Shown: positions 1 through 64,000 of the stretch, one piece after another
Layout: every line of letters begins with the position of its first letter
How positions within the stretch are numbered: the first letter of the stretch is position 1
NCBI GenBank assembly: GCA_965215015.1
Contig: OZ244042.1
Span: forward strand, 1,664,001-1,728,000
Direction: 5' to 3'
Source: Candidatus Poribacteria bacterium
GTDB taxonomy: Bacteria; Poribacteria; WGA-4E; PCPOR2b
Length of the DNA: 64,000 nt
Notes under the pieces: model-generated
The model's input: the letters and a program-made list of their open reading frames with translations, nothing else
Told to the model about the DNA's origin: nothing
The model's database searches: none
Made by a program: the position numbers and the translations under genes

Positions 1-409
1 GATAAATATATACAATCGTCTGCATCGAGAGTGAGTCAATTTGCAGACGCTGCAACAGATTGTCCAATTCTTCGTTTGCCCCTGCCCATGAAGCAATCGT
101 CTGCCAGTATTCAGGATTTGCCAACCATTTTTGGCGATGATACGGATCGTGAACAGCGCGCAGCAGGAGGAGTTCGTGGTTTCCGAGAAGCGCAACAACC
201 TGATCAGGCACCTGACATTCCAGTGTGCGAATCAAATTGATGACCTGCTTGGAATCGGGACCGCTTGTAACATAATCTCCAAGGAGAAACAGACATGCCT
301 CTCCACCGAGCCATTGATCGCTTTCATCAATTAACTGGGCATGCAGAAGCAGGTTACGAAAAGCTCGGTAGTTACCATGGATATCTGAAATAATATACCA
401 TAAACGCAT
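1..409 (-). CDS. Metallophosphoesterase, PPP/Shewanella-like phosphatase family (5' part only; runs off the window edge)
   Basis: Not in the ORF track. Manual translation from ATG 409 gives MRLWYIISDIHGNYRAF...LLGDYVTSGPDS...LLGNHEL, containing DxHG, GDxVxxG and GNHE motifs. Confidence 0.85.
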   Translation of the reverse strand, partial: MRLWYIISDIHGNYRAFRNLLLHAQLIDESDQWLGGEACLFLLGDYVTSGPDSKQVINLIRTLECQVPDQVVALLGNHELLLLRAVHDPYHRQKWLANPEYWQTIASWAGANEELDNLLQRLQIDSLSMQTIVYIY

Positions 410-656
410 AAGTAATTACACGAGGGGTGCTCCTAATAGGTTTTGATGCGTATACTTCTCAATACCTTCCATGCGTAGGGGGTGGGTCTGCCAACAACCC
501 ATCTGGCTTGGGAACCAAGCCGCTACGATTGACCTAGGTGCCCTCGCTTGAATTCAGCTATAATGTGTCTCGAATTATGCACACCCCTTCATTACACAAA
601 GTAGTCTACTCTCAAGAAATTTCTAAAGCAAATCAAGAATCGGTAGATGTGTCATT

Positions 657-2030
657 TTATTTAATATTGTGCATGTAGATATCACCGATATCGCTGCGGG
701 CATCGCTCCACACAACGCTCAATTTCCCCAGCTCAGATTCCACAACATAGGGCGGCTGCTGCACACCGTCTGCCGTGCATAGCGGAATTCCATTTTCAGT
801 CCAAAGGGTCTTTCCTTCTAAATTGATTTTCTGTCCGTAGATAGCGTCATTGCTATCATCACCGTAATCTTCCCGAAAATCTAGCCACGCAACAAAAAAA
901 TTGTTTTCGTCATACCGGGTTAGAAATGGTTTGTCCTGATACCCTCCAGCTGCACACAGGGGGATTCCGTTGAGTGTCCACCGAGGGGTGCCATCAGCAC
1001 CGATTCGTTGAGCATAAAGATCTGAAAAAATGTCCCGCTCATCTCGCCAGACAGCTACCACTCCCCCGCGCCCATCGCTCGTAATTGCAGCATTTTTTTG
1101 AATACCCTCTGCATCGCAGATCGGCACACCACTTAGCTCCCAAACCTTGCTTCCCGATGCGTCTATCCGCTGGGCGTGGAAATCATCGTTGATAAAATTC
1201 TCGTAAATCTGCCAGACGATGATAAGTCCACCTTGCCCATCGGTCACCGTACGCGGCTCGCCCTGCAATCCTTCCATCGGTGAAACAACTATTGGTGCCT
1301 GCCAGCGGTGCTTGCCGTCCATGCCTATTCGGTGCGCCATGATATCCCACTGTTCGTAACCGATGACCTCCCACCAGACGACGTAGAAGCTATCTGCATC
1401 GCCGGGTACCAGCCGGGGAGTGCTCTGAAGTGCTTCGGATGGAAATACCGGTACACCATCAAGTTCCCACATCGGTTGACCGTTCATGTTAATTCGTTGG
1501 ACATAAAGGTCGTGAAGGTCGGGGTCTCGACGCCGGTCTTTCCAAACGATAATCGCTCCGCCTGATCCATCGCTCAGAATTTCTATATCAGATTGGTCTG
1601 CCGGGTGTGTACATACGGGAACACCCCCGTTGGGTATCAGCTTATTTCCTGATAGATCAATCACTTGAGCGTAGACATCCCAATTCTCCGGGGCGCGTTG
1701 ATCTGTCCAAGCGATAATTATGAAATCCTCGTTACGCACCAGCCGTAACCATCGCTGATCCCGTTTTTTTTCGCAAATTGCTATGCCTCCTTCCGTCCAT
1801 AAAGAGATGCCATCAACGTTGAACCGTTGGGCGTAAACGTCCCAATCCTTCTCAGTGCGGAAGTCCTCCCATATGACAACTGTGCCGCCAACGCCATCGC
1901 TGACCCCCCGCGGCGCAAATTGGCCTTGAGGGGCAATCGCAATGGGGATGTTCTCTGAAGCATCGGCTAGCATAGAGCCGAACAGAAGGAGCGTGCCGAA
2001 TAACATCAACCACGAACGTATCTGTTTCAT
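657..2030 (-). CDS. Secreted repeat protein, probably a beta-propeller
   Basis: N-terminal signal peptide and about 7 repeats of ~60 aa of the form DGxGGxIIVWxDxR...DIYAQRIDxxGxxxWxxxGVPIC. Confidence 0.75.
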   Translation of the reverse strand: MKQIRSWLMLFGTLLLFGSMLADASENIPIAIAPQGQFAPRGVSDGVGGTVVIWEDFRTEKDWDVYAQRFNVDGISLWTEGGIAICEKKRDQRWLRLVRNEDFIIIAWTDQRAPENWDVYAQVIDLSGNKLIPNGGVPVCTHPADQSDIEILSDGSGGAIIVWKDRRRDPDLHDLYVQRINMNGQPMWELDGVPVFPSEALQSTPRLVPGDADSFYVVWWEVIGYEQWDIMAHRIGMDGKHRWQAPIVVSPMEGLQGEPRTVTDGQGGLIIVWQIYENFINDDFHAQRIDASGSKVWELSGVPICDAEGIQKNAAITSDGRGGVVAVWRDERDIFSDLYAQRIGADGTPRWTLNGIPLCAAGGYQDKPFLTRYDENNFFVAWLDFREDYGDDSNDAIYGQKINLEGKTLWTENGIPLCTADGVQQPPYVVESELGKLSVVWSDARSDIGDIYMHNIK

Positions 2031-2122
2031 GTTTTACTCACATCCGTATCGTGTTAAGCGCAGGCGGCGTGTGTAGCCAGGATAAACTTGAGGATTTGGA
2101 GGACCATTTCAGCAGGCACGAA

Positions 2123-2923
2123 CTATTGAGGCGAATTTGCGGTCAGGTCGTCACTTGTTATCGTCGGGCACCAGAACTTCTCAATATATGCGATAATCAA
2201 TTGCGTTCCCTCCTCGTGGCTGACATAAGGGGGCTTAAACGGATTGTACATTGCATCCGTGAGATCCCGAACCAACGCAACGTTGAACTGCCCGGATCGA
2301 ACCATCGCTTTAATCGCGAAAGATCTACCTAGCACACACATATTGGTGTGGACACCCATATAGAGCAGATTCTTGATCCCCTTTTGCATAAGGAGGTTAT
2401 AGACCTCTTGGCCATTGTCGCTGATGGCATCCCCAGCCTTAATCTCAATCGCCGAGTGTTGACGGTGCCATGCTTTGAAACTGTTTTCCTCGCCGGTATC
2501 TGAACCGCCATCCGATGAATCAACTGGCTGGGGCGGGTCTGGATGCTCGATCGGGTTGGGCATTTCTACATGTGGAACATCAAGTACCCAAGCCCGCGCG
2601 GGGTGTCCGTCGTAGAAATCCATTGTATCTGAGGGCGCGTGAATAATCTGTATCCCTCGATCTCTGGCGGTATCAATGACGACGTTCATTCGTGGTGCCA
2701 TGATATTTACTCGCTCTGTTGCACCCCATGACCAGTGTTTGTTCCACATATCCACGATAATAATCGCTGTTTCGGACAGCTGCCAGAGGGCCTCCTCTTC
2801 GACAACTCGCCAACCGTTGCGTCCGGTCGTTTTAGGTGCCTGCCGCAGGGTTGTTAATTGTAGTGCGTTATTATGGGTGAGCCCGCTTGCCCCAGATGCG
2901 ATGAGTGGAATATTGGCTATCAT
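2123..2923 (-). CDS. Isochorismatase/cysteine hydrolase family protein
   Basis: IIVDMW and GVHTNMCV motifs; AGGAGG RBS upstream of the ATG. Confidence 0.8.
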   Translation of the reverse strand: MIANIPLIASGASGLTHNNALQLTTLRQAPKTTGRNGWRVVEEEALWQLSETAIIIVDMWNKHWSWGATERVNIMAPRMNVVIDTARDRGIQIIHAPSDTMDFYDGHPARAWVLDVPHVEMPNPIEHPDPPQPVDSSDGGSDTGEENSFKAWHRQHSAIEIKAGDAISDNGQEVYNLLMQKGIKNLLYMGVHTNMCVLGRSFAIKAMVRSGQFNVALVRDLTDAMYNPFKPPYVSHEEGTQLIIAYIEKFWCPTITSDDLTANSPQ

Positions 2924-2960
2924 TGTGCAGCCTCCTTACTTCCTCGATTGCTTGTGTTTT

Positions 2961-4208
2961 TTATGAAATTTCCCTCACCATGAACGTTGCATACACCTTT
3001 GTAGTCTTAACCAGATCCGATACACTGACCCGCTCGTTCATACCGTGGGCCCCCTGTCCATTGGGCCCATAACCAACGCCGGGCAGTCCACCCTCTTCGA
3101 CGAAGAAATGCAAATCGGTAAAGCCGCTTGTCGTGCTGAACTTAGTTGGTTGATGACGTATGCTACGCACTGCTCGTGCAAATGCTTGGGGAAAGTGATG
3201 TTCTGGCTCCACAACACACGGTTCAATCTTTAATATCGAAGCCACGTCTACCTTCAATTCCGGGTCAGATTGACAGGCCTCCTGAATCGCCCCACGCAGT
3301 TCCGCTTCCGCTGCTGCCAAACGCTCGTTGGGGAGGATTCTCCGATCTATGGAGAAGGTTGTCTGGGCAGGAACGGTATTGACCTTATCCCCTTCCGTGC
3401 CGTGAAAGATACCACCGATGTTAACTGTGGGGTATCGGTCATCACCCGAAAAGGTTTTGAAAACACGGTCCGACTCTTTCAAACCCTGCTTCAAGGGTTG
3501 GATCCCCGTGACGAGAGCGGCTGACTTTTCAAAAGCGTTTAACCCCTTGTCTGGATTGGCGGCATGTGCTGCTTTGCCGTAGACTTTCACTTCTAGCCAC
3601 AATACACCGTTGTGTCCCAAACCGATGTTGAGAACGGATCCGCCTTCGCAATTGACGACGTAATCCGCTTGGACCAACCCGTTGCGTACGACGTAGCCTG
3701 CCCCTAACTCGCCACCAATCTCTTCGTCGCAGGTGAGTGAACATTCGATATTGAAAGCAGGCTGGACACCGCTTTCCTGTAGTGCTGCAACCGCAAACAG
3801 CAGCGCGGCGATGGAATCCTTCATGTCGTCTGCTCCCCTGCCGTAGAGCCAATCCCCGACAATCTCTGGCTTAAATGGATTGATGCGCCAATCGCCGGAG
3901 ACAGGCACAACATCGTAGTGGGCATTGAAATGGACGGTTTTTTCTGCCCCAACGTCCCACCTCGCGAGTAGGTTCAGGCGCGGATAATTGTCGGCGTGTG
4001 GTACAATCGCTTGCGCTTCCGCCTGAGGGACTGGCACAATCTGTGTACTCATGCCGAGCACTTCGCACCGTTCCTGAAGCAGCTGGACGATTTCTGTGTA
4101 GTTTGTACCGGGCGGATTCACAGTGGGAATCCTGACCAATTCTTTCAACGAATCACAAAGCCTTGCCTTGCCCTGTTCGATGTAGTTGTATATCTTTTGC
4201 ATAATCAC
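2961..4208 (-). CDS. M20 family metallopeptidase (ArgE/DapE-like deacylase)
   Basis: HYDVVP, GRGADDMK, DEE, and C-terminal AHGMNE metal-ligand motifs. Confidence 0.9.
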   Translation of the reverse strand: MIMQKIYNYIEQGKARLCDSLKELVRIPTVNPPGTNYTEIVQLLQERCEVLGMSTQIVPVPQAEAQAIVPHADNYPRLNLLARWDVGAEKTVHFNAHYDVVPVSGDWRINPFKPEIVGDWLYGRGADDMKDSIAALLFAVAALQESGVQPAFNIECSLTCDEEIGGELGAGYVVRNGLVQADYVVNCEGGSVLNIGLGHNGVLWLEVKVYGKAAHAANPDKGLNAFEKSAALVTGIQPLKQGLKESDRVFKTFSGDDRYPTVNIGGIFHGTEGDKVNTVPAQTTFSIDRRILPNERLAAAEAELRGAIQEACQSDPELKVDVASILKIEPCVVEPEHHFPQAFARAVRSIRHQPTKFSTTSGFTDLHFFVEEGGLPGVGYGPNGQGAHGMNERVSVSDLVKTTKVYATFMVREIS

Positions 4209-4250
4209 TTCCTTTATGGTGTTGCGGCTGGCAGACCGGAGGCTTTACTA

Positions 4251-4463
4251 ACGCAAGTTGCTAGTTGAAAAACAGGGTTAAAAATTCTCGGAATTTTCAT
4301 GGTTTTCATAGTTTTGTGAAGAATTGGATAAAGCTAAAAAAGTGGGAAACCCATGCTATGACTCGTTTCTGTGCAATTTACGCGGGAACGCTGCTTGGAC
4401 ATACTATGAAATCCAGGGCGTTCCTATCTCTGACGCCTGGCTGATTAAAGTGGCAACTTGCGT
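4251..4463. mobile_element. Non-autonomous IS982-like element (MITE or internally deleted IS)
   Basis: Inverted ends ACGCAAGTTGC (4251) and GCAACTTGCGT (4453-4463). Flanks TTTACTA and CTTACTA resemble a target duplication. The left end ACGCAAGTTGCTAGTT resembles the IS982 terminus (ACCCGAATTGCTAGTT, recalled from memory). Confidence 0.55.
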
Positions 4464-4467
4464 CTTA

Positions 4468-5685
4468 CTATTCTGTAATTTCCGTTACAACTCCCATCCC
4501 AATCTTCGCTCCCATCTTCTTAATCTCGAACCGCGTGCCGATTTCTAGTGCCATCGGTACATCAAGCGAAATTCGTACGGTTGCGTGTTCGCCCGGATTG
4601 ATAATGGCAACCTCCAACGAAAGGTGAAGATGCCCTGTGACATCGATTGTCCAGAGATGAATCTCCGGTTTATCGTTCCCAACGAGGGGGATATGTGTTC
4701 CGCACTCCTCTTGGGTCATCACGTAAACCACCGCCTCAAATTCGGTGTGTGACTTGATGCTCTTCGGTTGTGAAACAACCTGCCCCGGCGTAATCCACCC
4801 CATCTCTGCATCGACTTGGACTTCATCTCCTGCACTCTTACCCGCTTCGTTGTACTTTTCCCCTGCCGAGGAGGCAGCATCGCTATGCCGCAGACCGACG
4901 CAGCGGGTTTTGATACGATCCCCTTTGCCGACGACATCAACCGGGAGCCCGACAGCAAGACCGCCTTGTACCACCTGACCGTATAATGTTGAGGTGCCTT
5001 TGGGATTGTCAATGACCTTCTCAATTGGCATCAATAATGGCAATTCGAGTGGATTCAGCGGCTGCGGCATGCAACGATTCATTGCGAAGATAAAATCGAC
5101 AATCGGTTTCCAGTGATTTGAATTAAGATTTTGTCCCTTATAGTTAAATGCCTTTTCCCCATCGCCAATGATAATGGGCGACTCCTCAGCCACATAGCTA
5201 CAATCCGTGAGTATTTCACGAATCTCCATCTCGCAAATCTCGATTAATTCCGGATCTTTAACCTTCTCTGCCTTATTCAGAAAGGTGACAACCGTAGGGA
5301 TGCGAACTTGGCTCGCAAGCCGAATCTCGGCTTCGGCTTCTGCTGTCACACCATCAACTGCACTCACTACCAAAATTGCACCGCGAATGCCCGGCGAACC
5401 ACCAATCAGCATCTTGATGTTATCCCCGTGACTTAGTCCATCAATATGTGTGTAATGTCTACCGCTTGTTTCATAATCGACCACTTTATAACTGACGTAA
5501 GTTTGCTGTCCTATTGAATGATGCGTCGGTTGCTGTGCTTCAAAGTCACCCGCATCCATCTGCGTGGAGCCAATCCGTGAAACTACCTTGATTATCCCAG
5601 CAGTCAGCGTCGTTTTACCGTGTTCCACCCCGCCGAGTGTGCAGATTGTCAACCCGTGATGCCGATATTGCCTTTTTTCATCCAT
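4468..5685 (-). CDS. Highly divergent elongation factor Tu paralog with degenerate GTPase motifs
   Basis: Collinear with EF-Tu over three domains: HGKTTLT, YETSGRHYTHID, GAILVVSAVDG, PLLMPIE, HTEFEAVVYV, GMGVVTEI. G1 is GGVEHGKT, G3 is DGLSH, G4 is NKAE. Confidence 0.85.
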   Translation of the reverse strand: MDEKRQYRHHGLTICTLGGVEHGKTTLTAGIIKVVSRIGSTQMDAGDFEAQQPTHHSIGQQTYVSYKVVDYETSGRHYTHIDGLSHGDNIKMLIGGSPGIRGAILVVSAVDGVTAEAEAEIRLASQVRIPTVVTFLNKAEKVKDPELIEICEMEIREILTDCSYVAEESPIIIGDGEKAFNYKGQNLNSNHWKPIVDFIFAMNRCMPQPLNPLELPLLMPIEKVIDNPKGTSTLYGQVVQGGLAVGLPVDVVGKGDRIKTRCVGLRHSDAASSAGEKYNEAGKSAGDEVQVDAEMGWITPGQVVSQPKSIKSHTEFEAVVYVMTQEECGTHIPLVGNDKPEIHLWTIDVTGHLHLSLEVAIINPGEHATVRISLDVPMALEIGTRFEIKKMGAKIGMGVVTEITE

Positions 5686-6197
5686 CGCTTTCCTCTCTGA
5701 CGGAAATGTGGTAAGTCATGCGTCAAACGTAAAAAATACCCACACTGTGTCATATCATTCTTGGCTCATTGAGCCTAAACCAGTATGATACTATGCAAGT
5801 ATTCTTCAGTCCCATAGATCTGTGAACCCATTGTCTACCTACTCACTGCTCCAGCATGAAGATTGGATCGAAAGATAGCATTTCATATTTTACCATAGAG
5901 GAGAGGGTAGAGTCCATTAAAAGAAAATGGAAAGCGGCAAATCTTTAGGGATTTATCCAGATTTGTAGGGGCCAGCATGATAGTAGAGATATAGGGAGCC
6001 AGTTTTGTTCGACAACGGCCAAAGCCTCGGCACCCGGTGAGATTTTACCGGCGGCGAACCTAATAGTGTCTACCGTCCCCCCGGTTATTACAGGATTAAT
6101 CCAAATTCGACGAAAAAAATTTGAAAACTCCTAGTAGGAATTTGTGTCTATGATTATAGTATGGCTGCATTAGGAGAATTGCATCCGTTTTTTAGTT

Positions 6198-6450
6198 TGT
6201 AGTAGCGCAATTCATTGCGCGTCACAAATCACCCTACTACATACCTGAGGGTTGCTTATAATAATTGTCTGAATCGCAGATTAAACAGATGATGCAGACT
6301 GCACGCGTACAGATAGGGGCCTCAGGCGGTAGACGGAACAAGATGCCCCACCGACGGGGTTGGGAGTTTAATGGCAGTTGGGCGTTATCCAAGCCATATG
6401 CGGTAACGGTTCTGGGGTTTACGGCACGGCGGAGTGTGCCTACTACTGCC
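6198..6450. repeat. Cluster of REP-like intergenic palindromic elements
   Basis: GTAGTAGCGCAATTC (6198) has a reverse copy at ~22066. TTGTCTGAATC...(6265) matches the array-unit end. ACGGCACGGCGGAGTGTGCCTACTAC (6421) resembles 51571. Confidence 0.55.
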
Positions 6451-6730
6451 ACGGAAATACAATCTCGCACATTTCATTTTAGGGGGCGTTGTCGTTTTGG
6501 GCCTAATGCTGCTGATGATAGACTTTGAAGCACAAGCACAGATTGCCTTCGTGTCTGATAGGGATGGGAACAAGGAAATCTACGTGATGAACGCCGATGG
6601 CGCACGACAGGTACGAAGACGCACTAAAAATGGCCGTGAGAACATTAATCCTGCACGGTTTGCCCTTGCTTTTGCAGTTGAAGTTGCTCCCGCAGGTAAG
6701 ACGCTTACGATGTGGGGCTGGCTCAAATAG
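6434..6730 (+). pseudogene. Internally deleted TolB/PD40-repeat secreted protein remnant
   Basis: Signal peptide, then a single repeat [22 protein letters not shown] joined almost directly to the tail [19 protein letters not shown]; too short for a propeller. Confidence 0.6.
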
Positions 6731-6747
6731 GTCAGATGATAACTACC

Positions 6748-6806
6748 ATTATCACTGAAACTGCCCGGTGTTAAGAAAAACTTGACCGGTACGCCTCTAT
6801 TACCTA
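6748..6806 (-). mobile_element. Possible short IS982-family transposase fragment
   Basis: Peptide GNRGVPVKFFLTPGSFSD resembles the G-x-PVEFFLTPGS-x-x-D segment of IS982-type DDE transposases (recalled from memory). Confidence 0.35.
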
Positions 6807-7466
6807 TCACATCCCAAGCTTCACCGAAGCGCGTTGATTCACAATCCGATCTCGTAACCCCGCAACGAGGGTCTGCAAAGCCACAGGATTCTCATCGAGA
6901 AAAGGCACAACGAGATCGGCATACTCCTTACACGGCTCGGTGTAGACCGAGAAATTGGGGATAACATCCCGACGATACCAAGCAACCGCCCCCTCAAGAT
7001 CGCCGCCGCGCTGTGCAACATCCCGTAACAGACGGCGCAGTACCCGCTCATGCGGTTCGACGTCAATGAAGAGTTTGACATCCATCAAATCTCTAAGCAC
7101 TCCATCCCACAAGATGAGATGTCCTTCAACGATGATCAGATCACTCGGTTGAATCGTGGCGGGGGCATCACCGCGTGCGAACGCCCGCGTCCCTTCGGGT
7201 GGTGTTTCAATCGGTTGACGCGCAATCAGTTGGTGGATATGTCCAAGCAGCATCTCCCACCGAACCGCATCCGGATGATTCGCAGTGATGATTTTCTCCC
7301 GTTCTTCCTGCGGGTATTCTGACCAATCTTTGAAGTAGCAATCTTGGTGAAGAATCACCGGCGAAAATTCTTTAAGCCCTTCCGCCAATACTTGCGCTAA
7401 TGTTGTTTTCCCTGATGCTGAACCGCCCGATATCCCAACCGTCACCGGTTTGAAGTTTTGGGGCAT
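6807..7466 (-). CDS. udk: Uridine kinase family protein
   Basis: GISGGSASGKTT P-loop, HQDCYFKD, NHPDA, IIVEG, RLLRD. Start moved to ATG 7466, which has an AAGGAG RBS. Confidence 0.8.
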   Translation of the reverse strand: MPQNFKPVTVGISGGSASGKTTLAQVLAEGLKEFSPVILHQDCYFKDWSEYPQEEREKIITANHPDAVRWEMLLGHIHQLIARQPIETPPEGTRAFARGDAPATIQPSDLIIVEGHLILWDGVLRDLMDVKLFIDVEPHERVLRRLLRDVAQRGGDLEGAVAWYRRDVIPNFSVYTEPCKEYADLVVPFLDENPVALQTLVAGLRDRIVNQRASVKLGM

Positions 7467-7511
7467 GTACAACTCCTTCTCGCTAATCCAGTACGGTTGT
7501 TTCACAACTTA

Positions 7512-8408
7512 TCACGGATTATACTCCCAATTCGCTTTTCGGGTTCCGTATTTTGTTCCATTGATGACAGTCTGATGGCAGTTGAGGCAAGCGTTATAGG
7601 ATTTGACCCCATGACTCTCGTGGGCAAACTCAATCTCAGGGGTGTTGTGAACATGACAGGTGAGACAGGTATAAGCCTCGTACACAGCATCTGCATGGAC
7701 ATCTAACCGATCTCCCGCTTCCTCAACCATATATTCACCCTTGTTTTTTTTATCAGTTACCAGCCAGTGCTCCCCCTTCTCTCTCGTTGAAATCGTTGTT
7801 TGTCTAGAAAGGGAAGTCCCATGCAAATCAAATTCCCACTGCAAGTCCTCTGAAACAACCCCCCCGCTATCTAAATCGCTCTGAAAGCGCGGATCGATAC
7901 TAAACAGCAGTGCCTCCGACGTATGGCATTTCACACATGGGACATCGTGAACTTCTGTCAAAGGGAAAAATTCATCGTGATCTAATTTTTCTCTGCCGTG
8001 CAAGACAACGGTAAGCAGCAAGATTGGTGCGAGGGCAAGGTGGCAGCGGAGAAGAATGCGTCGGGCGTGGTGTGCAGTAAAACTGAGGGCAATGCCGGTC
8101 CCAAGGTTGAGTAGGGTTAGCGTAAACGCCAACCACGAGTGCCACGCAAGCGGTTGAGCCGCTGAGTGGATAAGAACAAGAGACAATCCTAACGATGCGA
8201 GCCTTTGATGGTATTTGAGCCAGACCTGTCGGCTTCCCCATCGGATTAACCGTGTCCGCAGAATATAGCCACTCGCAATGAAAATGATGAGGACACCGAT
8301 GATACTGAGCGTATGTCGCGCTTCGCCGAAGCTCGATCTGAGGATAAAGAAAAGGGATATAAGAATTGCCCCAACAACCCCTTGAGCAATTTGAACGAAT
8401 GGATTCAT
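7512..8408 (-). CDS. Membrane protein with His-bearing TM helices and a C-terminal triheme c-type cytochrome domain
   Basis: About 5 hydrophobic helices with His residues, then CVKCH, CLTCH and CLNCH heme-c motifs. Confidence 0.75.
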   Translation of the reverse strand: MNPFVQIAQGVVGAILISLFFILRSSFGEARHTLSIIGVLIIFIASGYILRTRLIRWGSRQVWLKYHQRLASLGLSLVLIHSAAQPLAWHSWLAFTLTLLNLGTGIALSFTAHHARRILLRCHLALAPILLLTVVLHGREKLDHDEFFPLTEVHDVPCVKCHTSEALLFSIDPRFQSDLDSGGVVSEDLQWEFDLHGTSLSRQTTISTREKGEHWLVTDKKNKGEYMVEEAGDRLDVHADAVYEAYTCLTCHVHNTPEIEFAHESHGVKSYNACLNCHQTVINGTKYGTRKANWEYNP

Positions 8409-8600
8409 AAGCGGAAAAATTAACAAAAAAGCTGAGTCATGTGATAGGAGTGTAGTTTTAAGAGAAGCATTCCAGGCGATAGGTGAGGCGAGTACCGATC
8501 GAACCTCGAAGCGAATGAAAAATACTCAGGGAAACCACAATTTCCAAAATTGACCCAGCTTTCGATTTTTGGAGGCAAATGTAATTATATAATATGGACG

Positions 8601-8617
8601 CGCAATCTTTGTGCCAA
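8601..8617 (-). promoter_or_regulatory. Sigma-54 (-24/-12) promoter upstream of the multiheme gene
   Basis: Minus strand TTGGCACAAAGATTGCG fits TGGCAC-N5-TTGC. Confidence 0.7.
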
Positions 8618-8699
8618 AGTTGACATCCCGCTGAAGCCTTAAATAATTAGAACACAACTTTGTTAAGATGTCAAGTGTTGTGCAAATATTTAACGGTGG

Positions 8700-8716
8700 T
8701 GTTCAGATTTTGAACA
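8700..8716. promoter_or_regulatory. Palindromic operator, putative upstream activator site
   Basis: TGTTCA-GATTT-TGAACA about 85 bp upstream of the sigma-54 site; identical copy at 22168-22184. Confidence 0.55.
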
Positions 8717-8730
8717 GCCTGAACCCGCTT

Positions 8731-10239
8731 TTATTTGACGGGGACATACTGGGCGCGACCCTCATATTTTACGAGTAGCAAGATTTTGGCTTCATCTGCT
8801 ACCTTCTCCACCGCCGATTTGAACTCCGCTACACTGCGAATAGTTTGGTTCTCGACCTCAAGGATCAGCTCTCCTTTACGGAGCCCCGCTTTGGCAGCTG
8901 CACTGCCCGGCGCAACACTAGCAATTAACACCCCTTCATCGGCAGTGTACCCCAGCTTTTCAGCCAGATCGGCTGTCAGGTGCTGAACCGAGAGCCCTTT
9001 CCAAAGATCCACATATCCTTCAGAATCTTTGCCATGTTGAACAACCTGGGCGGAACGTTTACCAAGTGTCACGGTGATATCTTGCATCTGACCCTTCCGC
9101 AGAATCGAAATTGAGACGGTGGCCGCCGGTTTATACATGGCAATTGCAGCGCGTAGATGATTGACATTCCGGATTGTTTCGTTGTTAATGGCAGCGATTA
9201 TATCACCTTTTTGTAAACCAAACTCTGCAGCGGGTGTGTCATTGAAGACGCGGGCGATCAGGGCACCCATCGGTTTGTCCAAACCCAGTTTTTCAGCCAA
9301 ACTTGAGTCAACCTCTTGAATTGAAACGCCAAGCCAACCGCGCGTGACTTGTCCGTGTTCGATTAGTTCTGTCGCAACCTGTTTGACCGTGTTGATTGGA
9401 ATAGCAAAGGCGTTGTTCGATGAGCTGCCAGCAGTCATACCGATGATTTCACCTTTTGCGCTGACAATTGCACTGCCTCCTGAACCAGGACGCAGATTCG
9501 CGTCAATCGCGATCCAGTTTTCATAATTGACGATACGCGGATTGCGTCCAACGCCGCTAATCATTCCCAAGGAAATCGCAGGTTCCTGATTTTCGGTATG
9601 TCCGAGGACAATCATCAATTCACCGAGGACAACGTCATCCGAATCACCGAATTTCGTCGTCGGAAGCCAGTCAGCATCAACTTTGAGTACAGTAATCCCT
9701 GTGCCTTTGTCAGATGCAACCACTTCAGCCTCACGGCGTTCCCCGTCCTGAAACGTGATAGTAATCTCCTCACTATCATTAACCAATTCGATAACGGTGG
9801 CGATGTGCCCTTGTTCGTCAAGCAGGATACCAGATCCGAAATTGATCTTATATTGGATCTCAGACTGGAGTATATCTTCAGGCATCACATTATGCCGCTC
9901 CCGATACGGGTCAGCAGGGTCAAGAAAATAATTTTCGGACTTTTCATCACGGTCTGAGTTTCGGCGAAACCAACGACGCAATTCTGGACCGAACCATTCC
10001 CCTTCTTCAGATTTTCCCCGGCGTTCAAAGCGGGGTGCCTGATATTTGTCTTCGTCTGATCGCTCGGCTTCGATGCCAACAACGACTTCTCCAACTTCCT
10101 GTGCGAGCACGGCAAAACTTTTGCTGAGTGCTTGCAATGTTTGTTGTTCATCTGCCGCCGATACAGCATGTTGGAGTATGCCAAAGGCGAGTACGCAAAT
10201 AAGAACGACGCTGAGTGTTTGGGGTACATTCACTTTCAT
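8731..10239 (-). CDS. HtrA/DegP-like periplasmic protein with two PDZ domains; catalytic triad absent
   Basis: Signal peptide, trypsin-like domain (GSGILLD, GDSDDV, FAIPIN, RGWLGV) and two PDZ domains. Triad regions read TVIELV, DKGTGI and PGSGGS. Confidence 0.85.
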   Translation of the reverse strand: MKVNVPQTLSVVLICVLAFGILQHAVSAADEQQTLQALSKSFAVLAQEVGEVVVGIEAERSDEDKYQAPRFERRGKSEEGEWFGPELRRWFRRNSDRDEKSENYFLDPADPYRERHNVMPEDILQSEIQYKINFGSGILLDEQGHIATVIELVNDSEEITITFQDGERREAEVVASDKGTGITVLKVDADWLPTTKFGDSDDVVLGELMIVLGHTENQEPAISLGMISGVGRNPRIVNYENWIAIDANLRPGSGGSAIVSAKGEIIGMTAGSSSNNAFAIPINTVKQVATELIEHGQVTRGWLGVSIQEVDSSLAEKLGLDKPMGALIARVFNDTPAAEFGLQKGDIIAAINNETIRNVNHLRAAIAMYKPAATVSISILRKGQMQDITVTLGKRSAQVVQHGKDSEGYVDLWKGLSVQHLTADLAEKLGYTADEGVLIASVAPGSAAAKAGLRKGELILEVENQTIRSVAEFKSAVEKVADEAKILLLVKYEGRAQYVPVK

Positions 10240-10442
10240 TTTTTTTTTACCTCTCTTACGGTTTGAAGGGTAACACACTGTCCAAATCGGTAAGTTTCAT
10301 CAAAAACGGCTATATCATTCAGATCATATTGAAAATTGAGGAGATGATAGGGTATACTCTTACACAAGATCTATGAACAGATTTCTGAAGCATCTGCATG
10401 ATGCTTGCCTGTTTGGTGGTAAAATTGAAAGGAGGGTTTACC

Positions 10443-11249
10443 ATGTGTTGGGAAAAAAATTCTCAAAGGCGATGGAGCCTCGCCGTGATAACTATTGTAG
10501 CGAGTGTCCTTATCCTACCAAGTTTGACTCAAGCACAGAAAATCTTGTTTGAAGATAATTTTGATAAGTCGAAAGACAAGTTGAACGGCACGGGAAAATG
10601 GCACGCGGTCTCTGGGGCGTGGATAATTAAAAATGGCAAATTGGTACAGAACCAACGAAACGGTAAAAATCTTATCTTAGTATCTGATAGTCATTGGGAT
10701 GAAGAGTGGAAGGACTATTGGTTCTATTCAACGATTCATCTTGCAGCCGGTGAAAGCCCACTCCTCGTTTGGCGATTCCACAGTGATGAAGGTGCGGGTT
10801 TTGCTGGTAAGGAGGCTTTGCCACCCCGGATGCAACAGAGCTTGCGCCGCCATGTCATTTATTGGGCACTGAACAGGGAGGGGAAAAGGTCTGTCGTGCA
10901 TCGGCATATACGACATATCACGAAAGAGTTTGAAAAAACCGAGACAAAAACAAAACTTGATAGAGGCGTAGACTACTGGATCAAAATCGAGAATCACCCG
11001 AAAGGCTACCGTTTTTTCCTCACTGATAACGGCGCAGCAGCAGCCTTGGGTAATTACGGTCCAGCCCTTGTTGATGTTAAAGATGTCAACATGCAGGGGG
11101 AGGGGCGAATCGGTTTTGGGACTCAAGAGGCCATAATTGAGGTAGATAACGTGTTTGTCACTGAACCTGAAAAGAATCCTTTTGCCGTAGAAGCGCAGGG
11201 TAAGTTGGCAACCACGTGGGGGAGGCTGAAATCAAAGGTGGTCCAATAG
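10443..11249 (+). CDS. Secreted beta-sandwich (DUF1080/LamG-like) protein with a Poribacteria-type C-terminal motif
   Basis: GGAGGG RBS, signal peptide, ILFEDNFD, GRIGF...VDNVFV, tail AVEAQGKLATTWGRLK. Confidence 0.65.
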   Translation: MCWEKNSQRRWSLAVITIVASVLILPSLTQAQKILFEDNFDKSKDKLNGTGKWHAVSGAWIIKNGKLVQNQRNGKNLILVSDSHWDEEWKDYWFYSTIHLAAGESPLLVWRFHSDEGAGFAGKEALPPRMQQSLRRHVIYWALNREGKRSVVHRHIRHITKEFEKTETKTKLDRGVDYWIKIENHPKGYRFFLTDNGAAAALGNYGPALVDVKDVNMQGEGRIGFGTQEAIIEVDNVFVTEPEKNPFAVEAQGKLATTWGRLKSKVVQ

Positions 11250-11271
11250 GATTGCAAAGGGGATAGAACGA

Positions 11272-12030
11272 ATGAAGGTTGTGGTATTCGGCGCAGCCGG
11301 GTGGGCAGGCAGAGCTGTACTTGCCAATTTGACGGGCAAACATCAGGTCCGCGCCTTTGATCGGGGACCGGAAGCATGGGAGGAGTGGAGGGATATTGAT
11401 GGCGAATGGCAGGGCGGAGAGATTATCCACGGGGATATTGTGGACTTCTCCGCTGTGCACAACGCCACCCAAGGGATGGATGCTGTTATTCATCTCGCAG
11501 TCTATTTCGGGGGATACGGCGTAGATGATGCGCAGCCGTTCTTAATCAATTTGAAGGGTTTGTGGAATCTCCTAGAATCCACACAGCAACGTGGTATTGA
11601 GCGGGTGGTGCACATCGGGTCATGCCAGACGGAGCACCCCAAAGGGATATTTTTTAACGCGGATGTCAGGAGACCCGATGGAAGCCAGTACGCCGTTTGC
11701 AAGCGTTTGCAGGAAGAGATGTGCCGGCAGTTTTATGATGCCTACGGGTCACGCATTATTGTCCTGCGTCCGGATTATATTGTAGATAGTCGATTGGGAA
11801 TCAACAGGCGTCGAGAGAAACTAGGCTCCAAGGAGGCACCGGTGCGGAATGGGTGCGTGTGTCGGCATGATCTGGCGGAGGCATGTCGTCTGGGGATAGA
11901 GTCCGCAGCAATTGACTTCGATATCTTTCATATTGTGGGCACCCCCGAAGCGGATAACACCTGCAATGTGGAGCGGTCACGTCGCGTGCTAGGGTTGGAG
12001 TACCGGGGGAACCTGGAGCAGTATCGGTGA
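11272..12030 (+). CDS. NAD-dependent epimerase/dehydratase (extended SDR)
   Basis: GAAGWAG Rossmann motif, DAVIHLA, YAVCK (YxxxK). Confidence 0.85.
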   Translation: MKVVVFGAAGWAGRAVLANLTGKHQVRAFDRGPEAWEEWRDIDGEWQGGEIIHGDIVDFSAVHNATQGMDAVIHLAVYFGGYGVDDAQPFLINLKGLWNLLESTQQRGIERVVHIGSCQTEHPKGIFFNADVRRPDGSQYAVCKRLQEEMCRQFYDAYGSRIIVLRPDYIVDSRLGINRRREKLGSKEAPVRNGCVCRHDLAEACRLGIESAAIDFDIFHIVGTPEADNTCNVERSRRVLGLEYRGNLEQYR

Positions 12031-12134
12031 TGATGGCATTGTTTTTTTATTGAGATAGACTGAACATTGGTTATTTTTTATACTTAGTTAGCCGTCTGAC
12101 AAATATCGGCATTTCATAAAAGGATATTCACACG

Positions 12135-13328
12135 ATGACCAAACGCCCCAAAATTGCGGCCATCGTCACAGAGTACCGCAAGTACTCCCATGGCCAGCAC
12201 ATCGTTGACCGTTTCTTGGAGGGATACGGTTGGAACAGTTGGCACCACCATCCACCGATGGATCTGGTCTCACTCTACGTTGACCAGCGACCTGAAGGCG
12301 ACCTGAGTCGTGACCGAGCGGAACGTTTCCCCCAGATGAAAATCTATCCGACCATCGCCGACGCCTTGACCTTGGGAGGGGGTGACCTTGCCGTTGATGG
12401 GGTCCTACTAATTGGTGAGCACGGTAGCTATCCCACCAACGAGAAGGGGCAGCATCTCTATCCACGCTACGAGTTTTTCAAGCAGATTGTCTCGGTTTAC
12501 AAAACTACCGATAAAACTGCGTCTATTTTCAACGATAAGCATCTTTCGTGGAACTGGGACTGGGCGCGAGAGATGTACGACCTCTCTCAAGAAATGGACT
12601 TTGCGTTCATGTCTGGGTCGTCCCTACCGGTGACTTGGCGCACCCCGTCCATCGATATGCCATTGGGTGCCCGCGTCCGTGAGGCATTATGTATCGCGAT
12701 TGGAGGCGTTGACAGCTATGACTTCCACGCCTTGGAGACTATCCAGTGCATGGTGGAACGGCGTGAAGGCGGCGAAAAAGGTGTCAAGTGGCTGCAAGCC
12801 TACCGCGGGAACAAGTTCTGGGAAGCACACCACCAGGAACTGTGGTCGCGTGAACTGTTTGAAGCTGCCCTCTGCCGTAGTCACACCCTCACCCCCTCAC
12901 GGCAGGGGTTCAACAATATTTTCCCAACCCTGGACGAAATGAAACAGTTGGTTGAAGATCCAATCGCCTATCAGTATCAGTATGTAGACGGTCTCAAGGC
13001 GACCATGATTCTTATGAATGGACTGGTACAGGATTTCAACTTTGCCGCTCACCTCGAAGGTCAGGACGCCCCACTATCTACACAGATGTACCTGCCGATG
13101 CCCCCAGCGCGCACGACCCTTGCCAACTTTTTCTCACCGCTAGTCAACAACGTTGAAAAGATGTTCTTGAACAGAACAGCGACCTATCCGGTCGAGCGCA
13201 CACTGCTCACTACCGGGTTAGTTGCTGCCGGGGTTGAGAGCCTCTTTCAGGATCAGACGCGGCAGGGGACACCCCACCTGAATATTTCTTATCAACCGGC
13301 GAGAGAATCAACTTTCTGGAGAACCTGA
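12135..13328 (+). CDS. Uncharacterised oxidoreductase-like protein (distant Gfo/Idh/MocA-like), paralog 1
   Basis: Shares VDGVLLIGEHGxYP, FNDKHLS, GSSLP and FHALE..QCMVERRxGGE with 13350-14531 and 46926-48101. Confidence 0.65.
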   Translation: MTKRPKIAAIVTEYRKYSHGQHIVDRFLEGYGWNSWHHHPPMDLVSLYVDQRPEGDLSRDRAERFPQMKIYPTIADALTLGGGDLAVDGVLLIGEHGSYPTNEKGQHLYPRYEFFKQIVSVYKTTDKTASIFNDKHLSWNWDWAREMYDLSQEMDFAFMSGSSLPVTWRTPSIDMPLGARVREALCIAIGGVDSYDFHALETIQCMVERREGGEKGVKWLQAYRGNKFWEAHHQELWSRELFEAALCRSHTLTPSRQGFNNIFPTLDEMKQLVEDPIAYQYQYVDGLKATMILMNGLVQDFNFAAHLEGQDAPLSTQMYLPMPPARTTLANFFSPLVNNVEKMFLNRTATYPVERTLLTTGLVAAGVESLFQDQTRQGTPHLNISYQPARESTFWRT

Positions 13329-13349
13329 TTCCAAAGGAGAAAAACGTAA

Positions 13350-14531
13350 ATGGCACCCAAACGCATCGCCGTGATTGCTACCATCTACCGCTACCTGTCA
13401 CATGCCCAACATTTTGCCGACCGCTTCATGGTTGGTTACCCCTACGAGGGCCGCTGGCATCGTCCCGATACGCAGGTCGTTTCCCTCTATGTTGATCAGA
13501 AACCCGAAGGAGACCAATCTATTGACCGCGCTCGCGAATTCGGTTTCTCCGTGTATCCGACTATTTCTGAAGCGTTGCGCTGCGGGGGAGACAGACTCGC
13601 TGTTGATGCTGTGTTGCTAATTGGTGAGCATGGGGACTACCCAAGAAATGAGAAAGGTCAGGTTCTTTACCCGCGCTACGAATTTTTCAAGGAGTGTGTC
13701 AAAGTCTTTGAGGAGGCCGGACGGGCAGTTCCGATTTACAATGACAAACATCTTTCCTACAATTTCGAGAAGGCCCAGGAGATGGTGGACGACGGACATC
13801 GCTTGGGATTCCCAATCCTCGCAGGCTCGTCTCTGCCCGTAACCTGGCGCCTGCCAGATGTCGAATTGCCGCTTGATTGTGAGATTGAGAGTGCCTTGAT
13901 GGTAGGTGTCGGCGGCTCCGACCCGATGGATTATCACGCCCTCGAAGCCATGCAGTGTATGGTTGAGCGCCGCAAAGGGGGTGAGACCGGGGTCAAGGCG
14001 GTTCAATTAATTGAAGGGGAGGCGGTGTGGAAGACAGGCGAGTTAGGACGTTGGTCAAAGGAACTTTTGGAATCGGCCCTTTCTCGGTGCGACAGTCCGT
14101 GCGGACTGACCGAGGCCGATGGGCGGACTCAAGATCTGCTCGGCAGCGGCGAACTTCAGAAACTGGTCGAAAATCCAGCAGCCTATCTTATCGATCGCAA
14201 CGATGGACTCCAAACCACGCTACTTATGCTCAACGGTGCGATCAGAGACTACTGCTTCGCCGCGCGGCTCAAAGGGGTGGCGGATCCGGTGTCTACGCAG
14301 TTTTTTCTGCCGCCGACACCCAACGTGACCTACTCTGCCTGCCTAGTTGCCAAGATTGTAGAAATGATCATGACCGGGGTAGCCCCCTACCCGGCGGAGC
14401 GCACCCTGATTGTCAGCGGGATGCTGGAGAGTTGCCTGACTTCGCGGATACAAGACCATCAGCATCTAGAAACCCCGCATCTGCGAGTGGAGTATCAGGC
14501 ACCGACTGAGTCCCATCATGGACGAGCTTGA
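13350..14531 (+). CDS. Uncharacterised oxidoreductase-like protein, paralog 2
   Basis: Same motifs as the upstream tandem paralog; AAGGAG RBS. Confidence 0.65.
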   Translation: MAPKRIAVIATIYRYLSHAQHFADRFMVGYPYEGRWHRPDTQVVSLYVDQKPEGDQSIDRAREFGFSVYPTISEALRCGGDRLAVDAVLLIGEHGDYPRNEKGQVLYPRYEFFKECVKVFEEAGRAVPIYNDKHLSYNFEKAQEMVDDGHRLGFPILAGSSLPVTWRLPDVELPLDCEIESALMVGVGGSDPMDYHALEAMQCMVERRKGGETGVKAVQLIEGEAVWKTGELGRWSKELLESALSRCDSPCGLTEADGRTQDLLGSGELQKLVENPAAYLIDRNDGLQTTLLMLNGAIRDYCFAARLKGVADPVSTQFFLPPTPNVTYSACLVAKIVEMIMTGVAPYPAERTLIVSGMLESCLTSRIQDHQHLETPHLRVEYQAPTESHHGRA

Positions 14532-14595
14532 ATCTTATGTTTTGTGCTCGATATAGCAATTAAAGGATATTTCTATTGATTAAAGGAAGAATAAT

Positions 14596-15396
14596 GTGAA
14601 GGAGAACGGTATGACACCAGAGATAGCACTGCAGAAGCGCGAACAAATGATACGCGATGGCTACTGTGTGGTAGACGATATCTTGACCGAAGACTTCCTC
14701 GAGGAACTCCGAGAAGAATCAGAACGCTTGATCGCTGGACATGAGCCACCCCCTGACGTCAGGTATCAAGGGCAACATGTGGGCGTGCGGGGTGTGGACA
14801 ACCCAATCATTCAGAAACTGTTGGATTGGCAACCATCGCGTCAGGCACTTGAGCAGATGGGCTTTGGAGATTTCGAGAGTACTGGAGGGATTATCATCCT
14901 TACTAAAGATCCTCAAGAACCCGCGCTCTATTGGCACCAAGATTGGATGCTATGGAACGATCCGATGAGTTGCTCGCCATGGCCCCAGACCATGTTTCTG
15001 TCCTACTATTTGACCGATACAACGGTTGAAAATGGCTGTCTCAAAGTCATCCCCGGCACCCATCTCAAGCGGGTTCCGCTGCACGATCAACTAGTTCCAG
15101 CCCACGAACAAGGGGCTCGGTTTATTGAAGAGGATCACCCGATCATGTTCAGTGATCATCCGGATCAGATAAATGTCTTCGTCTCGGCGGGGGCACTCGT
15201 CTTGGCAGATGCCCGCGTCTTGCATTCAGCACACCGAAACTTGACAGACGAGCGACGCACCCTAATCTTAGCATGGCATAAGCGTCCCATGACAATTCCC
15301 GACATTTGGGAGGACGATATTCCTGATCTTATTACCAACCGCGATCCGAATCAGGAGTATCCCGGCTCTCGCATCCCTAGGGAACTTCTCAAATAG
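14596..15396 (+). CDS. Phytanoyl-CoA dioxygenase (PhyH) family 2OG-Fe(II) oxygenase
   Basis: WHQD, ENGCLKVIPGTH, LHSA...R motifs. Confidence 0.85.
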   Translation: MKENGMTPEIALQKREQMIRDGYCVVDDILTEDFLEELREESERLIAGHEPPPDVRYQGQHVGVRGVDNPIIQKLLDWQPSRQALEQMGFGDFESTGGIIILTKDPQEPALYWHQDWMLWNDPMSCSPWPQTMFLSYYLTDTTVENGCLKVIPGTHLKRVPLHDQLVPAHEQGARFIEEDHPIMFSDHPDQINVFVSAGALVLADARVLHSAHRNLTDERRTLILAWHKRPMTIPDIWEDDIPDLITNRDPNQEYPGSRIPRELLK

Positions 15397-15649
15397 GTCA
15401 GGGCAATTGCATGGAAATATTGTATAAGACTTACACAATTCGATTGCGAAAATCCTGTCCTATTTCTTACCGTACATGACTATGGCAATCTAATCGTGGA
15501 CACAGGCTCCCTAACCTGTAATCGCCCGTAGGTTGCGCGGACGATAAAGGCCCTGCCCCGCCTCATTGGGGTACTTCGCGCCTCCTGACGAACCGGCTCC
15601 GCAGCACGAGAGTCCAAGGCCCTTGCCCAATCTTACCCATTCCACCTTC

Positions 15650-16531
15650 TCAATTCTCCTTTTTGAACCAGATCTTCAGCGCGGTGCCCCCCATGATTTT
15701 GTCTTTTTCGTCCTTACTGATAGAGGGCAGGTGAAGATCCATTAAATCCACCAGTTTCTGATAGCCCGGCTCTTCGAGAATCCACGGAGAATCTGTGCAC
15801 CACATCATACGTTCAGGTCCATAGGCTTGGTAGATCTGCTCGACCATCGGTTTCATGTCTTCGTAGGGCCAGGGCTGCTTGGAGAAGGCATACTCTCCCG
15901 ACACCTTAATATACACATTTGGGAATCGTGCCATGTCGATAACCCTCCGATAAGTTGCCGGTGGCAATGGCTCATCGTCGAAACGAGGTCGTCCCCAACG
16001 GTCCACCACGCTGGGGGTGTTTGGCATCACACCGAGGTGATCTAGAGAGATGTTGAGGTTAGGGAAGGCAGCCGCTAGCATTTCTACACAGGCAATGCTG
16101 GCACTACCTGTGTAGATATTGATGTTGATACCCAACTCATCCGCACACTGAAACAGGGGATAAGCCTTCAAGTCTTCGGCTCGTGCGGCATTTGGATTGC
16201 CCAAATCCCCGGTCCGGATACCCTCGATGCCGGTAGCATCAACCAATTCTTTAAGGCAGGAGGGCGGATCTGGATCGTCTCCATTCACCAGTCCAGTGGC
16301 GGTGAAGCGATCGGGCCACTTCTGAACACAGTGGGTTACATACCTATGCTCTTCGATCCGAGTGCCCCCCATATCAATCAACACTGTCTTGTCTATACCT
16401 GCTGCGTCCATTTTTCGCAGGAGTTGCTCGGCGGGGGCTTCTTTATCCGCCGGTGCCAGACCACTGATGCCACGCGGGTATTCATCGCTCAACTTGGCAA
16501 ATACGTGCACATGTACATCTACCTTATCCAT
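15650..16531 (-). CDS. Amidohydrolase_2 family protein
   Basis: DVHVH, LDHLG, NVYIKVSG, RMMWCTDSP. Confidence 0.85.
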   Translation of the reverse strand: MDKVDVHVHVFAKLSDEYPRGISGLAPADKEAPAEQLLRKMDAAGIDKTVLIDMGGTRIEEHRYVTHCVQKWPDRFTATGLVNGDDPDPPSCLKELVDATGIEGIRTGDLGNPNAARAEDLKAYPLFQCADELGININIYTGSASIACVEMLAAAFPNLNISLDHLGVMPNTPSVVDRWGRPRFDDEPLPPATYRRVIDMARFPNVYIKVSGEYAFSKQPWPYEDMKPMVEQIYQAYGPERMMWCTDSPWILEEPGYQKLVDLMDLHLPSISKDEKDKIMGGTALKIWFKKEN

Positions 16532-16566
16532 ATTTATTATTTCTCCTGTTTGTGTATCTTTCTCAT

Positions 16567-17259
16567 TTACGATAAAACCAGATACTGTTTTGCGAGATAA
16601 TTAAGTGCCTCTTTATAGACTTCAAACATAATCGATAGACGGAAAAAGACCTCACCGAGTTCATATTCCCGCGCCATTGTATGTGCTGATGCACGTTCAT
16701 AGTATTCACGCCCAAAATCGATGTAAAATTGTGTACCCACCGGACGGTTTTTATAACGGCGACGATATTCGATCCACTGTGGAAAGATTCCTGTGAGATA
16801 AAGTGAGTAATTGCCGATATGAGAGTAAATGAGGAACTGCCGACGGGGATCTGCGTTTGCTGCTTCTTGAATCATATCCGTCAGATAGTGATGGGTCTGC
16901 TTATCGTTCCGATGAATGCGATACAATCGATCTGTCTTAACGAAAAGGCTTAGGAGATTGGCGATATAGTTGATGACCTTTTTATCCCCTAAAATCCGCT
17001 GGTCCATCAAACTACGTCTCAGGAGTACACTAAAAAATAGAAACGGTGAAATTTCTAATATCAACAGACTGCGATCACGAATCTTGTCGAACAAGGATTC
17101 GCTGTTTAGCATAGATTCAAGCGTTGTTGGTAGATGATGAATCAACTGAGCAATTTCCTCATAACTCCGTCCCGGCTTCGGGAAATTCTCGATCAGGAAT
17201 TGCAAATCCTTATCTGCCAACTGACTGAGATCTGTCCGGGCAAAATCGGGTTTTTGCAT
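16567..17259 (-). CDS. Conserved hypothetical helical protein
   Basis: 230-aa ORF with AGGAGG RBS and a HIGNYSLYLTGIFP motif; function not recognised. Confidence 0.6.
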   Translation of the reverse strand: MQKPDFARTDLSQLADKDLQFLIENFPKPGRSYEEIAQLIHHLPTTLESMLNSESLFDKIRDRSLLILEISPFLFFSVLLRRSLMDQRILGDKKVINYIANLLSLFVKTDRLYRIHRNDKQTHHYLTDMIQEAANADPRRQFLIYSHIGNYSLYLTGIFPQWIEYRRRYKNRPVGTQFYIDFGREYYERASAHTMAREYELGEVFFRLSIMFEVYKEALNYLAKQYLVLS

Positions 17260-17394
17260 CGCGCTATCCTCCTTTAATCAGCCAATCGTTATGAATTTGT
17301 TGGGCAGATTGTCATAAAACCCAAAAAGCGCCGCTGTTTAGCGACGCTTAGGTTTGAAATCTAATGCTATTTTTTTTAGATAGGGTATAGTGCA

Positions 17395-19065
17395 TTACTC
17401 GCGCCATGCTTGCTGGCTGAGGATATCATCCTGACTCAGCTCATCGAAGATAAGAGCTGTATTGCTACCGTCCGCATCCATAAGCCAGATACCCAAACTA
17501 CCGTTGCGGTTACTACTGAAGATAATCTTCGTTCCATCAGGCGACCAACACGGATAGCCATTGTAACCGTCCTCGGTAGTCAATCGGGTTTGGCGCAGCG
17601 AAAACAGATCCAGGATATACACAGCAGCACTAAGCGGATCACTTTCCCGGGTAAAGGCCAATTTCGAGCCATCCGGACTCCAATCCGGGTGGATATCGTA
17701 GTTTTCACCAGTTGTCAAACGTTGAATACCCTCTGCTGTTGCTGGCGGCTCAGCACTCGGTGCCTGAGGCGGATCGCCCTCCCCATCCTTTTTCTGGTCC
17801 TCGTCATCTGGTGTTTGATGCGGGTCAGGTTCTGGTTCGGGTTCAGGCTCAGGCTCTGGTTCAGGCTCGGGCTCTGGTTCGGGCTCTGGTTCAGGTTCAG
17901 GCTCTGGCTCCAGCTCTGCTTTCGTTGGAGGTGCCTCCTTGGCCGCGAGAAATGTCTCAATGTCCACCACAAAAAGGTTCCGAATCCCTTGCTGCAGGGC
18001 ATGGTTATAGGCAATCTGAGTGCTGTCAGGCGACCATGTAGGTCTAGAGTCTGCGTGACAGTCGGAAAGTCGAACTCGATCTTCACCATTCACATTCATG
18101 GTGTAAATTGCTGGTTGCCCCAAGGCTCGCGCGTGAACAAAAGCGATGCGACGGCCATTAGGAGACCAAGCCGGATGCCGATCGTTAAAGTGGTCCCCGC
18201 TGATAAGCCTTGCGTTGCCGCCGCGGCTATCCATAATATAGATTTGTGATAGACCCCTATTTTCTGACCGGCTGAAGATAATTTCCTGACCGTTGGGGGA
18301 CCAGGCGGGGTGTACATCGAAGAGGTGTGTCAATGGTTGCTCGCCTGTGCGATCTGCGTTAATAACTGAAATCCCAAAAAAGTCCCTGCTGGCAACATCT
18401 CCACGCATGAAAACAATCTGCCCCGTTACTTTGCGTTCGATAGAGATTCTTCGCGAGACATCGCTATTACCAATAATGATACCCGGAATGCGTGTCGTGT
18501 GATAGCCCGGCTTTTCCGCAGTCAGATTGTATTGCCCCTTGGAGACCGGGGAGATTTCGTACTGTCCCCCTCTACCCGTCACTGCCGCACGTTCACCTAA
18601 AGAGATAAGGACATCTTTCACAGGATTCTCATCGTCAGAAACCACCGAACCTGTAAACCTGACGCCGGGTTCAAGGCGAAAATTAACGGTTGCAGCCTCT
18701 TTGCGAGTGACTTTTACCACCGCTTGTTGGTTTATGTAACCAGGGGCATTGATCTTCAGGGTATAGTCCCCGTTTTTGAGCTCTTCAAATGTGAAGATTC
18801 CACTAGGATTGGTAGTTGTTGAAGCGATCTCTTCCTGTTCGATATCGCCGCCTGGGAGTTTCTTATCCAGGACCAATGTGACTTGGACACCTGTGAGCCC
18901 CTGCTGTGTGACCAAATCTGTAATGACTCCTTTGACGATTCCCTCCGGTAGGACCACAACCTCGGGACCGGTATCAACAACTTCGTCATCACCACAACCG
19001 ATAAAAAATGCGAACAGAGTTAAAGCAAAAAGACCGAGATAGAAGTAACGGATTAAGTTCGCCAT
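17395..19065 (-). CDS. Lipoprotein with two carboxypeptidase-regulatory-like domains and a TolB/PD40 propeller carrying a (Glu-Pro)n insert
   Basis: Lipobox FFIGC; GxYTLKINAPGY and GQYNLTAEKPGY; repeated PAWSPDGxxIxF motifs. Confidence 0.8.
   Translation of the reverse strand: MANLIRYFYLGLFALTLFAFFIGCGDDEVVDTGPEVVVLPEGIVKGVITDLVTQQGLTGVQVTLVLDKKLPGGDIEQEEIASTTTNPSGIFTFEELKNGDYTLKINAPGYINQQAVVKVTRKEAATVNFRLEPGVRFTGSVVSDDENPVKDVLISLGERAAVTGRGGQYEISPVSKGQYNLTAEKPGYHTTRIPGIIIGNSDVSRRISIERKVTGQIVFMRGDVASRDFFGISVINADRTGEQPLTHLFDVHPAWSPNGQEIIFSRSENRGLSQIYIMDSRGGNARLISGDHFNDRHPAWSPNGRRIAFVHARALGQPAIYTMNVNGEDRVRLSDCHADSRPTWSPDSTQIAYNHALQQGIRNLFVVDIETFLAAKEAPPTKAELEPEPEPEPEPEPEPEPEPEPEPEPEPEPDPHQTPDDEDQKKDGEGDPPQAPSAEPPATAEGIQRLTTGENYDIHPDWSPDGSKLAFTRESDPLSAAVYILDLFSLRQTRLTTEDGYNGYPCWSPDGTKIIFSSNRNGSLGIWLMDADGSNTALIFDELSQDDILSQQAWRE
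17824..17912 (-). repeat. Low-complexity coding repeat encoding a (Glu-Pro)n tract
   Basis: GAR-CCN hexamer tandem repeat encoding EPEPEP... with mixed codons. Confidence 0.9.
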
Positions 19066-19261
19066 AAGAATTCATGGGTATGTTTATCCGGCAGTGCTAG
19101 ATAAACATACCGCTTCCTCCCTTCAAAATTCGCCTGTTGGCAAAATGTGAGGCGTTAAACCTTCATAAGATAGTAGCGGAAGATAGTTCCAGAAGTCAAA
19201 AAATCAATCATGTGATTCCTTCAACCTTCCCCCTACTGTTGGCGGATGTTTGACCAGAAAT

Positions 19262-20869
19262 TTACAATTTCTGTGTGACAATTGGTGCTTTCTTCCGATA
19301 ACTATCGTCACCAGAGTTTTTAACTGTTTCCGGAACGTAGTTGCTATAATCCGAAATATTCCCATGTGTGATGGCATAAATGACAATATTAATCAGGTGA
19401 CGCGCCGCGTGTGGCGCAAACTCCTCTAAAATCTGATTCTGATTTTGAAACTTGCCGTAGAACGGTTTCTGGACTTTGCCATCAATTACATGCATCATCT
19501 GTTCGGTATCAACTAAGACGGCAAGCCGTCCATCAATCGTGATACCTTGTAGCTCGGAATAGGGACCAAAGTGAAGAGGGATGGTATGGCCGAAAGCCCC
19601 TACCTTGCGCAACGGAAAACGCAAAGGACCATTTAGTGAGTAATAGGTGTTGTAAATCGGGTGATCATTGGGAATAAATCCAAGTTGATACTCCGGCAGC
19701 AGTTCCCGCAACACCTTTCTTGTGCCTTTCATTGCGTTATCCGTATTCCCATGCGTTAAGATGTAGACAAACCCTCCACGATTAATCACATACTCCCGTA
19801 GTCTTTGGACTTCAGCATCGGTGTACTTACTTAATCCACCCGGACGCGCAATATTCCAGATTGGATTGCTGTGAGAATTGAAGACTCGCTGCCTATGTTC
19901 TGGACTTATCTTTGAGCCACCCGGTATAGGTTCCATAAAAAGAATCGGGGTCTGAAAGAAGGCGGCATCCTTCAGTTGGACTGATTCTACAAGTTGGGTT
20001 TTGATTTTCGTTTTTTGATTCAGTGATTGCACTAAATAGGACAGACCTGCCCCAAATCGGAAATTACCCACACCGCTGCCTCATATATCTGCGCTTGGAT
20101 GAAGCGGATCTTCAAAACGCGCGAGGTTTAATCGCCCCATCATATCGCGTCCCCGGCCCACAACTATAGCACCCGGACTGCCTGAGGGGAGGGCAGGCAC
20201 ACCACCCCCTAGCGTCACCTGTTCGCTGACGTTGGAAAGGGTGTCCTCAATGTTCGTTGCCCCTTCGGCACCGACCAGTGAACCTATTCCAACGCCACCT
20301 CTTGTCCGGACCCGATTCACACCACTGCCTGTACCGAAATCGCCCCGCCCTACCCCCCTACCACTCCCTCCACCTATACTGCCAGATCCTGAGAGTGAAC
20401 TAGTGCCGCGCATTCCCGCAGCGAGTGGAGCATCTGATTGAATGGGGAGATCGACAGCAGTGGCAAGTAATTGGGCGGGACGGTCATTGACGCGAGAAGC
20501 CCCTTGAACAGCAATTTCTGCACGCGCAGATTGTGTTGAAGGGCGGGAAACCGGGGCGGCCACTGCTGCGGTCTTCGGCGCAGATACGGAGGTAGATCTC
20601 ACCTGGGCCGTCAGGGATCGGGTCTGCACCAACATTGACTGAGGTTCGGTTTGAAACTTAGGCGTAGGTGCTGGCACGACGATAGGGGCCTTGACACGGG
20701 GTGTTTTCTTCACGAGCGGCAGCGGTTCAACTTTGAGAATGCTCACGTCTATGGCATCAACATTGCTCGGAGTGATTTGGTTGATAATGATGAAGCTGAA
20801 GACAATTGCAAGGCATAGATGTACCACTAGAGAGATGAGCCAGAAGCGGTACTTGTGATGAGATTTCAT
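19262..20869 (-). CDS. Membrane-anchored DUF4159-like protein with an in-frame TGA at 20081-20083 (candidate selenoprotein, ~535 aa if read through)
   Basis: ORFs 20081-20908 and 19262-20071 share a frame and are separated only by TGA GGC AGC GGT. The N part has a TonB-like anchor (SLVVH) and a Pro/Gly linker. The C part has DUF4159-like motifs (LREYVINRGGF, IPNDHPIY, GITIDGRLAV, INIVIYAITH). ATG 20869 has an AGGAGG RBS. Confidence 0.65.
20037..20054 (-). promoter_or_regulatory. Putative bacterial SECIS hairpin
   Basis: Minus strand TGGGGCA-GGTC-TGTCCTA, with the loop ~33 nt after the TGA; apex GCAGGUCUG as in the E. coli fdhF SECIS. Confidence 0.55.
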
Positions 20870-21318
20870 GGCAGTAACCTCCTTAAGCAAATAATTGGCG
20901 TTTAACATACTTCCACACGCTAAAGTCCGATTCAGTGTATCTAGGGGACATTACCGAACGATGAATCTACACTATATCGGGATTCGTAAAGTCCCAAGTG
21001 CATGTGAAATTCCGCTATCAACAACTCTTACTACCCGAAGGGGATTCGGTGAATCGTAGATTTACCTCCGCTCGACCCAAGGTAGGCTTACGATGTCTCG
21101 TCCGATGGACGATATGCTGTCCATTTTCGATATTCACTACTGCTTTAGGCGATTCAGAATGAAAGGTTTTTGCAACAGTTCATTTTGCGCTGACACTAAT
21201 GACCCGGCAGGATGGCAACCCATTGATTAACTCAGCAGATTACAACAGGGAACACCACCCATTGCTTGGTCAGCCGTCAATCATACCCTGTTACTTAAAA
21301 AAGTATAGCACATCTTTG

Positions 21319-21760
21319 TTAGAAATACAATCTTTTAATAGGAGATAAGGATACAGCCTTCATTTCGACAGCTTCGACAAGTTGTGTTTTAATCTTGGTG
21401 TTTTGATTCAGTAATTGTACTAGATAGGGCAGACCTGCCCCAAATCGGATATTCCCGATACCACCGCCTCATATATCCGCGCTTGGGTGAAGCGGATCTT
21501 CAAAGCAGGCCAGGTTTAATCGCCCCATGATATCTTGTCCACGACCCACAACAATAACACCGGGTGTTCTCAGCGGGAAGTTCAGGCACGCCACCCCCAG
21601 GATTACCTTTTCGGGGACATTGGAGAGCGTGTCTCCAATGTTCGCCGTTCCTCCAGCGGAAACTAGTGAAGTCAGTCCAACGTTTCCTCGTCCCCATATC
21701 TGATCCATGCCATCTCCTAAACTGAAGGCATCACGTCCAACACCGTTACCCCCTTGATTG
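21319..21760 (-). pseudogene. Diverged, frameshifted partial duplicate of the DUF4159-like gene, retaining the TGA and the hairpin
   Basis: Encodes ...NIGDTLSNV...GVIVVGRGQDIMGRLNLACFEDPLHPSADI-TGA(21469-21471)-GGGIGNIRFGAGLPYLVQLLNQNTKIKTQLVE; frameshift near 21595; truncated at both ends. Confidence 0.75.
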
Positions 21761-21792
21761 TGGGCTTTTGAGGCAAATGTTACTGCGTACCG

Positions 21793-21809
21793 AGCAATCT
21801 TTGTGCCAA
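21793..21809 (-). promoter_or_regulatory. Sigma-54 (-24/-12) promoter
   Basis: Minus strand TTGGCACAAAGATTGCT, 16/17 identical to the site at 8601-8617. Confidence 0.7.
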
Positions 21810-22167
21810 TATAAAAATATCGCTGAAACTTCAAAAATAGTTGGGAGGCACATTTTACTGATTAGGACTTACGTCGTTGAACGTTCAAAGGAAACACCAA
21901 CCCCTGCTGCGCGACTGTCCGAGTGGGTTAGCCAGGATTATGGCGCGAGAGTCATGGTATCTTTCAGGGACTCATCACCGGATAATACCACTCACGCCGC
22001 CCGATGAATCGGGCAACTACAGTTCATCCGACAGTTGTAGGCCTACTCCCTTAAAGACGCGGGTTGAATTGCGCTACTACAAACTCAAGGGCGTAACTTC
22101 TACATGGTAACAATAACGGTTGGATTTGGTCCGAAATATTGAATGGTGCGCGAATGTTTGACAGTAG

Positions 22168-22184
22168 TGTTCAGATTTTGAACA
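22168..22184. promoter_or_regulatory. Palindromic operator, putative activator site (second copy)
   Basis: TGTTCAGATTTTGAACA, identical to 8700-8716. Confidence 0.55.
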
Positions 22185-22304
22185 GCTGCCAATAAAACTG
22201 TAAGAGCGGGCTCCCGATCTCGACACTCGCTAGCCTCTGACGAGGAGAGTCGTATGACTTATTCTCTTGCAAGTGGAAAGGAAAGCAGGCTGGCCTGAAC
22301 TGAC

Positions 22305-22340
22305 GAGGCGGTGGACCTCGGTCTACCGCCTTTTTTTATT
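22305..22340 (+). terminator. Intrinsic terminator
   Basis: AGGCGGTGGAC-CTCG-GTCTACCGCCT stem followed by a T run. Confidence 0.75.
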
Positions 22341-23045
22341 GATGAAGAAGGAAGGTCCCCCTTTTGCCGCCTTCCCTTAGACAAACTTAATCAATCGCGA
22401 TTCAGACAATTCTCCACGGGGGCATAGACACAAGTTGGAAAGAAACTCATCAACTGTGGCAACCCTGCATCGGCAAAAACAACCATCTCACTGACCCCTT
22501 CAATTAAATGATTGTCAGTTTGAATGAAATCAGCCTGCAAATCCTTCCATCCTAAAAATCCTAATTCAGATGGCCTTGAATCCCGAAGATACCAACACCA
22601 TTGCGCTACGGTTCTAGGCTTAATGAGCCCGGCGGGTCGCGCAACATATCGGGTATTTTCAGGGCAAGAATCTGTGTCATCCGCTTCAGCCGTTTAAGCC
22701 GCGTCAATCCGCGATCGGGATTCAGACAACTATTATGAGCACCCCTCATTTAGTTTTCGACATTTTATTTCTATATGTCAACGTTTTTTTCTCTGTTTTC
22801 TGATCAATTCTTGCTATAATTTACTTGGTTCATGTTAAGAAATTGTGAAATAGAACCCGGTTTTTTTCGCTCCCCCCTCAGTCCCCCGCAAGCAGGGGGA
22901 AGGGGACGGTTTCTCTTCGTGTTTTGCACTCTCTTTTTAGATGAGCCATTTACTTTACGTGGGTGGAGGGCAAAATGGAATAGAATCTAAAAGAATACAG
23001 CATTATTGTGAGGTTGTCCAACTTATGGGCGAAAGGAGCACTATC

Positions 23046-24461
23046 ATGGTCGATCAGCAGTACCTTCTCAATAACGAACAGATACAGCATTTCATCAAAA
23101 ATGGGTATATCACAATCCACCCCAATTTACCCGATGTCCACGAAGAAATCTATCGGGAGACTGCAACAATATTTGAGAAAGAGGGAGACCCACGAAACCA
23201 TATCCTCCAAAAAGTTCCTGGACTGTATCAGGTTTTTGCCCATCCGACAGTCCGCGGTGTGCTGACCAGCCTCCTTGGACCGAATTACATGATGCACCCA
23301 CACCGCCATGCACACATGAAGCAGCCGGGACAAAAAGGGGGAGCCTGGCATCAGGATGGCAGATCGAAACATTTCACAACGAAAGATCACGGATGGCTTT
23401 TTGAATGGAGACGACACCATTGTTTTCGCTCTGTTTGGGCGTGGTATTATCCGCAGGAAGTCACCGAGGATATGGGGCCGACAGCAGTTATACCGGGGGT
23501 GCAGTACTACGATTTGGAAAGTATGCGGCACTACAACAATGCTTATAGCGATCCGGAGATTGGTACACTGCTTTGTGGAAAGGCAGGCACGGTCACGATT
23601 GGGCATTACCATCAGTGGCATAGTAGTTGGGGGACAAATCATAGCAACAAGAATCGTTACATGATCAAGTTTCTCTTTACCCGCACGGAAGAGCCGCTAC
23701 ACCCCTCTTGGAACACCAACGGCATTGCTTCTACGGATATGGAACTGCTTACCGACGACGCACCGACCCCCGGTCAAGAAACGGTCTGGAAGCATGTATG
23801 GGGTTGGTTAAACGGAGACAGTGAGGCAAGGGCAAAAAATGGGGAAAATGGAAACCACGTCTCTCAATTGATTGGCATATTGCGCGAGGCCTCCGCCTCC
23901 GCTCGCCTGAATGCCGTTTATACCCTCGGAGCGATTGGTCTGCCTGCGGTAGATCCGTTGATAGGAATACTACAGCAGACCGCTGAACCCGTTGAGATTA
24001 CGGATGAGCCTATCTTAACCCATGCAGCGTATGCCTTGAGCGCAGTCGGATCCCCAGCTGTCCCCGCGCTAATGTCTATACTCAACGACGATGCGGCCTG
24101 GTGGGTGCGTGCGACCGCTGCGGATATCTTGGGCGATATTGGTAGACCTGCCACAGAAGCTAGCCCCGCCTTGATTCTGGCTCTAGATGATCCATCCGAG
24201 TGGGTCCGTCGCAATTCCGTGAATGCGTTAGGGACAATTGGGGCAGGGAGGGACGCATTGGTAGCAACTTTGAAGGATTCCCATCCGTTGGTTCGCAGCA
24301 GTGCGGTGAATGCACTGACTAGGACGTGCAAAGGAGCTGATGAAGGCATTGACGCTGTCAGTCGTGCGCTGTCAGAGCTAATCTATAACGACGAGTACGC
24401 TATCATCCGCGAGTATGCAATCGGTGCGTTGGAAGAGATAGGCTTGCACGCCAGCAACTAA
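23046..24461 (+). CDS. PhyH-family dioxygenase fused to C-terminal HEAT (PBS-lyase-like) repeats
   Basis: WHQD, MGPTAVIPG and WH motifs, then repeats VR..AA.ALG.IG..A.PAL. Start at ATG 23046 with AAAGGAG RBS. Confidence 0.8.
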   Translation: MVDQQYLLNNEQIQHFIKNGYITIHPNLPDVHEEIYRETATIFEKEGDPRNHILQKVPGLYQVFAHPTVRGVLTSLLGPNYMMHPHRHAHMKQPGQKGGAWHQDGRSKHFTTKDHGWLFEWRRHHCFRSVWAWYYPQEVTEDMGPTAVIPGVQYYDLESMRHYNNAYSDPEIGTLLCGKAGTVTIGHYHQWHSSWGTNHSNKNRYMIKFLFTRTEEPLHPSWNTNGIASTDMELLTDDAPTPGQETVWKHVWGWLNGDSEARAKNGENGNHVSQLIGILREASASARLNAVYTLGAIGLPAVDPLIGILQQTAEPVEITDEPILTHAAYALSAVGSPAVPALMSILNDDAAWWVRATAADILGDIGRPATEASPALILALDDPSEWVRRNSVNALGTIGAGRDALVATLKDSHPLVRSSAVNALTRTCKGADEGIDAVSRALSELIYNDEYAIIREYAIGALEEIGLHASN

Positions 24462-24642
24462 CATGAGTTGCTAGGACGTATTGATATTGGACAGATTGAA
24501 TCCATTTCCATTCCGCAAGGCTTCAATCTGATGCACCGTGAGGATCTTTCAGATAACCGCCCCGTTTGTTTTTAGTAGATCGTCCGTTGACTCCAACCTT
24601 TGCTGAATTGGGGACAGTCAAATGTCAACATGCCTTAGCCAC

Positions 24643-25236
24643 TTACATTAATGAAGCGTGTTCTAAGAGACCACCCGCGTCCAGCACCCGCCAGAAGGTA
24701 TAATCCGCGTGGTGGACGATCGTGTTCTCCAAGCTGCGGACAACTAACTCACCCTCACCCGAATGTGCACCCGCTGTGTGTGCGACGGCCTCCGGAAGCC
24801 CGACCGTCAGGCAGACGTGGACGCCGTAGCCCGGATGCCGAATTGATGGAAACCCAGCAGCACTCGGTGATTCTCGCCAGCGGGCCTGGTTTGCCGGATC
24901 AAATTCCCACGGCTTGCCCACATCATGGCACAACGCGCAGGCGATGAGAAGATCGCGATCCACTCCAAGCTCAGGAAACATCGCCATCAGTTCGTCTCCG
25001 ATCCGTATCGCAAGTAAAGTGACTCCACGGATATGGTGGGTCTGTGTCCCCCGCTTGAGCGGCGGCGTATCTGGATTGCCCGACGCACGAATTTCGTCAA
25101 TAGATTTGAATGAACTTTTCCCAAGCGAGTAAGCCCACGCATCGATAACCTGAGCACGCAAGGTTTCGTCGCCGATCTCGTTCACTTCGGGCAATGAGCG
25201 AATGACTGATTGTCGTAACTCTTCAGAAATTTGCAT
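24643..25236 (-). CDS. HD-domain metal-dependent phosphohydrolase
   Basis: H...HDVGK...RH...AH...HHAD pattern; AGGAGG RBS. Confidence 0.8.
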   Translation of the reverse strand: MQISEELRQSVIRSLPEVNEIGDETLRAQVIDAWAYSLGKSSFKSIDEIRASGNPDTPPLKRGTQTHHIRGVTLLAIRIGDELMAMFPELGVDRDLLIACALCHDVGKPWEFDPANQARWRESPSAAGFPSIRHPGYGVHVCLTVGLPEAVAHTAGAHSGEGELVVRSLENTIVHHADYTFWRVLDAGGLLEHASLM

Positions 25237-25344
25237 AATCCCCTCCTAATACAAATCTTTGATAGTACAAGCCGTGTCCAGAGGACGCGTCGAAAGCAGT
25301 AAAATCCCCCTGTCTGCTCTTATCGAAGTTATTGTCCACACTCT

Positions 25345-25687
25345 CTAAAACATAGAAAAATCAATTTCCTTCGCTGTGATGAATTCCAGCAAAGTTGGAA
25401 CGCCTTCCCCTGTTTGCTGGATCCCACGTTTGATGGCAGGAATGATTTGGCTCGCTATAACCGTCGAATTTCTTTGCCATATCGGCGTGGTTTCCAGATA
25501 TGTCCGTGCTGCGATATTTCTCAGTAGATAGCTGCATGATTGGCAATTCAATCGCCATGGAGAAATTTTGGTAATTCACGGGTGCGAATTCCCACAGCGG
25601 CAGCGATAATTGCATTGACTAGATAGGCAAAGGGATATTCCACACCCTCTGCCTCCAAATTTGGGCGACAGCATCGGCAACTTTCAT
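25345..25687 (-). pseudogene. Thiamine-pyrophosphate-dependent enzyme (acetolactate-synthase-like) remnant with a large internal deletion
   Basis: ATG 25687 with AGGAG RBS gives MKVADAVAQI, then after a frameshift EAEGVEYPFAYLVNAII. This joins directly to C-terminal NFSMAIELPIM..STEKYRSTDISGNHADMAK..GY and IIPAIKRGIQQTGEGVPTLLEFIT. Confidence 0.7.
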
Positions 25688-25735
25688 AAAGTCTCCTTAA
25701 TTTTATTTTGAAGTGAATTTATTTCGGAAAATCAT

Positions 25736-27010
25736 CTATTGAGATCCTCCGATTTTTCCACTCGCGTTGGGCAAAGGAGACTGCGGATGCATTGCTCGCG
25801 CCTTCGCCCGGAAGTCAAGTCCTTTTTGACCCAGTGCTTGCAATTCTTCTGGACTGCCATCAAACCATTCCTTCAGGCGTCGTCGGGCGATATGGACATG
25901 CAACACTTCGTCTGCCCAGTCGAAATCCTGAAGGGTTGTCATCAAGGGGTGGCGAGCGGCATCGCGGCAAAACTCAAATTCCTCACGCTTGCCAGGGGGA
26001 TATTTCATGAGACCAGCCTCAACGCCAAAGAGCATAGCATATAACTCCAAGGGGGGCATCTTAAAGAGATAGGCAGCTTCCCAATCGCGTATCGGCATCG
26101 CGGAACGCTCATCGAAAATATCCTCAGTAGCTGCTTCGCCAAAGACGGAATGGCGCATTTCGTCCCAAAGATGGCGGGAGATATCGGCATAGAACCCCCA
26201 CGGCTGGCCTTTCATTTCATACAACACAAAGCCCAACGCTTCCGCAATGGTAGTTTCTCCCAGACGGGTCGCAATCATCTGCATCAAGCGTTCTTCCACC
26301 CGTTCGTTGTCAACATGGATAATATCCCACACACGAGGGAAGGTATCATCGCGGGTGAGCTCCTTCGGAATCAGATAGGGGGTTGTCGCTCGAATGGGTT
26401 GGAGCGCATTGAGGTTCACTTCGCCTATACCATCAATGCCCCCGGCAGCTGCAAGTAAGTTGCGGAGTGTCCCGCTCCAAGTCTCTGCTGCTGCTTCTTT
26501 TTCTGGTGTGTCAACGACATCGTGGTAGGCAGCTTCTAGCAGCCGCAGCCCTTCTTCTACTTCAGCGATAACAGTTTTTAGGATACGCACAGTGGAGTAG
26601 TCCGCCAAACCATTGGTTTCATTGACATACCTGTGATATGCTTCCAAAAGTGCGGGTTTGAACACCTTTGCCAACCCTGCCAACAGTTCAACGGTATTCG
26701 CTGCGTACATTGCTTCATCGAAAACGACCTGCAAAGACCCATCGGGGGTTTGATACGCTTTTGTCTTAGAGACGCGTAGTTCAGGCAACCGGGCCTTGAA
26801 CTGAGACGCATGTTGTGAGGCTTCATATTGGAACCTTGCTAGCAGCACCTTGACATCCCGCTCTGGCGTACTAATAATGTGGGCAGCTTGCTGAAACATC
26901 AACTGTTCTGCCGCGTAAGCGAATTGATGGAGTCGGGCAGCGCATTGATCAACGCTGAATCCCTGCTGTTTTGTATTCTGCAAGCCTGCGTATTGATAGA
27001 GTCGTTTCAT
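25736..27010 (-). CDS. Ferritin-like (DUF455-type) putative diiron protein
   Basis: ExxH motifs WDEMRH and ADEVLHV, plus a degenerate EASQH in the N-terminal half; helical composition. Confidence 0.55.
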   Translation of the reverse strand: MKRLYQYAGLQNTKQQGFSVDQCAARLHQFAYAAEQLMFQQAAHIISTPERDVKVLLARFQYEASQHASQFKARLPELRVSKTKAYQTPDGSLQVVFDEAMYAANTVELLAGLAKVFKPALLEAYHRYVNETNGLADYSTVRILKTVIAEVEEGLRLLEAAYHDVVDTPEKEAAAETWSGTLRNLLAAAGGIDGIGEVNLNALQPIRATTPYLIPKELTRDDTFPRVWDIIHVDNERVEERLMQMIATRLGETTIAEALGFVLYEMKGQPWGFYADISRHLWDEMRHSVFGEAATEDIFDERSAMPIRDWEAAYLFKMPPLELYAMLFGVEAGLMKYPPGKREEFEFCRDAARHPLMTTLQDFDWADEVLHVHIARRRLKEWFDGSPEELQALGQKGLDFRAKARAMHPQSPLPNASGKIGGSQ

Positions 27011-27960
27011 CCTGCTTTCTCCTCACTTTGACATTCCAAAAACATCTCCACTTCCTGACGGGTGGGCATGACGGGCAGCGTTCCCAAACGGGTGACAGCC
27101 AAGGCACCGGCAGCGTTGGCACGACGAATAGCGTCCACAAGCGGCAGTCCCTCCGCCACGACGACAGATAGCGTGCCGGAGAAAGCATCTCCTGCTCCGG
27201 TGGTGTCGACCACATCCACTGAGAAACTTGGAACATGGGTTGTGGCGTCTGTCGTTACAAGCAGGGCACCATGTGCCCCCCGATGTAGTACTACGGCACT
27301 CGGCCCCATTCCGAGCAGCTCACGCGCAGCCCGTTCTGCTGTTGCGTCATCTAAGACAGGATAGCCCACCAAGGTCTCCGTCTCCTGTTCATTAGGTGTC
27401 AGAATCGTGCAGGCACGCCAAGTTTCAGCCGTGTAGGGACGAGCGGGCCCAGCATCCACAATCACCGGAACGTCGTAATCCACCCCAAATCGGACAGCAG
27501 CCGCCACGGCAGGTTCGGGAACTTCAAAATTGACCAAAATGACGTCTAGCGTCCCCTGATGCAACGCTAAGGCTCGTGTTACATCATCGGCACTCAGGTA
27601 ATCGTTGGCCCCCAAGACACCTAAGATGGTGTTTTCGCCATCAGCGTCAATCATTGCGATGCCCACGCCCGTCGAGGCTTCCGGGTGAATCGAGACGGCA
27701 TCCACATCAACTCCTTCTTCTTGCAGGGCAGCCATCTCCATACGTCCAAAAGCGTCGTCCCCTATGCAGCCGAGCAGCACCGCTGCCGCTCCTGCCCTCT
27801 GCACAGCGACGGCGGCGTTAGCTCCTTTACCTCCGGGACCAATCTTAAAATTATCCGCCAGCAGCGTTTCGCCCACAGCGGGCAAGCGGGGCGTTTGCAC
27901 CGCCAGATCTATGACAACGCTACCGATGACAGCAATCTGTTTCGTGCCCTTATCTTTCAT
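27007..27960 (-). CDS. rbsK: Ribokinase (PfkB family)
   Basis: GGKGANAAVA, PNEQE, VDTTGAGDAF. Confidence 0.85.
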   Translation of the reverse strand: MKDKGTKQIAVIGSVVIDLAVQTPRLPAVGETLLADNFKIGPGGKGANAAVAVQRAGAAAVLLGCIGDDAFGRMEMAALQEEGVDVDAVSIHPEASTGVGIAMIDADGENTILGVLGANDYLSADDVTRALALHQGTLDVILVNFEVPEPAVAAAVRFGVDYDVPVIVDAGPARPYTAETWRACTILTPNEQETETLVGYPVLDDATAERAARELLGMGPSAVVLHRGAHGALLVTTDATTHVPSFSVDVVDTTGAGDAFSGTLSVVVAEGLPLVDAIRRANAAGALAVTRLGTLPVMPTRQEVEMFLECQSEEKAG

Positions 27961-27963
27961 ATG

Positions 27964-29001
27964 TCAGGTTACCTTTAGAATCTGTGCAACCACCTCATTG
28001 GGATCAATTTCTGTCATACACAGATGCGGCAAATCTTTCCGCATACACTTTCGCTTATAACAGGGGCGACATTCCACCGACTTCTCAATAACTTCGTGGT
28101 TTTCGCCATACGGACCGTGACGCGTCGGGCTTGTTGGTCCAAACAGGGCAATCGTTGGTGTCCCTACAGCCGCCGCGATGTGCATCGGACCACTGTCGCA
28201 GGTTAGGTAAAGGTCACAACTTTCAATCAGGGCACCGAGTTGCATCAGCGTTGTCTGCCCAATCAGGTTAATCGCTTCTACCTTTGCAACCTCCACCAAC
28301 GCTTCGCCAAGCGGAATTTCGGTGGGTGAGCCTGTCAACAGTATCCGCGCACCGAAACGCTTTTGGAGTTGTGTTATCACGTCCCCGAAATTCTCCAAAG
28401 CCCAACGCTTTGTACGCCATGTCGTTCCTATATTCACCCCGATCAGGTGCTCCGTGGGGAGGATGCCCTGAGTTGCAAGGGTCTGACGCACCGCATGACG
28501 GTCTGCATCCGTGTGCCAAAACTCCAACTCTGTGCTTGACTCGTGGATATCGATTAACTCTAGCACACGTAGGTAACGGTGGACTTCGTGGAGATCCCGC
28601 CGATCTGAGCAGACCTTTGTCAACAGGATGCCCCGCCCGCTTACATTCGAGCCAATCCGTTCAGGGATGCCTGCCAAAAATGGGATTAATGCGTTACGGA
28701 AGGAGGTTGGGTGAAGGACAATCGCAAGATCGAAACCTGACCGGCGAATCTCGCTCACCGACTTCCAGAAAGATGGCAAACTGCTGAGTGACCTGCCCTT
28801 GCTGTCAATGATGGCTTCATCGATATATGGGTGGGTTGTCATCAAGTCCGCGACGAGTGGACGAATTAGTAGCGACAAGTGGGATCGGGGATACGCGATT
28901 TTCAGCTCCCTTAACGCCGGCGTGAGCAGTACCATGTCCCCGACCCAGCCGCCGGTTTGGGTGACAAGAATTCGATTACTCAACGAATTGTCCTTTGCCA
29001 C
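27964..29001 (-). CDS. waaF: Glycosyltransferase family 9, LPS heptosyltransferase II-like
   Basis: WVGDMVLLTP, KRW, DSGPMHIAAAVGTPTIALFGPT, CRPC...C...C. Confidence 0.8.
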   Translation of the reverse strand: MAKDNSLSNRILVTQTGGWVGDMVLLTPALRELKIAYPRSHLSLLIRPLVADLMTTHPYIDEAIIDSKGRSLSSLPSFWKSVSEIRRSGFDLAIVLHPTSFRNALIPFLAGIPERIGSNVSGRGILLTKVCSDRRDLHEVHRYLRVLELIDIHESSTELEFWHTDADRHAVRQTLATQGILPTEHLIGVNIGTTWRTKRWALENFGDVITQLQKRFGARILLTGSPTEIPLGEALVEVAKVEAINLIGQTTLMQLGALIESCDLYLTCDSGPMHIAAAVGTPTIALFGPTSPTRHGPYGENHEVIEKSVECRPCYKRKCMRKDLPHLCMTEIDPNEVVAQILKVT

Positions 29002-29105
29002 GTTGGTGGTTTGATTATGACCGCGTACTGGCTAAACGATACCCTTTTAGGCTTTACTCCTTCAATAAACATCGATAAAGAGAGTCGGGATGGGTTTCAG
29101 TGGAC

Positions 29106-30137
29106 TTATTGAATCGGTACGGACCGACCGATTCGGGCGGATTCGTAGAGGGCATCGAAGATTTTCGCAACAATTAGCACCTCTTCCGCGGGTACGGGTG
29201 AGGGTAATCCTTCACGAATTGCTTTGTGGAAGGATTCAAATTCCCCCAGCAAGCCGGTAAGGAGTTCCGGCTCATAGTCGATCATTTCACCTTCTTTATC
29301 CATATAGATGTGTGTCGGACTGTATGTTGCACCGGCACTGTCTCCCATGAAGAAGGTCTGTCCAGTGTTTTCAATATGAGATGCCCACGCGGTCTCCAGC
29401 GTCACGGTTAAACCACCTTCAAAGCGGATAACGCCCATCGCAAAATCTTCGACATCGAATTGGGCAGGGATCCATGTCCCCCACGGATTAATCACGGCGG
29501 CTTGATGTCCAAATTTCTGAGCGACCGATCCAAATGCTTCAATCGGTTTCGGGCAACCGATCATCCACAACAACACATCAAGGATATGCACCCCGATGTC
29601 GATCAGGGGACCCCCTCCCGCTATTGATTTCGTGATAAATGACGGTGAAGCAGGCACACCCCGTCGTCGCATTGCCATTGCGCGAGCGTAGTAAATATTG
29701 CCGAAGAATCCATCATCATATAGCTTGCGTAAAGTCCGCGCCTCTGCTCCAAATCGTGATTGCAACCCAATCTGAAGCACTTTTCCCGACGCTTTCTGGG
29801 CATCGACCATCGCCTGACCGTCGCTTGCATTTCCTGCGATTGGCTTCTCACAGATTACATGTTTTCCAGCTTCAAGTGCCGCTATCGTTGGTGCAGCGTG
29901 AAAGTTATTCGGCGTACAGACACTGACAGCGTCCAACTCAGACATTGCGACGAGGTCGTTGTAATCGGTAAACACATGTTTGATGTTGTGTTGTTTTGCC
30001 CAATCCTCCGCACGCTGCCGGTCAATATCGCAGACAGCGATTATTGAAACGCCTTCGACATTTTGGTGTCCCGGCAAATGTTTGCCACCGGCAATTCCAC
30101 CCGCGCCGATGATACCAACCTTAATTTCTTGCATCAT
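29106..30137 (-). CDS. Gfo/Idh/MocA family oxidoreductase
   Basis: GIIGAGGIA, CEKP, GGGPLIDIGVH. Confidence 0.9.
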   Translation of the reverse strand: MMQEIKVGIIGAGGIAGGKHLPGHQNVEGVSIIAVCDIDRQRAEDWAKQHNIKHVFTDYNDLVAMSELDAVSVCTPNNFHAAPTIAALEAGKHVICEKPIAGNASDGQAMVDAQKASGKVLQIGLQSRFGAEARTLRKLYDDGFFGNIYYARAMAMRRRGVPASPSFITKSIAGGGPLIDIGVHILDVLLWMIGCPKPIEAFGSVAQKFGHQAAVINPWGTWIPAQFDVEDFAMGVIRFEGGLTVTLETAWASHIENTGQTFFMGDSAGATYSPTHIYMDKEGEMIDYEPELLTGLLGEFESFHKAIREGLPSPVPAEEVLIVAKIFDALYESARIGRSVPIQ

Positions 30138-30207
30138 AATTTCCCTTTTGGTGGTTCAGACCTTTGAGTCTTTCATATATCTCTAGACGGTTGGAAGTTG
30201 TATACAA

Positions 30208-31092
30208 TCAATCCGCCCTGTGCATGACCACGCCCTTCGGATTCTCAAAGGCGTCAATCCAGAGACGGCACCACTCCGTATGATCGTCCATCACACTGTC
30301 CGGATCGCGCTGGCTGCGTACGACAAAGTCCGGATGGCCTGTTCTGCCCGTGTGCTGACCGATTGGGTGGTAGCGCAAATCCATTGACCAACGGCACTTA
30401 TCCGAGCGGTTCGGCATCCCACGATGTGGCGTGAAACGGCTCATCAGTACCAGATCGCCCCTGTAACATTCCATTGGCACCGGTTCAATCGCTGGCAGGT
30501 CTTCGGGAAAAATGCTCGTGCCGCCGTGGGGTCTATGCCGCAGATACCCGCCTTTGACCACGCCGGGCAAAACCTCCAGACACCCCATCTCGGCGGTCGC
30601 ATCACCCAATGGCAGCCAGCAGGTGATGATGTCCGAGCCTTCTGCCTCCGGCATGATAACCCCAGCATCTTGGTGCAAGGGACCGATGTGCGAAGTCGGG
30701 TTGCTGTCCTCATAGTACCGGATTGGAGGTGTAGGGCGTAGGTGTTGGATCGGATTGCAGATGATTTCGGGGCCAACGAGCGATTCGATGACATCGAGCA
30801 GATTCTTATTGTGCAGAAATTCAAAGACCGCCTGCCCGCGGTAGTCCATGATGTCAAGACCACTACCAATCTCTTTGGATTGTGCGAACAGGCGTCCGTA
30901 CCGGGTTTCAAACGGTTCATCTTCACACAGGTCTTCGATCTTTCCTTCTGCCTTCAGCTCGTGTGCCCGACAATCGATGAACTCGGCTATCTCATTGATT
31001 ACCGGCTGCAAATCCTCATTGTTGAGGGCATTTTTGACAATCAGGACACCACGGGTATGAAATTCTACAATCTGTTCAGTTGTCAACTTCAT
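30208..31092 (-). CDS. PhyH-family dioxygenase
   Basis: LHQD, MGCLEVLPG, PHRG.PNRS..RWSMDLRY. Confidence 0.85.
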   Translation of the reverse strand: MKLTTEQIVEFHTRGVLIVKNALNNEDLQPVINEIAEFIDCRAHELKAEGKIEDLCEDEPFETRYGRLFAQSKEIGSGLDIMDYRGQAVFEFLHNKNLLDVIESLVGPEIICNPIQHLRPTPPIRYYEDSNPTSHIGPLHQDAGVIMPEAEGSDIITCWLPLGDATAEMGCLEVLPGVVKGGYLRHRPHGGTSIFPEDLPAIEPVPMECYRGDLVLMSRFTPHRGMPNRSDKCRWSMDLRYHPIGQHTGRTGHPDFVVRSQRDPDSVMDDHTEWCRLWIDAFENPKGVVMHRAD

Positions 31093-31146
31093 CGTGTTCC
31101 TCCGAATTTAGATGATAGTGATTCTAAATACAATCCGCATTCCTTT

Positions 31147-32091
31147 CTAATGAACCTTAACCAACTTGCGAAAGCTGCGGACTTCTCTGGGGGGAGAAAG
31201 ATTTCGACCATAGGCAGCCCAAGAAACCTCGCCCACGTATATATCTCCATGCGAATCAATTGCTATACCGTGGGGGGAGATAAATTGTCCGGGACCCTCG
31301 CCACGCCACACATCGCCCAATCGGGCGAGACGGTGACCATTCAGGGCGTGAATGGTAACACAGCCGCCAATGTTAGGATAGTCAGCGTTTACTTCAAGTT
31401 GGGTCGGAACTTGACCGATGTAGACCAGGTCGTCTTCAATGTGCAATCCACAAGGACGATGCAGATTGTTCCATTGGCCTAAATAGTGCCCCCCCTCATC
31501 GAATATCTGTACACGATGGCTTTCCCGGTCGGCAACGTATACCTTACCCTCGCTGTCGGTACAGACGCTGTGCACCAAGTTGAACTGCCCCGGATCCGTT
31601 CCATACTCTCCCCAAGAGAAAAGATGCGCCCCATCGGGGGAAAACTTGTGTACTCTGGCATTGCCGTATCCGTCCGATATATAGAGCTCATCGGTTTTGG
31701 GGTCAAAGGCTACCTTGGTTGGTCTGTTAAAGGGTTGTCCACTGTGAATTGGCGCAGGTTCGCCGGGTGTGCTGATAGTCATCAAAACTTCGCCATCGGG
31801 AGCACATTTCCGGATCGAGTGATCGCCGTCGTCCACGCAATAGAGCATTCCATCGGGACCTACAGTAACGCCGTGGGCGCGGGTAAACAAATCCTCTCCC
31901 CATGAGGCGACAAAGCTGCCGTCCTGCTCAAAGATTATCATGGGATGCTCACCCCGGTTGAATACATAGACGCGGTCTTGTGAATCCACTACTACATCGG
32001 CAACCTCCTTAAAACTCCAACCTTCAGGCAACTTCGCCCAATCCGCCAATTCTTCGTAGATATAATCTTCAGCACCAAGTCTTGTTGCCAT
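31147..32091 (-). CDS. NHL-repeat protein (peptidyl-alpha-hydroxyglycine amidating lyase-like)
   Basis: FNRPTKVAF, YISDGYGNARVHKF, FNLVHSV...VYVADRESHRVQIF. Confidence 0.85.
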   Translation of the reverse strand: MATRLGAEDYIYEELADWAKLPEGWSFKEVADVVVDSQDRVYVFNRGEHPMIIFEQDGSFVASWGEDLFTRAHGVTVGPDGMLYCVDDGDHSIRKCAPDGEVLMTISTPGEPAPIHSGQPFNRPTKVAFDPKTDELYISDGYGNARVHKFSPDGAHLFSWGEYGTDPGQFNLVHSVCTDSEGKVYVADRESHRVQIFDEGGHYLGQWNNLHRPCGLHIEDDLVYIGQVPTQLEVNADYPNIGGCVTIHALNGHRLARLGDVWRGEGPGQFISPHGIAIDSHGDIYVGEVSWAAYGRNLSPPREVRSFRKLVKVH

Positions 32092-32136
32092 GCTTCGCCT
32101 CCCTTACATGTGTGTTGTTTTAACTTTGTACAGGTT

Positions 32137-33330
32137 TCAGAAATCCTCTAAACCGAACCGATACCCGCGAATCTGCGCCATCGGCGCATCGTCGTTGATG
32201 TAATTGACGGCTAAGAACTTTCCCCGTTCGTATTCGACCCATGCGGCGTAACCGCTATCGGCACCGAGGTTATTGGCATCAAGGTCTAGCGGGAGCAGCA
32301 AGCCCTTTTGGGTTGCTTTATCTGGATTGAGTGCGCTCTCCAATGGCTCCAGAAATGCAAAGGTGTGGACCGATGAACCGCCTGCGGCGACAATCACTTC
32401 ATCGTCTGTTACCAGTTCACTGGGTTCTGGCTGTCTACGGGCGATGAACGCCTCGTTAGCTGGGACTCTTGGGATGACAATGGTTCGTCGGGCCAACCGT
32501 CTCTGCCAAGTCTCTGCCGACATGTCAACGCGCCAACAAGAACGCAAGCCAAAACGTCCAGTGATTAACATAAACCCATCTTGCGTGAGTCCCGCGACCG
32601 GCATACCGTGAGCGGCTGGGTTTAGGGTGTCGTAGGGACCTTCCCACCGGAGACCGCCATCCTTAGAAATCATCTTTTGTAACGGACGCCCCAAATCCTC
32701 CCGTAGGTAGACGACCAATTCCCCATTGGGACAAGGCACGATAGTCGCTTCATCAAGGGCGTAGTTAGGACTATCAAAGATAGTCAACGGTATATCCCAC
32801 GTCTGCCCTTCGTCGTGGCTTGTTGTGATATTTTGGATAATCTGCCCGGTTTTCGGACTGCTAACGTTGCTCGGAAGTAGCCACCGGCCATCAGCCATCT
32901 CCGTAACTATGTCCGGACAGATCCCTTTGACCGGAGTTGGAATCGGATCTGACCAGCTTTCTCCATCGTCATCGCTGAACCAGAGCACAATGTGGCAGTT
33001 TGCCTCCCCTTCTCCCCACTCCCCCGGTGGAAAAAGATAGGTATCACAGAGCAACAGAATCCGTCCGTCTTTGAGCTGCTGTATTTTGGGGCAGTTCCAC
33101 GTCGTCAAGACGCCGGTCGATTTATCTTCATCGCGGATCACCCGTGGCTCGGACCAAGTGTATCCCGCATCGTCACTGACTCGGACAATTAAGCGACAAA
33201 ACTCGCTCGCGACATGGCCGTTGCTCTCGCGATAGGTCAAGAGGATTCTATCGGTTCGGGAACGGCAGATATAGGGAAAACATTCATAGATGTCATCGTT
33301 CCGTGCAATGGTAAATTTCTCGATTGCCAT
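32137..33330 (-). CDS. BNR/Asp-box repeat sialidase-family protein
   Basis: Asp boxes SDDAGYTW, SDDDGESW, SHDEGQTW, SKDGGLRW; C-terminal DSGY. Confidence 0.8.
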   Translation of the reverse strand: MAIEKFTIARNDDIYECFPYICRSRTDRILLTYRESNGHVASEFCRLIVRVSDDAGYTWSEPRVIRDEDKSTGVLTTWNCPKIQQLKDGRILLLCDTYLFPPGEWGEGEANCHIVLWFSDDDGESWSDPIPTPVKGICPDIVTEMADGRWLLPSNVSSPKTGQIIQNITTSHDEGQTWDIPLTIFDSPNYALDEATIVPCPNGELVVYLREDLGRPLQKMISKDGGLRWEGPYDTLNPAAHGMPVAGLTQDGFMLITGRFGLRSCWRVDMSAETWQRRLARRTIVIPRVPANEAFIARRQPEPSELVTDDEVIVAAGGSSVHTFAFLEPLESALNPDKATQKGLLLPLDLDANNLGADSGYAAWVEYERGKFLAVNYINDDAPMAQIRGYRFGLEDF

Positions 33331-33371
33331 GGCTTCCACCCTGTCCAACAAATCATGTGGGACTTACCAAT

Positions 33372-34313
33372 TTACGAAGAAGCGTGCGATTTTATCTTAA
33401 GTATCTCCTGCAACTTTTCATCTCGCTCTGCGATGAGTGCACTCGCCTTTCCCGATGGATAGTCGTAAAAGCCAGAACCGCTTTTCGCACCTAATTTTCC
33501 CGCTGCAACTAAATCCTGAAGTGCTTTCGGAGAATCGGTTGCATTACTCAAGGATTTGGCAAGGTAGCTTCCAACTGTGTTGAAAATATCAAGCCCTCCG
33601 AGATCCGCAATCTCTAACGGACCAAGCAATGCCCAACGCAATCCCAATCCATGCTTCATCACCGCATCAATGTCAGCAGGTGATGCGATTCCTTCCTCAA
33701 CAAGATGTAACGCTTCGCGCACCACGGCAAACTGGATGCGGCTAGCGACAAATCCGGGGACATCTTTCTGCACCAGAATCGGCTGCTTTTGCATCTGTTT
33801 TGCCAAATCGATTAGGACTTCACAGGTCGCATCGGAGGTTGCTTGGCCCTTGATAATTTCTAGTGCAGGAACGATTTGGGGCGGATTGAAGTAGTGCATC
33901 CCTGCAAATCGCTCAGGATGGGAAACCGCTGTGGCAATCTGCGAAATGCTTAATCCAGAAGTGTTTGTTGTAAAGAGCGTCTTTGCGGCGCAGATTTCAT
34001 CCAGTTTCTGAAAGATATCCTGTTTTACTTCCAGTTTTTCAGCAATCGACTCTGAGATGAGGTCAACCTGTGCGAGTTCCGTCAAATCGTGGGTGGCGTA
34101 AATTTTTGCACTTGCGGCATTTGTCTCTATCCCAATGTGGGCAGAAGTCACAGCGATATTAGGGCGGATACGTTCCAAGGCGCGCTGCATCCCCGCCTTA
34201 CTCCTGTTGTACAGAATCACAGTGTAACCAAATTCCGCGAAGATTTCTGCGACACCCGCTCCCATTGTGCCTGCACCGACAATACCAATCTTTTTAATGC
34301 TTTCAATATCCAT
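33372..34313 (-). CDS. 3-hydroxyacyl-CoA dehydrogenase family protein
   Basis: GAGTMG, E.LEVK, TNTS, GMHYFNPP, GFVASR, G.LG.KSG.GFY. Confidence 0.9.
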   Translation of the reverse strand: MDIESIKKIGIVGAGTMGAGVAEIFAEFGYTVILYNRSKAGMQRALERIRPNIAVTSAHIGIETNAASAKIYATHDLTELAQVDLISESIAEKLEVKQDIFQKLDEICAAKTLFTTNTSGLSISQIATAVSHPERFAGMHYFNPPQIVPALEIIKGQATSDATCEVLIDLAKQMQKQPILVQKDVPGFVASRIQFAVVREALHLVEEGIASPADIDAVMKHGLGLRWALLGPLEIADLGGLDIFNTVGSYLAKSLSNATDSPKALQDLVAAGKLGAKSGSGFYDYPSGKASALIAERDEKLQEILKIKSHASS

Positions 34314-34316
34314 ACT

Positions 34317-35216
34317 TTATTCCCCCGCTAGCACCGCTTCGATCGCCTGCAATTCCGCAGCTGTCAACCGCCAATCCTGTCCCCCGACGTGCTCGGCGAC
34401 CTGTTCAGGCGTTTTTGCGCCGACGAGGACACAGGTAATCCCCGACAGCCGCAACTGCCAACCAATTGCTAATTGAATGAGCGTAAGATTCCGTTCTTGA
34501 GCGATGGTTTGCAGCTTTTCTGCTATCGCCAAGTTTCTCCGAAATTCTTCCCCTTGAAATCGGGACATCCCTGAGCGTTCATCGTCTGCCGGAAATTGAT
34601 GATCTGGCGTGTACTTGCCGGTTAGTAACCCCTTGGCCAATGGACTGTATGGGAGGATGCCGATGCTACGCGCCTCGCAGTAGGGTAGTATTTCCATCTC
34701 GATTTCACGGTCGAGCAGGCTGTAACGGGGTTGAAGTGAATGAAAAGACGCGGTTTGGGTGGCGAGTTCCATCTGTTCAACGTTGAAGTTGGAGACGCCA
34801 ATATAGCGCGTCTTGCCTTCTTGACGTAACTTTTCCATCATTTCCATACTGTCATCGACCGGATACTGCGGATTCCAGCCGTGGATCTGATAGAGATCTA
34901 CATAATCTGTTTGTAACGCACGTAGGCTATTCTCCATCGCATGGCGGATAGCATCCGGCGAATAGTCCCTGCTGACCTTTGTAGCGAGAAAAACCCGCGC
35001 TCGTCGGCCGCCCTTCAACGCTTTGCCGATGATTGCCTCCGATACACGGTATGATTGTGCGGTGTCGATGAGCGTAATGCCGTGGTCAAGCACCGCGTGC
35101 ACTGTGGCAATTGCTGCCCCTTCATCAACTACGCCCATTGCTCCACCAATGGGCCAAGCCCCGAAACCAATTACGGATACACGGTCTCCATCTTTTCCTA
35201 GTTGTCGTTTTTCCAT
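34317..35216 (-). CDS. Aldo/keto reductase
   Basis: IDTAQSY, ATK, DLYQIH, IGVSNF, YSPLAKGLLTGKY. Confidence 0.9.
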   Translation of the reverse strand: MEKRQLGKDGDRVSVIGFGAWPIGGAMGVVDEGAAIATVHAVLDHGITLIDTAQSYRVSEAIIGKALKGGRRARVFLATKVSRDYSPDAIRHAMENSLRALQTDYVDLYQIHGWNPQYPVDDSMEMMEKLRQEGKTRYIGVSNFNVEQMELATQTASFHSLQPRYSLLDREIEMEILPYCEARSIGILPYSPLAKGLLTGKYTPDHQFPADDERSGMSRFQGEEFRRNLAIAEKLQTIAQERNLTLIQLAIGWQLRLSGITCVLVGAKTPEQVAEHVGGQDWRLTAAELQAIEAVLAGE

Positions 35217-35439
35217 CTATTTGCCTCCTACAAATGCCTAATCAACAGTCCGCCATCTTTCTCTTTTAGAGCTAAGCCTCAAGTATTTTAGCACACCATC
35301 GGTTTTTATGCGAAAAAAATGGGGCACTAGTGTGCAACTGCTCTGTCAATGGATAGGGGTTTTGGGATCTTTCAGGCTATACTCTATTTTGTCAGTGTCA
35401 ATCTCCCCCAAAATCAGTTTAGGGGCGAACCTTACCGAC

Positions 35440-37510
35440 TGTCTGAATCTGGATTAACAGGATTTTAGGATTCCCAGGATTGACTGTCTCCCTTGTCCTT
35501 CACTATCCTGCAAATCCTTCCATCTTAAAGATCCTGATTCTAACAAGTTACAGACTGCTCCTTCCAAAATCATCGCCGCATTCTGTCTGAATCGGGATTG
35601 ATTGGATTTTAGGATTAACCGGATTGACTGTCTCCCTTGTCCTTCACTATCCTGCAAATCCTTCCATCTTGAGCATCCTGATTCTGACAAGTTACAGACT
35701 GCTCCTTCCAAAATCATCGCTGCATTCTGTCTGAATCGGGATTGACTGTCTCCCTTGCCCTTCGCTATCCTGCAAATCCTTTCATCTTGAAGATCCTGAT
35801 TCTGACAAGTTACACAATCTCCTCCAAAATTATCGCCGTATTCTGTCTGAATCGGGATTTACCAGATTTTAGTATTCACCGGATTGACTGTCTCCCTTGC
35901 CCTTCGCTATCCCGAAAATCCTTCCATCTTGAGAATCCTGATTCTAACAAGTTACACATTGCTCCTTCCAAAATCATCGCGACATTTGTCTGAATCTGGA
36001 TTGATTGGATTTTAGGATTCACCGGATTGGCTTTATCCCTTGCCCTGCACTATCCTGAAAATCCTTTCATCTTGAGAATCCTGATTCTAACAAGTTACAC
36101 ATTGCTCCTTCCAAAATCATCGCCGCATTCTATCTGAATCTGGATTGATTGGATTTTAGGATTCACCGGATTGGCTTTATCCCTTGCCCTGCACTATCCT
36201 GAAAATCCTTTCATCTTGAGAATCCTGATTCTGACAAGTTACACATTGCTCCTTCCAAAATCATCGCGACATTTGTCTGAATCGGGATTGATTGGATTTT
36301 AGTATTCACCGGATTGACTTTATCCCTTGCCATTCACTATCCTGCAAATCCTTCCATCTTGAGCATCCTGATTCTGACAAGTTACACAATCTCCTCCAAA
36401 ATTATCGCGACATTTGTCTGAATCGGGATTTACCGGATTTTAGTATTAACCGGATTGACTGTCTCCATTGCCCTTGGCTATCCCGAAAATCCTTCCATCT
36501 TGAGCATCCTGATTCTGACAAGTTACACACTGCTCCTTCCAAAATCATCGCGACATTTGTCTGAATCGGGATTTACCGGATTTTAGTATTAACCGGATTG
36601 ACTGTCTCCATTGCCCTTCACTATCCCGAAAATCCTTCCATCTTGAGCATCCTGATTCTGACAAGTTACACATTGCTCCTTCCAAAATCATCGCGACATT
36701 TGTCTGAATCGGGATTTACCGGATTTTAGTATTAACCGGATTGACTCTCTTGCCATTGCCCTTGGCTATCCTGCAAATCCTTCCATCTTGAGCATCCTGA
36801 TTCTGACAAGTTACACATTGCTCCTTCCAAAATCATCGCGACATTTGTCTGAATCGGGATTTACCGGATTTTAGTATTAACCGGATTGACTCTCTTGCCA
36901 TTGCCCTTGGCTATCCCGAAAATCCTTCCATCTTGAGCATCCTGATTCTGACAAGTTACACACTGCTCCTTCCAAAATCATCGCGACATTTGTCTGAATC
37001 GGGATTTACCGGATTTTAGTATTAACCGGATTGACTGTCTCCATTGCCCTTCACTATCCCGAAAATCCTTCCATCTTGAGCATCCTGATTCTGACAAGTT
37101 ACACATTGCTCCTTCCAAAATCATCGCGACATTTGTCTGAATCGGGATTTACCGGATTTTAGTATTAACCGGATTGACTGTCTCCATTGCCCTTGGCTAT
37201 CCCGAAAATCCTTCCATCTTGAGCATCCTGATTCTGACAAGTTACACATTGCTCCTTCCAAAATCATCGCGACATTTGTCTGAATCGGGATTTACCGGAT
37301 TTTAGTATTAATAGGATTGCCTCTATCCACTGCCCTTGGCTATCCTGACAATCCTTTCATCTTGAGAATCCTGATTCTGACAGTTTACAGCCCCTCCTCC
37401 AAAATCATCGCCGCATTCTGTCTGAATCTGGATTGACTGGATTGATTTTATCAGCTATTAGTGCTGATTATCCTGCGAATCCTTTCCTCCTGAATATCCC
37501 ATTCTAACCA
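35440..37510. repeat. Tandem array of ~143-bp units (14 plus 1 degenerate), each a ~106-bp imperfect palindrome plus a ~37-bp linker
   Basis: Unit starts (TGTCTGAATC) at 35440, 35584, 35728, 35844, 35987, 36131, 36274, 36415, 36558, 36701, 36846, 36991, 37134, 37277 and 37419; unit ends ATCCTGATTCTGACA. Confidence 0.95.
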
Positions 37511-37749
37511 TTGGCCCTGTCATCTCCTCTGCGATCGATTCCGTTCCCATATTTATCTTATCATATCCAATACCAAAAGTCACATCATTCATATCATGAC
37601 ACTGGTGAGGTTTTATCCTCCCGATACTTGAAACCCCGATGGTTTTTTTTGTATTCAGATCTGCGTTGAGGTATAATATTAAATAATTGTGAGGAAGCGT
37701 TTCTTATTACATTTTACGTTTTAGGCATTACGTTTTTGTTGGAGGAACT

Positions 37750-38004
37750 ATGAAAGTTAAGGTTAAATATTTTGCAGTTTTACATGAAGAGTTAGATCGA
37801 GACGAAGAAGATATGGACCTACCAGAGGGAACAACCGTGAGGGCTATCTTGGACCGCCTGGAGGCAGAGTGGCCCGAAATCGCAGAATACTACGATGTGA
37901 TGCAAATGTCTGTGAATTGGGAGTATGCCACGCCGGATAGCGAACTTTCAGATGGCGATGAGGTCGCTCTGATTCCACCGGTGACCGGAGGTCAAGATGT
38001 TTAA
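37750..38004 (+). CDS. moaD: Molybdopterin synthase sulfur carrier subunit
   Basis: Ubiquitin-like MKVKVKYFA...VN.EY....L.DGDEVALIPPVTGG, followed by an extra QDV; GGAGG RBS. Confidence 0.9.
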   Translation: MKVKVKYFAVLHEELDRDEEDMDLPEGTTVRAILDRLEAEWPEIAEYYDVMQMSVNWEYATPDSELSDGDEVALIPPVTGGQDV

Positions 38005-38431
38005 AATTATCAGCGAAGAGATCGAATTAGGAGATGTAATTGGTGCGGTCGAAGCGGGAGATGCAGGGGCGATCGTCCACTTCCTAGGAGTTGTTCGTAA
38101 CAACACGGAAGGCAGAGAGGTCTCCTATCTCGAATATGAAGCCTATCCACCGATGGCAGAAAAGAAGATGGCGGAAATTGCACAGGAGATTCACAAAAAG
38201 TGGGGACTAGACCGCGTTGCCATGATTCATCGCGTAGGACGATTGGAAATCGGTGAGGTCAGTGTTGCAGTCGCTGTCGCCTCTCCGCATCGTAAAGAGG
38301 CGTTTGAGGCATGTCATTATGCGATGAATCGGCTGAAACAAATTGTGCCTATTTGGAAACGAGAGGTCTGGGTGGATGGCGAGGAGGAGTGGGTTAAGCC
38401 TGATCCCGTGTTCTTTAAGGCGGAAGTCTGA
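37997..38431 (+). CDS. moaE: Molybdopterin synthase catalytic subunit
   Basis: GAIVHFLGVVR, LEYEAY, HRVGRL.IGE, SPHR.EAF, LK..VPIWKRE. Confidence 0.95.
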   Translation: MFKIISEEIELGDVIGAVEAGDAGAIVHFLGVVRNNTEGREVSYLEYEAYPPMAEKKMAEIAQEIHKKWGLDRVAMIHRVGRLEIGEVSVAVAVASPHRKEAFEACHYAMNRLKQIVPIWKREVWVDGEEEWVKPDPVFFKAEV

Positions 38432-38638
38432 ACCTTACGCTTGAAAGTCAAGGCGCAGAAAGGCGGCAAAAAATGGACATGACATCGACGGTTTTCACTG
38501 CTGGCGGTGCGATGATAGTAAGGTAACCGCTTTATCTATCGGCTCCTGTTCTGGCCCCAACCGACCGATATGATACGTATGTGTCTGTTTATAACAAAAT
38601 TGTATCTTCCGTAAAGTTTCGACTTTAATCAAACCTCC

Positions 38639-41600
38639 TTACAATTCTGCCACAACTTCCATTCCCACCCGGTGTTCCGGTTTATTCTGTGCTGTTGAAA
38701 GCAGGCGGTAATTGAATCGTAACAGCAAATCTGTCACCTTCCGGACCTTGTAATCCGCAGTGGTGCGGACTTCGTGACTAATTCCTGCGTAAAAATTATA
38801 TCGCGTAAAAGGAATACCGCCCTCGCTGCTTCCGTGGTTGAGGCGATAGGTGAAGTCGAATCGCCCCTTGCTGATAAAGGAATAAGTGAACCGATTTTCC
38901 AGCGAGAAAGTTCGGGTCCGGGCTTCTGGCATGTCATCAAGATGCTCACGATCGGCAGTAAATTCGTGGATGCCGGCAACGCCGAACTGTAAAACACGGC
39001 TGAGCTCATAGTTGAATTCAAGTGTGTTCACGCGCTCAAACTGCGTCAGATCGGAAATCGCTGCTGACGCGTTTCCCGCCGGATCCAGTTCAGTAAACCG
39101 TTCCTCTTGCTGACGCTGTTCCCATTTTGCCTTGAATGAGAGTTTTGACGTTGGGTTCAGCGTTAAATCCACCTCCCAATCCCGGCTGTGTCGGCGCCGC
39201 TCCCGGCTATTAATCCGCTTGCTGAGGAGACGATTGATATCAAAACTGAGGTCTAGACTCAATAGCGATGAAGGGGAAAAGTCGAGGCGATACCGCTGGT
39301 TAATTCGCCCAAAAATTGTGCGTTCATTTCGCAGGTTGCGTAACAAATAAAGACTTGCTGGATCTGGGGCTTCCTGCTCTTCTGTAATATTGACAACACC
39401 CTGGCCACGAATAGCATTTGCCAACCAAACTAAGTTACTTTGAGTTTCAATCTTCCTAGATCCCACTGTTGTAGCGTTCCTCCGACGCGACGTGAGGCGG
39501 CGGGGTTGAAAACGTAGACTCAACTTCATATCAATTGCAGAAACAGGCTTGTCATCAACGTTTTGGATGAATTTGATATAATCTCCCTCCTCGAAATCTT
39601 CCCGGTAATGCAGATCATCAATTTTGACATAATGTCCTTCACCCGGCTTAATCTCCCGCCCCGTGTACGGATTGATGTTTGTAAAAATTTCACGTCGCTC
39701 CGTTGCCAACTTTTTGTCGAGTTCATAGGTGAATTGCCCGTCCAACGCTCGGTTGAATGGCGTGAGACGCATTTCGATATCCGCCAGCTGTGTCCTTGAA
39801 TCAGATTCTAGCTCTCGCTGTGTTTTGAACACCCGCCGAGAGATATTTGTAGAGACATTTGCCCATTGACGCGGTTGAGAAAAAAGACCTACCGTCCAAG
39901 TCCTCGCCTTCGTCGCCGACCGCCAATCCGAGAAGCCTAAAGCCTTTCCATCAACGATGAGCAGAGGTTCTTTATCAAAAGCACTTTCGATCGCGTATTT
40001 CGTGTTAATTGACACCCATCTAACGTCTACCAGATCGAGCCGCGCTGTCGAAATAGTCCGTTTTCGGTTGAGGTTCACATTATCGTCGAGATCGAGATCA
40101 ATCGCTTCCAACCGTTCGACGGAGGCATTCAGATTGAACAGACGAATGCGCTGCGAGAGTTGGCCGTGCCTGCGGGATTTGCGGAATTGATCCTGTCCCC
40201 TGACTTTCGAGGTACTCCTTCGGTAATCGCCTCTGAAGCGGGGGAGGTATAGGCGTTTCATCAACCCTGCCCGTGGGTTGAAATCGAAGCCGCCGTTGAG
40301 GTTGTTGCGCAGGGTGACATCAGCGAGTGAGGTAGCTGTATCGACACCATTGAGGCTTTGCTGATTTGCTGATTCCTTGAAATGTTCCTCTGTGCGTCCT
40401 AAGCCGTAATCCAATTTTAGCCAATTGACCGGCTTTACCTGTAGGTCAAGATCTATGGACTTCTCATCAGGGGTTTGGGCTGCGCCTGCATCACCCAGTA
40501 GGTATAGGTCGTCGAACTGTTCATCGGTGTATTGCTCCTCATATCGAAACCGGGTGCGGTTTGTACTGGACGCACCGACAGGCACGAAATCGGCATCAAG
40601 GAATCGAAGATTCAGATTCAATAAAAGTTTCTCGGTTGATGAATTGGCAAGGAACTTCCAGGCCCGACTCAGTGTCTTTCGGTCTCGGTCAGAGAAGGTG
40701 TTCTGGTCCAGCGCACCAAAAGCGATCTGTCCCTCCAGTGTTGGGGTGTGTTGTAGGAGTCCTTGACTTTCAGTGAAATCGAGGCGTCCGTTGACGCCCC
40801 ATACGGTGCGTCGCTGTGGTGCGATGAGAAGGTTCCCATCCCCGTCTGCATCTAACTCGTTTCTCTGAAGCTCCTTAAACTCCTGTTCATTTATAATAAT
40901 GAAAGCATTTCGCGGATCATTTAGATCCGATTCAACCGCATAGCCGAAGCCAATTGTAACGCGCTCGCCGGGTAAATTCAACGAACCACTGATGCCTTGC
41001 AGATTTCGCCGATATGCCAAGTCTTCGGGGATAAATTCAAAATCGACGCGGATGATTTCATTGCTTGTGATTAAGTGTTTGCTCGTAAATTCAATAATTG
41101 GATCGCCGTAGTCGCGGATCACATAGTCATTGTTTTCTCCGCGCCGCATCCGTTGACCGTTCAACCAGACAATTTCAGTTCCCGCTTTGACGATGACAAA
41201 CTCACCATCGACATCAATACGATATTCGCTGCGCCCCTCCTCGCCTCGGATTGTCTTGCTCGCAGATCGTCCCTTGGGAATGGCACTTGGTATGAGATGA
41301 AACTTCCCCCACTTGAAATCTCCTGCGACCTGCACACCCTCCAACGCACGATTAAAAAATATATCCGTATTGCCGAGCGATCCCTCAAAATCGCCTAATA
41401 ACCCAGTGACATTCGGGCTTGTGATGCGGATGAGTTTCTGATCGATGTCTTGAATATTTTCGGTCGTGCCTTCGGGTTGGATGGGGAGGTCTTGGTCCGA
41501 GAGCAGTGCCGTGACTTTGATATTCTCCGAGACTTTTCCGTCAACGCTGATTCGCAAGGCACGCTCCTGAGATAGTGCCCTCTTGCTGCCGACGGAGATA

Positions 41601-42091
41601 CCGAATGTCTGACTCCCTGTCACTTGCACCGGAGGCAGTGCTGACTCTGATGGACGCTGTTGGGTTAGATCTGTACGGGGTTCAAGTTCAACCTGACTGG
41701 GCGGTTGCTCCAACGGCTGATCTTGTCGAAAGAGGTCTCGTTTATACCCTTTTTTAATTGCGAAAGGCAAAACCCTATAGCTAATTTGAATAGTAGCATC
41801 AGGAGGATAGTCCTTCAGAAATCGGAGCGTTCCCGCACGATAATCAATAAGATAATCTAAGTTTTTAGTGAGCTGCACCCCGTTAATTGTTATACGTTCA
41901 CTGTCACGGATAGGGGGCCAATGCTTCAGGATAAAAGGATCAGAGAGATCTTTGAATCGAATGGATTCGGTTTTCTCCAAAAGGGAGAGGGGCGGTAATT
42001 GGAATAGGTCGCGCTTGGATTCTGCGGCGTAAGATACGGAAATGAGAATGCCAATGAGTAAGAAATGCGACGTTGCCAGAAGTTTCCCCAT
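38639..42091 (-). CDS. Very large secreted/outer-membrane beta-barrel-like protein
   Basis: Signal peptide; SE.I.ING..L....DY.IDY..G motif twice; PIQPEGTTENIQDID; long C-terminal region of alternating beta strands. Confidence 0.65.
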   Translation of the reverse strand: MGKLLATSHFLLIGILISVSYAAESKRDLFQLPPLSLLEKTESIRFKDLSDPFILKHWPPIRDSERITINGVQLTKNLDYLIDYRAGTLRFLKDYPPDATIQISYRVLPFAIKKGYKRDLFRQDQPLEQPPSQVELEPRTDLTQQRPSESALPPVQVTGSQTFGISVGSKRALSQERALRISVDGKVSENIKVTALLSDQDLPIQPEGTTENIQDIDQKLIRITSPNVTGLLGDFEGSLGNTDIFFNRALEGVQVAGDFKWGKFHLIPSAIPKGRSASKTIRGEEGRSEYRIDVDGEFVIVKAGTEIVWLNGQRMRRGENNDYVIRDYGDPIIEFTSKHLITSNEIIRVDFEFIPEDLAYRRNLQGISGSLNLPGERVTIGFGYAVESDLNDPRNAFIIINEQEFKELQRNELDADGDGNLLIAPQRRTVWGVNGRLDFTESQGLLQHTPTLEGQIAFGALDQNTFSDRDRKTLSRAWKFLANSSTEKLLLNLNLRFLDADFVPVGASSTNRTRFRYEEQYTDEQFDDLYLLGDAGAAQTPDEKSIDLDLQVKPVNWLKLDYGLGRTEEHFKESANQQSLNGVDTATSLADVTLRNNLNGGFDFNPRAGLMKRLYLPRFRGDYRRSTSKVRGQDQFRKSRRHGQLSQRIRLFNLNASVERLEAIDLDLDDNVNLNRKRTISTARLDLVDVRWVSINTKYAIESAFDKEPLLIVDGKALGFSDWRSATKARTWTVGLFSQPRQWANVSTNISRRVFKTQRELESDSRTQLADIEMRLTPFNRALDGQFTYELDKKLATERREIFTNINPYTGREIKPGEGHYVKIDDLHYREDFEEGDYIKFIQNVDDKPVSAIDMKLSLRFQPRRLTSRRRNATTVGSRKIETQSNLVWLANAIRGQGVVNITEEQEAPDPASLYLLRNLRNERTIFGRINQRYRLDFSPSSLLSLDLSFDINRLLSKRINSRERRRHSRDWEVDLTLNPTSKLSFKAKWEQRQQEERFTELDPAGNASAAISDLTQFERVNTLEFNYELSRVLQFGVAGIHEFTADREHLDDMPEARTRTFSLENRFTYSFISKGRFDFTYRLNHGSSEGGIPFTRYNFYAGISHEVRTTADYKVRKVTDLLLRFNYRLLSTAQNKPEHRVGMEVVAEL

Positions 42092-42418
42092 GAACGGATA
42101 CCGAGAGTCAGACGAGGCGTGATAGCGGAGAAGTAGTCAGAAATAGGGGCAACCCTTGTGATTGTCCTTATTACGTTGAGTTCTTCGAGTCTAACTTGCC
42201 TTGTTATCCCTTTGTTTACGCGATGCTTGTCTTTCTTCAGGTTTTACGTTGCGACAGGTGTCTGATAGGTGGACACACTAATCCACTGTTACATTGAAGA
42301 AATGATAGATACACGACATAAGATATGATATAATAACGCGCTGCAAACTTCAGCAACAACTTTGAACGGAAACTATATCTTTGCAAAGACCACATCACTC
42401 GACGAGGAGGATTCACGA

Positions 42419-43288
42419 TTGTCAATTGCTTTGGAGCCCGATGAAGTCGGGGCGAAAATTATTGATGGAAAACAGCTTGCCAGATCTATTCGGCGCGAAG
42501 TTCGCCGCCAAGTAAAGAAACTCAAATTTATTCCCGGACTTGCGGTGGTCCAGGTTGGAGACGATCCCGCTTCCACCGTTTACGTCAGCAACAAAGAGAA
42601 GGACTGTCAGTATGTCCGCTTTCATTCGGAGGTGCATCGAATGCCAGCTGAGACCCCGCAAGCAGCGGTCATCGAGCGGATTCACGCGCTGAACGATCGT
42701 AAGGATATACACGGGATTATCGCTCAAATGCCAGTCCCTGACGCTATTGATGGAAACGCTATCATCAACACAATCGTGCCTGAAAAGGACGCCGATGGTT
42801 TAACCCTTGTGAATTTAGGGAACCTTTTTGTCAATCGTGAACAGACCGTCCCATGCACCCCGTCAGGAATTATCCGCCTCATTGAATCAACAGACGTAAA
42901 AATCGAAGGGAGTCATGCGGTTTGTGTGGGGCGCAGCAGCCTAGTTGGAAAACCTGTCGGGTTGATGCTGCTCAACCGCAATGCAACAGTTACCTACTGC
43001 CACACGCGGACTCGCGACCTTGCATCGGAGACCCAGCAGGCAGACATTTTGGTTGCGGCAGTCGGCAAACCCAAGTTGATTACGGCAGATATGGTAAAAC
43101 CGGGGGCGGTTGTGATTGATGTGGGAATTACTATTGCTGAGAATGGCTTTGTCGGTGATGTTAATTTTGAAGGTGTTAAGGAAGTCGCTGGTTTTATCAC
43201 GCCCGTCCCCGGAGGCGTCGGGCCGATGACACGCGCGATGTTATTAGAAAATACATTAAAATTAGCTTTGGCTCAGCAAGAGAAATAG
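42419..43288 (+). CDS. folD: Bifunctional methylenetetrahydrofolate dehydrogenase/cyclohydrolase
   Basis: IIDGK, YVSNK, KDADG, PCTP, GRS.LVGKP, VIDVG, TPVPGGVGPMT. TTG start at 42419 behind a GAGGAGG RBS. Confidence 0.95.
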   Translation: MSIALEPDEVGAKIIDGKQLARSIRREVRRQVKKLKFIPGLAVVQVGDDPASTVYVSNKEKDCQYVRFHSEVHRMPAETPQAAVIERIHALNDRKDIHGIIAQMPVPDAIDGNAIINTIVPEKDADGLTLVNLGNLFVNREQTVPCTPSGIIRLIESTDVKIEGSHAVCVGRSSLVGKPVGLMLLNRNATVTYCHTRTRDLASETQQADILVAAVGKPKLITADMVKPGAVVIDVGITIAENGFVGDVNFEGVKEVAGFITPVPGGVGPMTRAMLLENTLKLALAQQEK

Positions 43289-43426
43289 GTTTATCAACCG
43301 ATGGTACTAGTTTGCAACGGTTGTTCAGCGATTCACTGGTTCATTAGTTCACAGATGGATTTAACTCCTGTCTCCCTGAATTCTTGAACTTGCGTATTAC
43401 CCATCATACAAAAATGGAGATTTATT

Positions 43427-44191
43427 ATGGGATTTCCCGGATTCGATCTTAACGGTAAAGTGATATTGGTTACAGGTGCGGGCAAAGGCATTGGTAGAGG
43501 GCTCGCAATCGCTGCGGCACAGATGGGTGCCGATGTAATTTTGAATAGTCGGACACGCTCCGATCTCGAAGAGGTCGCGGAAGAGATACGGTCAGCAGGT
43601 GGTAAGGCTGAACCGGTAGTTTTCGATGTGAGCAAAATGGATGAAATCGATCGCGGTGCACAAGAAGCGGTTGAAGTCTGGGGGCGGGTCGATGTCCTCG
43701 TCAATAACGCCGGCACAAACCGCCCAAAACCGGCACTCGAGGTAACGGAAGACGATTGGGACACTGTCTACAACTTGAATCTCAAGGGATTATTTTTCCT
43801 CACACAGACGCTCGTGAAGCCGATGATTGAACGGGAAAGTGGGAAGATTATCAACATCACATCAACGATGGCATTGGTGGGAGGTCCCTTGCGGACAATT
43901 TACTCTGGCAGCAAGGGTGGAGTTGTGGCATTGACAAAAGGGCTTGCGGTCGAGTGGGCCCCTCACAATGTAACGGTGAATACCGTCGCTCCCGCATTCA
44001 CGCGAACACCGCTTGCCAACGAACTCTTAAAGCGTAAGGAGTTCTATGAAGATGTTGTGCGTCGCATTCCGATGGGGCGAGTTGGTGAAGTCGAAGAAGT
44101 TGTCGGCGCAGTGTTGTACCTCGCTTCGGACGCTGCCAGCTGGGTGACGGGTCAAACCATCGCTGTTGATGGGGGTTGGGTTGCTTGGTAG
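43427..44191 (+). CDS. Short-chain dehydrogenase/reductase (FabG/KduD-like)
   Basis: TGAGKGIG, NNAG, YSGSK, VDGG. Confidence 0.9.
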   Translation: MGFPGFDLNGKVILVTGAGKGIGRGLAIAAAQMGADVILNSRTRSDLEEVAEEIRSAGGKAEPVVFDVSKMDEIDRGAQEAVEVWGRVDVLVNNAGTNRPKPALEVTEDDWDTVYNLNLKGLFFLTQTLVKPMIERESGKIINITSTMALVGGPLRTIYSGSKGGVVALTKGLAVEWAPHNVTVNTVAPAFTRTPLANELLKRKEFYEDVVRRIPMGRVGEVEEVVGAVLYLASDAASWVTGQTIAVDGGWVAW

Positions 44192-44302
44192 CTTACGCGC
44201 AGCATGGGGCGGCACACAAGCGGCAGTTATCTCTTGCATTTCTTCGCGACTTCCAGCCTATCAATTACAAATTCGGAAAATGTTTTCCAAAAGGAGCAAA
44301 GG

Positions 44303-46351
44303 ATGACAACAAGCGTTTCCGCAAATGGAGTCTCCATGCCCGAAATGGTTTCCATCAAAGCGGCCGACATCTCTGCGCCACCCGGGTGGGCACTGATGGA
44401 GCGCAATCTTATCAACCTCATGGAGGAAGCGGCACCCGTGATGGTCAAAAAATACACGGAACCGGGAGGTGCACTTTACTTCGCAGAGGACTTCGACGAT
44501 CTATATGAGCAGTTCTACAACTGGTGCCTGTTCTACGCTATCGGTGCTGATGAGAGTCTACTCAACCTGGCACTACAGGGGTGGAATGCGACGACCCGAA
44601 TCAGCGATGACAGCTTTAATCATCGCCTTCGACACAACGAGTTCACAAAAGTATTCAGACCATCGATGCACAACGAGTTCTGGAATCTGGCGCAATCTGC
44701 GGAATGGCATCATCTCGGCGAAGGCAACATGGCATTCTACGATTTCGGTGTTGCTTGTCCCACAGTCTCGGAGAACGTCCGTCGAGCCCGGAGATTTGCT
44801 GCGATGTTCAGCGGCGAAGATCCCGAAGCTCCCAATTACGACCCTGAGTATAAGATTTTCCGATCTCCGTTTCATTCGAGTCAGGGACCGAGGTTACATG
44901 CAGATGCAGATTTTGCCAACACTATGCTGCTCGCCGGAAGATTTCTAGGCGGGGAGGTCAACTATTACGGCGTGCGTGCGAGCCTTTATCCAATCATCGA
45001 AAATCTCGAACTGAATTGGTATGAAGACCCAAAACGCAGAGCGGAGATTGTCGAACTGTTTGAGAAGTTGGTCCTGCAGTGCGATACCCCTAATAGTTTA
45101 GGTGCTACTGCTCTCATCACGAATGCTTACCTGTATACAGGCGATGACAAGTACAAGCGGTGGGTATTGGAGTATACGGAAGCTTGGTTGGATCGGATGC
45201 GTCGCAATAACGGGGTTATGCCCGACAATGTGGGACCCACCGGAAAGATTGGAGAACACCGCAATGGTGTGTGGTGGGGGGGACAGTATGGCTGGAATCA
45301 TTATCAAGGCTATAATATCATGTTTCACTCGCTCACCATCGCCGCAGAATGTGCCCTGCTGCTCACCGGTGACTTCGGTTATCTTGAACTCCTCCGCTCC
45401 CAGATTCAGCTGCTGTTGGAGAATTCAGTCACGCGGGAGGATGGACAACTTATTATGCCCACGCGATATGGTCCCAACGGTTGGTGTTATGATCCACCAG
45501 TCGGCCCCTCAAACGATGATATTCTACCCATGAGGGGCGTCTACACGGGGCCAATTCCGTGGCGGATGCAGGAACTTGCTCATCTATATCATGCCTCAAT
45601 GTCCGCTGAAGATTATGAATTAATCACGCAGATAAGAGACGGTGAGGTCGAGCGTGATTGGAATGAAATTGGAGACAGGGGAGGCGAGAAGAACGGGGGT
45701 GAAACAGAATTTGCCCGCTTTCAATACTACGATGGGGTGAATCCAGAGTGGCCCGAGAAGATTCTGAGCGCGGAGTACCAATGGGCACTGGAAGCTTTCG
45801 ACAAGATGCGTCTTGATAATCGCACCGTCGAGGAAATTATTACAACGAACTACTTCCCGCCAAATCCCGTTTTCACGAAGGGCTTGACACAGGTCACGAT
45901 GGGTGCACCGCAGTCGGTTTATAATGGTGGGCTCCTCCGAGCAACTGTGCGCTACTTTGACCGGGACAACACTCGTCCCGGCTTACCGCGAGATGTTGCT
46001 GCCCTCGTCGATAAGTTGGCGTCAGATGCGGTCGGAATCCAACTGGTGAACCTCAGCAACACTGAAACCCGAAACGCCATTGTGCAGGCGGGTGCTTTCG
46101 GAGAACACCAGTTTACTGGGCTCAAATACCGAGAGATGAGTCAAGAGGATTTACATCAAAACCCCTATTTATGGCTACGGTCGGAACGGGAATATAGAAA
46201 AAAAGAAATCTCGGTCAATGCGAAGTATTTCGCAGTCGAACTTCCGCCTTCGACATCCGTTCGGCTGGAGGTCGGTATGTGTCGCTTTGTGAATGATCCA
46301 AGCTACGCCTTCCCGTGGCACGGGGGGACGATTCCTGTGCCATTTCAATAG
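44303..46351 (+). CDS. Large conserved hypothetical protein, possibly an (alpha/alpha)-barrel glycoside hydrolase/lyase-like enzyme
   Basis: 682-aa ORF with AAGGAG RBS; DDLYE, EWHH.GEG, PDNVG, WWGG.YGW. The fold assignment is inference. Confidence 0.55.
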   Translation: MTTSVSANGVSMPEMVSIKAADISAPPGWALMERNLINLMEEAAPVMVKKYTEPGGALYFAEDFDDLYEQFYNWCLFYAIGADESLLNLALQGWNATTRISDDSFNHRLRHNEFTKVFRPSMHNEFWNLAQSAEWHHLGEGNMAFYDFGVACPTVSENVRRARRFAAMFSGEDPEAPNYDPEYKIFRSPFHSSQGPRLHADADFANTMLLAGRFLGGEVNYYGVRASLYPIIENLELNWYEDPKRRAEIVELFEKLVLQCDTPNSLGATALITNAYLYTGDDKYKRWVLEYTEAWLDRMRRNNGVMPDNVGPTGKIGEHRNGVWWGGQYGWNHYQGYNIMFHSLTIAAECALLLTGDFGYLELLRSQIQLLLENSVTREDGQLIMPTRYGPNGWCYDPPVGPSNDDILPMRGVYTGPIPWRMQELAHLYHASMSAEDYELITQIRDGEVERDWNEIGDRGGEKNGGETEFARFQYYDGVNPEWPEKILSAEYQWALEAFDKMRLDNRTVEEIITTNYFPPNPVFTKGLTQVTMGAPQSVYNGGLLRATVRYFDRDNTRPGLPRDVAALVDKLASDAVGIQLVNLSNTETRNAIVQAGAFGEHQFTGLKYREMSQEDLHQNPYLWLRSEREYRKKEISVNAKYFAVELPPSTSVRLEVGMCRFVNDPSYAFPWHGGTIPVPFQ

Positions 46352-46925
46352 CTTCGTAATTTGCCACACTTGTGTCGAGGCATAGTAAAAAACTGGGCTC
46401 CTTGTAGCTCAGATTACTATATCAAATCCCTCTGTGATTACAATACCGAAAGTTTCATTTTCTGTATTTGAACCGTGCAATCGCGCATTGCTCTGCCAAT
46501 TCAACGCGTGCATAATGGGCAGGCTTTGAGATGATTTCCATCGCCCTGCAACTGGCATATCCACAACAGACGCGCCAGCTTGGGCAAGCAATACCGCAGA
46601 TGTGTCGCTTGCAGACGCGAAAACGCAAGTGGATTGTTGGACACAATCGCTGGCTTTTCTCCGTTTCTATGAAATTGAGCAGTTCTGGCATCAATTTCAG
46701 AATTTTCACTTTACATGGTACAAGGAGATTTTTCTTTTATCAGATATCACCCCGAAAAAAATATCGATCGGTACGCTTCTAATGCACATCGCACAAGTGA
46801 AATCTTAGTAAGTGGGAACACAACACCAGCAATTCGTAAACGGGCGGCGGAAATAATTGGGGGTGCCCACGCGGAAAATGCACTGCGTTGCATTGCAAGT
46901 GCGAGAGATTGTTCGCTATTGATTG

Positions 46926-48101
46926 TTATGCCGGTAACGGTTGCAGCGATGCACCGATAGGGCGGGCTCCTGTTGGACGCCAAGGAATCGAATCATAGGA
47001 GTGGTATGCGATATCAAGGTGTGGCGTTTCGAGGCGAACATAACCTTGATAGCGTGAATCCAAAGCGGCTTCCAATACACCCGATGTGAGCAATGTCCGT
47101 TCGATTGGGTAGGTCGGCACCCCGGTGACAAACATCTCTTCGATATTTAAACTGAGGTAGCTGAAGTGTGGGTGCGGATCTCCATGTAAATAGAATTCCG
47201 ATCCGTAGATATTGCTGTCAATCCTCGCTGCGTAAGCCAAGTCAGTTACATAGCCGTTCAGCATCAAGGCTGCTCCGCGGAACCCATCCCGATATTCTAG
47301 AAGAAAAAGCGCAGGATTTTTACAGTGCTCTTCCATAGAGCCAGACGGTTTATTCTCTATTGGCGCGCAAGCAGCCTCCGCCAGTTCGCGCCACCACGCC
47401 CCGGCTTTTCCTGACTCCCACACCGCATCACCCTCCAGGCAGGTCACCGCAGTGACACCAGTTTCACCGCCGACACGCCGCTCGACCATACATTGGAGCG
47501 TTTCCAGTGTATGAAAGCCGTAGATGTCCAAACCTGAATAGCCGATTGAAACCGCTTCCGTGATTGGGGTTTCCAACGGATGTTCCAACCATGGATTGCG
47601 ATAAGCGAAAGGCAGGGATGAACCTGCCATGAACGGTGCACCGAGCTGCGCCGCACGGTCAACCATCCATTTAGCATCGTACCAGTTATAGGAAAGGTGT
47701 TTATCATTAAAAACAGGGACACCTCCCGCACTTGTCGAAAAAACGCCGCAAATCTGCTCCATGAAGTATCTGCGCGGATAGAGTTGCTGGTCTTTCTCGT
47801 TCCAAGCGTAGTCGCCGTGCTCCCCGATCAGGAGGACACCATCGACAGCGAGCTCACTTCCACCGAGCGTCAACGCCTTAGCGATACTCGGATAGATTGG
47901 CACATTATATGCTGCGGCAAATCCTCGACTCAAATCATTTTCGGGAAACTGATCGATATACATTGACGCAATTTCGATGCGCGGTTGAATCAATCCATCG
48001 TCTGTCGGGAGCCCTTTCAGGAACTTGGTGACAATTACATCAGCGTGGGACCCCGGACGGTACTCGGTAATGATTGCTGCAATCTTTTTACGCTCGGACA
48101 T
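46926..48101 (-). CDS. Uncharacterised oxidoreductase-like protein, paralog 3
   Basis: Same family motifs as 12135-13328 and 13350-14531. Confidence 0.65.
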   Translation of the reverse strand: MSERKKIAAIITEYRPGSHADVIVTKFLKGLPTDDGLIQPRIEIASMYIDQFPENDLSRGFAAAYNVPIYPSIAKALTLGGSELAVDGVLLIGEHGDYAWNEKDQQLYPRRYFMEQICGVFSTSAGGVPVFNDKHLSYNWYDAKWMVDRAAQLGAPFMAGSSLPFAYRNPWLEHPLETPITEAVSIGYSGLDIYGFHTLETLQCMVERRVGGETGVTAVTCLEGDAVWESGKAGAWWRELAEAACAPIENKPSGSMEEHCKNPALFLLEYRDGFRGAALMLNGYVTDLAYAARIDSNIYGSEFYLHGDPHPHFSYLSLNIEEMFVTGVPTYPIERTLLTSGVLEAALDSRYQGYVRLETPHLDIAYHSYDSIPWRPTGARPIGASLQPLPA

Positions 48102-48163
48102 TTTGCTATCTCCTTAGCGGCATCCTTTTCCAACAAGGCACTATATTCTTCACGTTTTACGTT

Positions 48164-49198
48164 TCATTCCTCGTAAACTACACCTAACTTGATACTCTTC
48201 TCCGGTGCTTCATCAATGTCCCGATAGGCTGTAGCCGATTCACTGAATGGGACAATCGGATAGACTAAACTTTCCACCGAAAGTCGCTCTTCCCGCAATA
48301 GTGCGAAGGCCTCCGTATGCAGTCGGTGTGTGTCCCATAATGGATGGCCAGGGATAGGTTGGCTCACATCACGGGTCGAAATCATCGTCAATCGATTCCG
48401 GTGCCACTCCCCTTCAAGGCTTAATGCGCGGGCATCCCCTGTGTAATATGCCGAAGACACAATCGTTCCCATGTAGCCTGTGGCGCGCAAGGCATCGTTC
48501 AGTGCAGCATAAATACCACTTGTTTCTAGGGAGACATCAACGCCAATCTTGTCTGTCAAATCTTTGATGACCAGGCCAGCGTCTTCAGTAGTTGGATCGA
48601 TAACTATATCTGCACCGTGCCGCTTGGCAAGCTCACGACGAACAAGAATCGGATCCGTTGCAGCAATCCACCGCGCCCCTTGGAGTCGTGCAATCTGCAC
48701 CGCCATCTGCCCAATCGCCCCAAGTCCAAACACCGCCACACGGTCACCGAGACCGATTTTGCTATCCCGCACTGGACTGAGTGCAACACCCGCCGGATCC
48801 GAATACACGATAGCTTCGGGGGACATCCGATCCGGCACCGCTTCTAAACGTTCTTCGTGGACAGTGTGTGTTTCACGGATGGGCAGATGTCCGAAAACAC
48901 GATCCCCTACCTGAAAGCATGTCGCACCTTCACCAATTTCAATCACTTCGCCAACCGTCATGTTACCTAACCGTATCGGGAATTTCGGGGTGCCCCCTTC
49001 TCCGATATGCATCCGGCGTTCCCACTCAAAAGGGGAGATATGGTCTTTCGTTTCAGCACGATAGCCGCGAAGCTCTGATCCATGTTTGGGCGCAGAAAAG
49101 ATACTTCGCAGTCGCACTTCACCGGGATTGAGTGACGGTTCCTCGTATTCACGAAGCACAGGTGTCCGGGGCGCAATAGCAATGAGTTCTCTGGGCAT
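48164..49198 (-). CDS. Medium-chain (zinc-binding-type) dehydrogenase
   Basis: GroES-like N domain (VGEVIEIGEG...VGDRV) and GLGAIG Rossmann motif. Confidence 0.8.
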   Translation of the reverse strand: MPRELIAIAPRTPVLREYEEPSLNPGEVRLRSIFSAPKHGSELRGYRAETKDHISPFEWERRMHIGEGGTPKFPIRLGNMTVGEVIEIGEGATCFQVGDRVFGHLPIRETHTVHEERLEAVPDRMSPEAIVYSDPAGVALSPVRDSKIGLGDRVAVFGLGAIGQMAVQIARLQGARWIAATDPILVRRELAKRHGADIVIDPTTEDAGLVIKDLTDKIGVDVSLETSGIYAALNDALRATGYMGTIVSSAYYTGDARALSLEGEWHRNRLTMISTRDVSQPIPGHPLWDTHRLHTEAFALLREERLSVESLVYPIVPFSESATAYRDIDEAPEKSIKLGVVYEE

Positions 49199-49644
49199 TT
49201 TTGAATCCTTTTGAATAATGTCACGGCGCGCTGCATTCCTCTCTACACTAATCCACTACATGGGCCTAGCAACGTGCCGCGTCCAAAAATAGAAACCGCT
49301 TGGGATGAGCGGAGGTAAATCCTGATTTATCAGAGCAACTCCCACCCCTATCATCAGAGTATACGCCTGATGACAGGAGTACTATAAAGGATAATAGTCA
49401 TTATAATTATTCTACAAACGGTTGTCAATGGAATTGGCACCACTTGATCAGAATGATCTGATTTTTTTATCCATAGGAAATTTGTAGTACTACTTTAAAA
49501 TTGACCCTGCATCTTAGGACGTGATAAGATATAATTTAACGTTGGAGATACAGATGGATGTCAGCGACTGAAGTTCAAGTACATAATACCTAAGGTGTAA
49601 TATGGGCTGAATTGCCCCAATTTCGGTTCTTAGCGAAAGGGTCT

Positions 49645-50877
49645 ATGTCTACGTCAATAATTCCCCGCTCGGTGCAGCAGCGGGTAACGGCAACGTTGTT
49701 CATCTCGCAGAGTTTGTTCAGCGCATCAACGATTTTGTCGTTTACACTCTTGCCAATTATTTCTGCACACTTGAGTGGGGCCGACCGTGCCGCAGGAGTG
49801 CCACCCACAATGATGATGTTGGGACGAGCTGTTGCCGCCTACCCCGTGGGCTGGCTTATGGATCACATCGGACGGCGGCCGGGGCTATCGTTGGGTTATC
49901 TATTTGCTACAGTCGGGTCAGCACTCAGCGTGCTATCAATTAGCAGGTGGGAGTCGTTCCCATGGCTTTGCGCCGGCGTGCTGCTAATCGGCATGGGACG
50001 TGGGGTGAGTGAACAAGCACGGTTTATTGCAGCTGAGGCCTATCCCCCGGTTAGGCGGGCGAGCGTGATTGGTCTTATTGTATTTGCTGGGACTATAGGG
50101 GCTGTAGGGGGGCCGCTACTGGTATCTCCTTCGACATCGTTAGCGGCGTACTTCGGCTTGCACGTCCACGCTGGACCTTACCTGATATCGGTAGTACTTG
50201 CTGCTCTGGCTCTGATGCTGACCCTTTTCCTACTATATCCAGATCCCATGAAGGTTGGGAGGACGCTCGCGAGAGACTCGAATGGGGTGGAGAAGAAAAA
50301 CACCGGGCGCAAGTTGCGCCAAATCTTTGTCGACAGGACAGTAAGGCTTGGTGTGGCGGCGATGATAATCGGCCAGTTTGTTATGACGTTAATTATGGTA
50401 ATTACACCGCTGCACATGAATCATCACGCCCATGGAGCACAGGCGATTTCGTGGGTGATAATGGCGCATACACTGGGGATGTACGGGCTTTCGAGCCTAA
50501 CGAGCCGCCTGACTGAACGTTTCGGTCAAGTAAAGATAGTGTTCATCGGTGCATTGATACTGGGTGTTTCCGCTGCGCTAACCCCAATTTCCAATCGGGT
50601 CCCTATGCTTGCCTCTACTCTATTCCTACTGGGTTTGGGCTGGAATTTCTGTTTTATCGCGGGATCGGCACTGTTTTTCAGTGGCCTTTTGCCCTTTGAA
50701 CGAGGGCGGGCACAGGGTGCTAATGAGATGATGGTAGCTCTGGCAGCGGGCACAGGTAGTATGGGAACAGGGGCGGTGTTTGCAGAATTAGGGATTGCAG
50801 CTGTGAGCACAATTGGGCTTGCCTTTTCGTTGATGTTAATCGTAGCGGCAGTCTGGCGGTTATTGAACACGAGATGA
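49645..50877 (+). CDS. MFS transporter
   Basis: About 12 TM helices; motif A GWLMDHIGRR and its repeat SRLTERFG. Confidence 0.9.
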   Translation: MSTSIIPRSVQQRVTATLFISQSLFSASTILSFTLLPIISAHLSGADRAAGVPPTMMMLGRAVAAYPVGWLMDHIGRRPGLSLGYLFATVGSALSVLSISRWESFPWLCAGVLLIGMGRGVSEQARFIAAEAYPPVRRASVIGLIVFAGTIGAVGGPLLVSPSTSLAAYFGLHVHAGPYLISVVLAALALMLTLFLLYPDPMKVGRTLARDSNGVEKKNTGRKLRQIFVDRTVRLGVAAMIIGQFVMTLIMVITPLHMNHHAHGAQAISWVIMAHTLGMYGLSSLTSRLTERFGQVKIVFIGALILGVSAALTPISNRVPMLASTLFLLGLGWNFCFIAGSALFFSGLLPFERGRAQGANEMMVALAAGTGSMGTGAVFAELGIAAVSTIGLAFSLMLIVAAVWRLLNTR

Positions 50878-51052
50878 TATGACATCTGTAATTATCTGAA
50901 CCGATTCTATATCGCAAATTACGGTACTGAACAAATAGACTTAATCTCGCTAATACTCAGGTTGGGATGGAACGCCACGTTATGGCGGAGCCATCGTTAC
51001 GCCGAACAGTATGAATAAATCAACTGATTCACTTAAAAATATAACGGAGGAA

Positions 51053-51355
51053 ATGATGATTGGTGTGTTAACTCACCATTGGGCAAATGAGGAACAGTTT
51101 GATGAGGCTCGCGAACTCCTAGATCGCAATGGACTAGCACAGAGCAAAGCCCCCGGATTTATTAGTCGAGTGACGCTTGTCTCCACCACCGACCCAACAA
51201 AAATAACCTCGTTGGTGACTTGGGAGAGTAACGAGATCTACGACGCTTGGCGCGCTTCTCCGGAACGGGCAGCTGTGATGGATGGCGCATCAGTATTGTG
51301 GTCGAAACCCACCGAGTCAGAACGCTTTGAAGTTGTAGGTAGGTTAGAAAAGTAA
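51053..51355 (+). CDS. Antibiotic biosynthesis monooxygenase (ABM) family protein
   Basis: APGFIS, VTWES...AWRASPE; GGAGG RBS. Confidence 0.75.
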   Translation: MMIGVLTHHWANEEQFDEARELLDRNGLAQSKAPGFISRVTLVSTTDPTKITSLVTWESNEIYDAWRASPERAAVMDGASVLWSKPTESERFEVVGRLEK

Positions 51356-51493
51356 CCCTCAAATGAGGTCCGGTAAGTAGACTTTAGTAGTATCTATGCG
51401 TCTCCACAAAGCCATTATGGGCACCGATAATAGTTCTAGAGTTCGAGGCGAAAGCCTCAACCTCCAGTCCGTTAAATTAACGTTACCAGATTT

Positions 51494-51610
51494 TAACGCA
51501 AGTTGCTAGTAGTAGGAGACACCCCAAACCGGTCGAGCAAGATGCCCGACCTATGGTATGTGTACAGGTTACGGCATACGGGGTATGCCTACCACTAGCA
51601 ACTTGGATTA
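51494..51610. mobile_element. Short MITE-like element with 23-bp imperfect terminal inverted repeats
   Basis: Left TAACGCAAGTTGCTAGTAGTAGG versus right (reverse complement) TAATCCAAGTTGCTAGTGGTAGG; same end type as 4251. Confidence 0.55.
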
Positions 51611-52822
51611 CTCTACAAATGATCCTTCCTGCTGCACCCGGTCATAGATTCTGGCAAATTCCTCGGAACCATCGTCGTCCCAAAGTTCCTGCTTGAGGCC
51701 CCGGATAGTCCCTTCCTCTCGCCCTGTCAGTCGGCTTACCGGAGCGAAGGATGGCGTATAGATCTTATGACCACCCGGCATGTGCAGTACGCCGACATGT
51801 TTAGGAACCTCTGTCGGTGGATTTGCCGCCACCCGTGCTAGCGCATCTTCGTCTACCTCAATTCCTAAGCCGGGACCCTCTGGAACGGGTGAGAATCCTT
51901 CGATGACCGGAATCCGTTCCGCGGTTATGTCTTCTTCATACTGGTCGTCGAGGTTTACCGAATGCCCTGTCATCGTGGGCAAAACGGCACCCATGTGTAG
52001 TGCCAATGCCTTAGTGAGTGTACCACCTGTCAGCTGTATAATCACTTGAACGTTTGCCTTTCCACATGCGAAACCGCGTATCAGGCTATCACCGATACCA
52101 CTTTCCCCCACCATGTAGGCGTCTGCAAGTCCGTGGATGATTTCTTGTACACCCCCGAGTTGCGGAACATGCATGATAATTGGGAGACGGCTCTGCTCCC
52201 GTAACCGCCGCCAACCGTCTATATCGTTTCGCACAATCGGATCCTCAATGTATCCAACGACGGGGTGATTCTCCAATTCACGCACGATAGGTAGGACCGC
52301 TGCTAAGCTGCGATTGCTGTTGAAGTCGTAGTGAATCTTAAATCCTTCCGGCACGACTTCCTCTGCTAGCCGTGTTTGCTCCATCACATCATAATATTCA
52401 CATGTGTGCATCTTAAAGGTCATATATCCCTGATCTACTGCGCGACGGATTTCGTCACGGAACGCTTCCGGTGCTGCGGGTCTCGTCCACGCAGCAACCG
52501 AAATTGCATCTCTCACTTTTTGTCCCATTAGCTTGTAGACAGGAATTTCTAAATGTTTGCCCATCACATCGTAGAGTGCACCACACAACCCTATATTCAA
52601 ATTGTTATTGATAAAATCAAATGGATTGCAACCAATGAGTGGTTCCACACTTGACCGATCAGGTGCTGAACAACGATAGTCGCCGTAACCAACTAAGCCG
52701 TTGTCTGTGTGCACTTTGAAGATTGTGCGATGGTTGATGGCGGAGAATCGGGCTTTGTAATCCGTATTGCGTTCAGCGATACGCGGGTAAATCGGGATAA
52801 TCTCAATGTCGGTAATTTTCAT
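51608..52822 (-). CDS. Mandelate racemase/muconate lactonizing enzyme (enolase superfamily)
   Basis: MKITDIEI, TDNGLVGYG, ALYDVMGK...PVYKLMG, YDFN, IEDP, PEGPGLGIEVDE. Start at ATG 52822 with AGGAG RBS. Confidence 0.85.
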   Translation of the reverse strand: MKITDIEIIPIYPRIAERNTDYKARFSAINHRTIFKVHTDNGLVGYGDYRCSAPDRSSVEPLIGCNPFDFINNNLNIGLCGALYDVMGKHLEIPVYKLMGQKVRDAISVAAWTRPAAPEAFRDEIRRAVDQGYMTFKMHTCEYYDVMEQTRLAEEVVPEGFKIHYDFNSNRSLAAVLPIVRELENHPVVGYIEDPIVRNDIDGWRRLREQSRLPIIMHVPQLGGVQEIIHGLADAYMVGESGIGDSLIRGFACGKANVQVIIQLTGGTLTKALALHMGAVLPTMTGHSVNLDDQYEEDITAERIPVIEGFSPVPEGPGLGIEVDEDALARVAANPPTEVPKHVGVLHMPGGHKIYTPSFAPVSRLTGREEGTIRGLKQELWDDDGSEEFARIYDRVQQEGSFVE

Positions 52823-53130
52823 AGTGTAAACTCCTATCGTATGGAACAAATCGGTGCGCGGCATTGCGTCCGAGTTGAGTAAATCCTTTGCTCTGTTTCG
52901 TATCCACCAAGGGCTGTGGACAGCTACCGATGAACCTTCATCAGCTTTCAATTGTGGAAATTCTGGGACAATTATTGCACTCAAGACAGGCAAAGTCAAG
53001 TGCCTTTTCGCTTGAGAACTCGCTTGATGCTTTGCTATAATTAAACACTTAGAACTCCAAATCATATCGTTCACAGCTAAGGTTATACAGAGGTTGCAAA
53101 GCGTCGCAACGATTTGAGGAGAACTGTGTT

Positions 53131-54495
53131 ATGGAGGAAAAGATGAAAAGCGATATCCCAATTTTTTACGACCCTAAAATCGAAACCATATCAAGGAGCG
53201 GCTTGGAGGCCTTACAACTTTCAAAACTCAAATGGCAGGTTGACCGATGCTATCATCAGAGCGAATTCTACCGAGAACGCTTCGATGCAAGAGGGGTATC
53301 GCCGGCAAATGTCAAAACCCTAGATGATATCCGCAAGTTTCCCTTCGTCCACAAGGAGGAGCTGCGCAAGGAGCAGGCGCAATACCCGTTTCTGGGAAGA
53401 TTTACCGTTGCACCGGAGACTGAGTTCCGGGAAGTCCACCCAAGCACGGGAACGACGGGCACGCCTGTCAACACAATTTGGAGCGCGACTGACGTGCAGT
53501 ACATCACGGAAGTGACGGCAAGGACGCTCTGGAGTATCGGTGTCCGCCCGGGAGATATCTTGCAGAACGCTTTTGCGTATGGACTCTGGGTGGCAGGATT
53601 GGCTGTGCACTACGCCGGCACAAAAATCGGTTGCCTAGTCATTCCAATCGGTGCGGCGTTGACCGAAAGACAAATCGATTATATGGTGCGTCTCAAGAGC
53701 ACCGTCCTCATCGCTACCCCTTCTTATGCCATCTATCTCGCCGAACAACTGAAAACACATGACTACAACACATCGGATGTCAACCTCCGAATTGGCTGCT
53801 TTGGTGGGGAGCCGGGCACGGAGGTGCCGGCAACACGCAGAGCCATCGAGAGAGGTCTCGGCATTGATGCCTACGACTACTATGGGCTCGCTGAAATTGG
53901 CCCTACTTTTGCCAGCGAATGCACTCACAAAGCAGGACTGCACTGGAGCGAGGATCTCCATTTAATCGAGGTGATTAATCCTGAAACGAAAGAACCTGTT
54001 CCGGAAGGGGAGGTGGGTATTCTGGTCATCACACATCTTGAGCGGAGTGCCACGCCGATGATCCGGTACTGGACAAATGACCTCGTGCGGCTTGACCGAT
54101 CACCATGTTCGTGTGGACGCACCCATGCCCGCTCTCCTGAAGGCATCTTAGGCAGGGCAGACGATATGATTGTTTTTATGGGTGTCAACTTTTATCCGAT
54201 GCGGGTAGAGCAGGTAGTGCGCTCATTTGAGGAACTGAGTCCCGAATACCGTATTCGGTTGACACACGATACCTCAACGCATCGGGACATCTGCACCATT
54301 TCGGTTGAGTTGGAACAGGAGGAAATACCTCAGGAGCAGGTATTAATGCTTCAGCAAAAGACCGTAGACGCCCTCCGAGAAACGTTGGGTTTCCGACCAG
54401 AGGTAGAATTTGTCCGTCAAGGGACTTTGGAACGCACAGCGTTTAAGGCAAAGCGGGTAATCGAGGAAAGGCCTGCATTTGCCAAGCAGTCGTAG
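53131..54495 (+). CDS. paaK: Phenylacetate-CoA ligase-like ANL enzyme
   Basis: STGTTGTP, TPSY, GEP, YGLAE, IRYWTNDL, GRADDM, NFYP, KAKRV. Confidence 0.8.
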   Translation: MEEKMKSDIPIFYDPKIETISRSGLEALQLSKLKWQVDRCYHQSEFYRERFDARGVSPANVKTLDDIRKFPFVHKEELRKEQAQYPFLGRFTVAPETEFREVHPSTGTTGTPVNTIWSATDVQYITEVTARTLWSIGVRPGDILQNAFAYGLWVAGLAVHYAGTKIGCLVIPIGAALTERQIDYMVRLKSTVLIATPSYAIYLAEQLKTHDYNTSDVNLRIGCFGGEPGTEVPATRRAIERGLGIDAYDYYGLAEIGPTFASECTHKAGLHWSEDLHLIEVINPETKEPVPEGEVGILVITHLERSATPMIRYWTNDLVRLDRSPCSCGRTHARSPEGILGRADDMIVFMGVNFYPMRVEQVVRSFEELSPEYRIRLTHDTSTHRDICTISVELEQEEIPQEQVLMLQQKTVDALRETLGFRPEVEFVRQGTLERTAFKAKRVIEERPAFAKQS

Positions 54496-54567
54496 CATTC
54501 TTTGGTTAAATTCAACTTTTCAAAGTTGACAATACAATAATCTAGTACAGGAGGTTTGAGAATAATA

Positions 54568-54918
54568 ATGAGAATAACCCGTCTGTATAGTGGCTCCGAT
54601 GGCGAGTCTCACTTTGAGGATATAGAGATTCCGCTTGAAGATAGTGGTGACATAGGCAGGATGTCACAGCTTCAGGAGGTGACTGGCATCATTTTTCGAG
54701 AAACTGGGCCCGACTACGACTATGATTGGCATACCGTTCCACAAAGGCAATACGTCATCACATTAAGCGGTGCGGTTGACATTGAGGTAGGGGATGGCAC
54801 GATACGACGATTCCGCCCGGGGGATATCCTTTTGGCAGAGGATACTACCGGTAAGGGGCATCGCAGCCGAGCAGTCAACGCCCAACCTCGGAAGAGCATT
54901 TTTGTGACGCTAGACTGA
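54568..54918 (+). CDS. Cupin-fold protein
   Basis: DGESHFED, WHTVPQRQYVITLSG.V.IEVGDG, AEDTTGKGH. Confidence 0.75.
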   Translation: MRITRLYSGSDGESHFEDIEIPLEDSGDIGRMSQLQEVTGIIFRETGPDYDYDWHTVPQRQYVITLSGAVDIEVGDGTIRRFRPGDILLAEDTTGKGHRSRAVNAQPRKSIFVTLD

Positions 54919-55442
54919 GATAGTAGTAACTTAAAAAAAGGAAACAAATCGGCAGCACTCACGTTTTATGCTAGGCGATGCCCTATTCAGGTTGCAACTT
55001 TTCACCCGCTTTGTCCGTTTTTATTAGCTAGGACGTGTTGACATTTTGCTATCTCCTTAGAAATCTTTAATGTCAACAATTCATAGGTTGAGCTTCTTCG
55101 CCTAACCTATGAATTGGCATGAGGTCGGGCAAGACACCCGACCTACGGGGATTGGTCTCAGTCCTGATAGATCGATATTTGTAAGTCAAGTTTCCATACT
55201 CGACACCTACTAGAGACAACTTATAGACGGAACACCAACCTGTTGGGCGAGGGAACCGAGCCCCTAAGATGAAATGTTTATCAGCAAATGACGGACACGC
55301 CTCACATAAATGTCAACAGAACCTATGTACTGAAGCCTTATCCGGTTGTCACTGAAAAGCGAAAAAGAGCTTTGAATTAGGGATTGGCCGCCGATGGGAA
55401 AGATTAAGCTAAATCAGTAACCTCACTCAGGAGTTGGAAAAA

Positions 55443-56792
55443 ATGAAATCGCTTGAAGATCGAAGCATGGGAGAACAGGGATTGTCTATAATTTGGAAGA
55501 AAAATTGGATTCATCATATATGGATCTGCCTTCTGCCGGTGCTCCTCTTTGCCTGTAGCGGCTCCCTTGGGAAAATTCAATTGGAAAACGTCAATGCCGT
55601 TATCGCACAATCTGAAACGTCAATCGAACAGGCACGTCTTGCAAACGCACAGGCCCTTGCTTTAGACACTTTGCAGCAGGCGGAAAATGCCCTCGCAGGC
55701 GCGAAGGAAGCTGTGGAGGTAAAGGATGGACGCGGAGCAATGCACCTAGCATATAATGCCTTGACTCAAGCACAAATTGCTGAACAAGAGGCGATGTATA
55801 AATCGCAGGGGAATGGATTAAATGCTATCATCAAACGAAAGGAAGCGGATATCGTTGCACTTCAAGCAAATTTGCAAACAGCAGATGGGGCACTCGAAAA
55901 ATCTCGAACCGATATCCGGCAATTGGATATAGAAAAGAATCAGCTGCAAGCTGACATGGCCCAGAAGCTCCGAGAGATTGAACAAGCGCACCAAGAGACA
56001 TTGCACAATTATGATAAAGCCAAAACTGAGCATAAGGACCTTCAGTCAAAATTGGCTGCGGCCCAAACACTACTTCTCCAAGCGCAGAATCGAGTCGAGG
56101 AACATGAGTGTCAAGTTCATCAATTACGTCGTGAACTGGCAGATGCCCAATCGTTAATGGAGACAACTCGCAAGGAGCCTGTAGAAGCGCGAATAAAGAC
56201 AGCGGCGCAGACCCAAAGGTATTCAAGAGACATTAAACAACCGGATCAGCCCAATGTGCTAAAACGACAGGAAGATACGCTAGCCCGAAAAAAACAGGAA
56301 GCAAAGGCTTATGTTCAGCAACAGCCCAGAAAACAACCGGCTCGGACCAACATTACCTCGCTGACCACCAAACAGATTGCTAGCGGTCGAACAGTGATCA
56401 ACGGTTGGGCACTCGCATGGGCAGCAAAAGATATGCACCGACACCTGAGTGGGTATATCCAAGGCGCAGCACTAGACCAAACCATTATTCGCTCCAGCAA
56501 CGAAGAGCGAACTCATCTTAACCGTACGCAAATGGCCAATGCGCTGAAAGAGATGGTGAATGCCGGGTGGAAAGAAACGGATTCCAAGTTCGATGCAGAC
56601 GGGGAGAGTGTTATTGCTACCTATCGATTTAGCCGCCTTTCACGAGATGTAGCGAGTGGAGAGGGGCCTGCCCTGCATGATTTGTGGACGCGGGAAGTAT
56701 GGGCGCGTCAAGTTGGAGCTGAGTGGAAAATAGTCCGTGAAAGCTGGCGGATTTACGAGGCTGTTCCAAGGTATAGCACAGCTTTTAATTAG
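55443..56792 (+). CDS. Lipoprotein with a DUF4398-like helical pair, long coiled coil and NTF2-like C-terminal domain
   Basis: Lipobox LLFAC; A/Q/E-rich heptads; WALAWAAKD...Y...WKIVRESW. Confidence 0.65.
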   Translation: MKSLEDRSMGEQGLSIIWKKNWIHHIWICLLPVLLFACSGSLGKIQLENVNAVIAQSETSIEQARLANAQALALDTLQQAENALAGAKEAVEVKDGRGAMHLAYNALTQAQIAEQEAMYKSQGNGLNAIIKRKEADIVALQANLQTADGALEKSRTDIRQLDIEKNQLQADMAQKLREIEQAHQETLHNYDKAKTEHKDLQSKLAAAQTLLLQAQNRVEEHECQVHQLRRELADAQSLMETTRKEPVEARIKTAAQTQRYSRDIKQPDQPNVLKRQEDTLARKKQEAKAYVQQQPRKQPARTNITSLTTKQIASGRTVINGWALAWAAKDMHRHLSGYIQGAALDQTIIRSSNEERTHLNRTQMANALKEMVNAGWKETDSKFDADGESVIATYRFSRLSRDVASGEGPALHDLWTREVWARQVGAEWKIVRESWRIYEAVPRYSTAFN

Positions 56793-56804
56793 GAGGGCAG
56801 ATTG

Positions 56805-57926
56805 ATGCAATCAGGGCGTTCCGTCAAACGAATGACGCAATTCGGGAAAACTGAATTTGTTACCACGTTTCAGAATCCCAACACCCGTTTTGCTGCGATC
56901 GGTATTATCGGAGCGGCCATCATCCTCTTAGCAATGGTGTTTGGAATACAAATTTTTGAAAAGGTTGGGACGATTGAGGTATTCCTCCAACAATGGAAGC
57001 AGGCTGTTGAATCAAAGCAACCGATGCTATATCAGCAGCTATGGGATTCGACCGCACGAACCAAAAACCAGAATCAGTACGAACGTGCATTAAAACTCTT
57101 CAGCAGAGAAAAGATTAAAGTAGATATAGCTGGGCCTCTTCCTCGAAAAGATCTCAGGGACACGAATCGACAGCGGATTGAACGCATCCCTGTCACACTC
57201 TACCAAAATGGAAAGGTTTTAGTTATAATCTATCGGGATTTAACTGTTGAAAAGAAGGGACTCTTGCAACGCTGGAAACTGATAGACGATAGAATTCATG
57301 ATGAGTTGGAATATCCCGAAACCACTGAGGAGTATCTCGTTCAAGATCAAGAAATTCTTGCTCAATCTGCCAATCCAACGCCTGAAAGCTCTCCGTTGCC
57401 CTCCCCTAAAGCTCCGGTTTCATCTAGTAACATTGCAACGTCTCGAACCGCTGCATCAGAAAAATCCTCGCCTATTGATGGTGAGGCACCGCTCGATACT
57501 CAGCTTAAATTGAGTCAAGTTTTGGGGGAATGGCAGCAGGCTTGGCAAGAAAAGAATCTCAAAACCTATATGTCGAAGTATGCAGAGGAGGCTGAGATAA
57601 TAAGGAGCACCATTAACAAAGGACAAGAATATCCGACCCGGTTAAACAAAAAGCAGTTGCGAGAAAAAATGGAAGCTCTCAATACGCAGTATAGCAAAAT
57701 CAAAGTAGATATCTTTCATTTGCAGATCAACGGAGACAACGCAGTAGCGGAGGTCAATTTCTTCCAAGAATTTGTCGGCATTCGCGCTTCTGGAAGTCAA
57801 CCCGTTTACTCAGATTTCGGCAAGAAGGAGTTAGTTTTTATGGTAGATCCCGCCGACGGCCTCTGGAAGATTTACTCTGAGAGTTGGAAACTCTATAAAA
57901 ACGTTCCCAAGTATCCCAAACTTTAA
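56805..57926 (+). CDS. Membrane-anchored protein with two NTF2/SnoaL-like domains
   Basis: One TM helix; WKQAVESK...WKLID and WQQAWQEKN..TYMSKY...SDFGKK...WKIYSESW, separated by a P/S-rich linker. Confidence 0.65.
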   Translation: MQSGRSVKRMTQFGKTEFVTTFQNPNTRFAAIGIIGAAIILLAMVFGIQIFEKVGTIEVFLQQWKQAVESKQPMLYQQLWDSTARTKNQNQYERALKLFSREKIKVDIAGPLPRKDLRDTNRQRIERIPVTLYQNGKVLVIIYRDLTVEKKGLLQRWKLIDDRIHDELEYPETTEEYLVQDQEILAQSANPTPESSPLPSPKAPVSSSNIATSRTAASEKSSPIDGEAPLDTQLKLSQVLGEWQQAWQEKNLKTYMSKYAEEAEIIRSTINKGQEYPTRLNKKQLREKMEALNTQYSKIKVDIFHLQINGDNAVAEVNFFQEFVGIRASGSQPVYSDFGKKELVFMVDPADGLWKIYSESWKLYKNVPKYPKL

Positions 57927-58063
57927 TCATCATTTTGGATTGAATTGCTATCACCGATTCATTGAAACTCTGTAATCGTCCATGCGTTTTTTGTTACCCA
58001 AATAACTTCAGCGTTCATCGGGGGCTGAATACACCCAAAATTTCATCTTAAAGGATAAGAACG

Positions 58064-58549
58064 ATGACTAAAATCTTACGTGTATCACTAGTTCTTTCGC
58101 ACGTGGTTTTACTTGCTGTTGCCCTATGCTTACTTGGTTGTGGAGGAAGTAGCGTTGAAAACCCACTTCGGGAATCGGAGGAAACCGGCAACACACTCAC
58201 ACAGGTAGAACCAGAGGACCAATCGCTTAACGTCAATGTCAATGTGAGCAAAGATACTGTCCAAGCTGGTGAGACAGTCAACATGACAGTAACTGTTGAC
58301 GAGCTTCGTGGAAACATCATCTTTAATTGGATTAACACAACCGGTTACGGCACACTGACCACTCTGGGTCAAAATAAGGCGATTTGGGCTGCCCCAGAAA
58401 TTCCAGACACGGGCGGAGTCAAAGTTGAAGTGCTCCAGCTTGTTGTTACAGCGATTAGCCAAGTAGTCTCGGTCGAAGCATCAGGGGTTGATACAGATAC
58501 TGAAGTCCTAACATCAACCAAAACCATACTGCTCACCGTTACCAATTGA
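58064..58549 (+). CDS. Lipoprotein, Ig-like beta-rich
   Basis: Lipobox LLGC; V/T-rich strands; W..P motif. Confidence 0.6.
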   Translation: MTKILRVSLVLSHVVLLAVALCLLGCGGSSVENPLRESEETGNTLTQVEPEDQSLNVNVNVSKDTVQAGETVNMTVTVDELRGNIIFNWINTTGYGTLTTLGQNKAIWAAPEIPDTGGVKVEVLQLVVTAISQVVSVEASGVDTDTEVLTSTKTILLTVTN

Positions 58550-58643
58550 CAACTGATGCTCCTGCCTTATCACAACGAAATTTTTACACCAATTTGAAGC
58601 TGATATTACACAATCAGCTGCTTAATCAACCCATTAGTGAGGA

Positions 58644-60272
58644 ATGGCAATGCGACATATCCCTACTTGCATGAAATCTAATAAAAAGGAAAAAGGGCAC
58701 CTCCTACCAACCGAATACGGACATCGTAGCCGTTGGCGTCAATTCTGCGTCGGGACCGTAGTGCTCTGGCTGCTGTACATCTCCATCGCCTCGGCTTCCT
58801 TTCGCCCGGTGATTGGTGCTAGGCCCCTTGGTATGAGCGGGGCGTTTATCAGCAGTCCCGAGTATTCAACGGGAGCCCTCTGGAATCCGGCGGGACTTGC
58901 AAGCCTTGAGCACGGCAGTTTGGTTTACGACCTATCCCAAGGCGCAGTTTCAGTGGGATATCCGATCCACTACGTAGGAACGCTTGGCTTCAGTGCTTTA
59001 GATCTGAATGGTGAAGACCGGTTCTTTCATGACCATCCGAACAATCCAGTCGGAACATTCGAGAGAGGTTATAATCAAGTTCTCCTGTCTTATGCCAGAT
59101 CAATCGGCAGCCGATTGCAGCTTGGTGGGAATTTTGGATACAATCGTGCGGCTAACCCCGGCAGCCAATGGAAGCCAAGTTACGATTTCGGTGCGATTGT
59201 TAAGCTGCCTCCGCATTTAATCCTAGGGGCAAGGTTAATAGATATATCTGGAGTCACCATTCTAGACCGAGCTGGAAGGACCCTGGAACAGTTCGATCAG
59301 ACATTTGCCGTTGGAGCAGCATGGAAACCGGCTCAACCGCTTCAGCTTAGCAGTGTGTTGGATACAACGTTGTGGCAGCTCAGAGTGGGTGCTGAAGTTG
59401 GCGCGTATGGACTGGCACTTCGGTTAGGTACTGCAATTGACCTCATAGGACTCCAGCCAGAGCCAGGTTGGAGTTCGGGGTTTTCTGTCAATATCCATGG
59501 TAAACATCTCCATTACGCCTACTTAAACCAGCCAGATGTGGCATATAAACATCTTCTCGCTGTTGGTTTGACATTTGATTTATTTGGTCAGACAGCCTTG
59601 GCTTCTGTGAGTAAAAAAGGAACTCCCGCGGCGAGAAAGGAGGCTTCAAGAAAGAAATGGAAAGCCTCCGTAAAAAAAGGAGAAACCCCTGTGAAGAAGG
59701 GGGAAACTTCCATCAAGAAGGAGGAGAAAACCCAAACGAAAAAGCCTCCCGAGCGGGCCACCGGTGATACGAAGCGAATTACCGACGATGCGAAAGATGC
59801 AAAATCTCCAACTATACAGATTGCGGAGCGGTACGGTGTCGATGTTGATCTCATCCTCGCTCTGGTCAAAAGGGAGTCAACCTTCAATCCCAAAGCAATC
59901 TCCCCCAGTGGTGCCGCTGGGTTGACGCAACTGATGCCACCGACAGCACGGGGACTCGGGCTCAAGGTTCCCCCCTATCAGAACGCAAGAAAGCCGACAC
60001 CAAATCCCAGCGTTGATGAACGCTTCCACCCGGTTAAAAACCTAGACGCAGGAGTCAAATATTTGCACGATATGCTTAAAAGGTATAATGGGAATTACAG
60101 TCTCTCACTTGCCGCCTATAATGTGGGACCAGGAAACGTTCGGAAAAACAAGAAACTCACTCGTTCAGCGGAACGGTATGTTGGCAAAGTTCTCAAAAAT
60201 TATTATCAATACAAGGCGAATGCTGACTTGAAAAATACGGATCTTCACAGATTGGATGCCTTTCTTAGATAA
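58644..60272 (+). CDS. PorV/UPF0164-like outer-membrane barrel fused to an SLT lytic transglycosylase
   Basis: IGARPLGMSGAF...WNPAGLA barrel N-terminus; barrel end HLLAVGLTF; Lys-rich linker; RESTFNP.A.S..GA.GLTQLMP and AAYN.G SLT motifs. Confidence 0.75.
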   Translation: MAMRHIPTCMKSNKKEKGHLLPTEYGHRSRWRQFCVGTVVLWLLYISIASASFRPVIGARPLGMSGAFISSPEYSTGALWNPAGLASLEHGSLVYDLSQGAVSVGYPIHYVGTLGFSALDLNGEDRFFHDHPNNPVGTFERGYNQVLLSYARSIGSRLQLGGNFGYNRAANPGSQWKPSYDFGAIVKLPPHLILGARLIDISGVTILDRAGRTLEQFDQTFAVGAAWKPAQPLQLSSVLDTTLWQLRVGAEVGAYGLALRLGTAIDLIGLQPEPGWSSGFSVNIHGKHLHYAYLNQPDVAYKHLLAVGLTFDLFGQTALASVSKKGTPAARKEASRKKWKASVKKGETPVKKGETSIKKEEKTQTKKPPERATGDTKRITDDAKDAKSPTIQIAERYGVDVDLILALVKRESTFNPKAISPSGAAGLTQLMPPTARGLGLKVPPYQNARKPTPNPSVDERFHPVKNLDAGVKYLHDMLKRYNGNYSLSLAAYNVGPGNVRKNKKLTRSAERYVGKVLKNYYQYKANADLKNTDLHRLDAFLR

Positions 60273-60456
60273 TAGAGGCGGGGGCATAACCTGGCTACAT
60301 CCGCAATCAGTGCTCGACTTTGGATCGGTAAATCCACGCTTAAATCTTTGGCGTACTCCCACACCTAAAGGGTTTGGATTCTTCACTGTCCCTTTAGGTG
60401 TGGAGTTGTGCACTCAACGAGGTGAACCATCAGCAGATGGGCTTACCGCTTTTCGC

Positions 60457-61680
60457 TTAAAGCCCCCAATGTTCATCAATCTCTTGCTGGTATCCGTTGA
60501 CCTTCCCATCAAGCACATCAGCAATAGCTACCACTTCGCCAGAATATCCTGACTCATAGATCGCGATTGAGATGGCTTTGGCTTGCAAGCCTGTCCAACC
60601 ATCTACTTCGGGTGGACGCCGATTCCTGATTGCATCGATAAAGTCGTAGATCTCCAACGCGAAACCGTCCTCAATCCCATACGGGAAAAGTCGCGCTTTC
60701 TCGTCATCGCTTAATGTTTCAAGGTACATTTTACGGAGTTCTTCCATGCTGTATTTTGTCCCATCAAGTCTCTCCGCCTCCCCTCGATCCTTAGCTGTAA
60801 ACGGATGAAAGACATCGCCGTTATCGCGGATGACACCTTCGGCACCGTAGAAAGCGACATTCAGATGATTAGCGCACGGTGCAGCGACTGTCCAACTCCA
60901 TGTTCCAACAACACCACTCTTGAAGGTGATGATTGCTACCCAAGTATCCTCATGGCAAGTGGGGACCCTTCCCTCCTTAGCATGATTGGCGAAGCGTCCA
61001 TCAATCTGACGGACTTCGGCGTAAACCTTTTCGACATCGCCGAAGAAGTAGCGAATGGTGTCCATCATGTGTGCACCGCTGTCCATCACCATGCCGCCGC
61101 CGCTAAACTCTTTTCCTAATCGCCAATGCCAATCCCCGATATTCGCCGGATCGTTCCAAACCGCAGATTGTGCGAAGAACAGCCGGGGCGCACCGACAAT
61201 GTTTCCTTCGTTGAGTGCCCATCTGACAGTTCGTTGTCCGGGTGCCCTGCGACAGTTCTCTGCCGTAGCGGTGAGGCGTCCATGCTTCTCCGCAACTTCA
61301 ATCATGTTCTGGCTTGCTTTGATCGTTACCCCAAACGGCTTCTCGGTCATGATATCAACGCCAGATTCAAGGCAAGGGATGGCGGAAATGTGATGATAGG
61401 CGTGCGACGTACAGATATCCGCCCCGCTCAAATCCTCTGCTTTTAGCATTTCCTCAACGTCATCGTAAACGCGGGGCATCGTTCCCTGTAATTCTGCAAC
61501 CCGTTCTGCGTAATCCTGCGCTGCTTCCCTGTGCACATCGCACGTTGCTTCAATTGAAAAGGTGTCAACCCCTTTTTCCGCTAGTGCTTGATAGCCCTGT
61601 AGATGTGCGTTTGCGATTCCACCACAACCAATGATTGCTAAACGAACTTTATTTGACACAGTTATCCCCCTAGAGCTCAT
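60457..61680 (-). CDS. Gfo/Idh/MocA family oxidoreductase
   Basis: IIGCGGIA, EKP, GGGMVMDSGAH; exact start uncertain. Confidence 0.9.
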   Translation of the reverse strand: MSSRGITVSNKVRLAIIGCGGIANAHLQGYQALAEKGVDTFSIEATCDVHREAAQDYAERVAELQGTMPRVYDDVEEMLKAEDLSGADICTSHAYHHISAIPCLESGVDIMTEKPFGVTIKASQNMIEVAEKHGRLTATAENCRRAPGQRTVRWALNEGNIVGAPRLFFAQSAVWNDPANIGDWHWRLGKEFSGGGMVMDSGAHMMDTIRYFFGDVEKVYAEVRQIDGRFANHAKEGRVPTCHEDTWVAIITFKSGVVGTWSWTVAAPCANHLNVAFYGAEGVIRDNGDVFHPFTAKDRGEAERLDGTKYSMEELRKMYLETLSDDEKARLFPYGIEDGFALEIYDFIDAIRNRRPPEVDGWTGLQAKAISIAIYESGYSGEVVAIADVLDGKVNGYQQEIDEHWGL

Positions 61681-61708
61681 GAACCTTCGATAGGCTTGGA
61701 ATAAAATC

Positions 61709-61737
61709 TTGACTTTTTGACAGCTTCAGTTTACTAT
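61709..61737 (+). promoter_or_regulatory. Putative sigma-70 promoter for the eutN/ccmL-kinase-regulator genes
   Basis: TTGACT-N17-TACTAT. Confidence 0.45.
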
Positions 61738-61837
61738 ACCTATGCTCAGATAATTTTGTCAATAATCTTTTCGTAACGCATTATGTTTTACGCGATTTGC
61801 GTTTTTCGGACTAACAACAAACAGGGAAAGATTTCGC

Positions 61838-62125
61838 ATGACCGTTGGAAAAGTTGTGGGAACAGTCGTTGCTACACGAAAAGATGAAAAACTCATCGGT
61901 AGTAAGTTGCTGATTGTGCAGGATACCGAACTCGATGGAACCCTCCTCAGTCGATATACAGTTGCCGTTGATGCTGTCGGCGCAGGGGTCGGTGAGTTGG
62001 TGCTCACCGCGGCAGGAAGTTCAGCCCGTCAAACCGATGCCACCAAGAACAAGCCCGTTGACGCGGTGATCATGGCAATTATCGATTCGATTGAGGTGTA
62101 TGGGGAAATTCAGTTTCAGAAGTAG
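61838..62125 (+). CDS. Bacterial microcompartment vertex protein (EutN/CcmL, BMC-P)
   Basis: GKVVGTVVATRK...KLLIV...AVDAVGAGVGE.VL...GSSAR...PVDA.I..IID. Confidence 0.92.
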   Translation: MTVGKVVGTVVATRKDEKLIGSKLLIVQDTELDGTLLSRYTVAVDAVGAGVGELVLTAAGSSARQTDATKNKPVDAVIMAIIDSIEVYGEIQFQK

Positions 62126-62169
62126 CAATGGATATGCTTCTTTAGGAAACATCAACCGTTCACATCAAA

Positions 62170-63912
62170 ATGCGAGTCAATTCAACGGATTTACCTCTCA
62201 AAATTGAACTTATCAAGCGGATCCGCTGGCTCGTCAAGCTTCGTTGGATCGCCATTACAGGGGTCTTGCTGACTGTCAGCATTGCGAGTTGGGGGCTTCA
62301 TATCATTGACAATCCAACACCGCTGTATATCATCGCGGCGTTGATGACACTCTACAACTTTGAGCCGCAAATTTATCCCAAGCATCTTACGGAAAAGCCG
62401 CTCGTATCAATTCAGCGGCACGCGGGTAGGCATATTATTCTAGATTTGTTCTCTTTGACAGCACTCATCCACTTTAGTGGAGGCGTTGAAAATCCTTTTA
62501 TCTTTTACTTCATTTTTCATCTCGTTATCGCGAGTATACTCCTCTCTAAAAAAGTTAGTTATATCCTCGCTACACTAAATACAATCCTTCTAAGTGCTCT
62601 CATTTTCTTTGAATATTACCATATTCTTCCTCATTACCATCTACAGAATTTTTTGCCTGCAACGCTCTGGCGAAACCCGATTTACATTTCAAGTGTGCTG
62701 TTTGTGTTCACTAGCACCCTATTTTTCTCTGTCTATCTGGCAACATCAATTATGGATACCGCGAGGGCCCGTGAGGCAGAGACCCGTGAGTTGAAAGATA
62801 ATCTTGAGGAAAAAGTGGTGGAGTTGGAAGAAGCGAGAGGAGCGGTACTTTTCGAGCGAAACAAACTCACCTCAATCATTGAGTGTATGCAAGAGGGAGT
62901 TATCTTTGTTGATGACAAGAACCATGTGTCGCTTTTTAACAAGGTGGGACAGCAAATTCAAAAAGAACAGTTCGGACTTGATACAGAAGACATTCAATCT
63001 CCAGAGGCTGATGGCGTTCTCCTACAAATTGCGGAGGATTTATCGAAGGGACATGCAGCAATCGAACAGCAGACCCTACAGATTAAGGATAAATTCCTTG
63101 AAAATACTTATGCCGCCGTGCGTGACAGGGATGACAATTATTTAGGCACAGTTTTGGTTTGCCGCGACGTGACAGATCGGAAACGGATGGAACAGCAGAT
63201 GATCCAGTCGGAGAAGATGGCAGCGATTGGCGAATTAGCGTCAGGGGTAGCGCATGAGATTAATAATCCCCTTGATGGTCTACTTAATTGTATCCTTCGG
63301 ATAAAGCGCGATCCGCAGAACGAGCGTCAGACCGCAGAATACTTGGGGCTCATGGAGGAAGCCCTCCGCCGAATTGAAACAACTGTGGGGCAGCTTCTTA
63401 ATTTCTCACGCCAACGTGATTTAGCACTTACATCAGTTGCCCTCAATGAGGTTGTCACCGAAGTCGTCAGTCTGATTACATACAGTGCGGATGAAAAAGG
63501 GATCGGGATTGAGAAGCATTTCCAGAAAGACCTAGATCTAATCCGTGGGGACAAACATCTGTTAGAACAGGTTGTCCTGAATCTCGCCCTAAACGCAATC
63601 GGGGCTATGCCCGAGGGCGGCGTATTGACTTTCACGACTGGAGAGATTGAATTTGATGCACTACTTGGTAAAGCTGCGGCTTTTGTTCAGGTCATGGACA
63701 CAGGAATCGGCATCCCCAAGTCCGTCCAAGATCGGATTTTCGATCCGTTTTATACCACAAAGATTACTGAGAAAGGCACAGGGTTGGGGCTTTCGGTATC
63801 CAATCGCATCGTCAGACAGCATGAGGGTGTCATTGAATTTGACAGCAAGATTGAGCAGGGTTCTGTGTTCACCGTTAAATTACCGACAAGGAGAGGAGTG
63901 GAAAACGGTTGA
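62170..63912 (+). CDS. Membrane sensor histidine kinase (NtrB/AtoS-type) with a PAS domain
   Basis: TM region, PAS, H-box SEKMAAIGELASGVAHEINNPL, N-box NLALNA, DTGIGI, IFDPFYTTK, GTGLGL. Confidence 0.93.
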   Translation: MRVNSTDLPLKIELIKRIRWLVKLRWIAITGVLLTVSIASWGLHIIDNPTPLYIIAALMTLYNFEPQIYPKHLTEKPLVSIQRHAGRHIILDLFSLTALIHFSGGVENPFIFYFIFHLVIASILLSKKVSYILATLNTILLSALIFFEYYHILPHYHLQNFLPATLWRNPIYISSVLFVFTSTLFFSVYLATSIMDTARAREAETRELKDNLEEKVVELEEARGAVLFERNKLTSIIECMQEGVIFVDDKNHVSLFNKVGQQIQKEQFGLDTEDIQSPEADGVLLQIAEDLSKGHAAIEQQTLQIKDKFLENTYAAVRDRDDNYLGTVLVCRDVTDRKRMEQQMIQSEKMAAIGELASGVAHEINNPLDGLLNCILRIKRDPQNERQTAEYLGLMEEALRRIETTVGQLLNFSRQRDLALTSVALNEVVTEVVSLITYSADEKGIGIEKHFQKDLDLIRGDKHLLEQVVLNLALNAIGAMPEGGVLTFTTGEIEFDALLGKAAAFVQVMDTGIGIPKSVQDRIFDPFYTTKITEKGTGLGLSVSNRIVRQHEGVIEFDSKIEQGSVFTVKLPTRRGVENG

Positions 63913-64000
63913 AAGTACTGGTTGTTGATGATGAAAAAATCAAACTGATTACACTGCGCGATGATCTGCGCGAGGCGAACTACGATACCATTGCGGTTGA
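63909..64000 (+). CDS. Response regulator receiver domain (5' end only)
   Basis: TTG start overlapping the kinase stop; MKVLVVDDEKIKLITLRDDLREANYDTIAV... Confidence 0.8.
   Translation, partial: MKVLVVDDEKIKLITLRDDLREANYDTIAV

Follow-up and report, generated by a model that had tools for sequence, protein, structure and literature searches.

A divergent EF-Tu paralog with a degenerate GTPase switch is conserved alongside tuf in Candidatus Poribacteria

The window analysed here, a 64-kb stretch of a Candidatus Poribacteria contig, carries on its minus strand the coding sequence of an EF-Tu-like paralog (4468..5685), which comprises 405 amino acids plus a stop and begins with an ATG at 5685-5683. 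The initial annotation of this DNA had described an intact 405-residue frame and named no strand; the frame is indeed intact on the minus strand, and the plus-strand frame across 4468-5685 contains many stops. The start methionine lies at the same position in the orthologs, and residues 11-405 could be aligned end to end with EF-Tu (PDB 6gfu, E 5.8e-75). Pfam detected GTP_EFTU (82.7 bits) and, as domain III (residues 309-405; 4471..4761, minus strand), GTP_EFTU_D3 (67 bits); the Pfam domain II model gave no match at E<=0.1, and the domain II beta-barrel is visible in the AlphaFold2 model, so all three domains are present, as had been stated earlier. The paralog scored 260-272 bits against the EF-Tu models (TIGR00485 equivalog and PRK subfamily) versus cut-offs of 449-522 (260 versus 522 for TIGR00485), and none of the curated trGTPase models reached its own cut-off. 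That the protein is not SelB was also confirmed: the selB model (TIGR00475) gave 52 bits versus a cut-off of 242, over the G domain only. Although SelB likewise has domains II and III behind an EF-Tu-like G domain, the paralog terminates with domain III and therefore lacks the winged-helix C-terminal extension (405 versus 640 amino acids); the SelB of the same genome is encoded by a separate gene (371 bits).

The neighbouring genes in the window encode an M20 peptidase, an isochorismatase-like protein, a uridine-kinase-family protein and an HtrA-like protease. None of these is ribosomal and no tRNA gene occurs in the 64-kb window, in agreement with the earlier placement of the gene outside any ribosomal-protein or tRNA operon. 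A tRNA gene was found at one of 16 related loci scanned, where it adjoins the paralog. ORF clustering of 12 loci revealed synteny within families and no gene context common to all four, and the Pfam assignments of neighbours across loci (peptidase, isochorismatase, kinase, NamZ, DUF3500, his genes and accA) showed no translation theme. Since the neighbourhoods differ between families, the context offers no functional hint. An Rfam search of window positions 1-12000 returned no match at E<=1, and the paralog is not consistently accompanied by an operon, a tRNA or an RNA element; likewise, none of the PADLOC-DB defence families matched the paralog at E<=0.01 and no defence genes lie next to it.

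Upstream of the gene, a consensus scan predicted a sigma-70-like promoter with an extended -10 element (TGGACT, 18 nt, TG-n-TAAAAT; 5887..5916, minus strand), and this block is near-invariant in 12/12 aligned genus members. The leader (5686..5886, minus strand) includes a conserved 5' part of about 60 nt and a Shine-Dalgarno-like AGAGAGGA at 5698-5691; its conservation was assessed in the alignment of 12 genus members and does not extend to other families. A candidate uORF of 12 codons in the leader was rejected for want of conservation: 2/12 aligned sequences have ATA in place of its ATG, and one lacks the stop. Codon adaptation was uninformative as a proxy for expression; relative to 234 background ORFs, the genome's tuf ranked at the 56th percentile, below the paralog (75th).

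Canonical EF-Tu (TIGR00485; PDB 1efc, 1tui, 1ttt) and the paralog have in common the three-domain fold, alignment over the whole length, the P-loop, Asp80 and Asn135, whereas the paralog lacks the switch I Thr, the DxxG Gly, the Lys and Asp of NKxD and the G5 Ser, is located outside the str operon and has changed or deleted tRNA-contact positions. Each of the motif changes listed in the initial annotation is present in the translated minus-strand ORF, and residue frequencies were counted at E. coli-type EF-Tu positions in an alignment of 60 paralog family members. The G1 motif or P-loop reads GGVEHGKT (residues 18-25; 5611..5634, minus strand; canonical GHVDHGKT), with G18, G23 and T25 in 60/60 members and K24 in 59/60. 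The remodelled switch I (residues 51-67; 5485..5535, minus strand) has QQTYVSY at 60-66 where the canonical protein has RGITINT; no member carries Thr at the Thr61 position (0/60), and a new conserved pattern, Q-x-P-x-H-H ... [ST]-Y-[RK], has appeared (Q51 55/60, P53 58/60, H56 54/60, Y66 59/60), at an omega of 0.116. In G3 or switch II, DGLSH (residues 82-86; 5428..5442, minus strand; canonical DCPGH), the Asp is retained and the Gly of DxxG is lost (D80 60/60, G83 0/60, H84 49/60), an exception being the genus member P0013 with DGLGH. Asn alone is conserved in G4, NKAE (residues 137-140; 5266..5277, minus strand; canonical NKAD; N135 60/60, K136 19/60, D138 6/60), and a conserved Asp takes the place of Ser173 in G5, GDGE (residues 174-177; 5155..5166, minus strand; canonical GSAL; S173 to D 58/60, A174 56/60). 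In domain II, PKGTST at 228-233 replaces the canonical GRGTV loop.

These counts bear on the earlier description of the G motifs as rewired or dead. The degeneration of the switch is supported by the frequencies at Thr61, Gly83 and D138, while G1 preserves the Walker A pattern GxxxxGKT and should therefore be regarded as altered, not dead. The suggested change of nucleotide is doubtful, since G4 has acquired no conserved replacement (K136 19/60, D138 6/60) and one sublineage has no P-loop. Motif counts and omega values together correspond to what defines a pseudo-GTPase, namely a GTPase fold that is maintained by selection although residues required for hydrolysis or switching have been lost.

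Several paralog-specific segments were identified in addition to the G motifs. At the G domain end, a conserved segment, YKG...HWKPIVDFIFAMNRCMPQP (residues 182-209; 5059..5142, minus strand), also occurs in P0123 and in the P-loop-less forms, and 13/20 positions in E. coli 180-199 are conserved among paralogs yet unlike canonical EF-Tu. Domain II has the family-conserved motifs VGKGDRIKTRC and AEPGW and a low-complexity loop insert (residues 267-287; 4825..4887, minus strand), which is probably disordered (pLDDT <50 at 269-284) and has an omega of 0.286; the matching canonical segment is deleted in 41/60 members, and G020 has a bigger insert at the same site. The motifs THIPLVGNDKPEIHLW and FEIKKMG mark domain III, in which R333 is replaced by W and E378 by K in 60/60 members and G379 by M in 59/60. 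The positions H66, E215, F218, T228, R288, R318, Q329, R333 and E378, which we take from the EF-Tu ternary-complex literature to be contacts of the aminoacyl pocket and of the T-stem or 5' end, are all changed (including R288 to V/P, R318 to T and Q329 to E/D), and 41-55 of the 60 members have lost E. coli 260-273. Together with the occurrence of a tRNA gene at 1/16 loci, these changes disfavour the specialised tRNA-binding role proposed earlier. On the other hand, helix D, through which EF-Tu touches EF-Ts and L7/L12, is fairly well preserved, as is much of the domain III core; given the state of helix D, some canonical interactions may survive. A complex prediction combining the paralog alignment with an EF-Ts alignment scored 0.30 versus a mark of 0.32, in a run without controls, and speaks neither for nor against EF-Ts binding.

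Among 176 genomes of the phylum (source label Candidatus Poribacteria), 155 contain a paralog-type match stronger than any canonical tuf match. A canonical tuf was sought elsewhere in the genome of the window and is present: one gene exceeds the model cut-off (729 bits) and, according to our reading of the ORFs, lies between fusA on its upstream side and S10, L3 and L4 on its downstream side; its product is 34% identical to the paralog. The initial annotation had considered a decaying copy, to be recognised by missing conserved orthologs or a dN/dS near 1. Orthologs are in fact conserved across one order and two further families, no stops occur inside any listed match, the frame being intact in every genome examined, and dN/dS is about 0.08 (median omega within the genus 0.081 for 36 pairs, versus 0.055 for tuf). 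Purifying selection is strong on each of the three domains (omega 0.069 for the G domain, 0.056 for domain II and 0.088 for domain III). The sequence comparisons thus indicate a functional, conserved gene, separate from tuf, and not a decaying copy. In a trGTPase phylogeny of 76 rows, with no actEF-Tu sequence among them, the paralogs formed a clade of their own (SH-aLRT = 100), within which the families group much as they do in the tuf clade; the AU test was conducted on a 24-row set. The separate clade also answers the further objection named in the initial annotation, a grouping with some already characterised trGTPase subfamily. Inheritance of the paralog appears to have been vertical, within a single lineage of Candidatus Poribacteria that also carries a normal tuf.

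The loss of motifs is stepwise. A sister lineage of the f6 type (P0123, G047) keeps NKID and GSAR/GSAQ and is without RGITI and the DxxG Gly, whereas in genera g11 and g12 the GK[ST] of the P-loop is deleted and the domain II/III motifs are kept. The P-loop deletion was found in the G033, G039 and G036 forms, and the P-loop-less pair G033 and G039 showed an omega of 0.134.

The conformational reading is based on AlphaFold2 models. The paralog was modelled with a pLDDT of 88.4 as a three-domain fold (G domain and two beta-barrels) with confident switch regions, switch I forming a confident beta-hairpin. Compared with solved EF-Tu structures, the model resembles the GDP form (TM 0.80-0.88) and not the closed form (TM 0.47-0.50). 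As a control, the genome's own tuf product in the same pipeline approached the closed GTP form (TM 0.79-0.94, most 0.88-0.94; GDP forms 0.47-0.55), with switch I and II at pLDDT <50. Hence the paralog is modelled as open and GDP-like, whereas the product of tuf is modelled as closed and GTP-like.

Lineage-restricted relatives of translation factors provide points of comparison. [quoted passage not shown] Like actEF-Tu, the Poribacteria paralog is a lineage-restricted, divergent second EF-Tu that has escaped gene conversion with tuf; actEF-Tu proteins are, by the same account, working elongation factors, whereas the paralog lacks the switch and tRNA-pocket residues, belongs to another phylum and forms a separate clade (in a tree without actEF-Tu sequences). 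Ski7, Hbs1 and eRF3 are described in the same source (PMC4342817) as paralogs of the EF1A family whose ligands are proteins and not tRNA. In these proteins, as possibly in the paralog, a duplicated aa-tRNA carrier has been reused for partner binding with GTPase activity reduced or lost. Ski7 is itself a pseudo-GTPase. The three are, unlike the paralog, eukaryotic, with N-terminal additions and known partners (eRF1, Dom34, the exosome/Ski complex), and the resemblance is best described as analogy, not membership. A search of the paralog's genome for baeRF_family2 (PF18844) and eRF1_3 (PF03465) detected neither, and the idea of a Balon/aeRF1-like partner was dropped as unsupported by these two profiles. 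EF-Tu-like proteins of about 395-405 amino acids with a degenerate switch I were also observed in Myxococcus spp., Rhizobium mongolense and a Deltaproteobacteria MAG ('GTP-binding protein'). They have variants of DxxGH (e.g. DPPSH, DFPEH, DCPSH), but mostly retain NKxD and GSAL, unlike the Poribacteria family; as they do not group with that family, they are independent derivations.

Among the explanations considered, we favour, with some reservation, a pseudo-GTPase of EF-Tu origin that serves as a static binding module. Most members keep the phosphate/Mg site (GxxxxGKT, Asp80), and what has been lost includes the gamma-phosphate sensors (the switch I Thr and the DxxG Gly), the residues that confer guanine specificity and most aminoacyl-end and T-stem positions. 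Because the GTP-switching and tRNA-carrying parts are gone, the role probably differs from that of EF-Tu and is independent of switching. Such a protein would neither cycle between GTP and GDP shapes nor deliver aa-tRNA; the rebuilt switch I hairpin would fix it in a single open, GDP-like shape, any bound nucleotide would be structural, and binding would take place through new family-conserved surfaces at the G-domain end, in domain II (VGKGDRIKTRC, AEPGW) and in domain III (THIPLVGNDKPEIHLW, FEIKKMG).

Three other functional roles have to be weighed against a static module. A working nucleotide hydrolase with its own cycle and non-canonical catalytic or sensing residues (e.g. the switch I His-His and Asp175) would account for the retained GxxxxGKT (K24 59/60), the invariant Asp80 and Asn135 (60/60), His84 in 49/60, the newly conserved residues of switch I (H55, H56, Y66) and G5 (D175, 58/60), a G domain omega of 0.069 and the NKxD and SA of the f6 type; indeed, the near-invariant P-loop, Asp80 and Asn135, with His84, suggest that nucleotide binding and even slow hydrolysis could still be important in most lineages. 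We consider such a hydrolase unlikely, given that g11 and g12 have deleted the P-loop while the remaining protein is conserved, that G4 is variable and that the models show rigid switch regions in the paralog but not in the tuf control. It is quite improbable that the protein is a specialised carrier of one unusual tRNA or tRNA-like molecule, comparable to SelB or the nematode mitochondrial EF-Tu paralogs and possibly using a non-GTP nucleotide. The full three-domain architecture with domain III kept, the P-loop of most members and the E378 to K change (60/60), which places an additional positive charge at the T-stem contact of EF-Tu, are compatible with a carrier, but the pocket positions H66, E215, F218 and T228 are changed, the 260-273 deletion is widespread (41-55/60), basic or polar contacts are removed by R288 to V/P, R318 to T, R333 to W and Q329 to E/D, a tRNA gene is missing from the window and from all but 1/16 related loci, G4 has no conserved replacement and g11/g12 lack the P-loop. 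The paralog is also modelled in the open form, and the open form of EF-Tu binds aa-tRNA poorly. In favour of a carrier, EF-Tu duplicates specialised for odd tRNAs do exist (Atkinson 2015, PMC4342817).

A decoy or sponge for EF-Tu-targeting molecules (competitor toxins, phage proteins, antibiotics), shielding the tuf product in the dense sponge microbiome, is likewise hardly probable. An EF-Tu-shaped protein that is translationally inert, judged by its motifs, could serve in this way, and solved structures include, by entry title, proteins bound to EF-Tu (Tse6-EF-Tu, 4zv4; EF-Tu/CdiA/CdiI, 7vmc); however, surfaces so far from canonical EF-Tu (34% identity) fit target mimicry poorly, the long vertical inheritance at low omega bears no sign of an arms race, and 0 PADLOC families matched, with no defence genes alongside. 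The chance that the gene is a functionless, decaying tuf duplicate is negligible: canonical motifs are lost and all curated cut-offs are missed, but the frame is intact in all genomes examined, omega is 0.08, and both family-own motifs and the promoter are conserved.

A broader reading of the static module can be put forward only tentatively. The paralog might represent the first bacterial counterpart of the eRF3/Hbs1/Ski7 route, in which an EF-Tu duplicate became a nucleotide-independent, open-frozen adaptor that binds a protein partner through rebuilt domains II and III. The living intermediates (guanine site kept, then lost, then P-loop deleted) would document this route, and the family might belong to a wider unrecognised class of bacterial pseudo-GTPases derived from EF-Tu, with separate origins in several phyla (Myxococcus, Rhizobium and many uncultured lineages).

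Few proteins are as conserved or as well studied as EF-Tu, and bacterial EF-Tu duplicates are usually held identical through gene conversion. Against this background, the phylum-restricted family is a second EF-Tu-like family, one that has discarded the GTP switch and the tRNA pocket and is nevertheless maintained by strong selection in about 155 genomes. A literature search found no paper describing a Poribacteria EF-Tu paralog family, and the per-genome supplementary classification of Atkinson 2015 might list such sequences. In practical terms, the label 'elongation factor Tu', which automated pipelines have given to the paralog in some database records, needs correction, and the family provides a lineage marker for sponge-associated uncultured bacteria. 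Moreover, the three stages of motif loss form a natural series on the share of each G motif in a non-switching function. Since the family is maintained by selection after losing switch and pocket, the EF-Tu scaffold can be reused in bacteria, as that of EF1A is in eukaryotes.

The 405-aa EF-Tu-like paralog encoded in the window is probably an EF-Tu-derived pseudo-GTPase, neither switching nor carrying aa-tRNA. Its gene lies on the minus strand (window 4468-5685), with an ATG start and, 5 nt 5' of it, the Shine-Dalgarno-like AGAGAGGA; the plus-strand reading of this interval has stops throughout. Solved EF-Tu chains align with residues 11-405 (top, 6gfu, E 5.8e-75), and Pfam recognizes the GTP-binding domain of EF-Tu at residues 13-183 (82.7 bits) and domain III at residues 309-403 (67 bits), with no match to a domain II model at E<=0.1. 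The NCBIfam EF-Tu models gave 260-272 bits, far under their cut-offs of 449-522, and the selB model 52 bits against a cut-off of 242. The protein has the EF-Tu fold and a P-loop, and falls outside both EF-Tu and SelB by score, switch motifs and tRNA-pocket residues. The initial annotation had listed six motif changes and excluded SelB, and all of this was borne out; however, its altered G1, GGVEHGKT, is indeed changed yet still matches the Walker A pattern GxxxxGKT.

The same annotation had proposed confirming a canonical tuf elsewhere in the genome. In the genome, a single contig of 5.94 Mb, exactly one sequence exceeds the EF-Tu cut-off (729 bits, C1:5843579-5844775), with an EF-G gene upstream and S10, L3 and L4 genes downstream, identified by reading ORF translations. 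Its product, P0122, has all canonical motifs and is 34% identical to the paralog, which is a second gene distinct from tuf. A true SelB (371 bits, cut-off 242), LepA and one short EF-Ts (198 aa) are also encoded in the genome.

Motif retention was counted in 60 paralogs by using E. coli tufA as reference and E. coli numbering. Residues G18, G23 and T25 of G1, D80 of G3 and N135 of G4 were kept in all 60, and K24 of G1 in 59, whereas T61 of switch I and G83 of G3 were kept in none; H84 of G3 was kept in 49, K136 and D138 of G4 in 19 and 6, respectively, and S173 of G5 was replaced by Asp in 58. Within switch I, conservation reaches 47-59 of the 60 at Q51, P53, H55, H56 and Y66, and this region is rebuilt rather than decayed. 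P0013, a genus member that represents its cluster and shares 91% identity with the window protein, reads DGLGH at G3, with the Gly at the DxxG position that none of the 60 sampled paralogs has. Three clusters of family-conserved, EF-Tu-unlike segments were found where the G domain ends (E. coli 180-199), in domain II (230-252) and in domain III (320-335 and 370-379).

A role as a special tRNA carrier appears improbable. The EF-Tu fold is present, and most of the tRNA-contact positions, which in the EF-Tu ternary complex touch the aminoacyl group, CCA end, 5' phosphate and T-stem, are altered among the 60 paralogs: H66 to A/S/V, E215 to R/Y/H, F218 to V/I/T, T228 to R/Y, R288 to V/P, R318 to T, Q329 to E/D, and, in all 60, R333 to W and E378 to K. 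A decoy for agents targeting EF-Tu is similarly doubtful; defence-system models did not match the paralog. Activity as a non-canonical hydrolase is unlikely as well. In family f4 genera g11 and g12 (loci L051, L052 and L029 of genomes G033, G039 and G036), a 3-residue deletion removes the P-loop GK[ST], and G039 has lost Asp80 too. These forms, a long branch nested inside the f4 paralogs in the tree, still carry YETSG, WQPI, VDI.G.GDRIRT.C, AEPGW and FE..KM, and the G033-G039 pair has an omega of 0.134 at a dS of ~1.6, near saturation. This combination of deletion, retained motifs and constraint argues that classical nucleotide binding is dispensable for the selected function in the P-loop-less lineage.

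That the gene is simply a decaying copy is hardly credible. As the initial annotation had proposed, dN/dS among orthologs was calculated (Nei-Gojobori, 36 pairs from nine genomes of the genus), giving a paralog median of 0.081 (range 0.058-0.113), compared with 0.055 for tuf in the same genomes. Omega was 0.069 in the G domain, 0.056 in domain II, 0.088 in domain III, 0.116 in the remodelled switch I and 0.286 in the low-complexity insert. No internal stops occurred among the paralog matches listed in searches of 41 and 176 genomes. Across the order, divergence of the paralog is two- to threefold faster than that of tuf, with a dN to the most distant families of 0.38-0.46 versus 0.13-0.15, yet the gene has remained intact.

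Structure models also bear on the pseudo-GTPase reading. An AlphaFold2 model from a 61-sequence family alignment (pLDDT 88.4, pTM 0.85) has switch I as a confident beta-hairpin, and in Foldseek it was closest to the GDP-titled EF-Tu structures 6mij, 1tui, 1d8t, 7vok and 8rdw (TM 0.80-0.88), versus 0.50 and 0.47 for the closed forms 4lby and 1ha3. By contrast, the genome's own tuf, modelled with the same pipeline from 17 sequences (pLDDT 82.5, pTM 0.69; pLDDT under 50 across both switches, I at 46-67 and II at 87-94), resembled the GTP-analogue/ternary-complex structures 1exm, 1eft, 1ttt, 1ob2 and 4v5l (TM 0.90-0.94) rather than GDP-form entries (0.47-0.55). This contrast fits a predicted fixing of the paralog in the open arrangement. 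The E. coli 260-273 segment, which also belongs with the tRNA-contact positions, is deleted in 41-55 of the 60 paralogs and, in the window's genus, replaced by a predicted disordered insert (pLDDT <50 at 269-284). The domain II loop tolerates insertions; the low-complexity insert at window 4825-4887 has 21 residues, and at locus L053 (G020) the same loop carries a Pro-, Ser- and Gly-rich insert of roughly 60 residues.

Clear orthologs of the paralog were found in 38 of 41 related genomes (87-91% identity inside the genus, 40-77% in other genera and families), all 41 of which have a canonical tuf 33-37% identical to the query. In a larger search, 155 of 176 phylum genomes had a query match stronger than any canonical tuf match (paralogs at E<=2.3e-79, best tuf 8.4e-74), comprising 153 of the 159 genomes of the four families in the window's order and single genomes of f6 and f7. 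The six exceptions within the order are three genomes with tuf-level matches only (G021, G069 and G116; completeness 94, 85 and 86%) and three g11 genomes with a much more divergent paralog. Families f8-f11 (12 genomes) gave tuf-level matches only, or none, and f5 (3 genomes) no match at E<=1e-40. P0124, the top canonical-like EF-Tu among 1.84 billion cluster representatives (227 bits), was outscored by only two others, the cluster to which the query belongs (804 bits) and the f6-type P0123 (312 bits, 41% identity); the family is therefore narrow. Source records that give its members a name use 'elongation factor Tu', 'GTP-binding protein' or 'hypothetical protein [Candidatus Poribacteria bacterium]'.

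The trGTPase phylogeny, likewise proposed earlier, was built from 76 rows (quick IQ-TREE, LG+C20) and placed the 17 paralogs in a clade of their own (SH-aLRT 100), joined by P0123 with branch support also 100; none of the 41 other representatives in this tree grouped with them. Families within the clade group as f2, f4 and f1+f3, similar to the tuf clade, which fits vertical descent. The phylum's tuf sequences form their own clade (support 97), and the duplication is therefore older than the split of the four families. An AU test was run on 24 of the rows, after 52 had been dropped as motif-degenerate representatives or near-duplicate genomes. It did not reject a single clade of paralogs and phylum tuf (p 0.672), and this constrained tree even beat the quick free search by 4.46 log-likelihood units; the data are thus compatible with a duplication within the lineage, and the origin is uncertain because of long branches. 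Motif loss appears graded. The f6-type members (P0123 and a G047 gene), intermediate between tuf and query on EF-Tu models (331-342 bits), keep GH.GHGKT, NKID and GSAR/GSAQ, have DCVNH and lack RGITI, and the four-family order has lost NKxD and SAL in addition.

Upstream of the paralog, a sigma-70-like promoter with an extended -10 was predicted (window 5916-5887, minus). Within window 5686-5916 (minus), the promoter block and the first ~60 nt of leader hardly vary among the 12 aligned members of the genus. They are not conserved in other families, where separate TGn-extended -10 boxes were identified by reading; Rfam had no match in this region. A short GC hairpin and U-run precede the gene in most of the 12, this part being absent in two, and the window's genome has an additional ~65-nt insert. 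A possible 12-codon uORF was rejected, as it is not conserved among the 12. Downstream on the same strand is an M20 peptidase gene; L030, the only further genus-g1 locus examined, has the same pairing, and no other genus does. In family f2 and genus g5, histidine-biosynthesis genes are neighbours, with a His_biosynth family gene (L023 7287-7994) and histidinol dehydrogenase (L020 6958-8262) lying tail-to-tail with the paralog, an arrangement that may go back to a location once held in common. The only tRNA in 16 related loci scanned is a tRNA-Arg(CCG) gene ~170 nt upstream on the opposite strand (L024 7854-7931, G027), and G030 has a degraded tRNA-like stretch (by eye) at the matching place. 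Elsewhere in the window, a 98-aa plus-strand ORF (6434-6730) is hydrophobic near its N terminus and contains a segment presumably resembling a TolB/PD40-type repeat, with no Pfam match at E<=0.001; a 457-aa minus-strand protein (657-2030), also unmatched by Pfam, has a signal-like segment at its N terminus and repeats, about eight times, a motif ending ...DWDVYAQR.(N)..G.

Full-text literature searches did not find a published description of the paralog family. According to Atkinson 2015 (PMC4342817), actEF-Tu is the only EF-Tu-like subfamily clearly distinct from EF-Tu. Among the best 150 matches of the cluster-library search, 37 of 44 full-length representatives (385-412 aa) lacked RG[IM]T and 29 lacked D.PGH (strict pattern), a few of them being visibly truncated or frameshifted; Myxococcus spp. 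and Rhizobium mongolense supply named examples ('GTP-binding protein'), as does a Deltaproteobacteria MAG ('elongation factor Tu'). In P0193, P0183, P0155 and ~30 further representatives (~390-405 aa), switch I and DxxGH are degenerate, whereas NKxD and GSAL are mostly intact. Unlike the window protein, these proteins fall outside the paralog clade; switch-motif degeneracy is not unique to this phylum, and switch-dead EF-Tu-derived paralogs therefore seem to have arisen several times. The nearest functional analogy is the eukaryotic eRF3/Hbs1/Ski7 group. In the Poribacteria family, GTP switching and aa-tRNA carriage would have been given up, any bound nucleotide would be at most structural, and the protein, as a static module, would work through the new surfaces that the family conserves.
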